Below, in pieces: positions 1-64,000 of a stretch of DNA of 64,000 nt; position 1 is the stretch's first letter, and every line of letters begins with the position of its first letter. The translations under genes were made by a program, and so were the position numbers. Source of the stretch: Acidobacteriota bacterium (GTDB lineage Bacteria; Acidobacteriota; Vicinamibacteria; Vicinamibacterales; UBA2999); NCBI GenBank assembly GCA_046727855.1, contig JBKPDL010000025.1:15697-79696 (forward strand). Reading direction: 5' to 3'. The notes beneath the pieces were generated by a model. That model ran no database searches, was not told where the DNA came from, and saw only the letters and a list, made by a program, of their open reading frames with translations.

Positions 1-1662
1 GCTTGACCGCAACGAATACCCTCCCATCGCCAAATCGAGCTCGACGACCTCGACACGCGTCGCATCGAAGCCCCGGTTGACCGACGAGCCGTGTCGTAGC
101 GATTGAATGAAGATCCCGGCGCCCGCGAGCAGCATGATGCTCAGACCGACCTGCACGACGACGAACGTGTTGCGCAGCCGCAAACGGGCGGTGGCGCCGG
201 CAGCTGCATCTTTAAGGGCGGTGATCGGGTCGATCCGCGCCGCCTGCAGCGCCGGTGCGAGACCACACCCGATCGCCGCCAGCAGCGCAATCGTCGACGT
301 AAACAACAGCACGCGCCAGTCGATCGCCGGCACCAATTCGATCGGAAGGGGCAACACCGAGCCGGGCGCGCGCAGCCCTCGACCCGGAATGGGCAACACC
401 GGACCGAGCCCGACGACCATGCTCACAATGCTGCGGGCCACGATGACGCCGCCAACCGCGCCGACGGCAAACAGCAGAATCGTCTCTGTCAGCAGCTGTC
501 GAACGAGGTGTCCACGACCCGCGCCAATCGCGATGCGGACCGCGAGCTCACGCCGGCGGGCGCGTCCGCGCGCCAGCAGCACGCCGGCAAGGTTGGCGCA
601 GGCGATCGCCAGAACGAGCGACACGAACAGCATGATCAGCACGACGATGCCGCCGAACGGAAGCGCGAGGTTGCCGGGAAGGTACGAGGCCGAGGCCAGC
701 CGCAGCCCGTGCTGCTCGTTCGCATCGGGATACTCCTGCGCCAGCGCGCGGCCGATCGTCTCGACTTGCGCTGCCGCTTGTGCCGCCGACACGCCAGGCT
801 TCAAGCGCCCGCGCGCCAATGCCACGGGCAAGTCCCGTCGGCGCAGATACGACGAATCGGGCGGCGCGGGATCGAACGGAATCCACACATCGGTCGCGAC
901 CAGGCTGGTCCCACGAAAATCGGATGCCGCCACGCCGCCGATCGCGAACGGCTCGCCGTTGATCCGCACTGATCGTCCGATGATGGAAGGGTCCTGCTGA
1001 AAGCGGCGCGTCCAGAAAGCGTGACTGATCACGATGGTGTGATCGCGATCTCGATCGGTCCACACGCGGCCGGCGGCGGCCTGCAGGCGTAGCACGTCGA
1101 AGTAGTTCAACGTCGCCATGTGCGCGTAAACGCGCTCCGCGCCCTCAGCGCCAATCGCGAAGCCAACGGGCTTCGGTATCGGCTCGTAGGCGTACACGTC
1201 CATCAGCGTCGTCGTCCGTGTCCGCAGATCGACGTAATTGGGCATCGAGATCTCGTTGACACCAAAGGAGTCTTCACCGTCGAAATCCTCGCGGCTGATG
1301 TCGACGAGCTCTTCGGGATTGGCCACGCCCGCGGGCGTACGCGAGATCACGGCATTGGCGACCGTGAACACCGCGGTATCGGCGCCAATGCCGATCGCGA
1401 GCGACAACACGATCGCGGCAGTGGTGAGCGGACTCCGCACCAGCGACCGACACGCGTAGCGGGCATCGCGGGTGACGTGATCGATCCACATGATGCGTCG
1501 CGATTCGTAGAATCGTTCCCCGGCGGCGACCACGCCGCCAAACTTCTTCATCGCCAGGTCACGCGCCTCGCGCGCGCTCAGCCCGTCGGCGATCAATTGA
1601 TCGGTCTCGAGCGCGACGTGCGACTCGATTTCGGCTTTGAAATCCTCGTCGCTGCGCATCAT
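1..1662 (-). CDS. MacB/FtsX-type duplicated ABC permease (ADOP-like); 3' end lies beyond the left window edge
   Basis: Absent from the ORF track because it is open to position 1. My minus-strand translation from ATG 1660-1662 reads [43 protein letters not shown]... and later ...[33 protein letters not shown] (FtsX-like). ATGA overlap with the PadR stop. Confidence 0.8.
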
Positions 1663-2012
1663 GAGTGTTCCGGACCGAGAATCCCGCTGATCGCCGCCGC
1701 CAGCCGCCGCCACTTGCTCGCCCCGGTGACGAGCTCCTTGCGACCCTTCTTGGTGATCTTGTAATAGCGCGCCTTGCGATTGTTGTCCGAGGTGCCCCAT
1801 TCCGCGGCGATCGCGCCGCGCTCTTCGAGCCGCTGCAGCGCCGGATAGAGGGAGCCGTGATCGACGAGCAGCGTCTCGTCGGACTGTTGCTCGATCGCGC
1901 GCGCGATGCCCTGTCCGTGCTGCGGCCCGAACACCAGCGTGCGCAGGATCAACAGGTCGAGCGTTCCCTGCAGGAGCTGTACGCGCTCGTCCGTGGCCCT
2001 TCGAGTAGACAT
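1659..2012 (-). CDS. PadR family transcriptional regulator
   Basis: 117 aa. [13 protein letters not shown]...[21 protein letters not shown]...[16 protein letters not shown] is the PadR winged-helix signature. Confidence 0.9.
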
Positions 2013-2020
2013 ACGACACG

Positions 2021-2049
2021 AGTATCGAGCAACTTGGGTCGAATGTCAA
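2021..2049 (-). promoter_or_regulatory. Sigma70-type promoter of the PadR-permease operon, near-leaderless
   Basis: Minus strand reads TTGACA (2044-2049), 17 nt, GATACT (2021-2026). Only 8 nt separate the -10 from the PadR ATG (2010-2012). Confidence 0.55.
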
Positions 2050-2196
2050 CCTGAGTGGTCACGGTGACCCCTGAAGTGCTGCCGCGCGAGGACAACACCC
2101 GTTGTTCGTCACCGGTAGCGTGCGTTTCATCACAAAAGCCGATGGCATCAGGACTGCAGACGGGCGCGCGACAGGTACCCATTGGGAGAACCAATT

Positions 2197-2823
2197 ATGC
2201 GAGCTCATCGCTGCATTCTTTTCACGCTGCTCGTCATGGCATGGACGGCCGCGCCGGCGCAGGCGCAGTGGGTGGTCACGCCCTACCTGGGCATGAACTT
2301 CGCGGGCGACGCGGAATTCCGCAGAGGGGGGCCAGGCGGATCCGTCAGCTATTTCGGCGGCCGGCTGGGGTTCGAGTTTGATTTCGAGCGTTACAATCAT
2401 TTCTTCAAGGACAAGGATGTGGCCGGCCTCGTTGCAAACAATTGCGGCGTCGGCCCAGCCGGCGAGCCTTGCACCGACCTGAATACTGACGCCATGAGCT
2501 TCATGGGCAACGTGCTGGCACCGATTCGCTTGAAGGGCGCGAAGAACTGGCGTCCGTACGCGGCTGCGGGGCTAGGCGTGATTCGCGCATGGGTCACGGA
2601 TCCTTCGAACCAGGTGGTCGACACCGATCAGAACGACCTCGCATTCAACTTCGGCGCTGGGGTGATGTACTCGCTCAACAATCGCGTGGGGCTGCGAGGC
2701 GACGTGCGGTATTTCCGCGCGCTCGTCGACGAGGACAAGCGCGAGGGTTTTTACTTCACAGACTACGGCTTCTGGCGCACGACGGTCGGGGTCACATTGG
2801 GGTTCCCGCGGGTAATTGAATAG
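2197..2823 (+). CDS. Outer-membrane beta-barrel protein (OmpA-like barrel / porin family)
   Basis: Signal peptide MRAHRCILFTLLVMAWTAAPAQA. Alternating hydrophobic strands and C-terminal ...WRTTVGVTLGF. GGGAGAA lies upstream of the ATG at 2197. Confidence 0.8.
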   Translation: MRAHRCILFTLLVMAWTAAPAQAQWVVTPYLGMNFAGDAEFRRGGPGGSVSYFGGRLGFEFDFERYNHFFKDKDVAGLVANNCGVGPAGEPCTDLNTDAMSFMGNVLAPIRLKGAKNWRPYAAAGLGVIRAWVTDPSNQVVDTDQNDLAFNFGAGVMYSLNNRVGLRGDVRYFRALVDEDKREGFYFTDYGFWRTTVGVTLGFPRVIE

Positions 2824-2992
2824 CCTTATCGACTTTGCGATCGCAATCCTTCTATTGCCTCGCTTGATCACGCCCCCCAATAGTCGAACGTCCCCCGCGG
2901 GACGAAACAACAGAACGCCAACGAATGGCAGGGAGAGAAGGAGTCGGGTTGTTACGTTTGCATATAGAGTTGTCTTCTTGTCCACACCGGCC

Positions 2993-3480
2993 TCACGTCA
3001 AACGCCGCCGCTCGCATAAGCTAAGCACAAAGACCTGGGCTGTGGCATGGCCGCTCCGACGTGGCGAGCGGTGTTGCATTCGTCCAGCCCAATCAATTTC
3101 GATGCACCCGCGTTCGCGTGTCGCCAATCGCGCCGTGACCGTCCATCGCGCGTCTCCTGCGAGATCGACAAGTGCCCCTTCGACGCGCCACGGCATTCAC
3201 CAACAGCAAATTCACGCCCTGCGTGATTGAATAGTCTTCGATCACCGACGAATTCGACGCCTTGCGAGGCAGGGCCATCATCACGCCGCCCCGCGAGAGG
3301 CTTTCACGCGAAATGGGATCGACGACGAGGTCCGCGATGCGCAGCGTGTCATGCGAACGCGCTGGTCCGCGACGGAGGATGGTTCGAATGTGTGCCAGCA
3401 GCTCCGAGAATGCGAATGGTTTTGACTGGTATCGTCGGGCGGCGGGTGGACGCGTGTTCTCGGTCGTGAGTCACGTATAC
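2993..3480 (-). pseudogene. Degraded remnant of an OmpR-family response regulator (receiver C-end, linker and start of winged helix only)
   Basis: Minus frame 3422..3282 reads KPFAFSELLAHIRTILRRGPARSHDTLRIADLVVDPISRESLSRGG. The frame breaks on both sides, there is no receiver N-terminus, and only short broken ORFs remain. Confidence 0.5.
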
Positions 3481-3541
3481 GCGCGGTTGTGAGCTGCAGC
3501 GTGCGCTGAAGTCGCGCGAGTTCTTGCCGTAGTATCGACTG

Positions 3542-4939
3542 ATGAAAACCGTCGCGTTAACGGGGCTATTGTTAACGGCGTCTGTAACTGCAACGGCACA
3601 GTCGGCTTTAGAGTCGCCGTTGACATTGAGCGCGGCTGTGGATCTGGCACTCCGCAATCACCCAGTCATCCGCGAAGCGCGCGCCGGTTCGGCGGCAGCG
3701 TTGGCAGACATCGGTGTCGCACGCGCCGCGTATTTGCCGCGGCTCGACTTCTTGTGGCAGGTGAATCGTGCCACGCGAAACAACGTCTTCGGGCTACTTC
3801 TGCCACAGCCAGTGATTCCAGCCGTCTCCGGTCCCGTGCTCGCAACGGAGACGCTCGACGGCGTTTGGAGCAGCGCGGGTGGCCTGCTGCTCTCGTGGGA
3901 AGCCGTTGACTTTGGACGACGTGGCGCGGCCGTTGATCTGGCGCGTGCGGAGTCTGGATTCGCAGACGCACAGCGCATCGTGACGGAGCTGGACGTCGCG
4001 AGCGCTGCTGCAGACGCGTATCTCGAGGTACTGGCCGCAGACGCAGCGCTCGGCGCCGCCCGCGCGAACGTCGAGCGACTGGAAACCTTCGCTACCTCCG
4101 TGCGCGCACTCGTGCGAAGTCAACTTCGGGCCGGTGCGGAGCAGTCTCGCGCCGAGGCCGAACTTGCCGCCGCGCGAAACCGGCTGACCGAGGCCACCCG
4201 GAATGTGGAACTCGCCAGACTGGCGTTGGCGGAGACATTGGGAATGCCGGCGGCGCCGATTGCCTTGGCACCCGGCTCATTGTTGAAGGTTCCGGCACGT
4301 CCGCCGGAGCCTCTGTCATTCGAGCCCGCGTCGCATCCGCGCGCCGTCGCAGCTGGCGCGCAAGTCGATGCGGTCCGTGCCCGCGATCGCGTGCTCGATC
4401 GATCGTATTTCCCTCGAGTTGAATTGCAGACGGCTGTTTCCGGTCGGGCCGTCAGCCAAGAGATCGACGGAACCAGCGTCGGCAACGGACTTGGACTCGA
4501 CGTACCGAACTGGGCGGTTGGCCTTTCCGTGACATTCCCATCACTCGAGATCTTTCGCACTGAAGCACGGAGGCGAGTTGAGGCGGGCCGGCTGCAGGAG
4601 GCTACGGCTCGCTACGATCGCACACTGCAGACGCTGCAAACGCAGGAAGCGCGGGCGCGCGTGGTCACCGCCGCGGCCTATGAGATCGCCGTCAATACTC
4701 CGCAGCAGCTGCAGGCGGCGCGCGACAGCGATACGCAGGCCCGCGCGCGCTACGACGCCGGCCTGACGAATGTCATAGAGGTTGCCGAGGCCCAGCGTCT
4801 CCTGGCCGACGCCGAAGCGGAGAATGCGGTCGCAAGCCTCGCTGTCTGGCGGGCGCTGTTAGCAGAGGCCGTTCTCAAGGGCGACCTGCAGCCGTTCTTG
4901 AATCAAGTACGAATTCCTCAGTCCTCGTCCGCCCCATAG
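3542..4939 (+). CDS. TolC-family outer membrane efflux protein
   Basis: 465 aa with a signal peptide. Duplicated coiled-coil/barrel pattern typical of OEP (LSAAVDLALRNHP..., ...RARYDAGLTNVIEVAEAQRLL). Confidence 0.85.
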   Translation: MKTVALTGLLLTASVTATAQSALESPLTLSAAVDLALRNHPVIREARAGSAAALADIGVARAAYLPRLDFLWQVNRATRNNVFGLLLPQPVIPAVSGPVLATETLDGVWSSAGGLLLSWEAVDFGRRGAAVDLARAESGFADAQRIVTELDVASAAADAYLEVLAADAALGAARANVERLETFATSVRALVRSQLRAGAEQSRAEAELAAARNRLTEATRNVELARLALAETLGMPAAPIALAPGSLLKVPARPPEPLSFEPASHPRAVAAGAQVDAVRARDRVLDRSYFPRVELQTAVSGRAVSQEIDGTSVGNGLGLDVPNWAVGLSVTFPSLEIFRTEARRRVEAGRLQEATARYDRTLQTLQTQEARARVVTAAAYEIAVNTPQQLQAARDSDTQARARYDAGLTNVIEVAEAQRLLADAEAENAVASLAVWRALLAEAVLKGDLQPFLNQVRIPQSSSAP

Positions 4940-4956
4940 GATAGGAGCCGAAGACC

Positions 4957-7900
4957 ATGTGGCTTATTCGCGCCGCCCTACGCAGACCAATTACCCTCCT
5001 GATGCTCGTTCTCGGAGCGGCAACGACGTCAATACTCGCCTTGCAGCGTATGCGGGCCGACATCCTGCCCGAGCTCGGAACGCCGGTCCTGTATGTCGCA
5101 CAGGCCTACGGCGGCATGGATCCCGCACAGATGGAAGGGTACCTCGTAAATTATTACGAGTTTCACTTCCTGTACATCAACGGCATTGACCGAGTGGAGT
5201 CCAAGTCGATTCAGGATGTCGGGCTCGTCACGCTCTACTTTCATCCGGGAACGGACATGGCGCAGGCGCTGGCTGAAACGGTGGCGCAGGTCAATCGCGC
5301 TCGTGCGTTCATGCCGCCCGGTACGGTGCCTCCCGTCGTCTTGCGGCAGGACGCCGGCACCATGCCGGTGGGCTATGTAACGTTTTCGAGTGATACGCGC
5401 AGTCTCAACGAAATCCAGGATCTGGCGCTCTTTCGCGTCCGCCCGATGTTCGGCACGCTTCCGGGCGTCTCCGGACGACCGCCGTTCGGAGGCAATCAGC
5501 GAACGATTGTGATCAATGTCGATCCGAATCGGCTGCGCGCGTATGGACTGTCGGCCAACGAAGTGATTCAAGCGGTCGCCAAGAACAATGTGATTGTCCC
5601 ATCCGGCTACGTTCGCGTTGGAGACGAAGCGAAGGCCGCGCCTATCAACGCCGTCGTGCGCAACGTCGATGAACTGCTGGAGATTCCTCTTCGACTCGGT
5701 TCCGGCGCCACGGTCTTCCTGCGCGACATCGGGACGGTTCAGGACACGATGGACATCCTGGCCGGCTATGCCATTGTCGACGGGCATCGCAGCGTGTATT
5801 TGCCCGTCATCAAGCGCGCCGATGCGTCCACGCTCGATGTCGTGAACGAGGTGCGGAACGCGTTGCCGCAGATGCGGGCGCTCGTGCCCGAAGACATCAG
5901 GGTTGATTTTGAGTTTGATCAATCGACATACGTCATGAGCGCCATCCGTTCACTCACGACGGAGGGCATTCTTGGCGCATTTCTCACGGGCCTCGCCGTT
6001 CTGCTGTTCCTGCGCGACATCCGCGGTGCATTGATCGTGGTTGCCACTATTCCATTGGCGCTACTGGCCGCACTGGTGGGATTGTGGGTCACCGGCCAAA
6101 CGATCAACATCATGACGCTTGGTGGTCTGACGCTTGCGATTGGGATTCTCGTCGACGAATCGACGGTCACGATCGAGAACATGCATACCCACCTGGCGCG
6201 GCAGCGCAACAAAGGGCTGGCCGTTCTGAACGCAGGCGCGGAGGTCGCGATTCCGCAGTTTCTGGCCATGCTGTGCGTGGCTGCCGTCTTCACGCCGGCG
6301 CTGTTCATGGTCGGTCCGGGAAAGTCGTTGTTCGTCCCGCTCGCCTTGGCGGTGACGTTCGCGATGGCCGCATCGTACTTCCTGGCTCGCACGTTCGTTC
6401 CCGTGCTCGCGACATGGTTGTTGCGCCCATCGCAGAAAACCGAGTCCGAGAAGGCTGTCACGTTCGAGAGACTGAGAGACCAGTACGGTCGCGTGCTCAA
6501 CCGTCTCGTTGGCCTGCGCTGGGCAGTGGTTGGCATCTATCTCATCGTTGCTGCCGGCGTTGTGTACGGGCTCGGAACGACCATCGGCACCGAAATCTTT
6601 CCAAACGTCGACACCGGTCAGCTTCAGATGCGCATCAAGGCGCCACCAGGCACGCGCGTGGAACGGACCGAACTAATTGCCCAGCGCATTCTGCAGTTCC
6701 TTGACGAACAGGCGGGCCCTGGCAACGTGCAGGGCTCGATCGGGTATGTAGGTATTCAGCCGACCAGCTACCCGATTAACACCATCCTGCTGTGGACGAG
6801 CGGCCCGCACGAAGCGGTGTTGCGCGTGGCACTCAAACCGGACGCAGGCGTTCGCACTGACGTGCTCAAGGAACGTCTCCGTCAGCAACTCCCGAAACTT
6901 GCCCCCGGAACCGTGGTGGCGTTCGAACCAGCGGATGTCGTCAGTCAGGTGATGAATTTTGGCGCCTCGACGCCGATCGAGGTCACCGTGTCAGGCGCGG
7001 ACTTCCTAGCGAGCCGGAAATATGCCGAGCATCTACGCGAGAAGTTGGTGGAGATCCCAACGCTCAGGGATGTACAGTTCTCACAACTGCTCGCGTATCC
7101 GAGTCTGAATATTCAGGTCGACCGGGAACGCGCCGGCCAACTCGGTGTCACCGTAGAAGATGTTGGCCGCGCGTTGGTGGCCGCCACGTCCTCGACGCGT
7201 TTTATTCAGCCACTGTACTGGGCCGCGCCGAATGGCGTCTCGTATCAGGTCCAGATTGAGATCCCACAATCCCTGACGAATTCGATTGGAAGCGTCGAAA
7301 CGATTCCCGTCTCGCGCGGCGATTCGCTGTATCCGCTCGTTGGTGATGTGGCCACGATTACTGAGGGGACGAGCATTGGACAGTACGATCGCATCAACCA
7401 ACAGCGGATGCTGACGATCACTGCCGACGTCAACGAGGTCGATCTGGGCACGGCCGCTGGCGAGGTACGGTCGGCAATCGCCGCGGCGGGAAACCCGCCG
7501 CGAGGCGTTTCAGTCACCACGCGAGGTCAAGTCGCACCTATGCAACAGACATTGGCCGGGCTCGAGAAGGGTCTGCTGCTGGCGATTGGCGCCATTTTCA
7601 TTCTGCTCGGCGCCTACTTTCAGTCCCTGCGGATCGCGGTTGTCGTTATTGCGACTATTCCTGCGGTGATTGCAGGCGTCCTGATCGCGTTGCTGATTGC
7701 AGGCGATACCCTAAACGTTCAGTCGTTCATGGGCGCGATTGTTTCGCTTGGCGTCGCAGTCGCCAACGCGATTCTCCTGACGACGTTCGCCGAGAAGTCT
7801 CGTATGAGAGGTGCATCGGCAGTAGAGGCCGCAATTGACGGTGCGATGAGCCGCCTGCGCCCAATCCTGATGACGACATCCGCGATGGTGCTCGGCATGC

Positions 7901-8106
7901 TGCCGCTCGCGTTAGGAGCGGCGCAGACCGCACCGCTCGGGCGAGCGGTGATTGGAGGCCTTATCGGAGCGACGCTCGCGACCTTGTTCATCCTCCCGTC
8001 GTCTTTTGCGCTCGTGCAGTCGCGGGCAAGTCGCCATTCGTCTTCGCTCGACCCGCACGATTCCGCATCGTCATTCTATTCATCCGGAACGCGGGAGGCG
8101 CTGTGA
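4957..8106 (+). CDS. Efflux RND transporter permease (AcrB/CzcA superfamily)
   Basis: 1049 aa with 12-TM RND architecture. N-terminus [20 protein letters not shown]..., plus [22 protein letters not shown]. Confidence 0.95.
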
Positions 8107-8156
8107 GGCCGTATCGACAGACGCACCCAGTCGGATCCAGCCGATGGAGTAGAGCC

Positions 8157-9332
8157 ATGATCGCAAAGATTCGGGCATTGGTGCCCCTGTTGATCGTTGT
8201 CGCGACCTCGACTGCGCCCGGTTGCGGTTCCAGTACGGAGGCGACGTCTTCCAACGGAGCGGCCACCCAGGCGACGGCGGCACGGCCGGTGGAAGAACGG
8301 ACGGTGCCGGTGGTCCCTGTCGTCTCTCGGTCTTTCGAGCGAATACTCTCATTGCCGGGTGATCTGGTGGCATTTCAGGATGTGTCTGTCCACGCGAGAG
8401 TGCAAGGCTTTATCCAAACAATCACCGTGGATCGCGGGTCCGTGGTTCGGCGTGGCACAGTCTTGGCGCGCATCGACGCTCCCGAGTTGAAAGCGCAACT
8501 CAGCGAGGCCGAGGCTCGAGTGCAGACCGCCGAGGCACAGCTGGTCGAAGCGCAGGCTGCGCTCACGTCCGAGCGTTCCACATTCGACCGGCTGAAGCAG
8601 GCCTCTGCGACCCCGGGCGTGGTCGCGGGAAACGATGTTGAAGTCGCGCAACAGAAAGTGGAGGCCGCGAAGGCGCGTGTGGACGCCTCGACTAGGAACG
8701 TTGAGGCCATGCGACAGGCGGCGCGTTCGGTTCGAGACGTCGAAGCCTACCTTCAGGTAACGGCTCCCTTTGATGGCGTCGTCACGGAGCGCGCCGCGCA
8801 CATCGGTACCCTGGTGGGCCCGAGCTCCAGCCCGATTGTGCGGATGCAGCAAGTCTCGCGGCTCCGCTTGGTTGCAGCGATTCCAGAGGCCTACGTCGCG
8901 GGTGTCGGCCTCGGACAGCCAATCGAATTCACCGTGGCGACGTTTCCCGGACAGACCTTCATGGCCAAGCTCGCGCGGCTGGCCCGCGCGCTCGATCCGA
9001 AGACACGGACCATGGCTGTGGAACTCGACGTGAACAATGCCGCCGGTCGCCTGGCGCCAGGTATGTTCGCGGCGATTCTGTGGCCCGCGAGACGCGCGGG
9101 CGCTTCGCTGTTCGTACCAAGATCAGCGGTAGCGACGACGACAGAACGTACGTTTGTCGTCAGGGTGCGAGACGGTGTCGCCGAGTGGGTGGACGTCGAG
9201 CGCGGCGCAACGATGGACGATCTTGTCGAGGTGTTCGGAAACCTGACGGCTGGTGAGCAAGTTGCCGTCCGAGCCACCGACGAACTTCGAGCGGGCACAC
9301 GCGTTCGCGCCGCGCAGCCGGCCTCGAAGTAA
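8157..9332 (+). CDS. Efflux RND periplasmic adaptor (MFP/HlyD family)
   Basis: Signal peptide with Cys (MIAKIRALVPLLIVVATSTAPGC). Barrel-sandwich, coiled-coil and beta-barrel pattern. The ORF opens at 8103, overlapping the RND stop. Confidence 0.9.
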   Translation: MIAKIRALVPLLIVVATSTAPGCGSSTEATSSNGAATQATAARPVEERTVPVVPVVSRSFERILSLPGDLVAFQDVSVHARVQGFIQTITVDRGSVVRRGTVLARIDAPELKAQLSEAEARVQTAEAQLVEAQAALTSERSTFDRLKQASATPGVVAGNDVEVAQQKVEAAKARVDASTRNVEAMRQAARSVRDVEAYLQVTAPFDGVVTERAAHIGTLVGPSSSPIVRMQQVSRLRLVAAIPEAYVAGVGLGQPIEFTVATFPGQTFMAKLARLARALDPKTRTMAVELDVNNAAGRLAPGMFAAILWPARRAGASLFVPRSAVATTTERTFVVRVRDGVAEWVDVERGATMDDLVEVFGNLTAGEQVAVRATDELRAGTRVRAAQPASK

Positions 9333-9364
9333 ACACGGCAGGCCTCTTCGGAGGAACCGTGATC

Positions 9365-9427
9365 ATGTTTCGAATGACTGTCGCTATCGTCTCTCTTGCC
9401 GCGACAGGCGCGGGCACGACTGACTAG
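9365..9427 (+). other. 20-codon ORF (MFRMTVAIVSLAATGAGTTD) that duplicates the 5' UTR and signal-peptide start of the gene at 48934
   Basis: About 58 nt (9344-9402) match 48911-48969 with ~6 mismatches, including GAGGAACCGTGATCATGTTT. Ends in TAG after 20 codons. Confidence 0.3.
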
Positions 9428-9555
9428 ACTGGTTGAGACACCGTAAGCTACTGGCGTGTCGAACGTTGCGCGACACAGCCAGGGGACTCACGCTGCAATG
9501 AACGTGTGGAGATGATTCAGCGTGGGTGCCTCGAGCGAGGCAACGCATTTTTTCT

Positions 9556-11385
9556 ATGCCGCCAAACCGCTACGCGCCCATAGAAGACTACGGCATCATC
9601 GGCGACCTTCACACCGTCGCGCTCGTGGGCAAGAACGGGTCGATCGACTTCCTCTGCCTCCCGTCGTTCGACTCACCGTCCGTGTTTGCTGCTCTGCTCG
9701 ACGCCGACCGCGGCGGCCGCTTCCAGATCGTGCCGCAGCTCGGCGACGCGGTACACCGGCAACTTTACCTGCCCGACACCAACGTGCTGCTCACCAGGTT
9801 TCTGTCCGACAGCGGCGTCGCTGAGGTGTCTGACTTCATGCCGGTCGAGGACGCTGGCGTCGCACACAATCTGGTGCGTCGCGCAAAAACGGTCCGCGGC
9901 GAGATACGTTTTGCGATGCGGTGTGATCCACGCTTCGACTACGCCCGCCGAACGCACACGATCGAGCGGCGCAGCGACACGGAAATCCTGTTCCTTGGCA
10001 GCGCCGGCGCGCGCGAGCTGGTGCTGCGACTGCGTTCGTCGGTTCCGATGCAGCTCGAGGAGGGCGCCGCCGTCGCCCAGTTCACGCTCAGCGCCGACCA
10101 ATCGGCGTGGTTCGTCCTCGAGGTGGTGATCTCGCATGATCCGTCGCCGTGCGTGCGCGCCGATTACGCGCGCGACGCCTTCAAACAAACCGTGAACTTC
10201 TGGCGCGGCTGGATCGGCCGCAGCAGCTACAAGAGCCGCTGGCGCGAGATGGTGAACCGTTCCGCGCTCGTGCTGAAGCTTCTCACATCCCGAGAGCACG
10301 GGTCGATCGTGGCTTCACCGACGTTCGGATTGCCGGAGACTCCCGGCGGCGTGCGCAATTGGGACTACCGCTACTCGTGGATCCGTGATTCGTCGTTCAC
10401 CCTCTATGGATTGATGCGCCTCGGCTACACGGACGAGGCCGCGGCGTTCATGCGCTGGATGGTGGCGCGCTGCCAGGAGTTGGAGCCAGACGGCTCACTC
10501 CAGATCATGTACACGATCGACGGCCGTCCCGTGATGCACGAGGAGACGTTGGATCACTTCGAGGGCTACATGGGCTCGCGTCCGGTTCGCATCGGCAACG
10601 CCGCCCACACCCATCTCCAGCTCGATATCTACGGCGAGTTCATGGACTCCGTGTACCTGTATGACAAGTATGGCTCTCCCATCGGGTACGACGACTGGAT
10701 CAACGTCCGCCGCCTGATCGACTGGGTGTGCGAACACTGGCGGGAAAAGGACGAGAGCATCTGGGAGGTGCGCGGCGGGCGTCGAGAGTTCCTCTACTCG
10801 CGCGTGATGTGCTGGGTGGCGATCGACCGGGCCATCCGCCTCGCGAACAGACGCTCGTTCCCGGCTCCCCTCTCTCGCTGGTACGAGGCACGAGACACCA
10901 TTTACCGCGACATCTACGAGCGCTTCTGGAACCCGGCGCGCCGCGGCTTCGTGCAACACCCGGGCGCGGCCACGTTCGACGCCGCAGCGTTGCTCATGCC
11001 CTTGGTGCGCTTCGTGTCGCCGACCGACCCGCGGTGGGTCGACACCCTGCGCGGCATCGAGCAGGAGCTGGTAAGCGACTCGCTCGTCTATCGCTATCGT
11101 CTCGGAGAGTCTTTCTCCGATGGCCTCACTGGTCAGGAGGGTACGTTCTCGATGTGCTCCTTCTGGTACGTCGAGTGCCTCTCGCGCATGGGCGATCTTG
11201 CCAAGGCGCGGTTCTTCTTCGAGAAGATGCTTGGCTATGCGAATCACGTAGGACTGTACGGCGAGGAGCTGGGCCCCAGAGCCCAACATCTCGGCAACTT
11301 CCCGCAGGCTTTCACGCACTTGGCGCTGATCAGCGCCGCCTACGATCTGGACCGGCGCCTCTCGGCCGCTGGCCACGCGAGCTGA
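9556..11385 (+). CDS. Glycoside hydrolase family 15 (glucoamylase/trehalase-like)
   Basis: MPPNRYAPIEDYGIIGDLHTVALVGKNGSIDFLCLPSFDSPSVFAALLD and the WDYRYSWIRDSSFTLY motif are typical of bacterial GH15. Confidence 0.9.
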   Translation: MPPNRYAPIEDYGIIGDLHTVALVGKNGSIDFLCLPSFDSPSVFAALLDADRGGRFQIVPQLGDAVHRQLYLPDTNVLLTRFLSDSGVAEVSDFMPVEDAGVAHNLVRRAKTVRGEIRFAMRCDPRFDYARRTHTIERRSDTEILFLGSAGARELVLRLRSSVPMQLEEGAAVAQFTLSADQSAWFVLEVVISHDPSPCVRADYARDAFKQTVNFWRGWIGRSSYKSRWREMVNRSALVLKLLTSREHGSIVASPTFGLPETPGGVRNWDYRYSWIRDSSFTLYGLMRLGYTDEAAAFMRWMVARCQELEPDGSLQIMYTIDGRPVMHEETLDHFEGYMGSRPVRIGNAAHTHLQLDIYGEFMDSVYLYDKYGSPIGYDDWINVRRLIDWVCEHWREKDESIWEVRGGRREFLYSRVMCWVAIDRAIRLANRRSFPAPLSRWYEARDTIYRDIYERFWNPARRGFVQHPGAATFDAAALLMPLVRFVSPTDPRWVDTLRGIEQELVSDSLVYRYRLGESFSDGLTGQEGTFSMCSFWYVECLSRMGDLAKARFFFEKMLGYANHVGLYGEELGPRAQHLGNFPQAFTHLALISAAYDLDRRLSAAGHAS

Positions 11386-11534
11386 TAATCACGCCCCGGC
11401 AACTTTCAAATCGCTGAGATTCTCGCGAGCCACGTTCATCTCCTATGGTTGGCTCGGAACCGATGTCCTGCTTCACGCGCTCGAGGTCTGGAGTCGCGAT
11501 ACTCGTGAAGGGCAAACGTCGAGCTGAGGGCGAC

Positions 11535-11849
11535 ATGATCATCGAAATGCGCACGTACAAGACCAAGCCTGGCAAACGCGATCAGTTTCTGGAGATCTTT
11601 CGGTCCAAATCCGTCCCTGCGCACGAGGAAATCGGAATGAAGATCCTGGGTCCGTTTCTGTCGATCGAAGACCCGGACACGTTCTTCTTCATGCGTGGGT
11701 TTCCGGATCTCGCGTCGCGTGAGCCGATGAAAGCAAAGTTTTACGAGGGCGAGTTGTGGAAGCGCGAACTTGAAGCCGTTCTGATGCCGATGCTGGACAA
11801 GTACGACGTCGTTTTGGTGGAAGATGCCGAGGGTCAAGTTCGCTGGTGA
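11535..11849 (+). CDS. NIPSNAP family protein
   Basis: MIIEMRTYKTKPGKRDQFLEIF...FFFMRGFPDLASREPMKAKFY pattern. Start chosen at the internal ATG of ORF 11445..11849. Confidence 0.75.
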   Translation: MIIEMRTYKTKPGKRDQFLEIFRSKSVPAHEEIGMKILGPFLSIEDPDTFFFMRGFPDLASREPMKAKFYEGELWKRELEAVLMPMLDKYDVVLVEDAEGQVRW

Positions 11850-12285
11850 GACGTGTTCTTACCTCCTCTTTGATTTGGTGTTCATCGGGCCTCCAATTTC
11901 CATCCGCGGAGCCGTCCGGGCTGGCGAGAACGACGGTGTAGCCGTCGGGATCGCGCAGCCAGATTTCCCAGTGATTGGGCCCGCCGTTGCCGTCGGGAGG
12001 ATTGCGGTGGCGTGGCATGACGATCTCGGCCTTCAGGGCAGCGTCGAAGTCGTCAAGTTCAAACCACAGGACCACGCCGTTTCCGTACGGCCTGATGGTT
12101 GGATCGCCGATGCGACCATGGTGATGTTCCACGTCCCAAGCATGCAATTGAAGGATCAGCCGGCCATCCGCGACCAGTCGCTCATACTCCGGGCCGCCGT
12201 GCGCACTCTGACAGCCGAGGAGACGTTGATACCAGCGACTGCTCGCTTCGACGTCGCGCGCGCACACGAGAGGTTGTGGATGCAT
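11689..12285 (-). CDS. VOC/glyoxalase-family protein with an odd C-terminal tail
   Basis: The N-terminal ~135 aa look VOC-like (VEASSRWYQRLLG...ILQLHAWD...WEIWLRDPDGYTVVLASPDG). The last ~60 codons are low-complexity and overlap the convergent NIPSNAP gene. Confidence 0.65.
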   Translation of the reverse strand: MHPQPLVCARDVEASSRWYQRLLGCQSAHGGPEYERLVADGRLILQLHAWDVEHHHGRIGDPTIRPYGNGVVLWFELDDFDAALKAEIVMPRHRNPPDGNGGPNHWEIWLRDPDGYTVVLASPDGSADGNWRPDEHQIKEEVRTRLTSELDPRHLPPKRRRTCPASASERLQVRASTTRPRKTLLSSAHATRDPETHA

Positions 12286-12450
12286 AAAAACCTCGGGGCT
12301 ATCGTCATATTATGCTCCCGCCCTGGGCGCAGAAAGGCAGCCGAGCGATGATGATTCTCCGAACGTGGATCATCGCATCGTGATTGCGTTTCCCGGGTTG
12401 GCGGAACGCTCCTCCTGCAACCGTTGCGTCGCTCGCCTGCGGCTCGCGTG

Positions 12451-12530
12451 GATGGGCGGACCTAAAGGTCCGCGCTACATGTGATTCATGAACCCACGTA
12501 GCGCGGGGCTTTAGCCCCGCGTCCTACTGC
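12451..12530. repeat. Pair of inverted REP-like GC-rich hairpins
   Basis: GCGGACC-TAAA-GGTCCGC (12456-12473) and GCGGGGC-TTTA-GCCCCGC (12503-12520). Each is flanked by GCGCTAC / GTAGCGC in mirror orientation. Confidence 0.6.
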
Positions 12531-12563
12531 AAGCAGCCGTCTCGGCGCTGCTAGTATGAAGCT

Positions 12564-13172
12564 GTGAACTTGTACGTCGCGCTGCTGCGCGGCATCAACG
12601 TCGGCGGAAGCAATCTGATCAAGATGCCAGCCCTCAAGGCCAGCTTCGAAGCGCAAGGCCTTCGCGATGTGTCTACTTATATTCAGAGTGGAAACGTTCT
12701 GTTCGCGGCCGGCCGTTCGAATCAGCACGCGCTGACCGGCCAGATAGAGAAGGCGCTATCGAAGACGTTCGCGTATCAGTCGCGCGTCGTGGTGTGCTCG
12801 TTCGAGCAGATGAAAGCGATTGTGGAGGGAGCGCCGAGGGGTTTCGGCGGCCGCCCGAGCGCATATCGCTACGACGTGATTTTCCTGAAGCACCTGTTGA
12901 CGGTGGACGAGGCCATGCAGAGTGTAACCGCCAAACCAGGAGTAGACCGCGTCTTTGCCGGCGACGGCGTGCTGTACTTTTCCCGCCTGATCAGCAAAGC
13001 CACCCAGAGTCAGCTGAGTCGCATCGTCGGGACGCCGGCCTACCAGAACATGACCATCCGCAACTGGAACACGACCGGCAAGCTTCTCGAGCTGATGGAG
13101 CGCATGCGAATCGCTGCGCCGGATTCGGTCGACCAGTCGGCACGCGTCAGCGAAAGTCGACGCAAATCCTAG
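12564..13172 (+). CDS. DUF1697 domain protein
   Basis: MNLYVALLRGINVGGSNLIKMPALKASFEAQGLRDVSTYIQSGNVLF is the DUF1697 N-terminal signature. GTG start. Confidence 0.85.
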   Translation: MNLYVALLRGINVGGSNLIKMPALKASFEAQGLRDVSTYIQSGNVLFAAGRSNQHALTGQIEKALSKTFAYQSRVVVCSFEQMKAIVEGAPRGFGGRPSAYRYDVIFLKHLLTVDEAMQSVTAKPGVDRVFAGDGVLYFSRLISKATQSQLSRIVGTPAYQNMTIRNWNTTGKLLELMERMRIAAPDSVDQSARVSESRRKS

Positions 13173-13750
13173 GCTGCGAGCGCTCGCTCCGCCGCCTGGC
13201 GCACCCGCCAGGCCTGCCATAAGTGACGGCGCTCGTGCGCCGCAGTGACGTGCAAGCCCGTGGCCAGGCTGAAGCGCACGCCGCGGATGAAGGGATTTGC
13301 GAAGCGCACCGCGGCGAGATCAATGTCCACGTACTTCCGCAGGAATGTGCGCACTTCATTCTGTGATGCGAGGAACTGTTCGATCGCGTCGTGAAGCGTC
13401 GGCGAGAGGCGGGGGCGAATTTTCTGAGGCGCCTTCTGTCTGAAGCGAGGCTTCACGGGCGGTTCGAGCGTACGGATAAACCAACCGCCGATCAGTCCCG
13501 GTTGTGCAGGCCTACGCCGTAGACGTCCTTCCGCCACAGCCCGCTCGGCGGCAGGCTGCATCGCGCGCAGGTACACACGGTTGGCGATGGCCAGGTGATC
13601 AAGGCATTCGGCAACGCTCCACGAACCGGGTTCGGCGCGCCATGCGCCCAATTCCTCGCTCAAGCCGGTTACGAGCGCGCGGGCGTCGCGCTCCGCCGCA
13701 TTGAAGGATTCTTCCAGCGCCTCGATGTCCGCTCGATCGCTCGCTTGCAT
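13169..13750 (-). CDS. DinB-family (DinB_2) protein
   Basis: 193 aa; WSVAECLDHLAIANRVYL... and C-terminal HERRHLWQA fit the four-helix DinB pattern. Confidence 0.8.
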   Translation of the reverse strand: MQASDRADIEALEESFNAAERDARALVTGLSEELGAWRAEPGSWSVAECLDHLAIANRVYLRAMQPAAERAVAEGRLRRRPAQPGLIGGWFIRTLEPPVKPRFRQKAPQKIRPRLSPTLHDAIEQFLASQNEVRTFLRKYVDIDLAAVRFANPFIRGVRFSLATGLHVTAAHERRHLWQAWRVRQAAERALAA

Positions 13751-13818
13751 TTCTCCATACCCTAGAGTACGGAAGGTCAGGTTGTCAATACCCTCAGGTA
13801 TGGAGAGAATTCGATCCG

Positions 13819-14436
13819 ATGGCGCGTAAAGGGACAGGTGCGGCGCGACTGGGAAGCCCGACGTTAACCGCTTCGGATTGGGCTGAGGCCGCGCTGCAGC
13901 TCATCGCGGAAAAAGGGCTGCGTGCGCTCACGGTCAGCGCATTGGCGACGCGACTTGGGGTCACGAAAGGCAGCTTCTACTGGCACTTTCACGGACGGTC
14001 AGAACTGCTTCGCGTCGCACTTGCGCGTTGGGAGCAACGTGCTACGACGGAAGCGATAAAAGGGCTGGATGCCGTGACCGACGATCGACGTCGGCTCGAA
14101 CTGATGCTGGATGCCGCATCACAGCCGCCACGATCGCGTTCACTCTACGCGGCGCTGGCCGAAGCCGCGGAGGATCCGATCGTGCGCCAGGTGCTGAACC
14201 GTGTTGCGTCAACACGCATCGCGTACCTGGAGATCTGTTATCGCAATCTCGGCTTCGCCCCGGGCCTTGCGAAGTCATACGCCGTCTTCGCGTACGCGGC
14301 TTATCGTGGGCTATTGCAACTGGCACATGAAGCGCCTGGCGCTCTTCCCGCGGATTGGTCGTTCTACCCGGATGTCAGCCGGACAGCGCTCGTCCCCAAG
14401 TCGGGCTTCAGAAAGCGCGCTTCGCGGCGAAAGTAA
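13819..14436 (+). CDS. TetR/AcrR family transcriptional regulator
   Basis: N-terminal HTH: AALQLIAEKGLRALTVSALATRLGVTKGSFYWHFHGRSELL. Confidence 0.85.
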   Translation: MARKGTGAARLGSPTLTASDWAEAALQLIAEKGLRALTVSALATRLGVTKGSFYWHFHGRSELLRVALARWEQRATTEAIKGLDAVTDDRRRLELMLDAASQPPRSRSLYAALAEAAEDPIVRQVLNRVASTRIAYLEICYRNLGFAPGLAKSYAVFAYAAYRGLLQLAHEAPGALPADWSFYPDVSRTALVPKSGFRKRASRRK

Positions 14437-14469
14437 CGATGCGTTTCCGGTTCAAGACAACAGCGGGCG

Positions 14470-15087
14470 TCAGTCGTCGAGGGCGGTCAGATCCAGTTGG
14501 CGGAGGCGCGCGGGGTCCGCGAGGATGTCAATTGCGGCGATCTTTCCACGCGTGACCGTGAAGCCGATCACCGAAAACGGCCGTCCATCCGGAAGCCACG
14601 ACACGATTCCCGCGGCTCCGTTCACAAGCGCCGGTCGTGCACGTCCGATAAGCCGCGAGAACGTCAGCGCCTGCCCGGCAACCGCCCGCGCACCGCGGAC
14701 GACGGTCGCGCCCGCTCGCGCGCCGCCGCGATCGGCTCGAACCACGACGTCTGGGTCGAGCACCGCGAGCAATGTGTCGAAGTCGCCGTTGCGCGCGGCA
14801 GCAAGGAGGGCCTCCACAGCTTCCCGCTGGCGAGCGAGATCAGGATCGGGGACCGGTGCGACGCCCTGCACGCGACGCCGCGCGCGGCTCGCAAGCTGCC
14901 TGGTCGCGGTGGGCGAGCGCCCGACAATGGGAGCGATCTCGTCGAACGGCATGGCGAACATGTGGTGCAGCACAAACGCGAGCCGCTCGGCAGGAGCCAG
15001 CGTTTCGAATACGACGAGCAACGCGAGACCGACCGAGTCGGCGAGAAGCGCTTGATGCTCAGGGTCGACGGCATCTTCTCGGCTCAC
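14470..15087 (-). CDS. N-terminally truncated ECF sigma factor (sigma-4 plus SnoaL/NTF2-like C-terminal domain, no sigma-2)
   Basis: Starts (GTG) at ...LETLAPAERLAFVLHHMFAMPFDEIAPIVGRSPTATRQLASRARRRV (region 4), then a SigJ-like C-terminal domain. An in-frame stop lies upstream, and only 52 nt separate it from the next gene. Confidence 0.7.
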   Translation of the reverse strand: MSREDAVDPEHQALLADSVGLALLVVFETLAPAERLAFVLHHMFAMPFDEIAPIVGRSPTATRQLASRARRRVQGVAPVPDPDLARQREAVEALLAAARNGDFDTLLAVLDPDVVVRADRGGARAGATVVRGARAVAGQALTFSRLIGRARPALVNGAAGIVSWLPDGRPFSVIGFTVTRGKIAAIDILADPARLRQLDLTALDD

Positions 15088-15139
15088 GTCGCGAGTTCCA
15101 TTGACGGAGAGCGGATTACCTCGGGTTAACGTGGTGACT

Positions 15140-15520
15140 TCATTTCAGCTCAATTGGATAGGAATGGTGCTCGTGCGCAATGAGCCATTGCCCGTCATCT
15201 TTGCGCAACCCCATGGTTAGTCGCACGGTCGCGTCAAAGATCGTCACGAGTGCGTGACAATACGCGACCGTTTCGCTGGCGGTGATGTGCAACTCCGTCA
15301 GATCGAACGATCCCGGCCCTCCGGGGCTGCTGTCGAAGAACAGTTCCCACGTTCGTCGGTACTCTTCCATCCCCCTGGCCTGCAGCGGCGTCGGCACATC
15401 AAACATCACGATGTCCTCGGTATGGTGTGCAAGCACTCGATCCATGTGCTTCGCGCGGACTGCTTCCGCCCAGTTGTCTACGAGTGCGCGTATTTGGGTT
15501 TCCTCTGGATGTTGTGTCAT
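15140..15520 (-). CDS. SnoaL-like / NTF2-fold protein (DUF4440-like)
   Basis: 126 aa; IRALVDNWAEAVRAKHMDRVLAHHTEDIVMFDV...GQWLIAHEHHS. Confidence 0.8.
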   Translation of the reverse strand: MTQHPEETQIRALVDNWAEAVRAKHMDRVLAHHTEDIVMFDVPTPLQARGMEEYRRTWELFFDSSPGGPGSFDLTELHITASETVAYCHALVTIFDATVRLTMGLRKDDGQWLIAHEHHSYPIELK

Positions 15521-15574
15521 TGGTCCTCCGTCTTGCGCAGTCGCAGAAATCGCTGTCCGAGGCAGAGCATCCGT

Positions 15575-16009
15575 TCACGCCACAGTCAGGCGCAGAACAA
15601 AGAGCGCGAATGCGGCGCTGCTCATGATGGTCCTCGTCGCATGAAGACGTCCCCACCGGTTCAGAAGTTTTGTCGCTTCGTGGGAATGCGGGTCGAGAGC
15701 CGGGTCGAGCAGCTGGTGGTTGGTTGGCAGAATCACGACCAGCGTGAATGGGACCACGGCGCCGAGAAGAACAGCGCCCAAGGCCAGCCAGAGATCGTCC
15801 CGTGCCCACGCCGCCCACAGTCCGGTGACGCACCCGGCTAGCGCGAGGGGCGCCTGCATCACCGTCGCCCGCCGGTAGCTCGGTGCGAATTCGCGAAGGG
15901 CGACCTCCGTGCCACAAGACAGGCGCGCTGGATGCTCAACGGCCGTAATGTAGATCGCCGCACCCGCAAAGAGGCCCGAACACAACGTTGCAACGATCAA
16001 GCCCCACAT
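15575..16009 (-). CDS. DUF1772 (anthrone oxygenase-like) membrane protein
   Basis: 144 aa, 4 TM; LFAGAAIYITAVEHPARL...LPTNHQLL pattern. Confidence 0.75.
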   Translation of the reverse strand: MWGLIVATLCSGLFAGAAIYITAVEHPARLSCGTEVALREFAPSYRRATVMQAPLALAGCVTGLWAAWARDDLWLALGAVLLGAVVPFTLVVILPTNHQLLDPALDPHSHEATKLLNRWGRLHATRTIMSSAAFALFVLRLTVA

Positions 16010-16109
16010 GAGGAAGCATCTCCCGGTGCGCCCGCTGAATCGATTGTCGATTGGTCGTTTGCCGTCGGGCTATCAAGATCTTTCGTCGATCGATCTGCCT
16101 TCTTCCGAT

Positions 16110-17219
16110 TCACGGCTCGATCAGGAGGCGTTCAATGGTTCGGGCAACATCGGTCGCTGCCGGGGGATCGTAGTTCGCTAACACTGCCACAGCGTTTTTG
16201 GAATCCGGGTGAAAGCTCAGCGTGGCGTTGATTCCCGGCGCGCCACCTGAATTCTCGATGACCCGAACGCCGTTCACCCGACGCTCCAGGAATCCATACG
16301 CAACAACCGGCGGTCCCCCTGGCTCCATCGATTCCTTCCCCGTGATCATGAGCTCGAAGTACGCGGCGCTCATTAGCCTGCCACTCTGCAACGCTTGGGC
16401 GAACTGGATCAGGTCGCGCACGCTGGACTGTCCGCCGCCCGACGCTTGGGCGCCGTGAAGCGGTTCAACTCGCTGGCGCTCTCCCGATGGCGGCGCGCTG
16501 AGCAGGGTGTACCCGACGGCGATCTTCCGCCCGTCTCGCGTCGGCGAGTCGGTCTGATTCATGCCGGCAGGTTGGTAGATGTGGCGCCGGACGTACTCTG
16601 AGTATTCCTCACCCGAAACACTTTCGACGATGGCGCCGAGCACCACATATCCTGGATTGCTGTAGAGCGTCATCGTGCCAGGCGCGAAGGCGAGCGGTTC
16701 ATCAATGAAGAGCTGCAGGTAGTCTCTATTCAGCCGCAGTGAATCTTTCAGCGCCCAGAAGCGCGCATTGATGAACGATGCCGGCAGACCGGATCGATGG
16801 GTCAGCAGGTGATGAATAGTGATCGTGTCAGCCGCCGGCCGAGGATAGGAGGGCACGTGTTCACCGATCGTGTCTGTCAACGAGAGCTTTCCTTGCTCCG
16901 CCAACTGCATAATCGCCGCTGCCGTGAACGATTTGCCTATCGATCCCATGTTGAATCTTGTGTCCGGGCGGTTGACAGACCCCTGCTCGCGATCGGCCCA
17001 GCCCGTTGCGTATGAGAACAACGGCCGGTACCGTTCTGTCACGAGCACCGTTCCAGAGAACGCGTCCGCCTTCGCCCGGTTGTCCATATAGGCCACGAGT
17101 GCATTGGAGAAATTCGGGCTCACCATCAACAGCGCCGCCGGCGGCAGGGACCATGCTCGAGCGGTCGGTCCGAGGCAGAACGCAATGAGACACCCCAAAG
17201 CAGCAATCCTTGTACGCAT
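16110..17219 (-). CDS. Serine hydrolase, class C beta-lactamase / PBP-like family
   Basis: SxxK motif (GSIGKSF) and YxN (LYSNPGY). Signal peptide from MRTRIAALGCLIAFCLG. GAGGAAG lies upstream of the ATG at 17219. Confidence 0.85.
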   Translation of the reverse strand: MRTRIAALGCLIAFCLGPTARAWSLPPAALLMVSPNFSNALVAYMDNRAKADAFSGTVLVTERYRPLFSYATGWADREQGSVNRPDTRFNMGSIGKSFTAAAIMQLAEQGKLSLTDTIGEHVPSYPRPAADTITIHHLLTHRSGLPASFINARFWALKDSLRLNRDYLQLFIDEPLAFAPGTMTLYSNPGYVVLGAIVESVSGEEYSEYVRRHIYQPAGMNQTDSPTRDGRKIAVGYTLLSAPPSGERQRVEPLHGAQASGGGQSSVRDLIQFAQALQSGRLMSAAYFELMITGKESMEPGGPPVVAYGFLERRVNGVRVIENSGGAPGINATLSFHPDSKNAVAVLANYDPPAATDVARTIERLLIEP

Positions 17220-17257
17220 AACAACTTCCTCTCTGGCAGGCGCGCCTCTCTGCTCAG

Positions 17258-17290
17258 AGTGTGCGTAGAGGTATGAAGAAGTTATGAAGG
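17258..17290 (-). promoter_or_regulatory. Pho-box-like 11-bp direct repeat plus conserved GCACACT, upstream of the serine hydrolase gene
   Basis: Minus strand: CCTTCATAACTTCTTCATACCTCTACGCACACT. 27/33 identical to 19529-19561. It begins 4 nt downstream of the stop codon of the kinase gene. Confidence 0.45.
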
Positions 17291-17293
17291 GCT

Positions 17294-18733
17294 TCACGAC
17301 GCGCTGACGCCAGGCAGCGTCAGCGAAAACACCATCCCACCTTCCGGCCGGCTGGCTGCCGCAACAGTCCCACCCTGGAGTTCCACCAGCCTTTTGACGA
17401 TGGCGAGGCCAACGCCGGTTCCGCCGGAACGATTCCCTCGGTCGGTGACGCGATAGTAGCGATCGAAGACTCGCGGTAGATGCTCCGGAGGAACACCAGG
17501 TCCGTCATCAATCACACGAATCTCGACGCACTCGCCGGCGGCCACCGCTGAGACTGTGACGTGACCGGCGTGTGGGAGAGCCGCCACGGCATTGGCGATA
17601 AGATTGCGGACAACTTGGCGAAATCGCTTCGGATCGACGCGAGCCATGAGCGATGACGAAGCCTGGACAGCGATCGACGGTCCCTCAGGCCGTTCGCTCG
17701 CGCGGACGAGAGATCGCAACTCCACCGCGATGTCACACGGTTCGATGTGCAGACTGAGGCGACCGGCGTCAGCCAAGGCGAGGTCTTGCAAATCGTCGAT
17801 CACTCGCATGAGTGAAAGGATCTCAGCATTGAGCGAGCCGATCGTCTCCGACGTCGCAGGCAACAGACCGTCCTGTACCGCCTCGAGTTGACAGCGAACG
17901 TTGGTCAAAGGCGTGCGCAGCTCGTGGGCGATGTCGGTGAGCATCGTACGGCGAATCTGTTCCGCCTGCACCAGGCGATCCGCCATCTCGTTGAACGAGC
18001 GAGCGAGATGCCCGATCTCGTCTGGCGCGGCTTCTTGAGACCGCGCTGTCAGATCGCCCGCGCCAAACCGTGAGGCCAATGAGGTCAGTTCTTCGACCGG
18101 ACGAACGATGTGCCTCGCCAGAGCAGCGACGACGCCCATCGAGAGCGCTCCCGCCAGAAGGACAACGACGATCACGCCACCGGTCACGGACGTCGTGAAT
18201 TCGGCCTCGCGGCGCAGTCGCGCGTCAGGATCCTCCAACACATACACGTGAGCGATGGGCTGACCCGTTCGGCCTAGGACCACGGCGCCGCCGTCGCGCA
18301 CGTGGAGACGCCATTGGCCGCTTCGCGCGTCTGACGGTGCCGCGCCTTCCACATCGAATGCGCCGTCGGGAGCGCGCGGGCCGATGCGCACGTGCCGCGA
18401 TGGATAAGCGGCAATCAACGATCGGTCGACGCCGATGACGAGCGCCACGACACCTCGGCCCAGCGTGGCCGCCGAGCGGGCGAGCGCCGCCTCCGCCCGA
18501 ACGGTCGCACCCGCGTCGATGATGCCGTCGAGTGCCGGAGTTATCGTCTCGGCGAGCTCCGTCGCCTGCTGCTGCCGCCAGGCCACATCGGACGGCTCAA
18601 CGAGGACCAAGCGAGTGAACTCGCGCCGGCTCACCTCGGTTGCGAGATAGCCGACCAGCGCGAGCGCGGGACACACGAGCGCGCCTACCGTTACTAGAAT
18701 CCGGCGTTTCAGGCTACGACGCATCCAGCGCAT
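17294..18733 (-). CDS. Sensor histidine kinase (periplasmic sensor, HAMP, HisKA, HATPase_c)
   Basis: H-box MLTDIAHELRTPLT, N/G boxes (NLIANAV, DDGPGVP, GTGVGLAIVKRLVE) and two TM segments. Confidence 0.9.
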   Translation of the reverse strand: MRWMRRSLKRRILVTVGALVCPALALVGYLATEVSRREFTRLVLVEPSDVAWRQQQATELAETITPALDGIIDAGATVRAEAALARSAATLGRGVVALVIGVDRSLIAAYPSRHVRIGPRAPDGAFDVEGAAPSDARSGQWRLHVRDGGAVVLGRTGQPIAHVYVLEDPDARLRREAEFTTSVTGGVIVVVLLAGALSMGVVAALARHIVRPVEELTSLASRFGAGDLTARSQEAAPDEIGHLARSFNEMADRLVQAEQIRRTMLTDIAHELRTPLTNVRCQLEAVQDGLLPATSETIGSLNAEILSLMRVIDDLQDLALADAGRLSLHIEPCDIAVELRSLVRASERPEGPSIAVQASSSLMARVDPKRFRQVVRNLIANAVAALPHAGHVTVSAVAAGECVEIRVIDDGPGVPPEHLPRVFDRYYRVTDRGNRSGGTGVGLAIVKRLVELQGGTVAAASRPEGGMVFSLTLPGVSAS

Positions 18734-19400
18734 GAACGAACCGATACCCCACGCCGAAGACAGTGAGAATGAACCGAGGGCTCGCGCGATCGGACTCGAG
18801 CTTTCGCCGCAGATTCATGACGTGAGCGTCAATCGTCCGCTCGAGCGCATCGCCGTCCTCGTTCAACACGTGTTCCACAAGCTCCGATCGCGTGAATGCG
18901 CGGCCGGGGGCCATCATCAACGTGATCAGGAGGCGAAACTCCGTCGCTGTCAATGGCACCTCGCGTTCGTCGACGAACACGTGGCGCGTCTCGAGATCGA
19001 CGGACAATGGGCCACGGCGCAACACGTGAGACGCCGGCGAGTGGCCACGGCGAAGAACCGCGCGCACGCGCCGTACGAGCTCCCGAGGGCTGAACGGCTT
19101 CGTCACGTAATCGTCGGCGCCGACATCGAAGCCGCGCACGCGATCGTCCTCGGTCGTGCGCGCTGTCAGCATGATGATCGGCACCTGGTGGCCTGACTCG
19201 CGAAGTGCCCGGCAGATTTCGATGCCGTCGAGTGCCGGAAGGGCAAGATCGAGCACCACGAGATCGCAGCGGCGGGACGCAGCCTCGTTCAGGGCCGCCG
19301 CGCCATCCGAACACACCACCACGTCGTACCCGTCGTGTTCGAGATAGCGGCGAATCGTGTCCGCCGTTTTGCGCTCGTCTTCGACCACGAGAATCGTCAT
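18714..19400 (-). CDS. OmpR/PhoB-family response regulator
   Basis: MTILVVEDE...DLVVLDLALP...MLTART...DDYVTKPFSPRELV, then a winged helix (LTATEFRLL...GVGYRF). Start chosen at the internal ATG. Confidence 0.9.
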   Translation of the reverse strand: MTILVVEDERKTADTIRRYLEHDGYDVVVCSDGAAALNEAASRRCDLVVLDLALPALDGIEICRALRESGHQVPIIMLTARTTEDDRVRGFDVGADDYVTKPFSPRELVRRVRAVLRRGHSPASHVLRRGPLSVDLETRHVFVDEREVPLTATEFRLLITLMMAPGRAFTRSELVEHVLNEDGDALERTIDAHVMNLRRKLESDRASPRFILTVFGVGYRFVHALDAS

Positions 19401-19528
19401 GGCCGCAACAGCCTCACCAACGATCGTTACTGTCGGTGGGTCGGAGTCTGACAACACAACGATTGTATCTAGACCGCCGACCCGGAAGATGTGGCCCGCT
19501 CCAAGCGGCGCCCCGCCGCCTCGAGTCC

Positions 19529-19561
19529 AGTGTGCAAACGGTTATGAAGAAGTTGTGAAGG
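19529..19561 (-). promoter_or_regulatory. Pho-box-like 11-bp direct repeat plus GCACACT, upstream of the response regulator/kinase pair
   Basis: Minus strand: CCTTCACAACTTCTTCATAACCGTTTGCACACT. Same layout as 17258-17290. Confidence 0.45.
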
Positions 19562-19583
19562 AGATCAGATCCAAGTGACCGCG

Positions 19584-20861
19584 TCACCCAGCCTTCGGCA
19601 ATGTCACCACAAATGACGCTCCACGCCGATCGTTGTTTGCGACGGCAATCGTGCCGCCGTGCGCCTCGACAATGCGTTTCGAGATGCTGAGACCCAGACC
19701 ATACCCGCCTGTCTTCTTGGAGCGCGAACGATCTACACGAAAGAACGGTTCGAAGAGGCTCGGGATGTCGCGATCAGGAATGCCCGGGCCATCATCCGTG
19801 ATGCGAATGATGACGCGGTCGCCATTCTGAGTAGCCGACACCTCGACGGCGCGGCTGTCAGCCAGAGAGTACTTGACGGCGTTTTCCACGAGATTGCGCA
19901 AAACCCTGCGTAGCTTCTCTGCGTCAATATCGACCGGAATCTCTTGCGACGTCGAGGCGACACGGACGCCAGGCGGTCTATTGTAAAAACTCTCCCCGAT
20001 GTCGCGCAGAATCGGCACGAGATCCTGACGTGCGGGGTTGACGCCGCGACCGCCGCGAAGCCGTTCCAATTCGAGCAGCTCCGCGATCATTCGTTCCATC
20101 TCCGAGACATCCGCGGCCATACCGATTCGTTGCTCGCTCTCTGGCAGCAGTTCGAGTGCGACTTTCATGCGCGTCAGGGGCGACCGAAGCTCGTGACTGA
20201 CATCCAGCAGAAGTTGATCCCGGGCGGCGATCATCTCCCGCACGCGACCGACCATCTGGTTGAACGCGCCGGTCAGTCGGCCGAACTCGTCGCGCCTCTC
20301 GTTGGGGAGGACGACATCCAGCTCGCCGCCGCCCAGCCGGGCCACGCCTTCGTTGAGCACTCGCAACGGCTGCAGCAGGCCCCGCAACACCGAGTGGGCC
20401 ACAAGGATCACCGCAGCCATGAGTACGAAGAGCAGAATCAGGACCGTGAGATGAGCCTCATACATCCGGCCGCCAAGATTCCAGGCGAATAGGTATGTGC
20501 CTCCATTTGGTGCGGCTACCACGTAGTAGGTCGGGCGCAGGAGCACACGACTCGCTTGCGGCACTCGCCGCTGCCGTACATCGTCGACGTTCGGCAGATC
20601 GCCAACCGTCGACCAGCTGCCCTCCGGTCCCTCGTAGCGCACCTGGAGATTCAGCTCGTTGGTCAGCCGGTTCGCGGTTGCCAGATCGGGCGACGCAGCC
20701 GCAATCGTGCGCGTGTATTTCTCGAGGACACGATCGATTGCCGAATGGATGCTCGGACTCACGGAGAAGAAAAAGAAGGCGCCTACCAGGAGCAGCAAAC
20801 TGGCCGCCATGGCCACCATGATGGCCACGAGCTTGGCGAACACCGATTCACGGTCAATCAT
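19584..20861 (-). CDS. Sensor histidine kinase (HAMP, HisKA, HATPase_c)
   Basis: H-box LLLDVSHELRSPLT and the G-box GGYGLGLSISKRIVEAHGG. Start at MIDRES (20861), overlapping the upstream RR stop by 8 nt. Confidence 0.9.
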   Translation of the reverse strand: MIDRESVFAKLVAIMVAMAASLLLLVGAFFFFSVSPSIHSAIDRVLEKYTRTIAAASPDLATANRLTNELNLQVRYEGPEGSWSTVGDLPNVDDVRQRRVPQASRVLLRPTYYVVAAPNGGTYLFAWNLGGRMYEAHLTVLILLFVLMAAVILVAHSVLRGLLQPLRVLNEGVARLGGGELDVVLPNERRDEFGRLTGAFNQMVGRVREMIAARDQLLLDVSHELRSPLTRMKVALELLPESEQRIGMAADVSEMERMIAELLELERLRGGRGVNPARQDLVPILRDIGESFYNRPPGVRVASTSQEIPVDIDAEKLRRVLRNLVENAVKYSLADSRAVEVSATQNGDRVIIRITDDGPGIPDRDIPSLFEPFFRVDRSRSKKTGGYGLGLSISKRIVEAHGGTIAVANNDRRGASFVVTLPKAG

Positions 20862-21615
20862 GGCCGCCTCCCGTGAAGCTGTAGCCAACCCCGCGCACGG
20901 TCCGGATGAATGTCGAATGTTTGGCGTCGTCGCCGATCTTCTGGCGCACACGACTGATGAGCACATCGATGGAGCGGTCGTATGCTTCCGCGTCGGTGCC
21001 GCGCAGGGCTTCCATGATGCGGTCTCGACTGAGGACACGTCCGCGGTTTCGCAGGAGGAATCCGAGAACCTCGAACTCGGCAGTGGTCAACGCGAGTGTT
21101 CGCCCGTTCAATGAGGCCGACCGGCTTGTCCAGTTCACCTCCAGTGGGCCCATCCGCACGATTTCCTCGCTCTCGTGTGCGCCCCGGCGCAGTACGGCCT
21201 GCATTCGCGCGACGAGCTCACGCGGCTCAAACGGCTTCGGCAGATAGTCATCTGCGCCCAGCTCGAGCCCGACGATGCGGTCGGCGACATCGCCACGCGC
21301 GGTGAGCATGATGATCGGAATGCGACTCTGTTCGCGAACCTTGCGGCAGACGGTAAGCCCGTCGGTGCCGGGAAGCATGATGTCGAGCACCAGAATGTCG
21401 GGCGGATCGGCCTTCAGTGCGCGCATCCCGTCCTGAGGATCCGGCACGGCGCGCACGGAGTAGCCAAAGCGACCGAGATATTCGGTCAAGAGCGCGCTCA
21501 GCCGTTCGTCATCGTCGATGATTAGCACACGCGCACCTGTGGATGGACGGTTTATCGCCGTGTCTTCCGCGTTGCTGCTCTTGTCGTCGCCGGCGTTGAC
21601 CTTTCCTTTTCTCAT
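20854..21615 (-). CDS. OmpR/PhoB-family response regulator
   Basis: RVLIIDDDE...DILVLDIMLPG...MLTARG...DDYLPKPFEPRELV, then a winged helix (LTTAEFEVL...GVGYSF). Confidence 0.9.
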   Translation of the reverse strand: MRKGKVNAGDDKSSNAEDTAINRPSTGARVLIIDDDERLSALLTEYLGRFGYSVRAVPDPQDGMRALKADPPDILVLDIMLPGTDGLTVCRKVREQSRIPIIMLTARGDVADRIVGLELGADDYLPKPFEPRELVARMQAVLRRGAHESEEIVRMGPLEVNWTSRSASLNGRTLALTTAEFEVLGFLLRNRGRVLSRDRIMEALRGTDAEAYDRSIDVLISRVRQKIGDDAKHSTFIRTVRGVGYSFTGGGHD

Positions 21616-21809
21616 AGGTACGTGAGCGCTTCGTGTCCCTGGTCAGGATACGTGCAAGTGATGCTGATCTGCTGTCCAGGCGGGACGATGCTCGCTTGGA
21701 TGATGCTCCATGTTTCCACGTGCATCAGGGCTATAAACGGTTCCGTCTGACAACCGAGTGTCAGGGACAAACGTTGCTCGATTGTTGCTGGAACGTAAGG
21801 AAATGAAAT

Positions 21810-23045
21810 TCACTCGGTCCGCAGCGCCTGAATCGGAGGAATCAGCGACGCCCTTCGCGCGGGAAGCGCCCCGAAGCCAAGGCCGATCGTCAGCGCCATG
21901 CCAAGCGAGACGAAGAGCGCCTCCCACGGAACGCCGATCTTCCAGCTCGTGCTGAGTGCCACAACCGTTGCCCCAGTGCCCCCCAGCACGAGTCCGACCG
22001 TCCAACCACCGAGCGCCAACAGCGTCGCCTCGAACAGGAATTGGACCAGGATGTCGCGCGGCTGGGCGCCGACGGCCATGCGGAGACCAATCTCACCCGT
22101 GCGTTCTCTGACCGACATCAGCATGAGCGCGAGGATGCCCATCCCGCCCACGATTAGGGCGACCGCGGCCACGCCAGTGGTCAATCGGCGTAGCGTCTCT
22201 GCGGTGTCCTGTTGAAGAGCCAGGAAGGTGGTCGCGTTTTGGACTTCGAAGTCCGCTTGTTCTTCCGGCCCGACGCGATGGCGTTCCCGGAGCAGAGTGC
22301 TGATTTGCCGCTCGGCATCCGCCATCCCGCGCGAGTCGTTGACACTCACGAAAATCGTGTTCAGCCACGTCGCATTGAAGAGGCGACGAAGGGCGGTGCG
22401 GATCGGGACCACGACTTGATTGTCCTCGTCGCCGCCCGCCACAGCGCCTTTCGGCGCAAGCACGCCGATGACGTCGAACGGAATCCCGCCGATGCGAATC
22501 GGCTGGCCAACCGGATTCTCTTCAAAGAGTGCGTCGGCGACCCGCGCGCCAAGCACCGCGACACGACGCGCCAGGCGATTGTCATCGGCGTCGAAAAATC
22601 GACCGCTGTCGATCTGGAACCGGCGCACATCGGGAAACTCCGGAGCCGTGCCGAGCACCTTCGTGGTCATCGCCGATGCGCCAGCTTTCACCTTGACAGG
22701 TGCTTCGATGCCCGGGACGGCCTCGGCGACCGGGCCCAGCGCGGCAATCGCGTCAAAGTCGTCCAATCGAAGTGTGGTGACGGTTCCCTTCACGCCCTTT
22801 CGCGCAACGAACCGCTTGACTTGCGCGGGTCTCACTACCAGTAGGTTCGCGCCGATGTTCTCGATCTGGCGGCGGATTTCGGCCTCCGCGCCTGTGCCGA
22901 TCGCACTCGTGAGCACAATAGCGGCGACACCCGCCGTCACGCTCGAGACCGCGAGGGCTGCCCGGACGCGATGTGCCAGAAAGGCCTTGAGCCCCGGGCG
23001 GACACTGCGGCCCGCCCTGAGCGTCGTCGAAGGGCGGAGCCTCAT
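21810..23045 (-). CDS. ABC transporter permease, MacB/FtsX family (second permease)
   Basis: N-terminal TM, large periplasmic domain and C-terminal FtsX 3-TM bundle (...GIGVPWEALFVSLGMALTIGLGFGALPARRASLIPPIQALR). ATGA overlap with the upstream gene. Confidence 0.85.
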   Translation of the reverse strand: MRLRPSTTLRAGRSVRPGLKAFLAHRVRAALAVSSVTAGVAAIVLTSAIGTGAEAEIRRQIENIGANLLVVRPAQVKRFVARKGVKGTVTTLRLDDFDAIAALGPVAEAVPGIEAPVKVKAGASAMTTKVLGTAPEFPDVRRFQIDSGRFFDADDNRLARRVAVLGARVADALFEENPVGQPIRIGGIPFDVIGVLAPKGAVAGGDEDNQVVVPIRTALRRLFNATWLNTIFVSVNDSRGMADAERQISTLLRERHRVGPEEQADFEVQNATTFLALQQDTAETLRRLTTGVAAVALIVGGMGILALMLMSVRERTGEIGLRMAVGAQPRDILVQFLFEATLLALGGWTVGLVLGGTGATVVALSTSWKIGVPWEALFVSLGMALTIGLGFGALPARRASLIPPIQALRTE

Positions 23046-24250
23046 CGGAGCGCGACAGCAGGATGCAACTGCGCTGCGCGGCGCGCCGGGAGGACGCCAG
23101 CCAGAACTCCGGTGGCTGCCGCGGCGAGCATCCCAACGAGCACCGCCTCCCACGAGAATGGATCGCCCAATTGCATCCTTTCAGCGACAAGCCGCGCACC
23201 CGCGTATCCGAGCAGCAGGCCGCCGAGGCCGCCGATCAAAATCATGGCTGCAGTTTCGGTCGCAAACTGCAGCCGAATGTCTTCAGGCCGGGCACCGATG
23301 GCACGACGCAAGCCGATTTCTGTGATGCGCTGATTGACGGACGAGAGCATCAGCGTGGCCGCGACGATGCCGGCGACAAGCAGGACGACGGCGGCCACCA
23401 TCGGCACCAACAGAAATAGTACGCGCCGAATCCACGCCATCATCTTTCGCACCTCGACGGTCGTCACGATCCTGAAATCGTCGGGTTCGTCCGACATCAG
23501 CGCATGACGGTCGCGCAAGATGCGCCCGACTTCGCCTGCGATCGCTTCTTCCTGATCCGGATTCTTCACCAGCAGCTTGGCCGCCGCGATCGTGTCGACG
23601 TTTGTGAGCCGGCGCATCAGTGTCGAAATCGGGACGACGATTTCATTGTCGCGATCCATCCCATGCATGTCAGTCCCAAACGGCTCGAGCACACCAATCA
23701 CCTGAAAGGAAACGGCACCGATCCGGATCTCGGCATTCAGCGGGTCCTCTTGTCCAAACAACGTCCGCGCAATGGTGTCGCCGATGACCGCCACTCGGGC
23801 GGCGGCGGTGACGGCCGCAGCGTCAAAGTACTCCCCACGTTGCACCGCCCGCGCCCACACGCGCTCGCCTCGCTCGGACTGCCCCAGGACGCGCACGGTG
23901 GCCGTGATGTCCCGATACCGCACGACGCTCGAGAGGTCCTGCTGGGGATCCCACGCCTCGATGCCGTCGAGCCCGGCTGCGACCGCGCTCAAGTCGTCGA
24001 TCGTCAGCCGTGAGGCGCCGGCTCGCGGGCTCCCCATGATGCGACTCCCGCCCGAGATCACGAGAATGGATGAATCACCCAAGATCTGCCGAAGGGTCTT
24101 CAACATCTTGGCCTGCACGCCCTGGCCGAGCGATACGACGAGTGTCAGAGCGGCCACTCCCATCAAACTCCCGAGCATCACGAACGCGCTCCGCAGCGGA
24201 TATCGGGCCATCGCGCGCATGCTGTGTGTCACGAGACGCATCGTCCTCAT
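23042..24250 (-). CDS. ABC transporter permease, MacB/FtsX family (first permease)
   Basis: 402 aa with the same architecture, ending ...GVLAGVLPARRAAQLHPAVALR. Confidence 0.85.
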   Translation of the reverse strand: MRTMRLVTHSMRAMARYPLRSAFVMLGSLMGVAALTLVVSLGQGVQAKMLKTLRQILGDSSILVISGGSRIMGSPRAGASRLTIDDLSAVAAGLDGIEAWDPQQDLSSVVRYRDITATVRVLGQSERGERVWARAVQRGEYFDAAAVTAAARVAVIGDTIARTLFGQEDPLNAEIRIGAVSFQVIGVLEPFGTDMHGMDRDNEIVVPISTLMRRLTNVDTIAAAKLLVKNPDQEEAIAGEVGRILRDRHALMSDEPDDFRIVTTVEVRKMMAWIRRVLFLLVPMVAAVVLLVAGIVAATLMLSSVNQRITEIGLRRAIGARPEDIRLQFATETAAMILIGGLGGLLLGYAGARLVAERMQLGDPFSWEAVLVGMLAAAATGVLAGVLPARRAAQLHPAVALR

Positions 24251-24984
24251 CGCACTTCCGTGCCCTGAGCGACGTCGAAGGGCTCCAGCATCGTCGTGAG
24301 TGGCGCTTGCTGAGCATCTGCAATCACACGGCCCCGCTCGAGTCGCACGACACGCCGGGCGTGCGTCGCCATGGCGGGATCGTGCGTGACCAGGACAATC
24401 GTGCGGCCGGACTGGCTCAGCGTCTGAAAGATCCGCATGATTTCGCCGGCCGACTGCGGATCCAGGTTTCCGGTGGGTTCGTCAGCCAACAAGAGATCCG
24501 GGTTGTTGACGAGCGCCCGCGCGATGGCGACGCGCTGCTGCTCGCCACCAGACAGTTCGGACGGTGTGTGATGCACGCGCTCGGCGAGGCCGACCGCCTC
24601 GAGCGCCTTGCGGCCAAGACCGTTCGTCGACGTGCGATCGGAATACAGCAGCGGCAGCTCGACGTTCTCGAGCGCGCTCGTCCTCGGCAGGAGATGAAAC
24701 GCCTGGAACACGAACCCGACATTCTTGTTCCGGAAGCGGGCCTGCTGGGCGACGCTCAGGTCCGAGACATCGCGCCCATCGAACAAGTACCGTCCAGTGG
24801 TCGGCGCGTCGAGGAGCCCGAGGATGTTCATCAGGGTGGACTTGCCCGATCCTGAGGCGCCGACGACGGCCGCGAATTCACCGCGGTCGATCCGCAGCGA
24901 GACATCGGACAACGCCTGGACGGTCTCGCCGGTCGGTCGCGTATACGTTTTACCGATCGCGTGCAGCTCGATCATCGATGACAT
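24247..24984 (-). CDS. ABC transporter ATP-binding protein (MacB/LolD-type)
   Basis: Walker [10 protein letters not shown], signature [15 protein letters not shown] and Walker [13 protein letters not shown]. Confidence 0.95.
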
Positions 24985-26047
24985 CCTCTTTGTTCACATC
25001 GCCGATTAACACCTCGTCGCCTTCGCGCAAACCGTCGACGATTTCCCAGTACGACTCGTCCCGGCCGCCGGTGGTCACCAGCCGCCGTTCGATGGCGTCG
25101 CCGCGCCGGGACAAGACGAATGCTCCGTCACCATCCCGACGCACCGCACGAATGGGCAGCGCCAGCACGTTCTCGCGCGTGTCAAGCGCGATGCGAACGG
25201 TTGTTGTCATTTCAGGACGGAGCGTTCGATCGCGCGGCGGCTCGAATCGCACCACCGTGACGTAATTCACGACGTTGTCCCGAATCTCCGCTTTCGGATA
25301 CACGGCAGTGACCTGCCCCTCGAACTCGTGGTCGCCGTAGGTGTCCACGGTAAATTTGGCACCGCGTCCGATACGAATCCGTCCAATGTCGGTTTCATCC
25401 ACGTAAGCCCAGACTTCGAGGCGCGAGAGGTCGATCAGCGTCACGAACGTCGGCGCTGCAAAGCTGGCCGCGACCGTCTCACCTTCCTGTGTCGAGACTG
25501 ACGCGACGACGCCAGCGATTGGTGCGATGATCTGGGCGTAGGCGAGCTGCGTCGTCGCGTACTCGAGGCTTGCTTGTGCGGCGCTGACCTGCTGTTCGGC
25601 CACGGCTGCGGCGCGCTCCGCCAGATCGAGGTCGATCCGTGCCACTGCGCCCGCCTCGTTGAGCTGACGCTTACGCTGAAGATCGGTCCGCGCGTAGCTC
25701 AGATTCACATCCGCTTGTTGCAACGCGGCGGCGGCCTCGTTGCGGCGAGCGATGAGGTCACGGTCGTCGAGTTCTGCGAGCAGCTGTCCTTTGTTAATGC
25801 GGTCTCCGATCCGGACGTACAGGCGTTTCACGACCCCGGAAATCCGGGAACCGACACGAACTTCGGCGCCCACGCGCGGCTTGATAATCCCCGTGGCTTT
25901 GACAACGGACCCGACGTCTCGCCGGACCACGCGCACCACACCCGCCGCCGCGTTATCCTCCGATTGGGTCCACACCGCGCGGCCCCACAGGAACGCCGCG
26001 ACAGCGATCGCTGCCAGTGCGACGGCCGCAAACGTCAACTTTCTCAA
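24950..26047 (-). CDS. HlyD/MacA-type periplasmic adaptor subunit
   Basis: Signal anchor, lipoyl-like motif (RIGDRINKGQLLAELD), coiled coil and beta-barrel pattern. Confidence 0.85.
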   Translation of the reverse strand: MRKLTFAAVALAAIAVAAFLWGRAVWTQSEDNAAAGVVRVVRRDVGSVVKATGIIKPRVGAEVRVGSRISGVVKRLYVRIGDRINKGQLLAELDDRDLIARRNEAAAALQQADVNLSYARTDLQRKRQLNEAGAVARIDLDLAERAAAVAEQQVSAAQASLEYATTQLAYAQIIAPIAGVVASVSTQEGETVAASFAAPTFVTLIDLSRLEVWAYVDETDIGRIRIGRGAKFTVDTYGDHEFEGQVTAVYPKAEIRDNVVNYVTVVRFEPPRDRTLRPEMTTTVRIALDTRENVLALPIRAVRRDGDGAFVLSRRGDAIERRLVTTGGRDESYWEIVDGLREGDEVLIGDVNKEDVIDDRAARDR

Positions 26048-26142
26048 TCGCCCTCTACCGCTTCCAGTGTCAGAGCGAGATGTTTCTCAATTGTTTCTGC
26101 GATGTAACTGATTGAAACAGCAGGATCGGCCGATCGAGAAAA

Positions 26143-26886
26143 TCAAGGCGGGCTCACCACAGTCGACTCGGACTCGGTCCAGCTAGCGAGCGCTTCCACG
26201 TCGATGATCTGAAGCCGCCCGCGAGCCATCTGAATCAGCCCCGCGTGTTCGAGCGTCTTGAGCGCTCGCTGGACCACCTCGCGTACTGACCCGACCATCG
26301 CGGCAATCTCGTCTTGTGTGTATTCGGGACTCGAGCTGGCCGGCGCCTCGACGAGTGTCTGGCTCCCACGTGCGCGGTCGACGAGCAGTCGGGCGACGCG
26401 TGCCACAACTGTCCGCAGCGAGAAGTCTTCAACCATTTGCTTATATGCGCGAAGGCGCGAAGCAAAGAGGCGGATGACCTCGATAGCGACGTCGGGATGG
26501 CGTCTCAGAAGATCGAACAGGTCGGCTTGTGGAATGACAACGACTGTGGTGTCCGAGACCGCGATCGCTTCCGCTGGCTGCGGCTCATCGTCGAACACTG
26601 CGATGTCCGCGAACGTGCGTGCCGGTCCGAACACTTTCAAAACCTGTTCACGGCCCTCCTCGGATCTGATCACGGTTCGCACGCCGCCGCTGAGGACGAT
26701 GCACAGTCCTTCGGACTGGTCGCCCCTCTGGAAGATCACGTCGCCCGCTTGATAGTGGCGTTCGCGCAGGCCGGTTGCAAGCGCGTTGAGCTCGGCTGCA
26801 GGCAGTGCGCCAAAGTACGGGATCTGTCTGAGCAATTCGAGCTTGGCCGCGAGATCCATACCAGCTGTCGTTGTACGGTTCGACAT
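26143..26886 (-). CDS. Crp/Fnr family transcriptional regulator
   Basis: cNMP-binding domain (YQAGDVIFQRGDQSEGLCIVLSGGV) and a C-terminal HTH (TQDEIAAMVGSVREVVQRALKTLE). Start chosen at the internal ATG. Confidence 0.85.
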   Translation of the reverse strand: MSNRTTTAGMDLAAKLELLRQIPYFGALPAAELNALATGLRERHYQAGDVIFQRGDQSEGLCIVLSGGVRTVIRSEEGREQVLKVFGPARTFADIAVFDDEPQPAEAIAVSDTTVVVIPQADLFDLLRRHPDVAIEVIRLFASRLRAYKQMVEDFSLRTVVARVARLLVDRARGSQTLVEAPASSSPEYTQDEIAAMVGSVREVVQRALKTLEHAGLIQMARGRLQIIDVEALASWTESESTVVSPP

Positions 26887-27210
26887 ATAGCACACGTCGT
26901 GAACCCGCAGTTCCGGTTCGGTGATGGGAATCTTCAATGAGGTGCTCACCGGCCTGCCAGCCGCGGTCGACGCCTGGCAGTTCGGAGGCATTGGCCGATC
27001 GCAAGCGGCACATTCGATCACTTCATCATCGGCGGAAGTCCCATCGTTGGTTATCACACGGGCGGCAAACAGTAAGGCGACGTGTCAGATTCCGGTTGCA
27101 TAACGACGGCCGGGCTGACCGGAAGACGCACGAGCCGAGCCCAAGGATGCGGGCTGAGCCCAGGCGTCGACACCGAATCCTTCATCGTGTTCCAGACGTC
27201 TTTCACCATA

Positions 27211-27365
27211 GAACTAGCCAAGGGCCCTGCCCTTGATATCCGGCTAACTCCGCGGCCCTTGGCTAGTTCTTGTTGTTGGCTTGGCGCACATCCGCGCGCC
27301 GTAGACCGTTATGCGAGTCCACAACGCGTACAAAATTCACGTCTGTGGCCGCATAACGGTCTAAA
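27211..27365 (+). repeat. Copy A of a ~155-nt three-hairpin repeat family
   Basis: 15-bp stem AACTAGCCAAGGGCC/GGCCCTTGGCTAGTT, a GC hairpin GGCGC...GCGCC and a long stem TAGACCGTTATGCG.../...CGCATAACGGTCTA. Nearly identical to 45835-45986 (reverse). Confidence 0.8.
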
Positions 27366-27387
27366 CCCCAGCGAGGGCCCCATCGTC

Positions 27388-27696
27388 ATGAAGCAGACAT
27401 TGATACGCTACCAAACCAAGTCGAATCAATCAGAAGAGAACCAGCGGCTTATCGAGCGCGTGTTCGAAGAATTGCGCGCGAAGGCGCCAGCGGGCGTCCG
27501 CTACCTGACCCTGCGGCTCGACGATCAGTCGTTCGTGCATTTTGTGGAGGTGGACACTCCGGATGGCAGCAACCCCCTCCCCGAACTGGAAGCGTTTCGG
27601 GCGTTCCAGCGCGGTATTCGAGACAGGTGCGTCGAGCCGCCCCACTCAAGTAAGGCCACCATCTTGGGCAACTATCGGATGCTCAGAGAGGGGTGA
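27388..27696 (+). CDS. Small ABM/Dabb-like (ferredoxin-fold) protein
   Basis: 102 aa; MKQTLIRYQTK...RYLTLRLDDQSFVHFVEVD...LEAFRAFQ. The upstream part of ORF 27082.. is only translated repeat. Confidence 0.6.
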   Translation: MKQTLIRYQTKSNQSEENQRLIERVFEELRAKAPAGVRYLTLRLDDQSFVHFVEVDTPDGSNPLPELEAFRAFQRGIRDRCVEPPHSSKATILGNYRMLREG

Positions 27697-28628
27697 GATC
27701 TGCGGGAAACCACGAGGGGACTCTGATCATGAGTGAGGGAACTCCAGGCGGCGAGGACGCCAGAGAATCGTTTCATCGCCTTCTGGTTGAATTGCGTCCT
27801 CGGCTGCATCGTTACTCCGCCCGCGTGACGGGCTCGGTGATCGACGGCGAGGACGTTGTCCAGGAAGCGCTCGTGAAGGCGATCGAGGCCTTCGAGGGGG
27901 CTCGCCCGATCGCCAACCCCGAGGCTTGGCTCTTTCGAATCGCGCACAACACCGCGCTCGACTTTCTGCGGCGCCGCACGCGCCACGCGGCATCGAACTC
28001 CAGCCAGGATGTGGAAACGATGGCAGACACGGTGAATACCAACCGCGATCCGCAGATCACCGCCACGAGTCTCGGGACCTTCATGCGGCTGCCCGTCGCC
28101 CAGCGGAGCAGTGTCATCTTGATGGATGTGCTCGGGTACTCCCTTCGGGAGATCAGCAGCATCATGGACATGACCATCCCAGCCGTGAAGGCGGCCCTGC
28201 ATCGCGGTCGCGCGCGTTTGCGCCAATTTGGGGACCAGCCGGTGGAGCGTCCATTCCCCGTGTTGTCAACCCGACACCGCTCGTTGCTGGCCGCCTATGT
28301 GGACCGTTTCAACGAGCGAGACTTCGACGCGATACGTGAGATGCTCGCGGATGAAGTGCGGCTGGACCTCGTGGCCCGCACCCGAATGAACGGACGGACA
28401 GAGGTGGGGACCTATCTGCACAACTACGCGCAGACGGATGATTGGAAATTTGCCCTCGGCGCGGTCGAGGGCAGGCCGGCGGTCCTCGTGCACGATCCGC
28501 GGAACGGGTCGCCAGTGCCAGCGTACTTTGTGGTCTTGGAGTGGGATGGTGACAAGCTGCTCAGCATTCGCGATTTTCGCTACGCCCGCTATGTGATCGA
28601 CGGCGCAGAATTCACCACGCTGGTCTAG
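27693..28628 (+). CDS. ECF sigma factor with C-terminal SnoaL/NTF2-like extension (ECF41/SigJ-like)
   Basis: Sigma-2 (DGEDVVQEALVKAIE...WLFRIAHNTALDFLRRR), sigma-4 (YSLREISSIMDMTIPAVKAALHRGRARL) and a ~110 aa extension. GTG start overlaps the ABM stop (GTGA); the alternative ATG is at 27729. Confidence 0.85.
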   Translation: MRSAGNHEGTLIMSEGTPGGEDARESFHRLLVELRPRLHRYSARVTGSVIDGEDVVQEALVKAIEAFEGARPIANPEAWLFRIAHNTALDFLRRRTRHAASNSSQDVETMADTVNTNRDPQITATSLGTFMRLPVAQRSSVILMDVLGYSLREISSIMDMTIPAVKAALHRGRARLRQFGDQPVERPFPVLSTRHRSLLAAYVDRFNERDFDAIREMLADEVRLDLVARTRMNGRTEVGTYLHNYAQTDDWKFALGAVEGRPAVLVHDPRNGSPVPAYFVVLEWDGDKLLSIRDFRYARYVIDGAEFTTLV

Positions 28629-28717
28629 GGGCAGCTGACGAAGAGCGCATCCTTTCGCGCAGATGGTTCGTCTTCCAGGCAGGCCGCAAGAATGGTGGCA
28701 GTCAAGGAGAACGAACG

Positions 28718-29509
28718 ATGTTGCTCAAGGGCAAGAACGCCGTGATTTACGGAGCCGGGGGCGCCGTCGGCAGCGCGGTGGCACGGGCCTTCGCGCGCGA
28801 GGGCGCGAGAGTCTTCTTGACCGGCCGCAGTCTCGGTCCCGTCGAAGTCGTGGCAGCCGCGATCGCGGCGGAAGATGGCGTCGCCGAGGTCGCGCAGGTC
28901 GACGCCCTCGACGAGCAGGCCGTGGAAAAGCATGCCAGCGAGACGGCAGACAAGGCCGGCGGGATCGACGTTTCGTTCAACGCCATCGGCATCCCGCAGC
29001 AGGGGATTCAAGGCATCCCGCTCTCTGATCTGTCACTCGAGAGCTTCGCTCTGCCGATCACCACCTACACGCGAGCGCATTTTTTGACCGCGCGCGCTGC
29101 GGCCCGGCGCATGGTCGAGAAGGGCTCCGGCGTGATCCTCATGCACACGCCTGAGCCGGCCCGTTTGGGGGCACCCCTCGTCGGCGGCATGGGGCCGGCG
29201 TGGGCCGCGATGGAAGGCCTGTCCCGCAGCCTGTCCGCGGAATTCGCATCTCGCGGCGTTCGCGCGGTTTGCCTGCGCTCGACCGGAATTCCCGAGACAC
29301 ACACCATCGACGTCGTCTTCGGCCTCCACGGCAAGGCTATGGGCATGCCTCGGGAGCAATTCCAGGCGCTCATGGAAAGCATGAGTCACACACGACGATC
29401 GACCACGCTTGCGGAACTCGCCAATGTGGCAGTCCTCATCGCATCTGATTTGGCAAGTGGCATGACCGGCACTGTCGCCAACATTACGGGAGGAAAGATT
29501 GTCGACTGA
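28718..29509 (+). CDS. SDR family oxidoreductase
   Basis: GAGGAVGSAVARAF Rossmann motif; 263 aa. Confidence 0.9.
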   Translation: MLLKGKNAVIYGAGGAVGSAVARAFAREGARVFLTGRSLGPVEVVAAAIAAEDGVAEVAQVDALDEQAVEKHASETADKAGGIDVSFNAIGIPQQGIQGIPLSDLSLESFALPITTYTRAHFLTARAAARRMVEKGSGVILMHTPEPARLGAPLVGGMGPAWAAMEGLSRSLSAEFASRGVRAVCLRSTGIPETHTIDVVFGLHGKAMGMPREQFQALMESMSHTRRSTTLAELANVAVLIASDLASGMTGTVANITGGKIVD

Positions 29510-29692
29510 TACAGCGCCGAACACACGCGACATCCAGTGGGACCGCCCGCGACACGCGCGCCCTAGATGGCGAGCTCGTGGCGATCGACGAGCATGAGCT
29601 GTCATCATTTCAGACACTACATCAGGATCGCGTCGCCGAGCAGCCTCATCCCATGACGATTCCAGCGGCGTGAATGGTTTTGGCTGACCTCA

Positions 29693-31348
29693 TCACCGTT
29701 TTGCTAGAAACGCCTTTGCCACTTTCAGCGCCGGGCGATCGGGGTCGGCATGCGCCGTCTGCGCCACGAGCCGCGTGAAAAAGGTCTTTGCCTTTGCCGA
29801 ATCTCCTGCACGGTCGGCCGCTCGTGCTGCTCCGAACAGCGTCCAGAAGCGGCTCGGTTCGATTTTCAGCGCGGCCTCGAACGCCTGCAGCGCCTGGGCG
29901 GGCTCATTCATCTCCATCAGCAGGTCCCCCAGGAGCTCACGCGCGGAGATAAGATGCCCCGGCATTACGGGATCGTTCTCTGTAGAGTCCTCGCGATCGG
30001 CAGCGGCACGCAGCATTTGCAGCGCTTCCTGGCGGCGACCTTGTGTATACGAGATCCACGCCGTTACCATCTGGTGATGGTTCTGGATCTGGGATACCCA
30101 ATACTCTTGCCAAGTACCCTCGCTATTAGCTTTGATCAGGTTGGCGCGCAGTTCCTGTAAGCGATCGAGATCCTTCCTTGCGGCATGGATGCTATCGCTT
30201 CTCGCCGCGCCTAGGGCGCGGGCAAACACCAGAGTTGCTTCGGCGTGCGGGAAAAGGCTCCACGCAGATTCGCTCTGCGGTAGGGTGAGCGACGCCGCCT
30301 CGCTCCACCGCCGGCGTTCTATCGCGTAACGCGCAGGCATCGCGGCCATCGCGTAGGCATCGAGAATGTGTGGGACGATTGTGATTGTCGCGGCTTCATC
30401 AACGATGCGCTTGGCCGCTGCGTCTTGCCCGATTTGCAAGTAACTGTACACAAGAAAGTCCATGGCGTGCGGTTTGAAAAACAGATCCTCGACGGCCGCG
30501 CCAGCGCGGTTGGTGTCGATCGATTCCTGCCACAGGCCCATTCGAACGTAGATGTGAGCCGGAAATTGAAGCGCATGCGGCGACGAAGGTGCGACCGCGG
30601 CCAAACGACGGGCGGCCGCTAGGCCACGCGAAGCGTGCGGGGTGTTGTCGTAAGCGTGGAGCAGGTAGTGGATCACCCCGGGATGATTGGGGAGCTCCAC
30701 CAGCAGCTTTTCAAGGATAGCGGCGCCCTTGAGCTGGTAGGCAAAGGTCTGGTCGGTCGGCGACCCTAGAGCCGACAGAGCATAGGCATAAAATATCTCG
30801 GCCTCGCGATCATCGGGATACGTGCGATGGAGTTGCTCCAGAGCGTTCGCGTAGGCACGCATACGCGTAGCGTAGTCGATCGTGCCTGCACCCCTGTAGA
30901 ACACTTCGATAGCGGCAATGTAATCGCGCTCGCGCGAGGTCTTCCCGCCCATGGCTTTGGCTTTTTCGACTGCGATTTCCCCCTCTAACGCCATGGGGCC
31001 CGGCCGTCCGCCGTACAGGCTTCCTATCGCGGTCGCAGCAAGACCCCAATACGCCATGGCGCAGTCGGGGTCTTCCCGGGAAACGGCCGCAAAAGTCTTG
31101 GCGGCCGCAGGAAACGAGAAGGTATGCAGCATCGCAAGCGCCAGGTCGAACTTCTTCTGGACGCCGGCGTCGCAGGTGACCGGAAAATGCACCTCTCCGA
31201 ATTGCTCCTCGGCGTTCGCCCACGGCCCCCTGAGTGCGGTCAGGGCGACGCACAGGCAGATCATCAGCGCGCCGCGCCGCAGTCGCCGCACGGGTTTCAA
31301 CACCCATAAAGAAAAGACGACCGGCAATAAGCGATCAAAAATGCGCAT
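29693..31348 (-). CDS. Secreted TPR-repeat protein
   Basis: 551 aa, N-terminal hydrophobic signal, repeated A/Y/L-rich 34-aa helical hairpins (...ALQAFEAALKIEPSRFWTLFGAARAADRAGDSAKAKTFF). Confidence 0.7.
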   Translation of the reverse strand: MRIFDRLLPVVFSLWVLKPVRRLRRGALMICLCVALTALRGPWANAEEQFGEVHFPVTCDAGVQKKFDLALAMLHTFSFPAAAKTFAAVSREDPDCAMAYWGLAATAIGSLYGGRPGPMALEGEIAVEKAKAMGGKTSRERDYIAAIEVFYRGAGTIDYATRMRAYANALEQLHRTYPDDREAEIFYAYALSALGSPTDQTFAYQLKGAAILEKLLVELPNHPGVIHYLLHAYDNTPHASRGLAAARRLAAVAPSSPHALQFPAHIYVRMGLWQESIDTNRAGAAVEDLFFKPHAMDFLVYSYLQIGQDAAAKRIVDEAATITIVPHILDAYAMAAMPARYAIERRRWSEAASLTLPQSESAWSLFPHAEATLVFARALGAARSDSIHAARKDLDRLQELRANLIKANSEGTWQEYWVSQIQNHHQMVTAWISYTQGRRQEALQMLRAAADREDSTENDPVMPGHLISARELLGDLLMEMNEPAQALQAFEAALKIEPSRFWTLFGAARAADRAGDSAKAKTFFTRLVAQTAHADPDRPALKVAKAFLAKR

Positions 31349-31533
31349 GGTTAGTCCTCCAAGTTCTCCTTTGCGAATGCGGAGGGATAGGCTGCTTCCG
31401 GTGGCGAGCGGATCTCATGGTCCAACGATAGTGCCCACCGCCGTACGGTTCCGCGACTTAAGTCGCACAGTTCGTCGATTGACTGGCAGCTCCGGTCGTT
31501 GAGCCGACCCTAATTGCGAACGAAGGGGGATTG

Positions 31534-31842
31534 ATGATTGCGAGAGTCTGGCACGGCTATACGAAGGCCGAGGATGCGGATGCCTACGAGGCGATGCTGA
31601 AGCCCGAGTTACTGCCTGGTCTGAGCAAAGTCAGGGGATTCCGCGGGAGTTATCTGTTGCGGCGTCCACATGGCGGCGAGGTCGAGTTCATCACCATTAT
31701 CCTCTGGGACTCCCTTGATGATGTGCGTGCCGTCACCGGTGCAGACTACGAGACCGCGGTGATTCCCGAGGAGCGTAGGCAATATCTCGTGCGCCACGAT
31801 GCGAAGGCGGCGCATTACGAAGTGGTCGCCAAGCAGACATGA
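31534..31842 (+). CDS. Antibiotic biosynthesis monooxygenase (ABM)-like protein
   Basis: MIARVWHGYTKAEDADAYEAML...EFITIILWDSLDDVRAVTG. Paralogue of 62582..62902. Confidence 0.75.
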   Translation: MIARVWHGYTKAEDADAYEAMLKPELLPGLSKVRGFRGSYLLRRPHGGEVEFITIILWDSLDDVRAVTGADYETAVIPEERRQYLVRHDAKAAHYEVVAKQT

Positions 31843-31872
31843 TCCCCGCCGGGAGCGCAGCCTTGAAACGGT

Positions 31873-32559
31873 TCACGGTTGACGGTTGATGCGCGCAACG
31901 ACGCACGCGAGCGACGGCGGCATGACGAGGTCGAGGGCGTCAGATGATTTCTTAATCAAATGCTCGATCGGGTGAGTCGCACGCATCAGACCGAACGGCG
32001 CATGATCGGCCGACTCGAACAGGAAATGCCCCAGTTCGTGTGCCACGGCCCGCCCGAGCGCGCGTCCCATCAGCCGGTCGCGCAGGGCCGCCGGGCGATC
32101 GGACAGCGCCTTGTCGCTCACACGCACGCCTTCCAGAAGACGCAGTACCTCGACTAGATAGACGTTGACCAATGGTATTGGCTTGCCGTCGACAAATAGA
32201 ATCGACGCCATTCGGCGCTCCCGCGACGACGCGAACGCGGCCTCGTCATGGACCGTATCGCGCGTGACAATGACACGAACCTGAACGCGTTGCGGCGTTG
32301 GCGCGCTGCTCGCCCACTCCACGTTCGCACCTACTGCACGCCACGGATGAACGGCTTCGTGCATCATTTCCTCGCGTGCCTGTCGTGTGAGGCCGCCGTG
32401 GTCCACCAGGTGCAACGTGACTGGCGTTATCGCGGTGCGCACGCTGTCGGCGCACTCTTCACGCGCTGTACCACGCGCCGACGAAGATGCCGCTGCCGCC
32501 GCGATGTCCACCAGCGTCAGTACGACCGCCGCGATCGCCGCTGACTGACTCGTATTCAT
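31873..32559 (-). CDS. Putative secreted HExxH zinc metallopeptidase-like protein
   Basis: Signal-like N-terminus MNTSQSAAIAAVVLTLVDIAAAAA. The single motif GRAVAHELGHFLFESADH is the only recognisable feature. Confidence 0.55.
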   Translation of the reverse strand: MNTSQSAAIAAVVLTLVDIAAAAASSSARGTAREECADSVRTAITPVTLHLVDHGGLTRQAREEMMHEAVHPWRAVGANVEWASSAPTPQRVQVRVIVTRDTVHDEAAFASSRERRMASILFVDGKPIPLVNVYLVEVLRLLEGVRVSDKALSDRPAALRDRLMGRALGRAVAHELGHFLFESADHAPFGLMRATHPIEHLIKKSSDALDLVMPPSLACVVARINRQP

Positions 32560-32562
32560 GAG

Positions 32563-32718
32563 TCAGCCCTTCCTCGGCACCGTCGCCGAAGCATGAGCTT
32601 CCTTCAGCTTCTGTGCGCAGTCATCGCAGCAAACCTCGACAGTCTTTCCGCCGATCGTGACCTTGATCGAATTCGCATCCAGCTCGCAGTCGCAGGCCGC
32701 GCAAGGGTTCTCACTCAT
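32563..32718 (-). CDS. 51-aa TRASH/YHS-like Cys-rich metal-binding protein
   Basis: Below the 60-aa track cutoff. My translation is MSENPCAACDCELDANSIKVTIGGKTVEVCCDDCAQKLKEAHASATVPRKG, giving C-x2-C-x20-C-x3-C. GGAGGA lies 5 nt before the ATG, and the stop is 3 nt before the next gene's start. Confidence 0.55.
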   Translation of the reverse strand: MSENPCAACDCELDANSIKVTIGGKTVEVCCDDCAQKLKEAHASATVPRKG

Positions 32719-33155
32719 GACGTCCTCCACTGAACGGGCGAACGCTCGAACGGCAGTAGAGCACGCAGAAAGTGGCGGCCGCTTCCAAGATCTTTAGAGC
32801 CTGTAATAGCAGTCGTCGCCCAATCTGCCCCGCCTCATTCACCGCGAAGCGATCGACCGGCTCGGGCGGACGAAGCGCAGCTGTGCGAACTGCGGAACCC
32901 TCGCTGGACGTGCGGCCGCTCAACGGGCGCCGTGACGCGTAGGAAGGCCGCAGGAAGATGAGCTGGTTTGGGCGACTTCTAGTAAAGGAGTCGCCGCCCC
33001 CACCCCCGTGGCCGTCCTGGGGGAATCGGCAAGAACGTTCGACAAGATCCCATCTGGAAGCAGCGCGGCGCCTATACCCCGTTCACGCTACTTCGCCGAC
33101 AAGGATCAAGTTCCGGAGGTTTTGTTACGCGCTCTTAGCTTGCGAGACAGAGTGC

Positions 33156-33257
33156 TTAGCGCCGGAGAGCCGCCTGCCTGAACTCCGAACGAGAGCGGCC
33201 GTACGCCTGGCGGAATGCCGTGCTGAAGTGGCTATGGCTGTAGAAGCCACAGCTGCT
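33156..33257 (-). pseudogene. C-terminal stump (~34 codons) of an AraC-family regulator
   Basis: Minus frame reads LSSCGFYSHSHFSTAFRQAYGRSRSEFRQAALRR*, the end of the second AraC HTH. There is no upstream AraC sequence; it abuts the stop of gene 33256..33828. Confidence 0.55.
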
Positions 33258-33828
33258 AAGGCGCGACCCTGACGTCGTACGTTTTGCTGAACGTCGTGTC
33301 GTCGTTGTCCTTGAACGCCAGCGTCACGGGCACAAGGGCTTCCCGGCGCAGACTTGGCAGGTCGTACCACACCTCGAACGCGATCGTGATCGTCTGATTG
33401 ACGGTGCCATAGCGATTTGCGCTTGCCGCCGTGACATAGGTGTAATACTCGAGTTCCCCGCCTGTCGGCGGCGTGACGATGCCGCCCGAGGCCTGCTTGA
33501 CTTGCAACGTCACGCTTGTGATGTCGACAGGGAACTCCAATGCATCCTTGTCGTCGGCCTTGCCGTTGAGCGTAACCGCGAGCGAAAAACCTGTCTTCCA
33601 GTCGTAGGTAAGAATGTCATCCGGCTGATTGTTCCCACGAACCACGCGGTACGTCTTTCCGTCGGTCGACTCGTGTGCGATCGCGGGATTCGGCGTCACG
33701 GATATTTCCAGAAAATCATCGACATCCAATGTATCGTCTGGGTCCGTGGGGGACTGGCACGCGCCGGCAAAGAAAACACACCCGACTGCAACGACTATCA
33801 ACACGCCATGTCTCGCTCGCTTCATCAT
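33256..33828 (-). CDS. Small secreted protein / possible lipoprotein, unknown family
   Basis: MMKRARHGVLIVVAVGCVFFAGAC signal with a non-canonical lipobox, then a beta-rich ~165 aa. Immediately downstream of BamA. Confidence 0.65.
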   Translation of the reverse strand: MMKRARHGVLIVVAVGCVFFAGACQSPTDPDDTLDVDDFLEISVTPNPAIAHESTDGKTYRVVRGNNQPDDILTYDWKTGFSLAVTLNGKADDKDALEFPVDITSVTLQVKQASGGIVTPPTGGELEYYTYVTAASANRYGTVNQTITIAFEVWYDLPSLRREALVPVTLAFKDNDDTTFSKTYDVRVAP

Positions 33829-33838
33829 CGTCTCCTGA

Positions 33839-36262
33839 TCAGAAGGTCGTGCCGACGGCAAACCGGAACCCGCGCGGCGGCTGGAACGAGTCGCGGTAGA
33901 TGTTCCACGCGTAAATCAGCCGGAACGGAACATTGATCATCGGCAGCGTGACCCGCAGCTCGACACCGGTCGATGTCCGTAACTGTCGAAGATCGATTGG
34001 CTGGTTCTCGCTGTACGCCTGACCGGCATCATGGAAGGCAAGGGCGCGAACCTGCGGGAAGATGTCGTAGTAATACTCGGCGTTGAAGAGCACGAACTTG
34101 GTGCCGCCGGTGGCGACGCCGTTGGCGTTGGTCGGACCGACGGTTCGCACGTCGACGCCGCGAATTTGCGTTTCGCCGCCGAGAAAATAGCGCTGGTAGT
34201 AGGGGAGCTCGCCGCCGCCGTAGTTCCAGATGCGTCCCGCATTGGCGCGCAAGCCGAGCGCGGTCCGGCGCGAGACAGGAAAGTACATCACCGCTTCGAG
34301 CTCTGGTTTGATGAAACGATTCGTGCCGCCCAGCCATCCACCGGCGTATTGATACTTCGCGGTCAACCGCTTGCCGCTGCGCGGCGCAAATGGGTTGTCG
34401 ATCGTGTTGTGCACGATCGACGGCGTGATGCTGCTCTCGGTGAAACGGCCTTCATCGAGCAGGAACGCGTTGCTGTTCGAGCCCGTTTGCAGCGCTTTCT
34501 GCAGGTCGTCAGTCATTGCCGTTTCGATGACTTCGTAGCCATAGGTTGCGAAGATGCGCGTGAACCGTCGAATCGGAAAGCCCGAAGTGAGATTGAAGCC
34601 GCTGCGGACCTCGCTGTAATCCGTGGTGTTGCTGTTCACCGCGTACTCGAGCTTGCGCGAGTACACGCTCGACCCGGCTGTGATCGCGCGCCCGAACAGA
34701 AATGGTTCGGTGAACGCCAGCTGATAGGTTCGCGAACGCGTCCCGGTCTGGACTGCAACCGTCAGGCTTTCGCCTTTGCCGAGAAAATTGGCCGTGGTGT
34801 ACGAGAAATTGATGAACAACCCTTCGTACTGCGACGCCCCAGCCCCGAAGTTGAGCTGATTCCTGTTCTGCTCCTCCACCTTGATGCCGACGTCGACTTT
34901 GGCGTCAGTGCCATCGGCGTGCTTGACGTCGAGCGCGCGCTCGTCGAGCGGCTTGAAGTAGCCAAGCTGGTTGATCCGGCGCAAGCTGTATTTCAACGCT
35001 TCGGTGTTGAACACCCCGCCTTCGACCAGCGCGAGCTCGCGCCGAATGACCTGGTCGCGCGTGTGCGTGTTACCGGTAAAGTGAATGCGGTTGACGAAAT
35101 ACTGTTTCCCTTCGCTGATCTTCAGCACGATATCGACGACCGTGGAGCCGTCGTTACGAGGACGCAGATCAGGAAACGCGGTGAACTCGAAATAGCCGCC
35201 GGCTCCGTAGAGCTCCCGCGCGCGCTCGAGACCTTTGCGGATCCGCTCCTGGATGTACGTCTCACCAGGCTTGAGTTGAAAGAGCGGCTGCAGCGCTTCG
35301 CCTTTGAGCACCGTATTGCCTTCGAACGTGAAGTCGCCGACGGTGTAGCGGGAACCCTCGGCGACCTCGACCCGCAATTGCACCCATCGCGTTTTGCCGT
35401 CGCGGGAGTCATCCAGCGGCCTCAGCTGCGGCTGGCCGACCCGTGCGGTGATGTAGCCGTGGTCGTGGTAATGATCGATGACGTTCTGCGCGTCATCGCC
35501 AAACTTCTGCGCGTTGTACGCCCCCCGACGAGTCACGAGCGACAGAATGTTTTCTGGCTTGTTGCTTTTCAGGACCTTGGTCAGCTCGGCGTCGCTGAAA
35601 ACGCGGTTGCCGACGAATTCCACGTCGCGAATTGCGATCTTCGGTCCTTCAGATATCGTGAACGTGACGTGTGCCAGCTTCGACCCGCCCGGCAGCTCGC
35701 GTACTGAAGGCTTCACCTCCGCGTCCGGAAAGCCTTTTTCCGCGTAGAGCTCACGCACGATTCCGGCCACGCGGCGCAGCACACTGAAATCGAGGAACGA
35801 ATCGAGACGCAAGTCGATGCCCTTGTCTTTCAGTCGATCGGCAATGTCGGAGCGGGAGACCTTCGTTGCACCGTCGTAGTCGACGATCTTGATGCGCTGC
35901 CGTTCTTCCAGATGAAAGACGATGATCTTGCCGAGCGTGCCATTGCTGAACGGGTAGTCGTGTACTTCGATGGAAAGATCGTCGAGAAAGTTGGTCGCCC
36001 ACAGCCGGCGGAAGTCGGACACCACCAGGCGTTCCGTTTCGTCCGTGTAGAAGACCCACTGGTCACGCGACGGTTCGCTCGGTTTCAATTGGATGTAATA
36101 GAGATATGTTTGCGGCTCGATCGCCGAGGTGCCGCCTTGCTTGTCGAAGCAGAGCAGCATCGCCAGTACGACCGGTTTTGAGCCCGGTAGCGGCTCCTTT
36201 GCCGGAGCGGGTACGGTCATCCCACAAATCGTGGCGGCGGTCAGCAAGGTGGCGGCGAACAT
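33839..36262 (-). CDS. bamA: BamA/Omp85-family outer membrane protein assembly factor (POTRA repeats plus Omp85 barrel)
   Basis: 807 aa. POTRA-like repeats (IAIRDVEFVGNRVFSDAELTKVL, VNRIHFTGNTHTRDQVIRRELAL), barrel motifs (YFLGGETQIRG, FHDAGQAY) and C-terminal ...RFAVGTTF. Confidence 0.9.
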   Translation of the reverse strand: MFAATLLTAATICGMTVPAPAKEPLPGSKPVVLAMLLCFDKQGGTSAIEPQTYLYYIQLKPSEPSRDQWVFYTDETERLVVSDFRRLWATNFLDDLSIEVHDYPFSNGTLGKIIVFHLEERQRIKIVDYDGATKVSRSDIADRLKDKGIDLRLDSFLDFSVLRRVAGIVRELYAEKGFPDAEVKPSVRELPGGSKLAHVTFTISEGPKIAIRDVEFVGNRVFSDAELTKVLKSNKPENILSLVTRRGAYNAQKFGDDAQNVIDHYHDHGYITARVGQPQLRPLDDSRDGKTRWVQLRVEVAEGSRYTVGDFTFEGNTVLKGEALQPLFQLKPGETYIQERIRKGLERARELYGAGGYFEFTAFPDLRPRNDGSTVVDIVLKISEGKQYFVNRIHFTGNTHTRDQVIRRELALVEGGVFNTEALKYSLRRINQLGYFKPLDERALDVKHADGTDAKVDVGIKVEEQNRNQLNFGAGASQYEGLFINFSYTTANFLGKGESLTVAVQTGTRSRTYQLAFTEPFLFGRAITAGSSVYSRKLEYAVNSNTTDYSEVRSGFNLTSGFPIRRFTRIFATYGYEVIETAMTDDLQKALQTGSNSNAFLLDEGRFTESSITPSIVHNTIDNPFAPRSGKRLTAKYQYAGGWLGGTNRFIKPELEAVMYFPVSRRTALGLRANAGRIWNYGGGELPYYQRYFLGGETQIRGVDVRTVGPTNANGVATGGTKFVLFNAEYYYDIFPQVRALAFHDAGQAYSENQPIDLRQLRTSTGVELRVTLPMINVPFRLIYAWNIYRDSFQPPRGFRFAVGTTF

Positions 36263-37182
36263 CAGAACTTGATCCGGACGCCGAGCTCGCCCACAAGTCG
36301 CGTTTGCTGCTCATCATCCGCGCCGCGAGTCAGCCGCCACCCATAGCCGCCTTCGACAAAGACGCCGACACGCGAAGAGATCGCCGCCTGCAGCCCGCCC
36401 TTCCCGAGCACAGTTCCTGCATCGCGCTCGGCACGGTCAGTCAGTTGCGCGCGATACTCGCCGCCGGCGTAAATGCTCGCCATCGCGTGCGGTGTGAAGT
36501 AGTACGCAAGCCCTCCGTGCGCCTGCAACGAGGGCGCACCGGGTCCGGTTGCGGACGTGTCATCGTCTTGGTCATCGCCAAAGCTCGATGAGCCGATGAG
36601 ACCGCCTCTGATGGCAAACCTGTCGCTCACGAAGTGCGTGATGTCGACATGTAGCGTCACTTGCCAGGGGAACACGTCCTGGCTCGAAGTGAACTTGTCG
36701 ATCGAGCCAGACAGCCCAATCGACGTGACACCAGTCCCGCCGACGGCGCGCGGCTCGATGTCCTCTGTTTGGCCGTTCAAAAAGGGGTCTGACCCCTTTT
36801 CCGACCCCTTTTCCGACTGCACACCTTGCTCGGCGAGCGCCGGGGTCGCGGTGATAGCGAATGCCATCAGGACGAGGCGCAACAGATAGCCGATGTTTCG
36901 CACCGTCACGATGAGCGCGCGATGGCACCCCAGCTTTTTGCGAAGATGGCTGACGTGGACGTCGACCACGCGGTCGAGCGGGTGGAACGCGCGACCGAAT
37001 ACGGCGGTCATCAAGGTCTCGCGCGACACGACGCGCCCCGCGTGCTGCAGCAGGCACGCCAGGATTTCGTACTCCGTCGTGGTGAGATCGAGCGCGCGCT
37101 GGTTGACCGACAAACGTCTTGCCGCTGGCTCCAATACGATCGAGCAGCTTGAGCAATCGAGCTCGCGTTCCACAGGGGACAC
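36262..37182 (-). CDS. Orphan OmpR/PhoB-type winged-helix DNA-binding domain fused in frame to a TM/signal segment and an OM beta-barrel-like domain
   Basis: N-terminal ~100 aa are Trans_reg_C-like (LTTTEYEILACLLQHAGRVVSRETL...VDVHVSHLRKKL...VRNIGYLLR). Then LVLMAFAITATPALA and ~200 aa of amphipathic strands ending GELGVRIKF. The stop overlaps the bamA ATG (TGATG). Confidence 0.6.
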   Translation of the reverse strand: MSPVERELDCSSCSIVLEPAARRLSVNQRALDLTTTEYEILACLLQHAGRVVSRETLMTAVFGRAFHPLDRVVDVHVSHLRKKLGCHRALIVTVRNIGYLLRLVLMAFAITATPALAEQGVQSEKGSEKGSDPFLNGQTEDIEPRAVGGTGVTSIGLSGSIDKFTSSQDVFPWQVTLHVDITHFVSDRFAIRGGLIGSSSFGDDQDDDTSATGPGAPSLQAHGGLAYYFTPHAMASIYAGGEYRAQLTDRAERDAGTVLGKGGLQAAISSRVGVFVEGGYGWRLTRGADDEQQTRLVGELGVRIKF

Positions 37183-37242
37183 GCCTCCGTGCCGGTGAGC
37201 GTCGATGAGACGCCACCGGGGCTTTCAGGCGGGCCGGCATTG

Positions 37243-37286
37243 GTGATTGACGACGGATCGCCGCGCGTTTGTTAAGAATTGTTAAG
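37243..37286 (-). promoter_or_regulatory. Conserved upstream block (direct repeat CTTAACAA x2, then CGAT..CAATCAC) before the wHTH-barrel/bamA unit
   Basis: Minus strand: CTTAACAATTCTTAACAAACGCGCGGCGATCCGTCGTCAATCAC. Related to the blocks at 39316-39368 and 41239-41290. Confidence 0.35.
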
Positions 37287-38160
37287 CGCCGTCTGGACGC
37301 ACGCGCATCATCGCGCCGGGACGCATGTCTTCGATGCGGAAGTCGGCGGGAATCTTGAAGAGATCGGGCGACGGTTCGGTTCGCTGAATGTTGGTGAGGC
37401 GGTAAATGGTTTCACCAAATCTCGGGTCGAAGCGCCGCGTCATCACCACCACTTGCAGCTCCGGCGAATACCATCGCTCGATCACAATCTCAATTGCTTG
37501 CACGTTGCCGATGGCACCGGCCGGAATCGTCGTCGTCCGGCGCGTGCCTTCGACTTTCACACCCTCGAGAATTTTCGGCTCCAGTGTTTCCTCGACGGCC
37601 GATCCTGCGGGCATCACCGATGCCATCGACTGTGCTGCGATCACACTCGGCATGCCGCCACCGCTGACCGTCCCAGCCATCGGCGGCGGCGGAATGGACA
37701 CCTCGAAGGTTGGTTCCGTCGGTTCGGCGATCTTGTACTCGAGCATCGGAGCCTTGAACGGCTTCGCGCGGAACGCGACCTTGAGGTCGTAGTTCAGCGT
37801 GATGTGAACACCGCTTTCGGGATCGGTGATGGTCACGATGGGCTGTTGGTTTTTTGCGACGAACGTGCCCACCGCGATGCCCTGCTGTTCGCGGCGCGTG
37901 CGGCCCTGACTGTCGCGCGCCACGGTTGCCGACGTGCGCTGCTCGATCCGATTGCCGTCGGCGAGCACCTGCGTCATTTCGGTAACGGCGTCGGCTGTAT
38001 ACGGCGCATCCCGAACGACGCGTCCGACGTTGATCGGGTCCAGCGCGACGATGCCGATTTCCGGGGGGACTGGCGCGACCTGCGGCAGCACGTCCTGTGC
38101 CTCAGCCGATGTCACAGTCCAACCCAAAAGAATAGATGCCACTACGATGCGTTCGATCAT
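37282..38160 (-). CDS. Secreted protein of unknown family (third gene of the ECF sigma unit)
   Basis: Start at MIERIVVASILLGWTVTSAEA (signal peptide) with AGGAG upstream. The 175 Arg-rich codons upstream in the ORF track overlap the previous gene and are rejected. Confidence 0.6.
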   Translation of the reverse strand: MIERIVVASILLGWTVTSAEAQDVLPQVAPVPPEIGIVALDPINVGRVVRDAPYTADAVTEMTQVLADGNRIEQRTSATVARDSQGRTRREQQGIAVGTFVAKNQQPIVTITDPESGVHITLNYDLKVAFRAKPFKAPMLEYKIAEPTEPTFEVSIPPPPMAGTVSGGGMPSVIAAQSMASVMPAGSAVEETLEPKILEGVKVEGTRRTTTIPAGAIGNVQAIEIVIERWYSPELQVVVMTRRFDPRFGETIYRLTNIQRTEPSPDLFKIPADFRIEDMRPGAMMRVRPDGA

Positions 38161-38165
38161 GATCG

Positions 38166-38702
38166 CTACTCCTGTCCGGCTCGCACGTGAGAAAGATCGC
38201 GCGGCAGGCCGTCTTCGCCCACGAGCACATCCACGTCCACAACCCCTTCGGCGTCGGGCTCGAGCAGCACGAGGCCAAGCGTTTCGAGCGCTGCGCGTGG
38301 AATGCGAATGCGGACAACCTGCAATGCTTCGGGAAACTCCAGCGTGATGGTGGCAATCGTCGTGTCGCGGCTCCGCGACGAGGAATGCGGACGAACTGCG
38401 GCGATGACCGGTCTGTCCTGTCCGACGGCGAGCTTGAACGCGGCGGGTAGCGAGTGACTCGCCAGAGGGCGCGACGGCAACTTTGCCGATGGCGGCGCAT
38501 CGCCCGGCCGCCATGCCAAAAAGGCGAACACGAGCGTGGCCGCGGCTGCTACTAAACCTAGCTTGACTAGTACTATCTGCCGCTGTGACTTCGCGGCACG
38601 CGGTGTGCCTAGCGCGTGCAGTACGCGCGCTTCGAGCACCGCAGGTGCCTTGATCCGGATATCGTCCTGCTCGAACGCGCGCCACGCTGCGTCAAAGTTC
38701 AT
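38166..38702 (-). CDS. Single-pass membrane protein, putative anti-sigma factor
   Basis: MNFDAAWRAFEQDD..., one TM (IVLVKLGLVAAAATLVFAFLAW) and a ~100-aa extracytoplasmic part. The start overlaps the sigma gene stop by 11 nt. No zinc anti-sigma motif. Confidence 0.5.
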   Translation of the reverse strand: MNFDAAWRAFEQDDIRIKAPAVLEARVLHALGTPRAAKSQRQIVLVKLGLVAAAATLVFAFLAWRPGDAPPSAKLPSRPLASHSLPAAFKLAVGQDRPVIAAVRPHSSSRSRDTTIATITLEFPEALQVVRIRIPRAALETLGLVLLEPDAEGVVDVDVLVGEDGLPRDLSHVRAGQE

Positions 38703-39309
38703 ACAGCGCCCCCTTCTCGACGGTTGGGCGACGGAGCTCCGGTCGTGCGACACGCGCGAGGCGCTGCCGAAGCAACTGGCGCGCGCGATGAAGACGCGAT
38801 CGCACTGTCGAAATCGAAATGCGGGTTACCACTGCGGCGTCGGCATAGCTGAATCCATGCAGGTCGCACAGAAGAATGAGCTCGCGATAGCGAGGTGGAA
38901 GTTTCTGAAGCGCGCGTCGGACCTGGGATGCGAGCTCGATACCTGCGAGCGCGTCGGACGGATCATCGACGTAAGTAGTGTGCGCGCTGAAGGGGCTGAT
39001 GACGTCGAGTGAAAAGAATCGGCGCTCCTTGCGGAGCCGTTCGCGGCTCAGGTTGCGGACGATGCCATAGAGGTAGGTCGTGAACGTCGCGCGATCGGGA
39101 TCGTATTTCGCCAGATCGCGGAAGACGGCGACAAACACTTCCTGTGAAATGTCCTCGGCCGCCGCCGGACAGCCCATCATGGCCCGAGCAAATCGGTACA
39201 CGACGTGCTGATAGCGACGGAACACTTCCGTGAAGGCGTCGAGATCGCCGGATGCAGCGAGTTGCACCAGCTCGCCGTCGGAATCGAGCACTTCTACTTC
39301 GGACGCCAT
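38692..39309 (-). CDS. ECF (group IV) RNA polymerase sigma factor
   Basis: Sigma-2 (FTEVFRRYQHVVYRFARAMMG...AEDISQEVFVAVFRDL...TYLYGIVRNLSRERL) and sigma-4 (PPRYRELILLCDLHGFSYADAAVVTRISISTVRSRLHRAR). Confidence 0.9.
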   Translation of the reverse strand: MASEVEVLDSDGELVQLAASGDLDAFTEVFRRYQHVVYRFARAMMGCPAAAEDISQEVFVAVFRDLAKYDPDRATFTTYLYGIVRNLSRERLRKERRFFSLDVISPFSAHTTYVDDPSDALAGIELASQVRRALQKLPPRYRELILLCDLHGFSYADAAVVTRISISTVRSRLHRARQLLRQRLARVARPELRRPTVEKGALYEL

Positions 39310-39315
39310 TCAACG

Positions 39316-39368
39316 GTGATTGGCCGGAGCATCGAAATCGTTCCGGCGAGTTTGTAAAGGTTGTTAAA
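39316..39368 (-). promoter_or_regulatory. Conserved promoter-like block upstream of the ECF sigma gene
   Basis: Minus strand: TTTAACAACCTTTACAAACTCGCCGGAACGATTTCG-N10-CAATCAC. The 30-nt core is 26/30 identical to 41256-41285, with the same N10 spacing to CAATCAC. Confidence 0.45.
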
Positions 39369-39371
39369 TCT

Positions 39372-41210
39372 TCAGGGCCGATCCACGCTGGACTCGACGG
39401 GTTCAGCAAGCCGGGTCTCCGCTTTCATCCGCGAGTCGGTCGCGGCGGACAGAAACTGATCCCACGCCACGCGAATGCGATCCAGCTTCTCGATCGCGCT
39501 CCGCTCCCCCGTCCGACCATTGGAAACGACGTAGACAAACGCCTGCCGGTACACCCGCGGGCTGTCGGCAGCCGACGGCACGCGTGGGCCAACGACGGCA
39601 ATCACATCTTCGATGCGCACGTCACGCCGGATTCCACTGAAGGTCACGCCGACTTCGGGCTCGGATGCCGCAGTGCGAGGCTCCCTCAGATTCGTCGGAC
39701 TCTGCACGTAGAAAAAGGGTGGGACCTGCGTCTGATCGACGAGTCCCATCGCGTACTGATCGAGCAGGCTGTAGTGTTGCACGGCGGCTACCGTGCGAAA
39801 CGATCCGCTGCCCAGGTCTTCGATGTCGTTGCCTTCGAGCACGGATGCGTCGGAATCGAAAAAGAAGCTCCAGTGCGCGGCATCGCGGCCGAGGAGCGCT
39901 CGCGACACGCGTCCCATGTGATCGCGAAAATACAGGAACGCCAGCCATCGGTGCCCGATCTCCTGTCCCATCACGCTGAGCGTCGAATTCTCACCGAGGA
40001 ACACCTCGCGCGGCTCATCGGGATACTTCGACAGCGCATCCATGTTGCACAAACTTTGCAGCGGCCCGGCGCTGCCGTATTCCGCCGAATAATCGAATAC
40101 CGGCAAGTTGAGACCTTGAATCTGATTGGCGACCGAAATTTCATACGCAAACGCATTAGTGAGCAACTTTTGGTCGGTGAAAATGACGATGTTGTCGAAC
40201 GCGTCGCGATGTGTAGCAAGGAAGCGGCGTGCGACAGCGACGGTGTCGAGATCGGACTGCGAGGTGAAGCGTTCGCCGAGCGCTGAGGAGCCTGCCGCAA
40301 TCGATTCCTGGGCAGTGAAGTCCACCGGCAGAAATTGCGTCGTATTTCCAGGAGAAACGCCTACCACCGCTTCGCGAATCGTCGTCCGATTCGAGAATTG
40401 AATATCGATCGGGCCGGTCTGGTGGAGTGTCACTTGAACCGTCGCGGTCTCGCGCGTGCCGTATTCCCGAACGTTGCACCACGTCACAGTCAGTGCGCGG
40501 TCATCGGCAAACGACCAGATCTGTCCGCCGGCCGACGGATTCAGATCGGCGAAGAGCGGCGCCACGCGTGGCGCACCTGTCAAGAGCCGCGAAACGGATC
40601 GAGCCGAGGTCGCGACATCACCCTCGCCGAACGTCAAGTTGCCGTCGGAGTTCACAAACACGTGGTCGTGCGGCTGACCAAAAAACGAAAACGTAAATGG
40701 CAACGCAACGCGGCGAACATCGTCGTCGTCCATCGTGAGACCTGTGCCGAGCGTACGCCTGAATTCGTACGCGATCCGTGACACGTCATAGCCGCCGCTG
40801 TCGTTGGGCGTCAGCCGCAGACCAACATTGCGCAAGTCGAACGGATTCGGCGCCATGACGAGATCGCCGCGATCCTGCAGAACGGCGATCTCACCGACAT
40901 CCTCCGTCAAACGGGTGTCGGCAGTCTTCATCGACAGCCGACCCTGTGCAACGGCTGCTCGGTGGTTCCACACGCTATCGAGGTGGCTCCATCGGTCATC
41001 GTGGTCGAGGGGAGAGGTCTTCGCCGGGTTTTCTGGCGCGCGCTGAGAAGTGCCGCGTGCGCTCGGATCCACGGCACTTGACGCTGTTGCGCATGGGTCG
41101 GTCGATTGCGCACGCACGGGCGTATGAAGGTCAGTCCGAAAAACAATTGCCGCGACCGCGCTCAGCATGGCCGCTCGGATATAAATCGGTGGTGTCATCG
41201 TCAACAGCAT
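39372..41210 (-). CDS. Large secreted protein of unknown function (degenerate QEIGH metalloprotease-like motif)
   Basis: About 612 aa from MLLTMTPPIYIRAAMLSAVAAIVF (signal). Contains FSFFGQPHDHVFVNSDGNLTFG and MGQEIGHRW. I recognise no family with confidence. Confidence 0.65.
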   Translation of the reverse strand: MLLTMTPPIYIRAAMLSAVAAIVFRTDLHTPVRAQSTDPCATASSAVDPSARGTSQRAPENPAKTSPLDHDDRWSHLDSVWNHRAAVAQGRLSMKTADTRLTEDVGEIAVLQDRGDLVMAPNPFDLRNVGLRLTPNDSGGYDVSRIAYEFRRTLGTGLTMDDDDVRRVALPFTFSFFGQPHDHVFVNSDGNLTFGEGDVATSARSVSRLLTGAPRVAPLFADLNPSAGGQIWSFADDRALTVTWCNVREYGTRETATVQVTLHQTGPIDIQFSNRTTIREAVVGVSPGNTTQFLPVDFTAQESIAAGSSALGERFTSQSDLDTVAVARRFLATHRDAFDNIVIFTDQKLLTNAFAYEISVANQIQGLNLPVFDYSAEYGSAGPLQSLCNMDALSKYPDEPREVFLGENSTLSVMGQEIGHRWLAFLYFRDHMGRVSRALLGRDAAHWSFFFDSDASVLEGNDIEDLGSGSFRTVAAVQHYSLLDQYAMGLVDQTQVPPFFYVQSPTNLREPRTAASEPEVGVTFSGIRRDVRIEDVIAVVGPRVPSAADSPRVYRQAFVYVVSNGRTGERSAIEKLDRIRVAWDQFLSAATDSRMKAETRLAEPVESSVDRP

Positions 41211-41238
41211 TGGCAGGCGCTGACGACGCGGTGCAATC

Positions 41239-41290
41239 GTGATTGATGCGAATGGCGAAATCGTTGCGGAAAGATTGTAAAGGTTCCTTC
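41239..41290 (-). promoter_or_regulatory. Conserved promoter-like block upstream of the large secreted protein gene
   Basis: Minus strand: GAAGGAACCTTTACAATCTTTCCGCAACGATTTCG-N10-CAATCAC. Confidence 0.45.
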
Positions 41291-41369
41291 GAACATTGAC
41301 AGGCCGCATCGCCGTCCCACGCGACCGCACTGCTAGGCCGGCGCACGCAACTCTGCACGCGGCGCAACC

Positions 41370-41600
41370 ACGTACGTTCCTCACGTGGGTTCCTTACGCA
41401 GGTTCCTTACGTAGGTTCACGAGGGTTCCGAACGTGGGTTCTTCGCGGAGTTCACGTGGCGTTCGAACTTCCGGAAGGAACTTCCGCAAGGACTCCCGTA
41501 ACGAATCCCGTGAACGTCCGTAAGGAACGTCCGTCAGGAACCCCGTGAACCTACGTAAGGAACCCATTTGAGGAACCTACGTTAGGAACACCCCGTGGGT
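41370..41600. repeat. Palindromic array of about 19 thirteen-nt GGAAC-core units (about 9 in one orientation, 10 in the other)
   Basis: GTTCC/GTTCA units start at 41376, 41389, 41402, 41415, 41425, 41438, 41450, 41461. The centre is GTTCGAAC + TTCCGGAA (41461-41476). GGAAC/TGAAC units start at 41477, 41490, 41502, 41511, 41524, 41537, 41546, 41559, 41572, 41585. Perfect 21-bp IR at 41401-41421 / 41544-41564. Confidence 0.9.
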
Positions 41601-41642
41601 GCGCGGCCGAACTCCGCCGCAAAGCGTTTCGTATCAAGCAAT

Positions 41643-42299
41643 ATGGCGCGGGCGCGCTCAAGGTGGACGATCGTGGGCGTGGTCTTGGTGATTGCCGCGA
41701 TCGGCGGCTGGTTTATCGTCGCGCGCATCAGTGCTGCCAGTGCGCGAAGCGAGTCGGCTCGGCTTGCCACCGTGCTCGGGCTTCGCGAGGGCAGTCGCGT
41801 TGCGGACGTCGGGGCGGGGAAGGGGGAGTACGCGCTGCAGCTGGCGCGGCTCGTCGGGCCGACCGGTCATGTTTTCGCCACCGAGATCGACAACAAGCGT
41901 CGCCGTCAAATTCAATCCGCGGCCGCGAGCGCTGGACTTCAACACCTGTCCGTGGTCGAAGCGCGTGAGGTCGATACCGGCCTCGAGCGCGATTGCTGCG
42001 ACGCGATTCTGATGCGAGGCGTCTATCACCATTTCACGCGGCCTGTTGAAACCAACGCGAGCCTTCGTGGCGCACTGCGGCCCGGTGGTCGCCTGGCCGT
42101 CGTGGACTTCCCGCCGGGATGGTTCCTGTCGACATTCTTCCGAGTAAAGGGCGTGCCCGCGAACCGTGGAGGACATGGCGTGCGCGCCGAGGTGGTCATC
42201 GAGGAGCTCGAGGCGGCGGGTTTCAGTCTCGAGCGCCGTCTTGATAAATGGGACGGACGAATGTATTGCCTCGTGTTCCAGAAGAAGGCCGGCTCGTAG
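41643..42299 (+). CDS. Class I SAM-dependent methyltransferase with N-terminal membrane anchor
   Basis: TM segment WTIVGVVLVIAAIGGWFIV, SAM motif I VADVGAGKGEY, and later DAILMRGVYHHF. Confidence 0.8.
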   Translation: MARARSRWTIVGVVLVIAAIGGWFIVARISAASARSESARLATVLGLREGSRVADVGAGKGEYALQLARLVGPTGHVFATEIDNKRRRQIQSAAASAGLQHLSVVEAREVDTGLERDCCDAILMRGVYHHFTRPVETNASLRGALRPGGRLAVVDFPPGWFLSTFFRVKGVPANRGGHGVRAEVVIEELEAAGFSLERRLDKWDGRMYCLVFQKKAGS

Positions 42300-42340
42300 T
42301 AACGAGAATGCCGACGCACTCAGAGCCCATCGATTCAAAT

Positions 42341-43279
42341 CTACGCATTAGTGCGCATTCCGGCTGCTTCGCGGAATTGCGACGGTGTGCAGGCAAATGC
42401 GCGCCGGAATGCCGCGGTGAAATGACTGTGGCTCGAGAACCCGAGACTAAGCGCCAATGTCGTGATGTCGCGTGCGTGCGGAAGCTCTGCGAGAGCTCGA
42501 GCCAGTCGCAGCTGCGTAAGATACCGGTGGAGAGGCACGCCTTCGGCGCGGCTGAACACATGCGTGAGATACGCGGGTGACGCCCCGACCGCGCGCGCAA
42601 CGTCGGCGAGTCGTATGGGATCGGCGAAGTTGGCTTCCAGGAATTCTTTCGCCCTCGCGATCAGACGTCGTGTCGATCGGCTTGCGTTCCAGCCGTTGGT
42701 GTCAGTCTCGAGCGCCGAACGGAGGATGGCTATCACCAACTCCTCCGCCGCCAAGCTGTCCAACTCTCCGTGCGCCATCGTCTGGAGAAATCGCGCCTGC
42801 AGTACCTGCAGGCCGGTGTCCGACCGTCGGCTTCTTCGGCGGAACGATGGATGCAGCGAGATGCCGGCCTCGTTGGCGCTTGCGAGTTCGGCGAGGATGT
42901 CCAGATCGGGTGTGATAACCATCTCGGCATACTCGCTGCAGCGGGGTTGGCTCAAACGGAAGCTTTCTCCCCGCGAAACGAACAACACCTGGTTCGGGTC
43001 CCCAACCACTTCGTCGTCACCGACGTGCCAAACGAAGAGTCCGCGGTAGGGCAGGCAGACCTGGAAGCTCGACGAAAAGTCCTCCGGCGTCGTCTTTGCG
43101 CTGACACCGGAAGAACAGACGTCCTCGACCAGTCCAATTCTCGATTCGAGTAGCCGAGTGCGTGTATTCGCGCTGGCTATTCGAGTGTGGGGAGAGGCCT
43201 CGCGTCGTGCCGATGCGTCAGTCCCTACGTAGGTTTCCGCCAGTTGACCCATGTGTTGCCTCGCACGATGAGAACGCAT
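42341..43279 (-). CDS. AraC family transcriptional regulator
   Basis: C-terminal double HTH (IRLADVARAVGASPAYLTHVFSRAEG...LSLGFSSHSHFTAAFRRAF). Confidence 0.85.
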   Translation of the reverse strand: MRSHRARQHMGQLAETYVGTDASARREASPHTRIASANTRTRLLESRIGLVEDVCSSGVSAKTTPEDFSSSFQVCLPYRGLFVWHVGDDEVVGDPNQVLFVSRGESFRLSQPRCSEYAEMVITPDLDILAELASANEAGISLHPSFRRRSRRSDTGLQVLQARFLQTMAHGELDSLAAEELVIAILRSALETDTNGWNASRSTRRLIARAKEFLEANFADPIRLADVARAVGASPAYLTHVFSRAEGVPLHRYLTQLRLARALAELPHARDITTLALSLGFSSHSHFTAAFRRAFACTPSQFREAAGMRTNA

Positions 43280-43306
43280 TCAGGTTACTTGGACGGCCGG
43301 ACAGAC

Positions 43307-43338
43307 GCGTGAAAGTTCTGTTGAATCTCTGTTGGGAT
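43307..43338. repeat. 32-nt repeat GCGTGAAAGTTCTGTTGAATCTCTGTTGGGAT (copy 1)
   Basis: 31/32 identical to 56727-56758. Contains TCTGTTG twice, 11 nt apart. Lies 28-59 nt upstream of the AraC ATG (43279) on the opposite strand. Confidence 0.6.
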
Positions 43339-43380
43339 CGGGTTGAATCGAATGATGAGTCGCGCGAGCGATGTCGAGAT

Positions 43381-43785
43381 CTAGCGCCGGAATGGCACGA
43401 GCTCGCGCAGCCGCGGCTCGCGCAGATATAGTGCTCCCCATACTGCAAACGCCACGTAGATCGGGAACAGTGTGTGGGTCAACAGCGGGCTGCCCGCACG
43501 CACCTGGGTGGCAATCGCCCCGCCTAGGTACCCAGTAAGCAGCAGCGCGCCCAGAACCGACGTGCGCGGCACCACATAGAGTGCAAGGCAAACGAGCTCG
43601 ATCAGGCCGATCCAGAACACTGTGTTGACCTGGTAACCGAGCGCGGTCGATGCCTGAACGGCCGGCGCAAGCATCAGCAGCTTGACAATGGTGTCGAAGG
43701 TCATGAACAGCGCGACAGATGCAGTGAGGACATAGCTGGCCACGAGGCTCGTCCTCTCGACCGGTAGCGTGTGAGCGGACGTCAT
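43381..43785 (-). CDS. DoxX-family membrane protein
   Basis: 134 aa, 4 TM; ...LLLTGYLGGAIATQVRAG... pattern. Confidence 0.75.
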   Translation of the reverse strand: MTSAHTLPVERTSLVASYVLTASVALFMTFDTIVKLLMLAPAVQASTALGYQVNTVFWIGLIELVCLALYVVPRTSVLGALLLTGYLGGAIATQVRAGSPLLTHTLFPIYVAFAVWGALYLREPRLRELVPFRR

Positions 43786-43833
43786 ATATGTTGCCTTTCT
43801 CGTGATGTGATTCGCGGCGGCTCCTGACCGCAG

Positions 43834-44841
43834 CTACGACACAACCCGTTTCCTCCGGAAGCGTGAGGCCAGCTCTCCGGTCTCGCGCCTGAATGCGCGG
43901 TCCATCGTATCGACCGAGCCAAAGCCGCAGCTCCACGCAATTTCCTGAAGGCTCCTATCGCTCTCCTCCAGCAGTCGAAGAGCCGTTTCCACTCTGAGCC
44001 GTTTGATGAACTGCGCCGGCGGTACCCTGAATTCCTTCACGAACGTCCGGGAGAAGTTGCGCGGGCTCATTGCGACCTTCGCGGCCAGGATCTCCACACC
44101 GAGGTCGAGGTGAAGGTGCTCCAGAATCCAGATCGGCAGCTCTCGAATGGGCAGCTTCGACGACTCCTGAAACGCCAGTGCCGTGCTGAACTGGCTTTGT
44201 CCGCCGGATCGCCGGATGAAGAGCACGAGCGCACGCGCCACGCGAAGCGCGATGTCAGTGCCCAGGTCTTCTTCGACAAGCCACAGCGCCAGGTCCAGGC
44301 CCGAGGCGACGCCGGCAGCGGTCACGATGTTGCCGTCGCGGATGAACAACGGCTCGGGATCGACGTTCAGGGCCGGATAATCCTCCTGAAGCTTTTGGCT
44401 GAAGTACCAGTGCGTGGTGACCCTCTTTCCGGACAGCAACCCCGCCTCCGCGAGGACGAACGCCCCCGTGCAGACCGACACCGTCCTGCGGGCACGTTGC
44501 GAGGTCGACCGCACCCATTCGAGCAAAGCTGGGTTGTCAGCGCCTGTCCACACCTCCATGCCACCGGAGATGATCAACGTGTCCACCTCGCCCTGCACGG
44601 CAGACCATGAACAATCGGCATTGATCGTCAGACCAGACGTGAAACTGCGGATCGCGAGCACGTCGGTACACGACGCGAGCGTCACTTCGTAGGGCCGACT
44701 GCGCGCACGGCCCGCTTCGCGTAACTTCATGACCGCGGTCGCAAACACCTCGATGGGACCGGCGACCTCGAGAGACTGAGCAGTCGGCGTGGCCAGGACG
44801 ACCACGCGCCTGGACGGGACACCTGTTTGTGATTCGTCCAT
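43834..44841 (-). CDS. GlxA-family regulator (DJ-1/PfpI domain plus AraC HTH)
   Basis: N-terminal amidotransferase-like domain (VVVLATPTAQSLEVAGPIEVF...VSVCTGAFVLAEAGLL) and a C-terminal AraC HTH. Confidence 0.85.
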   Translation of the reverse strand: MDESQTGVPSRRVVVLATPTAQSLEVAGPIEVFATAVMKLREAGRARSRPYEVTLASCTDVLAIRSFTSGLTINADCSWSAVQGEVDTLIISGGMEVWTGADNPALLEWVRSTSQRARRTVSVCTGAFVLAEAGLLSGKRVTTHWYFSQKLQEDYPALNVDPEPLFIRDGNIVTAAGVASGLDLALWLVEEDLGTDIALRVARALVLFIRRSGGQSQFSTALAFQESSKLPIRELPIWILEHLHLDLGVEILAAKVAMSPRNFSRTFVKEFRVPPAQFIKRLRVETALRLLEESDRSLQEIAWSCGFGSVDTMDRAFRRETGELASRFRRKRVVS

Positions 44842-44919
44842 GGGCTCCGCCTCGGCGGCGCTTGCTGTCTTAATCTTCCAATCCGTCGCTGGCGCCGCAC
44901 GCGGACCGGCTAGCGATGA

Positions 44920-45690
44920 TTAGCCTCCGAGCGCGTTAATCACCTCCCGTGCGGTGACTTCGCCGGAGAAATTCTGCTGACCCGTGATGAGGTTACCATC
45001 GCGAATTGCGAACGCCCGCCACAGCCCGGCCTGTACGTAGTTCGCGCCGAGGCGCTTCATCTCGTCCTCGATGCGCCATGGCATCACGTGCCGGTCCCGC
45101 GGAAGCAGGTTCAAGTCCCACACGGCGTTGTCCGCGTAGTCTTCCTCGACGTTGGCAAAGCCCGTCACGGTCTTGCCTCTGACCAGCGGCTCGCCATTCG
45201 ACAGCACAGCGTACCTTAGGATCGCAACGCCGTGGCACAGCGCCACCGTCACTTTGCCCTGCTCGTAAAACTCCACGAACGTGCGATGGAGATCGGCGGC
45301 CGGCTCGAAGGTAAACATTGGCGACTGGCCACCCGCGACCATGATCGCGTCGAATCGATCGACGTCGATCTCAGCGACCTTGCGTGTCTTCTCAATCAGT
45401 GCGACGAGCTGAGGCGTGTGAATGAAGCCCATTGTGATCAGATCGCTCGACGAGTAGCCGCTCGGATCCCGCGGATCGCTCATCGCGTCCGCTTCGCATC
45501 GGCCACCGTCCGGACTGAAGAGCTCGATCTCGTATCCCTTCTCGCTCAACACGAAATATGAGTGCGTCAACTCGCTCCACCAGAAGCCGACCGGCCAGCC
45601 GGTCGTCGTCGATGTCGCCGGGTTGGCGATGACGATGGCGACGCGCTTTCGATTGCGCGGGTCCACGATATTCGGATCTTGTAGGCTCAT
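44920..45690 (-). CDS. Type 1 glutamine amidotransferase-like / DJ-1-PfpI family protein
   Basis: RVAIVIANP...FDAIMVAGGQSPMF...VTVALCHGVAIL (nucleophile elbow Cys-His). Start chosen at MSLQDPN. Confidence 0.8.
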   Translation of the reverse strand: MSLQDPNIVDPRNRKRVAIVIANPATSTTTGWPVGFWWSELTHSYFVLSEKGYEIELFSPDGGRCEADAMSDPRDPSGYSSSDLITMGFIHTPQLVALIEKTRKVAEIDVDRFDAIMVAGGQSPMFTFEPAADLHRTFVEFYEQGKVTVALCHGVAILRYAVLSNGEPLVRGKTVTGFANVEEDYADNAVWDLNLLPRDRHVMPWRIEDEMKRLGANYVQAGLWRAFAIRDGNLITGQQNFSGEVTAREVINALGG

Positions 45691-45834
45691 ATCACCTCTG
45701 GGACTACATCCTGAGTGTGGCAAGTGGCGCTCGTTCGCATGATGCCAGCAAAGAAGCATGCAAGCGGCCCGGACGCGCCATCAAGGACAAAAGCGCCGCA
45801 TTTTTGGCCAGAAGCGGTTCTTCAAAGCCGAGCA

Positions 45835-45986
45835 TTTAGACCGTTATGCGGCCACAGACGTGAATTTTGCACGCGTTGTGGACCCGCATAACGGTCTACG
45901 GCGCGCGGAGCGCGCCAAGCCAACAACAAGAACTAGCCAAGGGCCGCGGAGTTAGCCGGATATCAAGGGCAGGGCCCTTGGCTAGT
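45835..45986 (-). repeat. Copy B of the ~155-nt three-hairpin repeat (reverse orientation)
   Basis: Its reverse complement matches 27211-27365 apart from a handful of substitutions. Confidence 0.8.
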
Positions 45987-46171
45987 GAGTATCTCCCGAT
46001 ATCGATCTTCTTTTCTGCGATCAGCGAGTCGCAAGCGTGAAACTCAGCGGCTCGCTCCGTTCGGCAGATCCCTTCGACGAGCGGCCAGACGTGTCTGCCA
46101 CGCGATTGGCCGAATGCGCGGCGTCTTTGTCCTTGAGACAACTGCATCGCGGTGTGCATGCTGACGGAGTA

Positions 46172-46326
46172 GACCAACCAAGGGCTCGCCCTTGATATCC
46201 CGATGCCTGGGGAGCATCGCCCTTGGCTGGTTGGCAGTATTTGCTTGGCGCGCTCCGCGCGCCTAGGACCGCTATGCGGACCAGCAACGAGTACAAAATT
46301 CACGTTCGGGGCCGCATAGCGGTCCA
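46172..46326 (+). repeat. Copy C of the three-hairpin repeat (diverged, with compensatory stem changes)
   Basis: GACCGCTATGCGG...CCGCATAGCGGTC versus GACCGTTATGCG...CGCATAACGGTC in copy A. The loop CAAAATTCACG is conserved. Confidence 0.7.
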
Positions 46327-46425
46327 GCGCGACGTCAACACGGACACATCACGAAGTGAGCGGCGCCTCCACAAAGTGCGCACATTCACACCACGTGAGT
46401 CTCTGCTAGTGGTTGGGGAGCTGCC

Positions 46426-47055
46426 ATGAACATCGGCATCCTGGGTGCCGGCAAGATGACGCAGGCGCTTGGGCGACATTTCATCAAGACGGGACATGAG
46501 CTCCTCGTGAGTTATTCGCGCAACCGCGACAAGCTCGAGAAGGCGGCTGAGGATCTTGGCGGCGGAACGCAGGTCGGTTCGCCCGTTGACGCGGCCCGCT
46601 TCGGCGACGTCGTCCTCCTCGCCACCGGCTGGGGTGGCGCGGCGCTGGCTCTCAAGGCGGGCGGAGCGCTTGACGGAAAGGTGCTCTGGAGCATCGTGAC
46701 ACCGCTGAAGCCCGACTACTCCGGGCTCGCGCTCGGCACAACGACATCAGGCAGCGAGGAGCTCGCCAAGCTCGTTCCGCGCGCCGCCTTCATCGCGGGG
46801 TGGCCTCCGTTTGCCGAGGTCCTGACGTCGGCGTCAACACGTTTTGGCACCGAGCAACAGACGCTGTTCTATTGCGGCGACGATCCGAACGCCAAGCGGA
46901 TCGTCGCTCCGCTGTTCGAGTCGCTGGACGTGGACGCGGTCGACGCGGGCCCGCTTTATGCCGCGAGGTTTATCGAGCCCGCGATGTGCCTGCTCGTGCA
47001 TCTCGCGTACGGTCAGAAGATGGGTCGGGTCGGAGTCCGTCTGCTCCGTCGTTGA
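46426..47055 (+). CDS. NAD(P)-binding oxidoreductase, F420-dependent NADP reductase / P5CR-like
   Basis: MNIGILGAGKMTQALGRHF Rossmann N-terminus; 209 aa. Confidence 0.75.
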   Translation: MNIGILGAGKMTQALGRHFIKTGHELLVSYSRNRDKLEKAAEDLGGGTQVGSPVDAARFGDVVLLATGWGGAALALKAGGALDGKVLWSIVTPLKPDYSGLALGTTTSGSEELAKLVPRAAFIAGWPPFAEVLTSASTRFGTEQQTLFYCGDDPNAKRIVAPLFESLDVDAVDAGPLYAARFIEPAMCLLVHLAYGQKMGRVGVRLLRR

Positions 47056-47090
47056 TGAATCAGTTCCGCAATCAAGAGGAGTTCGTTGAC

Positions 47091-48638
47091 ATGGCCGCAC
47101 AGACGAAGAGCCCATCGCCTTCGGTGACAGATCCTGCTGAACCTGGTGCGGGTGGCGCGGGTACCGGCAAGAAGCGGGCGCGCATGGCGATCGCGCGCGG
47201 CCAACTCTTGATCAACGGCAGGTGGCGCGACTCGGAAAGCGGCGAGACGATGCCGAACTTCGACCCAACGACTGAAGCCGAAACGACACAGATTGCGAAG
47301 GGCACACCCGGGGATGCCGACGCCGCGGTGCAAGCGGCTCTGCACGCGTTCGAGGAAGGACCGTGGGGGCGAATGCACCACGAGGAGCGCGCAAAGCTGA
47401 TGTTCCGGATCGCCGACCTTCTCGACGCCCGCGCCGAGGAGTTTGGAATGCGCGAGGCGATGGACATGGGGATGCCCATGCATGACTTCGTCACGATCAT
47501 CATGCCGCACTGCTCCGGACTGTTCCGGTTCTTCGGTGGACTCGCGATGCACATGAACGGGGGCTACCGCCAATCGTACGAACAGGACATCAGGATCCTC
47601 ACACGACGGGAACCCTTGGGCGTTGTCGCGGCGATTACGCCATTCAACTTCCCGCTCGCGCTGAGTGCTTCCAAGATTGCTCCGGCGCTCGCCGCGGGGA
47701 ACACGGTGGTACACAAGCCGGCGTCGGATACCCCGCTCTCAGCGCTCGCATTCGCGCAAGTGATCCTCGATGCAGGCATTCCCGAGGGCGTCTACAACCT
47801 TGTCACGGGCCCGGGGGGTTCGCTCGGCGACGCTCTCGTCAAGCACCCGCTTGTGGACAAGGTCGCGTTCACAGGGTCCACGGCCGTCGGGCAACAGATC
47901 GTGCGAAATGGCGCCGCGACCATGAAGCACACGACGATGGAGCTTGGCGGGAAGTCACCGAACATTATCTTCGCGGACGCGAATCTCGATTACGCCGTCG
48001 AAGCTGCGTTCTGGGGCATCTTCTGGAACAAGGGAGAGGTGTGCGTGGCCGGGTCGCGCCTGCTGGTCGAAAAGACCATCTACGATGCCTTCCTCCATCG
48101 CTTTGTCGCGCGCGCGAAAGCTGCGATCCTCGGCGATCCTCTGGACGAAGTGACGCAGGTCGGTCCGATCGCTAACAAGGCGGAGTTCGACAAGGTGGTC
48201 GGGTACATCAAGAGCGGTACGGACGAAGGGGCAAGAATCGTCGCGGGCGGCGGAACGACGAAGATCAACGGCAAAGGGCTTTTCATCGAGCCGACCGTGT
48301 TTGCGGACGCGACGAATGACATGCGAATCTCACGCGAAGAAATCTTCGGGCCGGTCGTCCCTGTGATCCCGTTCGACAGTGAAGAAGATGCAATCCGACT
48401 TGCGAACGACACGAGCTACGGTCTCGCATCAGGCATCCAGACCGGCGACATGCGTCGCGCGTTGCGGCTGGCTGACAGAATCAAAGCGGGCACGGTGTGG
48501 CTCAACACGTGGCACAAGTATCATCCGAACGCGCCGTTCGGCGGATTCAAGATGAGCGGCTTCGGCCGGGAACAGGGGGCCGAAGCGCTGGAGAGCTACA
48601 CCCAATACAAGACGATATGGGCAAACCTCGCCGGGTAG
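47091..48638 (+). CDS. NAD(P)-dependent aldehyde dehydrogenase
   Basis: FTGSTAVGQ, catalytic ELGGKSP and EVCVAGSR motifs, PFGGFKMSGFGRE. Start at ATG 47091 after the upstream gene's stop. Confidence 0.95.
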   Translation: MAAQTKSPSPSVTDPAEPGAGGAGTGKKRARMAIARGQLLINGRWRDSESGETMPNFDPTTEAETTQIAKGTPGDADAAVQAALHAFEEGPWGRMHHEERAKLMFRIADLLDARAEEFGMREAMDMGMPMHDFVTIIMPHCSGLFRFFGGLAMHMNGGYRQSYEQDIRILTRREPLGVVAAITPFNFPLALSASKIAPALAAGNTVVHKPASDTPLSALAFAQVILDAGIPEGVYNLVTGPGGSLGDALVKHPLVDKVAFTGSTAVGQQIVRNGAATMKHTTMELGGKSPNIIFADANLDYAVEAAFWGIFWNKGEVCVAGSRLLVEKTIYDAFLHRFVARAKAAILGDPLDEVTQVGPIANKAEFDKVVGYIKSGTDEGARIVAGGGTTKINGKGLFIEPTVFADATNDMRISREEIFGPVVPVIPFDSEEDAIRLANDTSYGLASGIQTGDMRRALRLADRIKAGTVWLNTWHKYHPNAPFGGFKMSGFGREQGAEALESYTQYKTIWANLAG

Positions 48639-48933
48639 CCCGCGGTGAGGAGCCGGCAACCGGCAGCGAGTTCTTCATCAAGGACGAATCCGTGCGGGGT
48701 CAAATTCTCGCGACCGGGCGGCGAACGCATGCATGGACATCGACCGTCCGCAAAGGAGATTGATGCTCAAGAGGATTGAGTGTCGCTTTGATGCCGCAGC
48801 ATAGAGAACGTTTCGCGATCCAGCACGCCGATTGTGAGCGGCTCCGGAAGAAACAGTCATCAGTTCCCGCTCGTCTCAATAAGTAGGAGGCCTCGTGGAC
48901 GCCACGACAGGTGTCTTCCGAGGAACCGTGATC

Positions 48934-49521
48934 ATGTTTAGAACGATTGTCGCTATCTTCTCTCTTGTCGCGTTGCCGGCTGTGGCGGCAGCACAGGTTC
49001 GTGTCGACGTTGATCGTCACAAGGATTTCAGCAAGTACCAGACCTTTGATGTCGAAGTGGGCCCCCTCGTTCGCGCCGACGGGACACTCGACGAAGAGAA
49101 CACACTGGCGGAGGATCGCCTGCGCCGTGCCGCTATCGACGAATTGCAGGCGCGCGGGCTCGAGGCGACAGAAGGCGGCGCGGATCTCGTGATTCGCATC
49201 TCAGGCCGCGAAACCGAACGCACGGATATCGTGGGCTCGGGCCTTGACAGCTACCCGTATTACTGGGGTGGGTTTCGATACCGGCGCTGGGGATACTGGG
49301 CCCCTTACGGCTATTGGGGACGCCCTTACTTCAACGACGTGTGGACGCGCCGATATCTCGAAGGGTCGCTGATGGTTGACATCATCGAGCGCGGCACGGG
49401 CAGCTTGGTGTACCGTGCGCAGGTGAGCGACGAAATCGGGAAGGACCTCGACAAGCACGTAACGAAGATGGTGGACCGCGCGTTCAAGAAGTTCCCGGTC
49501 AAAGAGCTGCGCGCGAACTGA
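48934..49521 (+). CDS. DUF4136-like secreted protein
   Basis: Signal MFRTIVAIFSLVALPAVAAAQ, Tyr/Trp/Gly-rich insert (YPYYWGGFRYRRWGYWAPYGYWGRPY) and ...GSLMVDIIERGTGSLVYRAQ. Confidence 0.7.
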   Translation: MFRTIVAIFSLVALPAVAAAQVRVDVDRHKDFSKYQTFDVEVGPLVRADGTLDEENTLAEDRLRRAAIDELQARGLEATEGGADLVIRISGRETERTDIVGSGLDSYPYYWGGFRYRRWGYWAPYGYWGRPYFNDVWTRRYLEGSLMVDIIERGTGSLVYRAQVSDEIGKDLDKHVTKMVDRAFKKFPVKELRAN

Positions 49522-49547
49522 TCTCCGCCTCGCTGCCAGCACCGGGG

Positions 49548-50210
49548 ATGGTGACCATGACGAGCCAGACCGCGCCTCCCGCGTCCGAGAACATTGGCCG
49601 CGGACGCGTGGAGGCGTTGAGCGACGGTGTCTTCGCCATCGTCGTCACGCTCCTCGTGCTGGAGATTAAAGTGCCCCACGTGGCCGAGCACTCCTCGGAG
49701 GCCGAACTCGGACGCGCCCTGTGGACGCTGGCGCCCAAATTCATAAGCTGGGTGATCAGTTTCGTCACCGTCTGCGTGATCTGGCTGAACCACCACCGAT
49801 TGTTCGCAGCCATGAGCCGCATCGACAACGGCCTCTTTTGGCTGAACGCGAACCTCTTGCTGTGGACGTCGTTCATCCCGTTCCCGACGGCGCTGATGGG
49901 GGACTACCCGACGAGTAGCCTCGCGGTCTCGTTCTACGGCCTTGTCATGTTCCTGATGGCGCTCGGGTTTGTGCTCATGCGTTGGCACATGCTCCGCCAC
50001 CTCGACCTCGTTCATGAGCACGTCGACCGCGCGGCATTTCAGAAAGGCACCCGTTCCTCGATCGTCATGGGCCCGATCGCGTACGCCCTCGGCGCTGGCC
50101 TCGCGTGGCTAAGCCAGATCGGCGCCTTCGTTTGCTACGGCGCCATCGCGCTCTACTTCGTGTTCCCGCACGGTCATTCTTCCGCAGTCAAAAGCGATAG
50201 GTCGAGCTGA
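49548..50210 (+). CDS. TMEM175/DUF1211 family putative potassium channel
   Basis: RVEALSDGVFAIVVTLLVLEI signature; 6 TM. The last 9 codons and the stop fall inside a 46-nt repeat shared with 53303-53348. Confidence 0.8.
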   Translation: MVTMTSQTAPPASENIGRGRVEALSDGVFAIVVTLLVLEIKVPHVAEHSSEAELGRALWTLAPKFISWVISFVTVCVIWLNHHRLFAAMSRIDNGLFWLNANLLLWTSFIPFPTALMGDYPTSSLAVSFYGLVMFLMALGFVLMRWHMLRHLDLVHEHVDRAAFQKGTRSSIVMGPIAYALGAGLAWLSQIGAFVCYGAIALYFVFPHGHSSAVKSDRSS

Positions 50211-50440
50211 CCGCGAGATAGGCAACGTCGGGCGCGCACTCCGCAGGTCGACCAACACTCCGATGCGACGCCTGCGCGAACGTCTCCGTCGCATGCAGCG
50301 CCGCTGACGCTGCCTCAAGGACAAAGACGCGGCAGATTCGGCCATTCGGGGCCGTGGCGGCGACAGGCCACCAGAAATTGAACGAGAGCTGAACGGAATA
50401 TTCACAGCGCGTACCCGCGGACCACGGTCAAATGGTTTCG

Positions 50441-50560
50441 ACGAGTTTCGTGATCCCGGACCGCTTTCTCGCGCCGGGGGTGGAGTACAAGATCGAGATG
50501 AAGTCCGTCGCAGCAGGAGGCAACAAGACATCTGCGTCCTGCGGGTTCTGCACGCGGTGA
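50441..50560 (+). pseudogene. 3' fragment (about 39 codons) duplicated from the gene at 56879..57351
   Basis: STSFVIPDRFLAPGVEYKIEMKSVAAGGNKTSASCGFCTR* versus ...STSFVIPDGFLAQGLEYEIEMKSVAAGGNKTSASCGFSTR*. About 90% nt identity over ~115 nt. No upstream ORF. Confidence 0.6.
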
Positions 50561-50594
50561 CGGTCGGCCTGCCGATCGTCGCTTGGAGATCCAC

Positions 50595-52010
50595 ATGACT
50601 GCTATCGCCTCGTCCGTAAGGACACATTGCCTGGCACCAGGACGAGACCGCTCGCCGGTCGATTGTGCAATCGGTCCCGCAAGATACGCGCGAATGTTTC
50701 CCGAACTTCCAGCGCTCGAAGCCGACGAGACGTTTCTTCGCGCGATTGGTCGCGCAGGTGGACCATGCGACTGCGGCGATGTCGTCGACACGCCGGCCTC
50801 ACTTGGTGAAGAGGCAGCCGGCTGGCCAATCTTCGGCCAGTTCGTCGCTCACGACATCACTGCGGATCGGTCGGCACTCCAGAGCCACGTCAACCCGGAG
50901 GCTCTTCGCAACGCGCGTACGCCGCGGTTGGACCTGGAATGTCTCTACGGCGATGGCCCTGTGGGGCATCCGTTTCTTTTTCAACGTGACGATCCCGCCA
51001 AGTTTCTGCTCGGTGCAGATAACTCTGACGTGCCGAGGAACGCCGAGGGCATCGCGATCATCAGCGATCCGCGGAACGACTCGCACATGCTGATGTCGCA
51101 GATGCACCTGGCCATGCTCAAGGCGCACAACGCGTTCGTGGATGACGCGCGCGCTCGCGGCGTGCCGGAACAGGACGTGTTCACCACCGCGGCACGCGAG
51201 ATGCGGTGGCATTACCAGTGGATTCTCACGGATGAGTTCTTGCCCGCGCTCGTCGGCGGTGATCTGGTAGCCGAGATTATGACGAATGGGCCGCGGTGGT
51301 TTCGTCCGGCCGACAACGTCTTCATCCCGCTCGAATTCGCCGACGCGGCCTACAGATATGGTCATTGTCAGATTCGTCAGAGCTACCAGCTCAATCGCGA
51401 CACGGATCCCGTTCCCGTCTTCCCTGACCTTCTTGGCTTTCGACCGGTTCCGTGTGAGCGAAGCGTGGACTGGACGCTGCTGTTCGATGTAGCCGGCGCA
51501 AGAACGGCCCAGCGCGGCAAGAAGATCGACGGTCGTCTGCCCCGGTCGCTCATTCAGTTGCCGGTGGCGATTACCGGCGAGTGCGAGATCGACGAATACC
51601 ACTCACTCGCCGTGCGAGATCTTCAGCGCGGACAGGGCGTCGGACTGCCCTCCGGTGAAGCGGTGGCGCAGCATCTCGGCGTGAGACCGCTCTCCACAGA
51701 GGAAGTTGGACTTGCCGCGACGGGCTGGTCCGGGCCGACGCCGCTTTGGTATTACATCCTCCGTGAGTCCGCGGTCACCATGTCCGGCAATCGCCTCGGT
51801 CCCATTGGCGGGCGCATTGTGGCGGAAGTAATGATGACGCTGCTCGATCGCGATCCTGGTTCCGTCCGTTCCGCGGGTCCGGAATGGACACCGCGCTGTT
51901 CGCTGATCGACCTGCTCACATCGCGGGTGCGGCACTCGACCGAGCATCGGTCGTCATTCGGGGAAGTGCACGAAGGGGGCATCGGGGCCGCACGCACATC
52001 GGCGGTGTGA
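50595..52010 (+). CDS. Animal-type haem peroxidase family protein
   Basis: FGQFVAHDIT (distal His region), RNDSHMLMSQMHLAMLKAHN and AAYRYGHCQIR (proximal His region). Confidence 0.8.
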   Translation: MTAIASSVRTHCLAPGRDRSPVDCAIGPARYARMFPELPALEADETFLRAIGRAGGPCDCGDVVDTPASLGEEAAGWPIFGQFVAHDITADRSALQSHVNPEALRNARTPRLDLECLYGDGPVGHPFLFQRDDPAKFLLGADNSDVPRNAEGIAIISDPRNDSHMLMSQMHLAMLKAHNAFVDDARARGVPEQDVFTTAAREMRWHYQWILTDEFLPALVGGDLVAEIMTNGPRWFRPADNVFIPLEFADAAYRYGHCQIRQSYQLNRDTDPVPVFPDLLGFRPVPCERSVDWTLLFDVAGARTAQRGKKIDGRLPRSLIQLPVAITGECEIDEYHSLAVRDLQRGQGVGLPSGEAVAQHLGVRPLSTEEVGLAATGWSGPTPLWYYILRESAVTMSGNRLGPIGGRIVAEVMMTLLDRDPGSVRSAGPEWTPRCSLIDLLTSRVRHSTEHRSSFGEVHEGGIGAARTSAV

Positions 52011-52140
52011 TAGCCGCGAAAGTGTCAGGAGCAAGTCTTGGTGCGGTCGGACCTGATCCAGTCACGCCAGGACGACGGTGCGAGGCGGCATCTGCCCGTT
52101 GGCAGAATTCGAGGGATTTTTGGCATTTCAGCGAGGCGCC

Positions 52141-52998
52141 ATGAGTGCAGAACGCCAGACAGCGGTCCATCGGTTCGAGGCGAACCTCTTTCCCGTCAAC
52201 GCCTATCTCGTTGAGACGAACGAGGGCATCGTCGTCGTTGATGCCACGCTCGGCGTCTCCGACGGCCGGGCGCTCCGCTCGCGAGTGGAGGCGCTGCGGA
52301 AACCACTTGCCGCGGTGATCATCACCCACAGTCATCCCGACCATTACGGAGGTGTCACGTCGCTCCTTGACGGGGCTGATGTGCCTGTATTCGCAGTGGC
52401 TGGCGTCGATCAAGTGATTCGCCGGGACGACGCAGCGAAAGAGCAGATTCTTCGGCCGCTGTTTGGGAGCGAATGGGCAACCACTCGAACGTTTCCCAAT
52501 CGCATCGTCCACAACGAGCGCGTCACCATCGGTGATGCGGTCTTCGCTGTGACCGATCTGGGGCCGGGCGAATCGCCTCACGACAGCCTGTGGCGACTCG
52601 AATCGAGTGGCCAACCCAAGATCTTCGTGGGAGACCTGGTGTACAGCCACATGCATCCGTTCCTCGGTGACGGGTTCTACGATCGTTGGTTGGCCAATCT
52701 TGCACGGGCGAGACGCGAGTTGCCGACCGATGCAACGCTGTTCATGGGACATGGACAGCCTGTCACGGGCCACGAGATCCTCGACTGGCAGACGAACTAC
52801 ATCCAGCAATTCGTGGAAATTCTCCGATCGGCCGTCGAACGCGAAGGTCTTGAAGGTGATGCGCTGGCGGACGCAGTGACGGCGCGTATGAAAGCGTTTC
52901 TGCCCAGCGACGATCTGCTGTTTCTGCTGCGATTGAGCGTCGAGCCAATGCGCAACCGGCTCGCGTTGGCAACGCGAGACAAGGAGGCACGATTGTGA
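52141..52998 (+). CDS. MBL-fold metallo-hydrolase
   Basis: ITHSHPDHYGG (HxHxDH) motif. Start at MSAERQ. Confidence 0.85.
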   Translation: MSAERQTAVHRFEANLFPVNAYLVETNEGIVVVDATLGVSDGRALRSRVEALRKPLAAVIITHSHPDHYGGVTSLLDGADVPVFAVAGVDQVIRRDDAAKEQILRPLFGSEWATTRTFPNRIVHNERVTIGDAVFAVTDLGPGESPHDSLWRLESSGQPKIFVGDLVYSHMHPFLGDGFYDRWLANLARARRELPTDATLFMGHGQPVTGHEILDWQTNYIQQFVEILRSAVEREGLEGDALADAVTARMKAFLPSDDLLFLLRLSVEPMRNRLALATRDKEARL

Positions 52999-53306
52999 CA
53001 ATCGGCTCGGGGCAGCTGCATGAAATACGGCGTCCCGGGGACCGGCGGCATACCCTGGCATGCGCGCGCCGACATGGATTCTCTGGATGTCCTAGACGCG
53101 TGGATGAAGCTCGTACCTGGTCGCGAAGCAGAAGTCTTCCCGCGCTTAGGACGCGCTCTGGACGAAGCCGCAGGCCGCGCCGGCGAGTTGCGGCTGACGA
53201 TCCCAATGGCTTACGTCGAAGCGGTCGCTGTTTAATCGGGCCGCGACAATTGCAAAAGTCCGTGTCTCTGTCACACGCGGCTCCACAGTCGTCATCCCCT
53301 GTGCAG

Positions 53307-54731
53307 TCAAAAGCGATAGGTCGAGCTGACAGCGAGATATGCCACGTCTTCGCCGCGCGGGGTCTCACGCAGGAATCGTCCAGCGATAAACGCGGTTGAC
53401 GTAATCGCGAGCGTCAGGTGCTCATCGACGCGGAAGTCGGTCTGCACCGTGAGTTGACGTCCGACGTCGCGCGCGCGACTGGCGCCCGCGGGACGAATCA
53501 GGTTCACGCTGATCCCGTAGACACCATCGTCTATGCTCTGCCGCAAAAACCACGCGTGGTCAATCGTCATCGTCACTCGCCTGGATACGCTCACACGCAC
53601 GGCAGGCGTTATGTCGATCGAGTTCGCCGGTCCAATGAGACCCACGCGACCTGAGTAGGCGGTTCCCGGAAACAACGGGTTGAACGTTTCGAGAGCCGGA
53701 TCGTCACGGCGTCGGTCACCAGTCGTGAGATCGGCACGAAGGCCAACGCGGGTGGGCCATCGCAGCAAGTTGAAGCTATATCCGGTGTCCGTCGCCACCG
53801 CCCACGCGCGAATCGGCGCGTCAGCGAACGAGCCCCACTGGAGGATCAATTCGTAGTTGTAATCTGCGTCTGCCCAGCGACCCCACGTCCGCGAGCCTAG
53901 CGTCTGACGAACCTCATGCCCTCTCCCCTGATTGAACTGCGCGCCGTGGCGGTCAAGCATCAAGTAGTAGCCAGATGTGCCTGTTTCCTGACGCGGGCCG
54001 CGCGTTCGAATAAAGCCGACACCACCAAACGTTTGCCGAGGCTCCTGGCTATCGTCGAACATGCCGGGCTCGACGGCGACGAGCTTCGCCACCAGCCCGT
54101 TCCACGTCCACGATCCCAGTCGAACGATGGGTCGTACCGCATCGAAACTTCGTCGCACATTTCGTCCCTCGCTTGGCGAAATCAGCCGTCCTGATCCAAA
54201 CGCGACTTCCTGGCGCCCGACTCGCAGCGTGAACGAGCGCGGCGACGGCCCCGTACTCAGCTCAACGAACGCCTCATGAAACTCGAGACGATCTTCGTCA
54301 GTCGGGCGCGGGCCGCCCGTGCGACCCGACTCGAGTCCGCTCTGAAGTTCGGTGAAAACGCGTAGATGCGGACCCGCATGGAAGTCAGCATGGGCCAGGT
54401 AGCGCTGGAGAACATACCCATTGCCATCCTGCGGTCCTGCACCAAAGGCGGCGTTCCGAAAAGCCTCATAGCGGACTCGGCCCTCGCCACCCAAGGACGC
54501 GTACCATCCGTCGGCGTTCGCCTGGATGAACTTGAGTCGATCCCAGACATCGGTGCGGCGCGACGGATCGCGAAGCATGCTCCAATCCTCGTCGTACCTG
54601 AGTGGCTGGTACTGCGGCCGTGGCGCGGGCTGTTCGCCCTCGGTCGTCGACTGCGCGGCTGCCGGCGAAAACGCTCCGATGCAAAGCGCGATCAACCCGG
54701 TGAGCGCGATGGTGCCGAACCGCGGCATCAT
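53307..54731 (-). CDS. Alginate-export (AlgE-like) family outer membrane beta-barrel
   Basis: Signal MMPRFGTIALTGLIALCIGAFSPAAA. YQPLRYDEDWS...LKF...GGEGRVRYEAF... pattern and C-terminal ...LAVSSTYRF. Confidence 0.75.
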   Translation of the reverse strand: MMPRFGTIALTGLIALCIGAFSPAAAQSTTEGEQPAPRPQYQPLRYDEDWSMLRDPSRRTDVWDRLKFIQANADGWYASLGGEGRVRYEAFRNAAFGAGPQDGNGYVLQRYLAHADFHAGPHLRVFTELQSGLESGRTGGPRPTDEDRLEFHEAFVELSTGPSPRSFTLRVGRQEVAFGSGRLISPSEGRNVRRSFDAVRPIVRLGSWTWNGLVAKLVAVEPGMFDDSQEPRQTFGGVGFIRTRGPRQETGTSGYYLMLDRHGAQFNQGRGHEVRQTLGSRTWGRWADADYNYELILQWGSFADAPIRAWAVATDTGYSFNLLRWPTRVGLRADLTTGDRRRDDPALETFNPLFPGTAYSGRVGLIGPANSIDITPAVRVSVSRRVTMTIDHAWFLRQSIDDGVYGISVNLIRPAGASRARDVGRQLTVQTDFRVDEHLTLAITSTAFIAGRFLRETPRGEDVAYLAVSSTYRF

Positions 54732-54750
54732 TCGCCGAGCCCACGGGCTG

Positions 54751-55374
54751 CTAGTGTCTGACCAGCGCAAGCGATCGAAGTTTGCGCGCACGGCGCTCTT
54801 CGCTGCAGATGTTTTCTCCCGGCGCCGGTCGCTCGCCGAGAAACAAACGGTTCCCGTCGCGCTTCACGAGATCGAATTCCTGGGGGCAGGCCGACACCGG
54901 TGTGATCCAGAGGCAACCCGTTTTGGTCACGTCCTGCGGCTCGCCGCGTTTCCAAGCGCGTCCCCCGCATGAGTTGTTGGCTTGGGCCAGCAGCGACTCG
55001 TCGTAAATGGTGACCGCCTTGTACGAAAAGCCGAACGTCGCGTCGTGCGCAGCCGCGACAATTGGTGACGGTTGCGTGATCTCGTACTCCCCGGCGAAGA
55101 ATGCCCTCATTGTGGGACGCGCGCATTGGTCATCGCCGAACTGCACGAACTCGAGGCCCCATTGGCGACCCAGAAAGACGAAGGCACTCTTCGAACTCGT
55201 GCGAGTGCCGTCTCGCTCCTGGACGACACATGCTTCGCTTTCCCAGAAACCCATGAGTTCCACCCCATCGCGCACAACCGGCGCGGCGAGGACGTCGGCG
55301 ATGGTTGTGGTCAGTGCCGTGAGACCAGAGACGATCGCGCCGATCAGCAGCGCCAGCACCGTGAAAATGGACAT
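54751..55374 (-). CDS. Membrane-anchored/secreted Cys-containing protein, possibly APCDD1-like domain
   Basis: N-terminal TM. WESEAC...DDQCARP...GEYEI...NNSCGG..W..GEPQDVTKTGC...CPQEFDLV spacing resembles the APCDD1 domain. This is from memory only. Confidence 0.45.
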   Translation of the reverse strand: MSIFTVLALLIGAIVSGLTALTTTIADVLAAPVVRDGVELMGFWESEACVVQERDGTRTSSKSAFVFLGRQWGLEFVQFGDDQCARPTMRAFFAGEYEITQPSPIVAAAHDATFGFSYKAVTIYDESLLAQANNSCGGRAWKRGEPQDVTKTGCLWITPVSACPQEFDLVKRDGNRLFLGERPAPGENICSEERRARKLRSLALVRH

Positions 55375-55383
55375 CGCGGCCTC

Positions 55384-56217
55384 CTACCACACTGCAATCA
55401 GCCGCACCGGTCCGCCCGTTGCGCCCTTGACCTTGGTCGCTCCCACGAACACCGTCGCGCCCGAAGGAGGCACTTCCGACAAGTTGGCGACCAGCTCTAC
55501 GCCCCACTTCCCCGTCGCGAGCCATGTTTTGTGAGCGGCGTACTTGGTGTCGAGTCCGGGGTCGAGGGAGAGCGTGTCCACTCCGATGCCCGCCACGTCG
55601 CGTGAGCGGGCAAGGAATGTCGCGGCCTCCGCCGAGAATCCCGGAAAGTGCATGGCGCCTGAGGCATCTGGGTTGACGAACGCCTTGGCGTTCGCAATTC
55701 GCGCGGCCCATCCAGATGTCATGAACACGCCAGCCTGCTTGGGGATGCGGCCATGGCGCTGCTCCCATGCTTCGATATCTGCTACCGTCAGCGACGTGTC
55801 CGCATTCGAAGCGGCACGCGTGGACACATCAATGACCACCAGTGGCACCACCAGGTTCGTCACGGGCAGTTGCTCGAGCGAGAGGGCGCCATCGAAAAAA
55901 TGGTTGGGCGCATCGATCTGCGTGCCGAGGTGTTCGTGGATCTCCCAGCGATACGCGGCAACACCGTTCTTGGAAACCGTCGCGATTAGTGTCTTCTTGA
56001 ACGGGAATGTAATGCCTGGCACGGGGATGTACGGCGTCTCTTCGCTCAACGTGTGTGTCAGATCAACGACATGCTCGAAGCGACGAGCATCTATGTCGGT
56101 TAGTGCGCGCGCAGACGGTGCTTGCATGCACGCGACTGCTGATGAAAGGGCCAACAGCAGAAGCGCGAGTTTTGCCGTCGTTGGGGTGCTGTAACGTATG
56201 TGCTGACTCATCATCAT
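55384..56217 (-). CDS. Cyclase-family protein (kynurenine formamidase-like), secreted
   Basis: VVDLTHTL...HLGTQIDAPNHF...GVDTLSLD motifs and a signal peptide. Start at MMMSQH. Confidence 0.8.
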   Translation of the reverse strand: MMMSQHIRYSTPTTAKLALLLLALSSAVACMQAPSARALTDIDARRFEHVVDLTHTLSEETPYIPVPGITFPFKKTLIATVSKNGVAAYRWEIHEHLGTQIDAPNHFFDGALSLEQLPVTNLVVPLVVIDVSTRAASNADTSLTVADIEAWEQRHGRIPKQAGVFMTSGWAARIANAKAFVNPDASGAMHFPGFSAEAATFLARSRDVAGIGVDTLSLDPGLDTKYAAHKTWLATGKWGVELVANLSEVPPSGATVFVGATKVKGATGGPVRLIAVW

Positions 56218-56313
56218 GACGTTAACCTCATCTCGCTTGGTATCGTAGGCGCCTGAGAGCGATGCTTTCAACGCACGCAAAGGTGCGTTGGTTACCGAAA
56301 GGAGCGCGCAGCA

Positions 56314-56664
56314 ATGCCGCGCCGTCGCGACAACCAGTACTCGTGTCCGGTTGAACTGACGCTCGATGTCGTGGGCGGTAAGTGGAAACCGATGATTCTG
56401 TGGCTGCTCGGTCGGAAGAAGCGACGCTTCAACGATCTGCAAGCGGCCATGCCCGGCATCACACATAAGGTCCTCACTCACCAACTCCGCGAGCTGCAGC
56501 GGGATGGCATCGTGATACGCATCGTCGCGGGTGAGCCCCGCTTGCGAGTCGATTACGCGCTCACCGACTTCGGCGCGACGCTGAGGCCTGTCCTCGATGG
56601 GATGGCGACCTGGGCAAAGCGTCACCATCGGCGGTTTGGCGTGACGATTCTTCCAACGCCATGA
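56314..56664 (+). CDS. HxlR-family winged-helix transcriptional regulator
   Basis: CPVELTLDVVGGKWKPMILWLL...RFNDLQAAMPGITHKVLTHQLRELQRDGIV. Confidence 0.85.
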   Translation: MPRRRDNQYSCPVELTLDVVGGKWKPMILWLLGRKKRRFNDLQAAMPGITHKVLTHQLRELQRDGIVIRIVAGEPRLRVDYALTDFGATLRPVLDGMATWAKRHHRRFGVTILPTP

Positions 56665-56726
56665 CGATTGCAGGCTGGGCTCCGACAATCAGGCCCATGT
56701 CAGATTACGAGGAGGCCACACAGAAG

Positions 56727-56758
56727 GCGTGAAAGTTCTGTTGAATCTCCGTTGGGAT
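56727..56758. repeat. 32-nt repeat GCGTGAAAGTTCTGTTGAATCTCCGTTGGGAT (copy 2)
   Basis: 31/32 identical to 43307-43338. Here it lies between convergent gene ends. Confidence 0.6.
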
Positions 56759-56878
56759 GCACGTGAACGCGGTTGATGGCGTGCGCGTAATGGCGAGCGG
56801 ACACCGTTGAGGTGCGCAGACCCTAGCCGCACGCGACGCTGACTCTGTGAGTGACGATCATTGCAGCGGGGGCGCTCA

Positions 56879-57351
56879 CTATCTGGTGCTGAACCCGCAG
56901 GACGCGGATGTCTTGTTGCCTCCTGCCGCGACGGACTTCATCTCGATCTCGTACTCCAGCCCCTGCGCGAGAAAGCCATCCGGGATCACGAAACTCGTGG
57001 AGTCCGGGTTGCGGGTGATCCTGAGATTGGCTCCCGTGTCGTCTTGCTCGATGATGATCTCGTACCCTCCGTCGGCGCCGGCAACCGTGTGCCACGCTAT
57101 TGTGACGGGAGCGTTGGGATCGACCGCTTCGTTACATGGGCTGAAGTTGAAGAAGTCGGGCGCGGCCACCACGTCGTGTGTGAGCCTGACCCTGCCGACC
57201 AATGGCGCGCCGTTCACGTCCAGGCCCGAGAACAGGTAGCGTCCCTTGGGGTACGCGCGCCGGACCTCCTCCACGGAGGGTTCGTCGCTCTCGCGCTGCC
57301 TGACTTCCAAATAAACGGAATGGCCGAATCTGCGGCCTCTTTTGTCAGTCG
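56879..57351 (-). CDS. Hypothetical beta-rich protein with no convincing start codon (possible 5'-truncated gene)
   Basis: The ORF is open upstream into the MocR gene. Downstream of the MocR stop there is no ATG, only weak TTG/GTG candidates, and no signal peptide. The C-terminal 39 aa are duplicated at 50441-50560. Confidence 0.35.
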
Positions 57352-58827
57352 TCAGGCTTCGATGCGGACCGCAGCTGTCGCGAGTCGCCTCGCCGCCTCG
57401 CGCAGCTCGTGATCGTTCAGGCAGGCAAACCCGAGCCGTGCATTTGACACGGCAGTCGCGTTCATCGTGAAGGCAGCGCCGGCATCGAACGCCACGCCAG
57501 CCCCTCGCGCCGCCTGCATCCAGCGCGTCATCGTACGTGCATCGCGCGTCCGCACCCAGAGGGCTGTGCCGCCGGACGGCTGCCGGAACGTCAAGAAGTG
57601 GTCCAGCTGCGTGCGGAGCGCGGCGGCCAACGTCTCCAGACGGGCGCGATAGATTCGCCGCATCTTGCGGACGTGTCGCTGAATCAGCCCATCCTCGAAC
57701 AGTTCGGCGACGGCGCATTCGAGCACCGGATCGCCCTGCAAATCGGCGAACGAGCGATACGCGACCAGCCGCTCGATCAAGTCACCGGGTGCCACGATAA
57801 ACCCAAGCCGCAGCCCCGGAGCAAGGACCTTCGACAACGTCCCGATGTAGATGACGAGGCCGGCAGCATCGGCGCTCGCCAGCGGCAATACCGGGCGACC
57901 GCTGTAATGAAACTCGTGATCGTAGTCGTCTTCGATGATCGCGAAGCGTTCCTGTGCCGCTAACTGCAGAAGCGCGAGCCGACGCGGCGCTGTCAGCGTC
58001 ACCGTAGTCGGATACTGATGATGCGGGGTGACGTACACCGCTCGGATCGGCCGCCGCGCGATCGCCCGTTGGAGCGCCAATACGTCCAACCCGTGTTCAT
58101 CCACTCGCACCGGGACGATCTCGGCTCCCGCGATCCTGAACGCCTCCCACGCGGGCCGATATCCGGGATGCTCGACCGCGATTGCATCAGCCGGACGAAT
58201 CAGCGCTCGCGCCACTAGCGCGAGCGCCATCTGACTACCGCGCGTGACGAGGACGGAGCTCGGATCGACGGCGAGACCGCGCGTCGCGGAGAGCATCGCT
58301 GCCAGCGCTTCACGAAGCCGTGGGACACCGGCTGGATCACTGTAGGAGACCAATGCCGGTCCGAACCTGTGGAGCACGCGGCGATATGCGCGTCCGATCA
58401 GATCAGCAGGCACGAGCCGCACATCCGGTCGTGTGCCTGACATCAGAATCGTTCCCGTGGGAACCACTCGCGGCAGCTCGGGAGGCGGCGAGGGGCCGAT
58501 CGCAAGCGCAAATTGAGAGGCGGGACGGCGACGAATTCGCGCAGCTCGCGCCGACCGCCTTAGCGGCTGCTCAGGCAGGTGGGCGACAAATACGCCAGAC
58601 GCGCGCCTGCTGATCAGCCAACCCTCGGCCACCAGCTCGTCGATGGCGGCGACCACTGTCTGGCGATGGACCCGCAGCGTGCGCGCGAGCGTTCGCGAGC
58701 CCGGAAGCCGGTCGCCGGGATGCAGCCGCCCTCGCTGGATCTCGACGGTGAGCGCCCGCGCGATCTGCCGCACGAACGACATGCCGTGCGAGCGATCGAC
58801 CTCGAATGCGAACTCCCAGCGCGCCAT
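57352..58827 (-). CDS. MocR/GntR-type regulator (wHTH fused to PLP-dependent aminotransferase fold)
   Basis: MARWEF...FVRQIARALTVEIQRGRLHPGDRLPGSRTLARTLRVHRQTVVAAIDELVAEGWL, then an aminotransferase class I/II-like domain (...IYIGTLSKVLAPGLRLGF). Confidence 0.9.
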   Translation of the reverse strand: MARWEFAFEVDRSHGMSFVRQIARALTVEIQRGRLHPGDRLPGSRTLARTLRVHRQTVVAAIDELVAEGWLISRRASGVFVAHLPEQPLRRSARAARIRRRPASQFALAIGPSPPPELPRVVPTGTILMSGTRPDVRLVPADLIGRAYRRVLHRFGPALVSYSDPAGVPRLREALAAMLSATRGLAVDPSSVLVTRGSQMALALVARALIRPADAIAVEHPGYRPAWEAFRIAGAEIVPVRVDEHGLDVLALQRAIARRPIRAVYVTPHHQYPTTVTLTAPRRLALLQLAAQERFAIIEDDYDHEFHYSGRPVLPLASADAAGLVIYIGTLSKVLAPGLRLGFIVAPGDLIERLVAYRSFADLQGDPVLECAVAELFEDGLIQRHVRKMRRIYRARLETLAAALRTQLDHFLTFRQPSGGTALWVRTRDARTMTRWMQAARGAGVAFDAGAAFTMNATAVSNARLGFACLNDHELREAARRLATAAVRIEA

Positions 58828-58954
58828 GCGCGTTCCCTCAGTGGCTTGAAACTGGTCCAGCAAGAATATCCGATTCCGCTCACTTGGATAGGCCATCTGG
58901 CCCATCGGACTTTTCGGAACTGGCCCATGACTCCTTACATCGTTCTCACCTACG

Positions 58955-60205
58955 GTGGAAGCCATGCGATGGATGCTCCTTTTGCTCGCGTGTCTGACGG
59001 GAATGACGATGAGTCCAATCGGTCCACCAGAAGCGGCCTGCTGTCCGGTGCTCGAACTGCGGCAGTACACCCTCAAACCGGATCAGCGCGAAGTCCTGAT
59101 CGACCTCTTCGAGCGCCATTTCATCGAGTCGCAGGAAGCAGTGGGCATGACGCTCGTCGGGCAGTTTCGCGATCGGCGTCGCGCGGATCGCTTCGTGTGG
59201 TTGCGCGGCTTCTCGAACATGGAAAGCCGCCATAAGGCACTCGAGGCGTTCTATGGCGGTCCGGTCTGGGCGGCTCACAAAACCGAGGCGAACAACACGA
59301 TGGAGGATTCCAGTGACGTGTTGCTCCTCAGGCCTGCTCGGCCAGAGCTCGCGTTTCGCATTGCTGCGCCCTCGGGAACATCGTCGCACGACCGTGGGCC
59401 TTCAACCGTGCTAGCGGGAATCTATCAAACGCTCCGACCGGCCGACGCCGAGCTCATCACGCGATTCGAGCAGCAGATCGCGCCGATTCTGCAAGCGAAT
59501 CGTGTGAAGGTCGAAGGAGTGTTCGTGACCGAATCCGCGCGCAACACCTTCACGAGACTGCCTGTGCGCGAGGGTGAGCACGTGCTGGTGTGGTTTGGAG
59601 TGGTGCAAGACCCTGGAAGTTCGCCGGAATGGATCGACCGGCTTGCCAGTATGACGGCTCTGGACAATCGGCCCGTATCGTTGCTGCGGTTGGAGCCTAC
59701 GCCACGTTCGAGCCTGGGCGATGGTTCCAAAGCCGCACGCGCGACGAAGCATGACTTCGATTTCCTGTTTGGGTCGTGGAATATCCAGAACCGGTATCTC
59801 AAGGGTCGGTTGCGTCAGTCGAGCGAGTGGACGGAGTTCGCCGCCCAGTCGCAGGTCGAGCCGCTGCTGGACGGTTTTGGCCATCTCGATCGTTATAGCG
59901 CCGTCCGCGACGGCTCGCCGTTCGAGGGCATCACGCTGCGGCTGTTCGATCCCACGACAGGTGAGTGGTCGATCCACTGGGCCGATACCGGGCGCGCGCG
60001 AACCCTACTGCCGCCGATGGTGGGGAGATTCATCGGTGGGGTGGGCGAGTTTTTTGGCGACGAAACAGTGGACGGCAAAAAGGTGCGCTGCCGGTTCCTC
60101 TGGACGCGACCCACGGCCAACTCCGCTCAGTGGGAGCAGGCTTTCTCGGAGGATGGCGGGAAGACGTGGGAAACGAACTGGATCATGACGTTCACGCGAC
60201 CATGA
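58955..60205 (+). CDS. NIPSNAP-domain protein (two NIPSNAP-like repeats plus C-terminal beta domain)
   Basis: VLELRQYTLKPDQREVLIDLFERHF...RFVWLRGFSNMESRHKALEAFY. Second repeat VLAGIYQTLRP.... N-terminal signal-like segment. Confidence 0.7.
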   Translation: MEAMRWMLLLLACLTGMTMSPIGPPEAACCPVLELRQYTLKPDQREVLIDLFERHFIESQEAVGMTLVGQFRDRRRADRFVWLRGFSNMESRHKALEAFYGGPVWAAHKTEANNTMEDSSDVLLLRPARPELAFRIAAPSGTSSHDRGPSTVLAGIYQTLRPADAELITRFEQQIAPILQANRVKVEGVFVTESARNTFTRLPVREGEHVLVWFGVVQDPGSSPEWIDRLASMTALDNRPVSLLRLEPTPRSSLGDGSKAARATKHDFDFLFGSWNIQNRYLKGRLRQSSEWTEFAAQSQVEPLLDGFGHLDRYSAVRDGSPFEGITLRLFDPTTGEWSIHWADTGRARTLLPPMVGRFIGGVGEFFGDETVDGKKVRCRFLWTRPTANSAQWEQAFSEDGGKTWETNWIMTFTRP

Positions 60206-60284
60206 TGGTGCGCCGGTCTATCGATCGCAGCGCGCGCAGCACTTGCTTCGCGCCGAACCTTCTTGGCAAAAACCCAAAGTTTGT

Positions 60285-60728
60285 TTAAGAACTTTTGCGC
60301 GGACTCTCTCGATCGAGCAGCTCGCGAAGCAGTTGCAAGCCCTTCGCGATTGCGCGGCGCTGTTCCGGCGTGGCCGCTGCTAACGCTGTAGCCAGGCGAG
60401 CGGCGGGTCCCGCCTCGAGCTCTCTTACATACCGCGTCACCTTGTCGGTGACCACAATGCGCGTGCGGCGCTTGTCGGTGGCGTCAGGGTTGCGCTGGAG
60501 CAGGCCCCGCGCCGCAAGCCTGTCGACGATTCCGGACGCGGTGCTATGGCTCATGCCCAGCGTCCGACTGAGCTCGGTCAACATCATCGGTCCCCGACTG
60601 ACGAGGGAGGCCATCAACGTGACCTGAGGTCCGGTGAGGCCGCTTTCCTCGGCTTCTGCGAACGGGTTGCGGAAGAGATCGCGCCAGAGAGCCCTGATGT
60701 GCGCAAGCGTGCCCTCCGTCTCGCGCAT
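60285..60728 (-). CDS. MarR family transcriptional regulator
   Basis: LTGPQVTLMASLVSRGPMMLTELSRTLGMSHSTASGIVDRLAARGLLQRNPDATDKRRTRIVVT. Start at MRETEG. Confidence 0.85.
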   Translation of the reverse strand: MRETEGTLAHIRALWRDLFRNPFAEAEESGLTGPQVTLMASLVSRGPMMLTELSRTLGMSHSTASGIVDRLAARGLLQRNPDATDKRRTRIVVTDKVTRYVRELEAGPAARLATALAAATPEQRRAIAKGLQLLRELLDRESPRKSS

Positions 60729-60784
60729 CAACGCCGGATCGCGACGTGCGAGCGACGCGCGTTTCTGTCGTCGTTTAGGTGCGG

Positions 60785-60841
60785 TTGACACTCTCGAGCA
60801 CGAAGCGTAACATGCGTCGTGTACGACGCGTCGTACACGAC
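60785..60841 (+). promoter_or_regulatory. Sigma70-type promoter followed by a perfect 12-2-12 palindromic operator (candidate MarR site)
   Basis: TTGACA (60785-60790), 17 nt, TAACAT (60808-60813). Then GTCGTGTACGAC-GC-GTCGTACACGAC (60816-60841). Lies between divergent MarR and 60894 genes. Confidence 0.6.
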
Positions 60842-60893
60842 ATAATGCTCGCGGGCGACGCAATGTCTCTTCGTTCAGGGAAGGAGAGCCGAA

Positions 60894-61562
60894 ATGAAGC
60901 GCCTGATCATGATGCTGATAATCGTTCCAGGCCTGACCTGGAGCGCAGCGGCGGACAGTCAATCAAGTCAAGCCAGTGGGTCTCACGCTGACCACTCGCA
61001 GCAGCCCAACACGCCGATGGCCTCGAGAGATTCTCATGCGCACGGCCCAGTGGTGCCCGCGATCAGCTATGCCGAGCTGCAGCACACCGCCGAACAGCTG
61101 GCTGTTGCCCGCAAGGCGACCGCGAAATATCAGGACGTTCGCGCGGCTGAGGCGGACGGATACCATGCCATTGGTCCCAACGAGCCCGGCATGGGCATTC
61201 ACTACGTGCGGCAGGGCGCCTCGAGGCCGTTTTCCATCGAGGAGCCGCCCATTCTCCTCTATGAAAGAGATCCGGCGACCGCGAGCCTGCGACTCGTTGG
61301 GGTGAGCTATCTCGTGGTGGCGCCGAGCGGGGCGGATGGACAGCCGGCGACGTCGCCGTTTCCGAAGGCGTTGGTAAGCTGGCACAAACACAACAACATC
61401 TGTGTGCTGCCGGACAATAGTGCGTCTGTCGAGCTGACGAACGCGCAGTGCACGGAGCGTGGCGGTCGCTTCACGGCGGAAACCAGCTGGATGGTGCACG
61501 CGTGGATTTGGAAGGACAGCCCCACGGGCATCTTCAGTCCGACAAACGCCTCTGTGAAGTAG
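60894..61562 (+). CDS. Secreted protein of unknown function with His-rich N-terminal region
   Basis: Signal MKRLIMMLIIVPGLTWSAAA, then SGSHADHSQQPNTPMASRDSHAHG. AGGAG lies 8 nt upstream of the ATG. Confidence 0.6.
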   Translation: MKRLIMMLIIVPGLTWSAAADSQSSQASGSHADHSQQPNTPMASRDSHAHGPVVPAISYAELQHTAEQLAVARKATAKYQDVRAAEADGYHAIGPNEPGMGIHYVRQGASRPFSIEEPPILLYERDPATASLRLVGVSYLVVAPSGADGQPATSPFPKALVSWHKHNNICVLPDNSASVELTNAQCTERGGRFTAETSWMVHAWIWKDSPTGIFSPTNASVK

Positions 61563-61657
61563 CGTCGGAGCACCCAAGCGGAGAGCACGTCAGGAATACG
61601 ATGCCATTCGGGTTCGTCTGACGCGCTGTTTGCACGAGATGTGAGACTGGCGGTCCA

Positions 61658-62578
61658 TCAATCGGAGGATCCGGCCCCGGCCATCACAGTTTCGAGCAGC
61701 TTGACAAGCCGCGCGCCACACGAGCGATCGGGATCGAGTCCGGGGTCGTAAATCGTGAGCTCCAGTCCGAGCGCCTGCGGGTGATGGACCAGCGGCGCGA
61801 GAAGATCGACGATCTCATTCGCGGTGGGACCACCCGGCTCAGGCGAGTCGACAGCCGGCATGTCAATTGGGTTGAGCGCATCCGCATCCAGATGAATCCA
61901 GAATCCTCGCAGCGTCGGCGACGCAAGCCGCGCGAGAACGTCGGCTGCTGCGCCGGCAAAACCGCGTGAGACAAAAACCGAATCAGGAAGATCCAGGATC
62001 TGTGATGCCGCGAGAGCCGCGTGCCCGTACCAGGGCTCCGCCGCATCACGGCGGCCAATCAGCGTCACATCCGCGTCGTTGACGAGTGCGGTGTCGCCGG
62101 CGAGCCGAGCCAGGGGCGTATCTCCACGTCCTACGGCGAGACCCAGGCACATACTCGCCACCGAACCCGTTCGCGATTCTTCCGGCGTTGCAAAGTCGGC
62201 GTGGGCATCGACGTACGCCAGACCCACTGCGCCTCCCGTCGCCCGTCGCGCACCGAGAAGGCCCGCGAGGACGATGCTGCAGTCGCCTCCGAGAAGCAGC
62301 ACGAAGCGACCGCCTTCTGCGGCCGATGCGACGCGCTCGCCGAGCGATGCGCAGTAGGCGGCAAGCTCGCGTTCGTTCCGTGCACGACCTGGTGGACGAA
62401 CATAGTCCCGATAGGCAGGTGGGGTGACATCACCGAGATCGACCGCGCCCAAACGCTCGCTCAACCCGAGCTCGCGGAGGACGGCGGGGGCGCGGTCCAA
62501 ATGTCGCATTTCACCGCTGTTGTAGGGACGGATCCCGATGCTGGATGGTGCTCCAACGATCGCAATCGGGCGGTTCAT
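61658..62578 (-). CDS. Arginase/agmatinase/formimidoylglutamase-family hydrolase
   Basis: GGDCS, VDAHADF and HLDADALNP metal-ligand motifs. Confidence 0.85.
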   Translation of the reverse strand: MNRPIAIVGAPSSIGIRPYNSGEMRHLDRAPAVLRELGLSERLGAVDLGDVTPPAYRDYVRPPGRARNERELAAYCASLGERVASAAEGGRFVLLLGGDCSIVLAGLLGARRATGGAVGLAYVDAHADFATPEESRTGSVASMCLGLAVGRGDTPLARLAGDTALVNDADVTLIGRRDAAEPWYGHAALAASQILDLPDSVFVSRGFAGAAADVLARLASPTLRGFWIHLDADALNPIDMPAVDSPEPGGPTANEIVDLLAPLVHHPQALGLELTIYDPGLDPDRSCGARLVKLLETVMAGAGSSD

Positions 62579-62581
62579 ATA

Positions 62582-62902
62582 TCAGTCCCTTTCCAAACCC
62601 GAGGAGAACACCACCTCGAGATGCTCGACGCGTTCGCCTCGCTCGATCAGGAATCGATCGTCTTCCGGGTAGAACACGGCACGGTCCGGATCGGGACCGG
62701 CGAACGATGCGAGCGCCTCATTCGATTCCCACAGCGTGAGCAGCAGAAACTCGGCGCGGCCGTTGACGCGGCGGCGGAATGCGAAGGCCGCACGGTTGCC
62801 GGGTGTGGCGCGATAGGCGGCGAGGCCGGTGCCCTGCAGGTAGGCCAGGTAGGCGTCCGCATTCTCCGCCGTCGTGACGCCTTTCCAGATCCGGGCAATC
62901 AC
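62582..62902 (-). CDS. Antibiotic biosynthesis monooxygenase (ABM)-like protein
   Basis: MIARIWKGVTTAENADAYLAYL...EFLLLTLWESNEALASFAG. Paralogue of 31534..31842. Confidence 0.75.
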   Translation of the reverse strand: MIARIWKGVTTAENADAYLAYLQGTGLAAYRATPGNRAAFAFRRRVNGRAEFLLLTLWESNEALASFAGPDPDRAVFYPEDDRFLIERGERVEHLEVVFSSGLERD

Positions 62903-63028
62903 AGTGTGCTCCTTGTTCCGCTGCGCCTGCGGCCGTCAGCCGGGAGGCGGTGCACCGGTATAACGGCTTTTACAGGTGCATCGTAGCGCGCGCCACCCTG
63001 CACCTGTCAAGGCTTGAATACCGGTGCT

Positions 63029-63691
63029 ATGCTGACCTGGATGCCGAGGTCGCCGCGATCGCTGTCATTCGCGCCGGAGTTGCCGCTGAAGTTCGTCGGC
63101 GGCGATCCCAGCCTCGATCTCGTGAACACCGTCGACTGGACCGCAGCAGGCCTCGCGAACGACCGGCTCGTGGACTTTGCGCGGCTGGTGGAATGGGCGG
63201 TCGGCTCGGGCGTCATCGGTCGAGCTGGGCGGGCACGACTGCTGGCGATGGCGCGAGATCGTCCGCGTACCGCCCGATCCGCCTACGAGCACGCGCGATG
63301 GGCGCGCTGGGTGCTGCGAGGGTTTTTTGCGTCGATCGCGACCAGAAATGCATCGGCGGCCGCGTTAAAGAACGTCAACCGTCTTCTTCGCGACGCCGGG
63401 CAACATCTGCGGCTCGCCTATGTGGGACGGGGCCCTGTCGGGGTCGAGTGGCGACCCGATCGTGCCGATGATCTGCACGTCGTCCTTTGGGCGGTTGCTC
63501 GATCGGCTGCGAAACTGCTCGAGTCAGATGTGCTGCGGCTTCGCATGTGTGCCGGTCCGGATTGCGGCTGGATGTACGTCGACCGGAGCAGAAATGGGCT
63601 TCGCCGCTGGTGTGAGATGCAGACGTGCGGCACGTTGGCGAAGTCGCGGCGGCGGGCGGCGCGGGTTGCCGCGTCGCGAAAAGGAACGTGA
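63029..63691 (+). CDS. CGNR zinc-finger (ABATE-domain) putative regulator
   Basis: C-terminal CAGPDCGWMYVDRSRNGLRRWCEMQTCGTLAKSRR is the zf-CGNR signature. Confidence 0.85.
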   Translation: MLTWMPRSPRSLSFAPELPLKFVGGDPSLDLVNTVDWTAAGLANDRLVDFARLVEWAVGSGVIGRAGRARLLAMARDRPRTARSAYEHARWARWVLRGFFASIATRNASAAALKNVNRLLRDAGQHLRLAYVGRGPVGVEWRPDRADDLHVVLWAVARSAAKLLESDVLRLRMCAGPDCGWMYVDRSRNGLRRWCEMQTCGTLAKSRRRAARVAASRKGT

Positions 63692-63882
63692 ACTATTTTC
63701 GCCCCTCACTTTGCTGGGCATTCGCCTCGCAGCTCAGCTCGATTGTTACGACCTGTCGATTTCGCCGTACCGCGTTCGACCAATTGATAGGGGCTGGCTT
63801 TTCAAACCGGCCAAGAATCGAACATTTGAGGAGACACGCTCGGCGACGGAAGATTTTGGACGTCAGCGCGCGATCTCAAGGT

Positions 63883-64000
63883 GAACTAGCCAAGGGGTCC
63901 GGCGTGCCGCCCGCCGGATGTGGCGCACCTGCTCGCGCGCTGCCCTTGATATCCTGCTAACTCCGCGGCCCTTGGCTAGTTCTTGTTGTTGGCTTGGCGC
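63883..64000 (+). repeat. Copy D of the three-hairpin repeat, cut by the window end, with a ~43-nt insertion in hairpin 1
   Basis: GAACTAGCCAAGGGG[insert]CTGCCCTTGATATCCTGCTAACTCCGCGGCCCTTGGCTAGTTCTTGTTGTTGGCTTGGCGC. The insert resembles the element's own GC hairpin. Confidence 0.75.

Follow-up and report, generated by a model that had tools for sequence, protein, structure and literature searches.

A strain-specific palindromic array from a polar 13-nt repeat family of Vicinamibacterales-type Acidobacteriota

The locus

The window, meaning the whole 64-kb stretch of acidobacterial DNA analysed, has two divergent genes whose spacer contains, at 41368-41597, a 13-nt unit repeated about 19 times, the copies being divided between two arms of opposite orientation. 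The left-hand gene opens an operon with the order 612 aa, ECF sigma, 178 aa, 291 aa, wHTH and Omp85. The right-hand gene encodes a methyltransferase. Both genes had been recognised in an earlier note on this DNA, and relatives carry the same gene calls (612 aa and 218 aa). The NCBI version of the 612-aa protein, P0132 (645 aa), begins at ATG 41309, inside the insert described below. The window has no tRNA or tmRNA genes. The features at the locus are as follows.

39372-41210, minus strand: gene of the 612-aa protein, no Pfam domain, first gene of the operon
41274-41302, minus strand: sigma-70-like match CTGTCA-17-TACAAT facing the 612-aa gene, consensus match only
41282-41294: solitary unit-like 13-mer GGTTCCTTCGAAC, spanning the left junction and opening the left part of the insert
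41286-41605: strain-specific segment of 320 nt holding the whole array, from blastn against relatives
41286-41367: non-repeat left part of the insert, with CTGTCA at 41297-41302
41359-41372: GCGGCGCAACCACG, extra inverted repeat outside the array, 12/14 complementary to its partner CGTGGGTGCGCGGC at 41594-41607
41368-41465, minus strand: left arm, 8 units pointing left
41401-41421: left copy of a perfect 21-nt inverted repeat, with the right copy at 41544-41564
41461-41476: centre, where the orientation flips; palindromes GTTCGAAC (41461-41468) and TTCCGGAA (41469-41476)
41464-41597, plus strand: right arm, 10-11 units pointing right, with a 35-nt higher-order repeat (9+13+13)
41609-41645, plus strand: conserved right flank with GAACTC (41609-41614), a 17-nt spacer and TATCAA (41632-41637)
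41643-42299, plus strand: SAM-dependent methyltransferase gene, divergent from the operon

The array is built as the earlier note had described it: the roughly 19 units, the positions of their cores, the two 8-bp palindromes and the perfect 21-nt inverted repeat are all present, and the outward direction of the GGAAC cores on both arms holds unit by unit. Read on the minus strand, the left-arm units 1-4 are GGAACGTACGTGG, GGAACCCACGTGA, GGAACCTGCGTAA and TGAACCTACGTAA, and units 5-8 are GGAACCCTCG, AGAACCCACGTTC, TGAACTCCGCGA and CGAACGCCACG. The left-arm cores (GTTCC, GTTCA, GTTCT or GTTCG) start at 41376, 41389, 41402, 41415, 41425, 41438, 41450 and 41461. The right-arm cores (GGAAC or TGAAC) start at 41477, 41511, 41524, 41537, 41546, 41559, 41572 and 41585, and degenerate units lie at 41490 and 41502. 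Most units are 13 nt long and a few are 9-12 nt; Tandem Repeats Finder (TRF) reports a period of 13 and, in the right arm, a period of 35 with 2.5 copies. A repeat search aligned arms of 81 nt that are 73% complementary and arms of 36 nt that are 89% complementary. In each arm the same irregular short unit precedes TGAACCTACGTAA GGAACC, and the arms are therefore mirror copies of each other.

The two-unit pattern GGAACNNNCGTNAGGAAC, allowing up to 2 mismatches, has 10 matches at the array and one stray match elsewhere in the window, where chance predicts 0.48 matches in the whole 64 kb. GGAAC outside the array is not enriched in the window (151 observed, 135 expected). The array region has a GC content of 62% and neither an AT-rich stretch nor a switch in skew.

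The region 41355-41610 folds as a single long hairpin, bearing out the potential for a hairpin or cruciform that had been proposed. The RNA folding energies are -154.6 kcal/mol for the plus strand and -148.7 kcal/mol for the minus strand (z-scores -11.9 and -11.2), and that of the DNA is -84.2 kcal/mol (z-score -10.1). The hairpin is about 250 nt long and is lengthened by the extra inverted repeat at 41359-41372 and 41594-41607. Thus the palindrome described earlier stands in its anatomy but extends 14 nt further on each side of the array. The array could extrude as a cruciform and, if transcribed, would yield a hairpin RNA of about 250 nt.

A scan of 41286-41605 found no terminator-like sites. 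An intrinsic, bidirectional terminator was rejected on position, the window copy lying between two gene starts, and on structure, most family copies being single arms without a hairpin. On the methyltransferase side, TATCAA is followed after 5 nt by the ATG at 41643. This right flank is conserved in all seven same-species relatives and, from its sequence, is a possible leaderless promoter of the methyltransferase gene.

Filled and empty sites

The 320-nt segment is missing from all seven same-species contigs compared by blastn, and these share the breakpoints 41285 and 41606. The closest relative (L102) is 99.2-99.3% identical to the window and the other six (L107-L112) are 94-95.5% identical. 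The empty allele has 41-43 unrelated nt, for which alignments found no convincing homology to the filled allele. Comparison of the filled and empty sites shows no target-site duplication; instead the insert took the place of 41-43 nt of target sequence. L102 matches the window without a difference over 568 nt of left flank and 221 nt of right flank, the nearest differences lying at 40717 and 41828. Homologous import of a long allele from a divergent donor was rejected because the differences from L102 do not cluster at the junctions.

The array here is a strain-specific, recently inserted copy without a conserved control role for the ECF operon. The earlier note had read the AAGGAACC core at 41282-41290 as part of a conserved promoter-like block next to that operon. 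This block proved to be the insertion junction, with AAAGGTT belonging to the flank and CC to the insert. On the right the hairpin ends at the insertion junction; on the left the breakpoint is about 73 nt further out than the hairpin. The suggestion of a recombinogenic island border came nearest in spirit, since the site is an indel polymorphism.

The heterogeneous, mirrored units, the higher-order repeat of 35 nt in the right arm and the irregularities common to both arms together point to an old array that was copied whole. A metagenome scan with the 21-mer at the array centre returned one chance match, in an AT-rich coding region; with neither a donor nor a sibling copy found, we infer the copying from elsewhere. 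A scan with the conserved left-flank 24-mer gave no matches to further alleles. In the proposed event, a 320-nt segment, made up of about 80 nt of foreign, non-repeat DNA and an array that was already old, heterogeneous and duplicated in mirror image, would have replaced the 41-43 nt spacer between two divergent core promoters. Illegitimate recombination in situ would have made the replacement, and both junctions, AAAGGTT|CC at the left and CC|GAAC at the right, fall in microhomologies that resemble the unit.

At this locus the insert would act mainly as spacer DNA, moving the promoters about 280 bp apart. It ends 3 nt upstream of the putative GAACTC-17-TATCAA promoter. On the other side it may incidentally have supplied the -35-like CTGTCA to the promoter of the 612-aa gene: the sigma-70-like match has its -10 element in the conserved flank and its -35 element in the insert (1 site, 0.2 expected).

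One must ask whether the palindrome is real, as a spurious palindrome or a chimeric join could arise in a metagenome-assembled contig. Only one assembly carries the filled site, and family arrays often lie at contig ends in other metagenome-assembled genomes (MAGs), a sign that they disturb assemblers. However, the segment lies in the middle of a 92.7-kb contig and both of its flanks are collinear with seven independent contigs. The overlaps at the junctions are at most 9 nt, too short for a k-mer graph chimera, and the diverged units with their higher-order repeat have the structure of the natural family. An artefact is thus the least probable of the explanations considered.

The 13-nt repeat family

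Scanning for three units in a row brought up at least 100 loci, almost all in Vicinamibacterales-type Acidobacteriota. Among the matches listed they come from about seven MAGs with many loci each, at least about 30 of them from one MAG. The same scan of 2.9 million viral contigs gave no matches. The logo of 195 units outside the seed matches reads GGAACC-YY-CGTG-N, in which 12 of the 13 positions are constrained and the pyrimidine pair has G at 5-7%. The array motif can also be written GGAACCYYCGTG, with the tandem unit GGAACCTCCGTGA.

The statistics that follow are for the 98 arrays among the matches listed. Single arms without an inverted partner make up 79 of the 98, and arms usually have about 4-14 units (50-180 nt). 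Two-arm arrays read (GTTCC)n and then (GGAAC)n, so that the units point outward. There are 17 clean arrays of this minus-plus kind and one minus-plus-plus array; none of the 98 has the plus-minus order with both arms at the four-unit threshold. A partial exception to the polarity is L016:5696-5829, where a plus arm is followed by three minus cores. The two arms of an array are usually not mirror images, and the copies share the 13-nt unit alone: they have no element-length consensus and their outer flanks are unrelated.

The arrays lie between genes, 94 of the 98 being outside called ORFs and 4 inside. Genes around the loci were called by codon usage, with approximate start codons. Of 57 single arms, 34 have their outer end no more than 10 nt from the adjacent gene, where 15 are expected (no exceedance in 200,000 simulations), whereas 13 have their inner end as close, against the same expectation of 15. 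A stop codon, i.e. the 3' end of a gene, is faced by 57 of 107 outer ends. For 40 of these 57 the gap is between -3 and +10 nt (median 4), and the stop codon falls most frequently within the outermost unit. A -10-like TAnnnT box lies beyond 18 of 50 start-facing arms and beyond 11 of 57 stop-facing ones, a trend only (p=0.08). Inner and outer units of single arms do not differ significantly in age (p=0.09 at best), and for this reason no claim of polar growth is made.

Arrays occupy orthologous positions in different species in several pairs of loci (L003/L053, L005/L042, L011/L068 and L067/L086). This could reflect selection, in a sample biased toward array-carrying loci. Relatives with a flanking gene 95% and 88% identical to that at L079 differ in synteny and lack the array, a sequence comparison that suggests fast turnover and is informative on turnover only. 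In the lineage of the window itself there is one array in 64 kb, and about 63 kb of sequence from relatives with 68-78% protein identity contained none. The array-rich acidobacterial MAGs also hold many arrays of 7-9-nt units, with too few arrays per family for a polarity test.

The family and the filled site together suggest the following reading. The array, a copy of the dispersed family, would have been inserted recently by replacement, with no dedicated regulatory role for the ECF operon. We assign this a probability of roughly 0.6. Within an arm, units would be kept uniform by slippage or gene conversion, and arrays would be tolerated only as far as the first essential signal (stop codon, -10 box or start codon). 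Across the family, the strict polarity and the close fit to stop codons and -10 boxes suggest more organisation than in a neutral minisatellite and may reflect a function or a directed mechanism.

The earlier note had linked the array to ECF sigma factors. Promoters of this class have the consensus GGAAC at -35 and CGT at -10, 16-17 nt apart, and any two adjacent units give AAC-N16-CGT, the classic ECF spacing. The units point outward and an ECF sigma gene (38692-39309) lies in the left-hand operon. Overlapping GGAAC-N16-CGT promoters could then fire outward at both genes, or the array could titrate the sigma factor. However, the motif with its spacing is automatic for a 13-nt period, each pair of adjacent units producing it, and is therefore uninformative. 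All seven same-species contigs keep the operon but not the array, so the window copy, for all its likeness in motif and spacing, is not conserved with the ECF operon. The family as a whole has no ECF association: more than half of its outer ends face stop codons and not gene starts, and tblastn with the local ECF sigma gave no matches in 686 kb around the 98 other arrays. The TAnnnT boxes beyond start-facing arms, themselves a weak trend, are of the housekeeping type. The promoter or decoy role is very improbable, and we infer that this copy is not a dedicated regulatory site of the operon.

An ordinary MITE, mobilised in trans by a transposase and with the arms as terminal inverted repeats, would fit the length of about 250 nt, the inverted arms and the 12/14 inverted repeat at the very ends. 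It would also fit the presence/absence polymorphism between near-identical strains and the dispersed copies in related genomes. The earlier note had coupled dispersed copies with target-site duplications as the marks of such an element, and of the two only the dispersed copies, in related genomes, were found. Against a MITE stand the loss of target nucleotides without duplication, a left breakpoint well beyond the hairpin, and the predominance of single-armed arrays. Arms that are not mirror images, the want of an element-length consensus or conserved termini, and a terminal 12/14 repeat confined to the window copy also speak against it. Mobilisation of this kind is more improbable still than the ECF role.

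Comparison with known repeats

The scan of Rfam at the gathering score gave no match; a sub-threshold MIR820 hit (37.5 bits against 196) is spurious. A published description of the unit, or of such 13-bp repeats in Acidobacteria or Vicinamibacteria, was not found in the literature, only analogues. The statement that no standard feature type fits was thus upheld, and the family is apparently undescribed.

Direct TAACTGA repeats are known from Beggiatoaceae, Cyanobacteria and Bacteroidetes, in sets mostly just upstream of start codons (PMC4679880). These repeats and the cyanobacterial STRR heptamers resemble the present family in having short head-to-tail units at many intergenic loci, a few nt from genes, and in their patchy distribution across lineages. 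The acidobacterial unit, in contrast, has 13 nt and not 7, with 12 constrained positions and outward-facing inverted pairs. About half of its outer ends lie at or include stop codons, whereas TAACTGA sets lie at starts, and its polarity covers both kinds of boundary.

REP and BIME sequences are abundant, non-coding and intergenic, often lie at gene 3' ends, form hairpins and vary between strains. Like the present arrays, those of Enterobacteria and Pseudomonas (including REPINs) are intergenic, have inverted copies able to form hairpins and are polymorphic among strains. However, a REP is an imperfect palindrome of 20-40 nt and BIMEs alternate in orientation, while the acidobacterial 13-mer is non-palindromic and keeps one orientation per arm. 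MITEs such as Correia or RUP are alike in size range, inverted ends and polymorphic insertion; they differ in that the acidobacterial family consists mostly of single arms and that the event in the window deleted target DNA. Uptake sequences (DUS/USS), which can form terminators as inverted pairs, resemble the family as short lineage-specific motifs that are over-represented in intergenic DNA and often inverted downstream of ORFs, but they are also frequent inside genes. They are single or paired, whereas the acidobacterial motif forms tandem arrays and, in the window, is not enriched outside the array. STAR elements are a further analogue from the literature.

Several other identities were rejected. 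The array is non-coding and without unique spacers, as had been noted: its contiguous 13-mers are not the 23-50-nt repeats of a CRISPR array. An iteron origin does not fit flanks that encode the 612-aa protein and the methyltransferase, with no rep or dnaA and no AT-rich unwinding region. Integron attC sites have the opposite polarity (AAC...GTT), and the alphaproteobacterial LexA box is GAAC-N7-GAAC where the array spacing is N9. A CsrA sponge was dropped, the GGA motifs being paired in the hairpin, and so was a Rho loading site, there being no C-over-G skew. parS was considered and dropped.

Gene-boundary polarity

It is tentatively conceivable that the family forms a class of polar gene-boundary elements, either punctuating or self-extending, and that the window represents fresh colonisation of an array-free spacer.

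In a functional form, which we regard as rather unlikely, an array would offer many sites to a single sequence-specific factor, by which transcription units are delimited. The factor could be a DNA-binding protein reading 11-12 conserved bases every 13 bp. Alternatively it could bind RNA, namely transcripts on their way out of a gene, which would carry (GGUUCCUCACGRRG)n. Such RNA would have a pyrimidine patch every 13 nt, possibly read by the Rho hexamer, and a GGAGG or GAGGG patch resembling a Shine-Dalgarno sequence. In the window, two divergent promoters would be insulated from each other. One rule would cover gene ends and gene starts, the units pointing at the boundary in both cases; the 12 constrained positions go beyond what slippage alone requires, and the arms are limited in size. 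Locus L061 has an array where L059 has a terminator-like sequence of a hairpin and TTTT, and for L042 the counterpart is another palindromic array. At L075, L058 and L031 the arrays fill the entire spacer between co-directional genes, so that they must be transcribed.

However, relative to the transcription of the adjacent gene, units that face its end are oriented oppositely to units that face its start, so that two different activities would be needed. No candidate protein was identified. Rho loading sites are C-rich and G-poor, whereas the unit has as much G as C. The units in the window (CGTAA, TACGTAGG) are without the Shine-Dalgarno-like patch. The window copy is dispensable in all seven close relatives, and the turnover at L079 is fast.

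An improbable alternative is a selfish repeat that creeps by extending itself. The unit would be the target of an asymmetric nuclease or recombinase that cuts at the outer (3') side of the unit, and repair from neighbouring or ectopic units would convert the flank to a new unit. Arms would extend outward in this way until they met sequence that cannot be lost. Such a process would explain the polarity, the outward pairs, the sharp outer ends at stop codons and -10 boxes, the loose inner ends and the independent homogenisation of each arm. The event in the window is likewise a replacement with junctions in unit-like microhomology. On the other hand, there is no enzyme candidate, and the inner ends of single arms are not measurably more decayed than the outer ones. 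Creeping also does not predict the roughly 80 nt of non-repeat DNA in the insert, and the genome of the window and its relatives are nearly without arrays.

Significance

Vicinamibacteria, which rank with the most abundant bacteria of soil, have hardly been studied genetically. A repeat that fills spacers, ends at stop codons and -10 boxes and always points to the nearest gene offers a map of the limits of essential signals in these genomes. In acidobacterial MAGs the arrays also probably account for broken contigs and for start codons that are annotated wrongly, as with the NCBI start of the 612-aa gene inside the insert; false ORF extensions at -9, -22 and -35 arise from a GTG within the unit. 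The window pairs an occupied site with an empty one from a 99.3% identical relative, which makes it a tractable case for the spread of short tandem repeats among loci. A dedicated binding factor or enzyme, should there be one, would add something new to genome biology; otherwise the family would be a clean case of selfish DNA whose limits are set by selection.

The array and its neighbourhood

The array of 13-nt GGAAC units at 41368-41597 is best understood as a newly arrived member of a family of dispersed repeats rather than as a dedicated regulatory site. It has two inverted arms and separates two divergent genes.

Features of the array region
39372-41210, minus strand: 612-aa protein without Pfam domains, left of the array; after it, also on the minus strand, come an ECF sigma factor, two unknown proteins, a wHTH protein and an Omp85 protein
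Left arm, minus strand: 8 units
Right arm, plus strand: 10-11 units
Right of the array, plus strand: SAM methyltransferase

Inspection of the sequence bore out the earlier note's description of the array at 41370-41600. TRF found period-13 arrays on both sides of 41461-41476 and, in the right half, an additional 35-nt higher-order period. A repeat search recovered direct repeat families spaced by 13 nt and inverted arms (81 nt at 73% complementary; 36 nt at 89% complementary). With two or fewer mismatches, the two-unit pattern GGAACNNNCGTNAGGAAC matched ten times at the array and once elsewhere in the window, 0.48 matches being expected in the whole window; by itself, GGAAC shows no enrichment in the window outside the array (151 observed vs 135 expected). 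On either strand, as RNA or DNA, 41355-41610 is predicted to form one long hairpin (z-scores -10 to -12), with pairing that extends 14 nt past the array (41359-41372 with 41594-41607). Each arm has the same irregular stretch, in which a shortened unit of 9-10 nt precedes TGAACCTACGTAA GGAACC; the arms are therefore mirror copies.

The genes on the left form a conserved operon (33839-41210, minus strand) encoding the 612-aa protein, the ECF sigma factor, unknown proteins of 178 and 291 aa, the wHTH protein (Trans_reg_C without a receiver domain) and the Omp85/POTRA protein. The operon order is the same in contig L101 and the same-species contigs L107 and L111, and the gene order around the array is kept in relatives. 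The 612-aa protein has >2,800 homologues, those named being from Vicinamibacterales. Within the wHTH gene lies a perfect 12-nt tandem repeat, GACCCCTTTTCC x2.2, at 36791-36817. The GC content of the window is even (59-67%), and the window holds no tRNA genes and no Rfam match at gathering score.

A recent insertion

Exact-protein look-ups led to seven same-species contigs from independent metagenomes, all with the same genes, one (L102) 99.2-99.3% and six (L107-L112) 94-95.5% identical to the window. The alignments of all seven stop at 41285 and resume at 41606. In place of the 320 nt of the window they carry a short allele of 41-43 nt, ACGTGCTCGG[C/T]GC[ACGCG]TCGTCGCCGTCTCAGACGA[A/T]TTGAC[A/G]CC. 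Since it is common to the 99% relative and the 94-95% relatives, the short allele is ancestral. Alignment of the two alleles showed no convincing homology and no flanking duplication. The window and L102 differ at 33 positions with no clustering near the junctions, the nearest being 40717 and 41828. This rules out import of the long allele with divergent flanks by homologous recombination, and the long allele therefore arose in place.

The filled site is present in only one assembly, but an assembly artefact is unlikely, since the seven other contigs have collinear flanks on both sides and the overlaps at the junctions are no longer than 9 nt. Transposition of a MITE is also unlikely, as there is no target duplication and target DNA was lost, while most family copies are single arms and the copies have no element-length consensus. 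Both junctions fall within unit-like sequence (AAAGGTT/CC and CC/GAACTCC, the slash marking the junction), and joining may have been mediated by microhomology. The insert was probably copied whole from an existing array, not grown on the spot, because it has heterogeneous units, the 35-nt higher-order repeat, mirror-image arms and a left end formed by ~80 nt of non-repeat DNA. Searches for a donor, including a metagenome scan for the 21-mer at the centre of the array, found none.

On the left, the insert ends 3 nt upstream of a TACAAT box that is conserved (minus strand); a promoter scan paired this box, as a consensus match, with CTGTCA 17 nt upstream, inside the insert. On the right, the insert stops 3 nt short of the methyltransferase motif GAACTC-N17-TATCAA-N5-ATG, which as read from the sequence is wholly in the conserved flank. 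Judged by these motifs, the insert has replaced all the DNA between two putative divergent core promoters and nothing more. Such limits fit the habit of the array family of stopping at essential signals.

The insert also bears on annotation. The 645-aa NCBI version of the 612-aa protein (P0132) is identical to the window ORF starting at 41309, and its ATG lies inside the strain-specific insert, in the stretch 41286-41309 (minus strand); all relatives are called from the 41210 ATG, giving 612 aa. The N-terminus annotated for P0132, which opens with MRPVNVRR, is probably not real. A GTG within the unit is the source of false ORF extensions in other family loci, at -9, -22 and -35 nt.

A dispersed repeat family

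Three consecutive units (GGAACNNNCGTNAGGAACNNNCGTNAGGAAC) were sought in one genome per species, and at least 100 loci matched; for 23 specified bases, chance would by our own estimate give well below one. Among the matches listed, nearly all loci belong to a few Acidobacteriota MAGs, each contributing many: Vicinamibacterales CTOTU39262, RIFCSPLOWO2_12_FULL_67_14b, E14_maxbin.140, VAR_79_metabat_490, GB_HAYS_MAG_00008, a 'Solibacteraceae' bin and a bin labelled Bifidobacteriaceae. In this last MAG, 'uncultured Bifidobacteriaceae' (ERP124720_co1_137; L004, L015, L022, L026, L028 and other CAYJPQ01 loci), the flanks are 75-88% nucleotide-identical to those of acidobacterial MAGs and the label therefore looks wrong. 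Streptomyces, Frankia and a few others account for single loci among the matches listed. The Streptomyces and Frankia genomes have one intergenic 13-nt array each with a similar unit (GTTCCTCACGGAT; GTTCCTGACGTCC) (L055:1360-1416, L100:4268-4350, L040:680-752), that of L100 ending 5 nt from a stop codon; these reflect either coincidence or a wider distribution of the unit. Viral contigs gave no match to the three-unit pattern. Arrays are scarce in the lineage of the window, with one in its 64 kb and none in ~63 kb of sequence from relatives whose proteins are 68-78% identical. One two-arm array with 98-99% identical flanks is present on two GB_HAYS_MAG_00008 contigs in opposite orientation (L012:112-274, L030:358-493), from either a duplicated region or assembly redundancy.

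GGAACC-YY-CGTG-N is the consensus of 195 units lying outside the seed matches. Pyrimidines make up 79-86% at positions 7-8, where G accounts for only 5-7%; position 13 is free. A literature search found no paper mentioning the unit or such repeats in Acidobacteria.

Polarity and gene boundaries

Calling genes by a codon-usage model and arms by a core-spacing rule gave 98 arrays in the family loci, only four of them inside a called ORF. There are 41 single '+' arms, 38 single '-' arms, 17 two-arm '-+' arrays, one '-++' and one '--'; none is '+-' with both arms at the four-unit threshold. A '+' arm followed by three '-' cores (L016:5696-5829) is a partial exception. Two-arm arrays, that of the window included, read 5'-(GTTCC...)n(...GGAAC)n-3'.

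The outer end, the 3' end of the GGAAC strand, adjoins the neighbouring gene. Of the 57 single arms that lie between two called genes, 34 have an outer gap of at most 10 nt, against 15 expected from uniform placement within the spacer; none of 200,000 simulations reached 34. The inner gap is that short in 13, as expected. Median gaps are 6 nt at outer and 78 nt at inner ends. This rule for single arms accounts for the invariable '-+' order where there are two arms. In keeping with it, unit similarity is higher inside one arm (10.6-10.9 of 13) than across the two arms of an array (10.0; p=0.009), with the window array as an exception. The single arms tested gave no sign of greater decay at inner than at outer ends.

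Where outer ends face a stop codon (n=57), the gap is -3 to +10 nt in 40 (median 4). The 8 nt preceding the first GTTCC are still unit-like, and stop codons peak within this outermost unit, with TGA replacing TCA at -8 and TAG immediately before GTTCC at -3. The consensus unit has no stop in any frame in the GTTCC direction, so these are genuine gene ends. In several convergent gene pairs (L079, L084, L030, L046) the array fills the whole spacer from stop to stop.

Where arms face a gene start, a TAnnnT box often follows the last unit, with an ATG 6-12 nt further on, resembling a leaderless promoter (TAnnnT boxes: 18/50 vs 11/57, p=0.08, a trend only). Boxes 5-7 nt upstream of ATG with no Shine-Dalgarno sequence occur at L005:2190-2211, L028:3995-4015, L065:985-1003, L095:949-975 and window 41632-41645, an arrangement suggesting frequent use of leaderless mRNAs by these Acidobacteria.

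The earlier note had also linked the array to ECF sigma recognition. That link breaks down on three counts: conservation, the orientation of arrays in the family as a whole, and association with ECF sigma genes; the GGAAC-N16-CGT spacing is automatic with a 13-nt period.

Related repeats and interpretation

The nearest analogues are the cyanobacterial STRR arrays and the Beggiatoaceae TAACTGA repeats, which like the GGAAC arrays are intergenic, multi-locus, near gene boundaries and without assigned function. The GGAAC family differs in its highly constrained 13-nt unit, its outward-facing pairs and its one polarity rule for stop-codon and promoter boundaries. Arrays of the STRR/TAACTGA type with 7-9-nt units (TTCTGCC/GGCAGAA, GGCTTGG, CCTAGGCAC, TCTTAAC, TGAGGGCT, CACTTCT) are numerous between genes in the array-rich acidobacterial MAGs, often near gene ends (L011:3331-3417, L042:140-197, L042:512-548, L036:6729-6845, L056:1230-1300, L050:4988-5025 and others), with too few per family for a polarity test. 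At L042:3348-3594, where the orthologous L011 and L068 positions carry GGAAC arrays, there is a different 245-nt two-arm array, with GATTG units left and CAATC units right, of the same architecture and an unrelated unit. In relatives of L079, the position of its GGAAC array, 3' of a deacylase/beta-lactamase-like gene, is occupied by GC-rich hairpin repeats with GACTCGCGSCCTTCGGSCGCTCGTG and longer stems (L115:4835-5068, L116:2700-2773).

Two readings of the family are compatible with its strict polarity, the constraint on 12 of 13 unit positions and its presence at terminator-like positions: boundary elements read by some factor, or a selfish repeat that extends itself. For the window copy both rank below a neutral or selfish dispersed repeat, because this copy is dispensable in all close relatives and array turnover is fast elsewhere.
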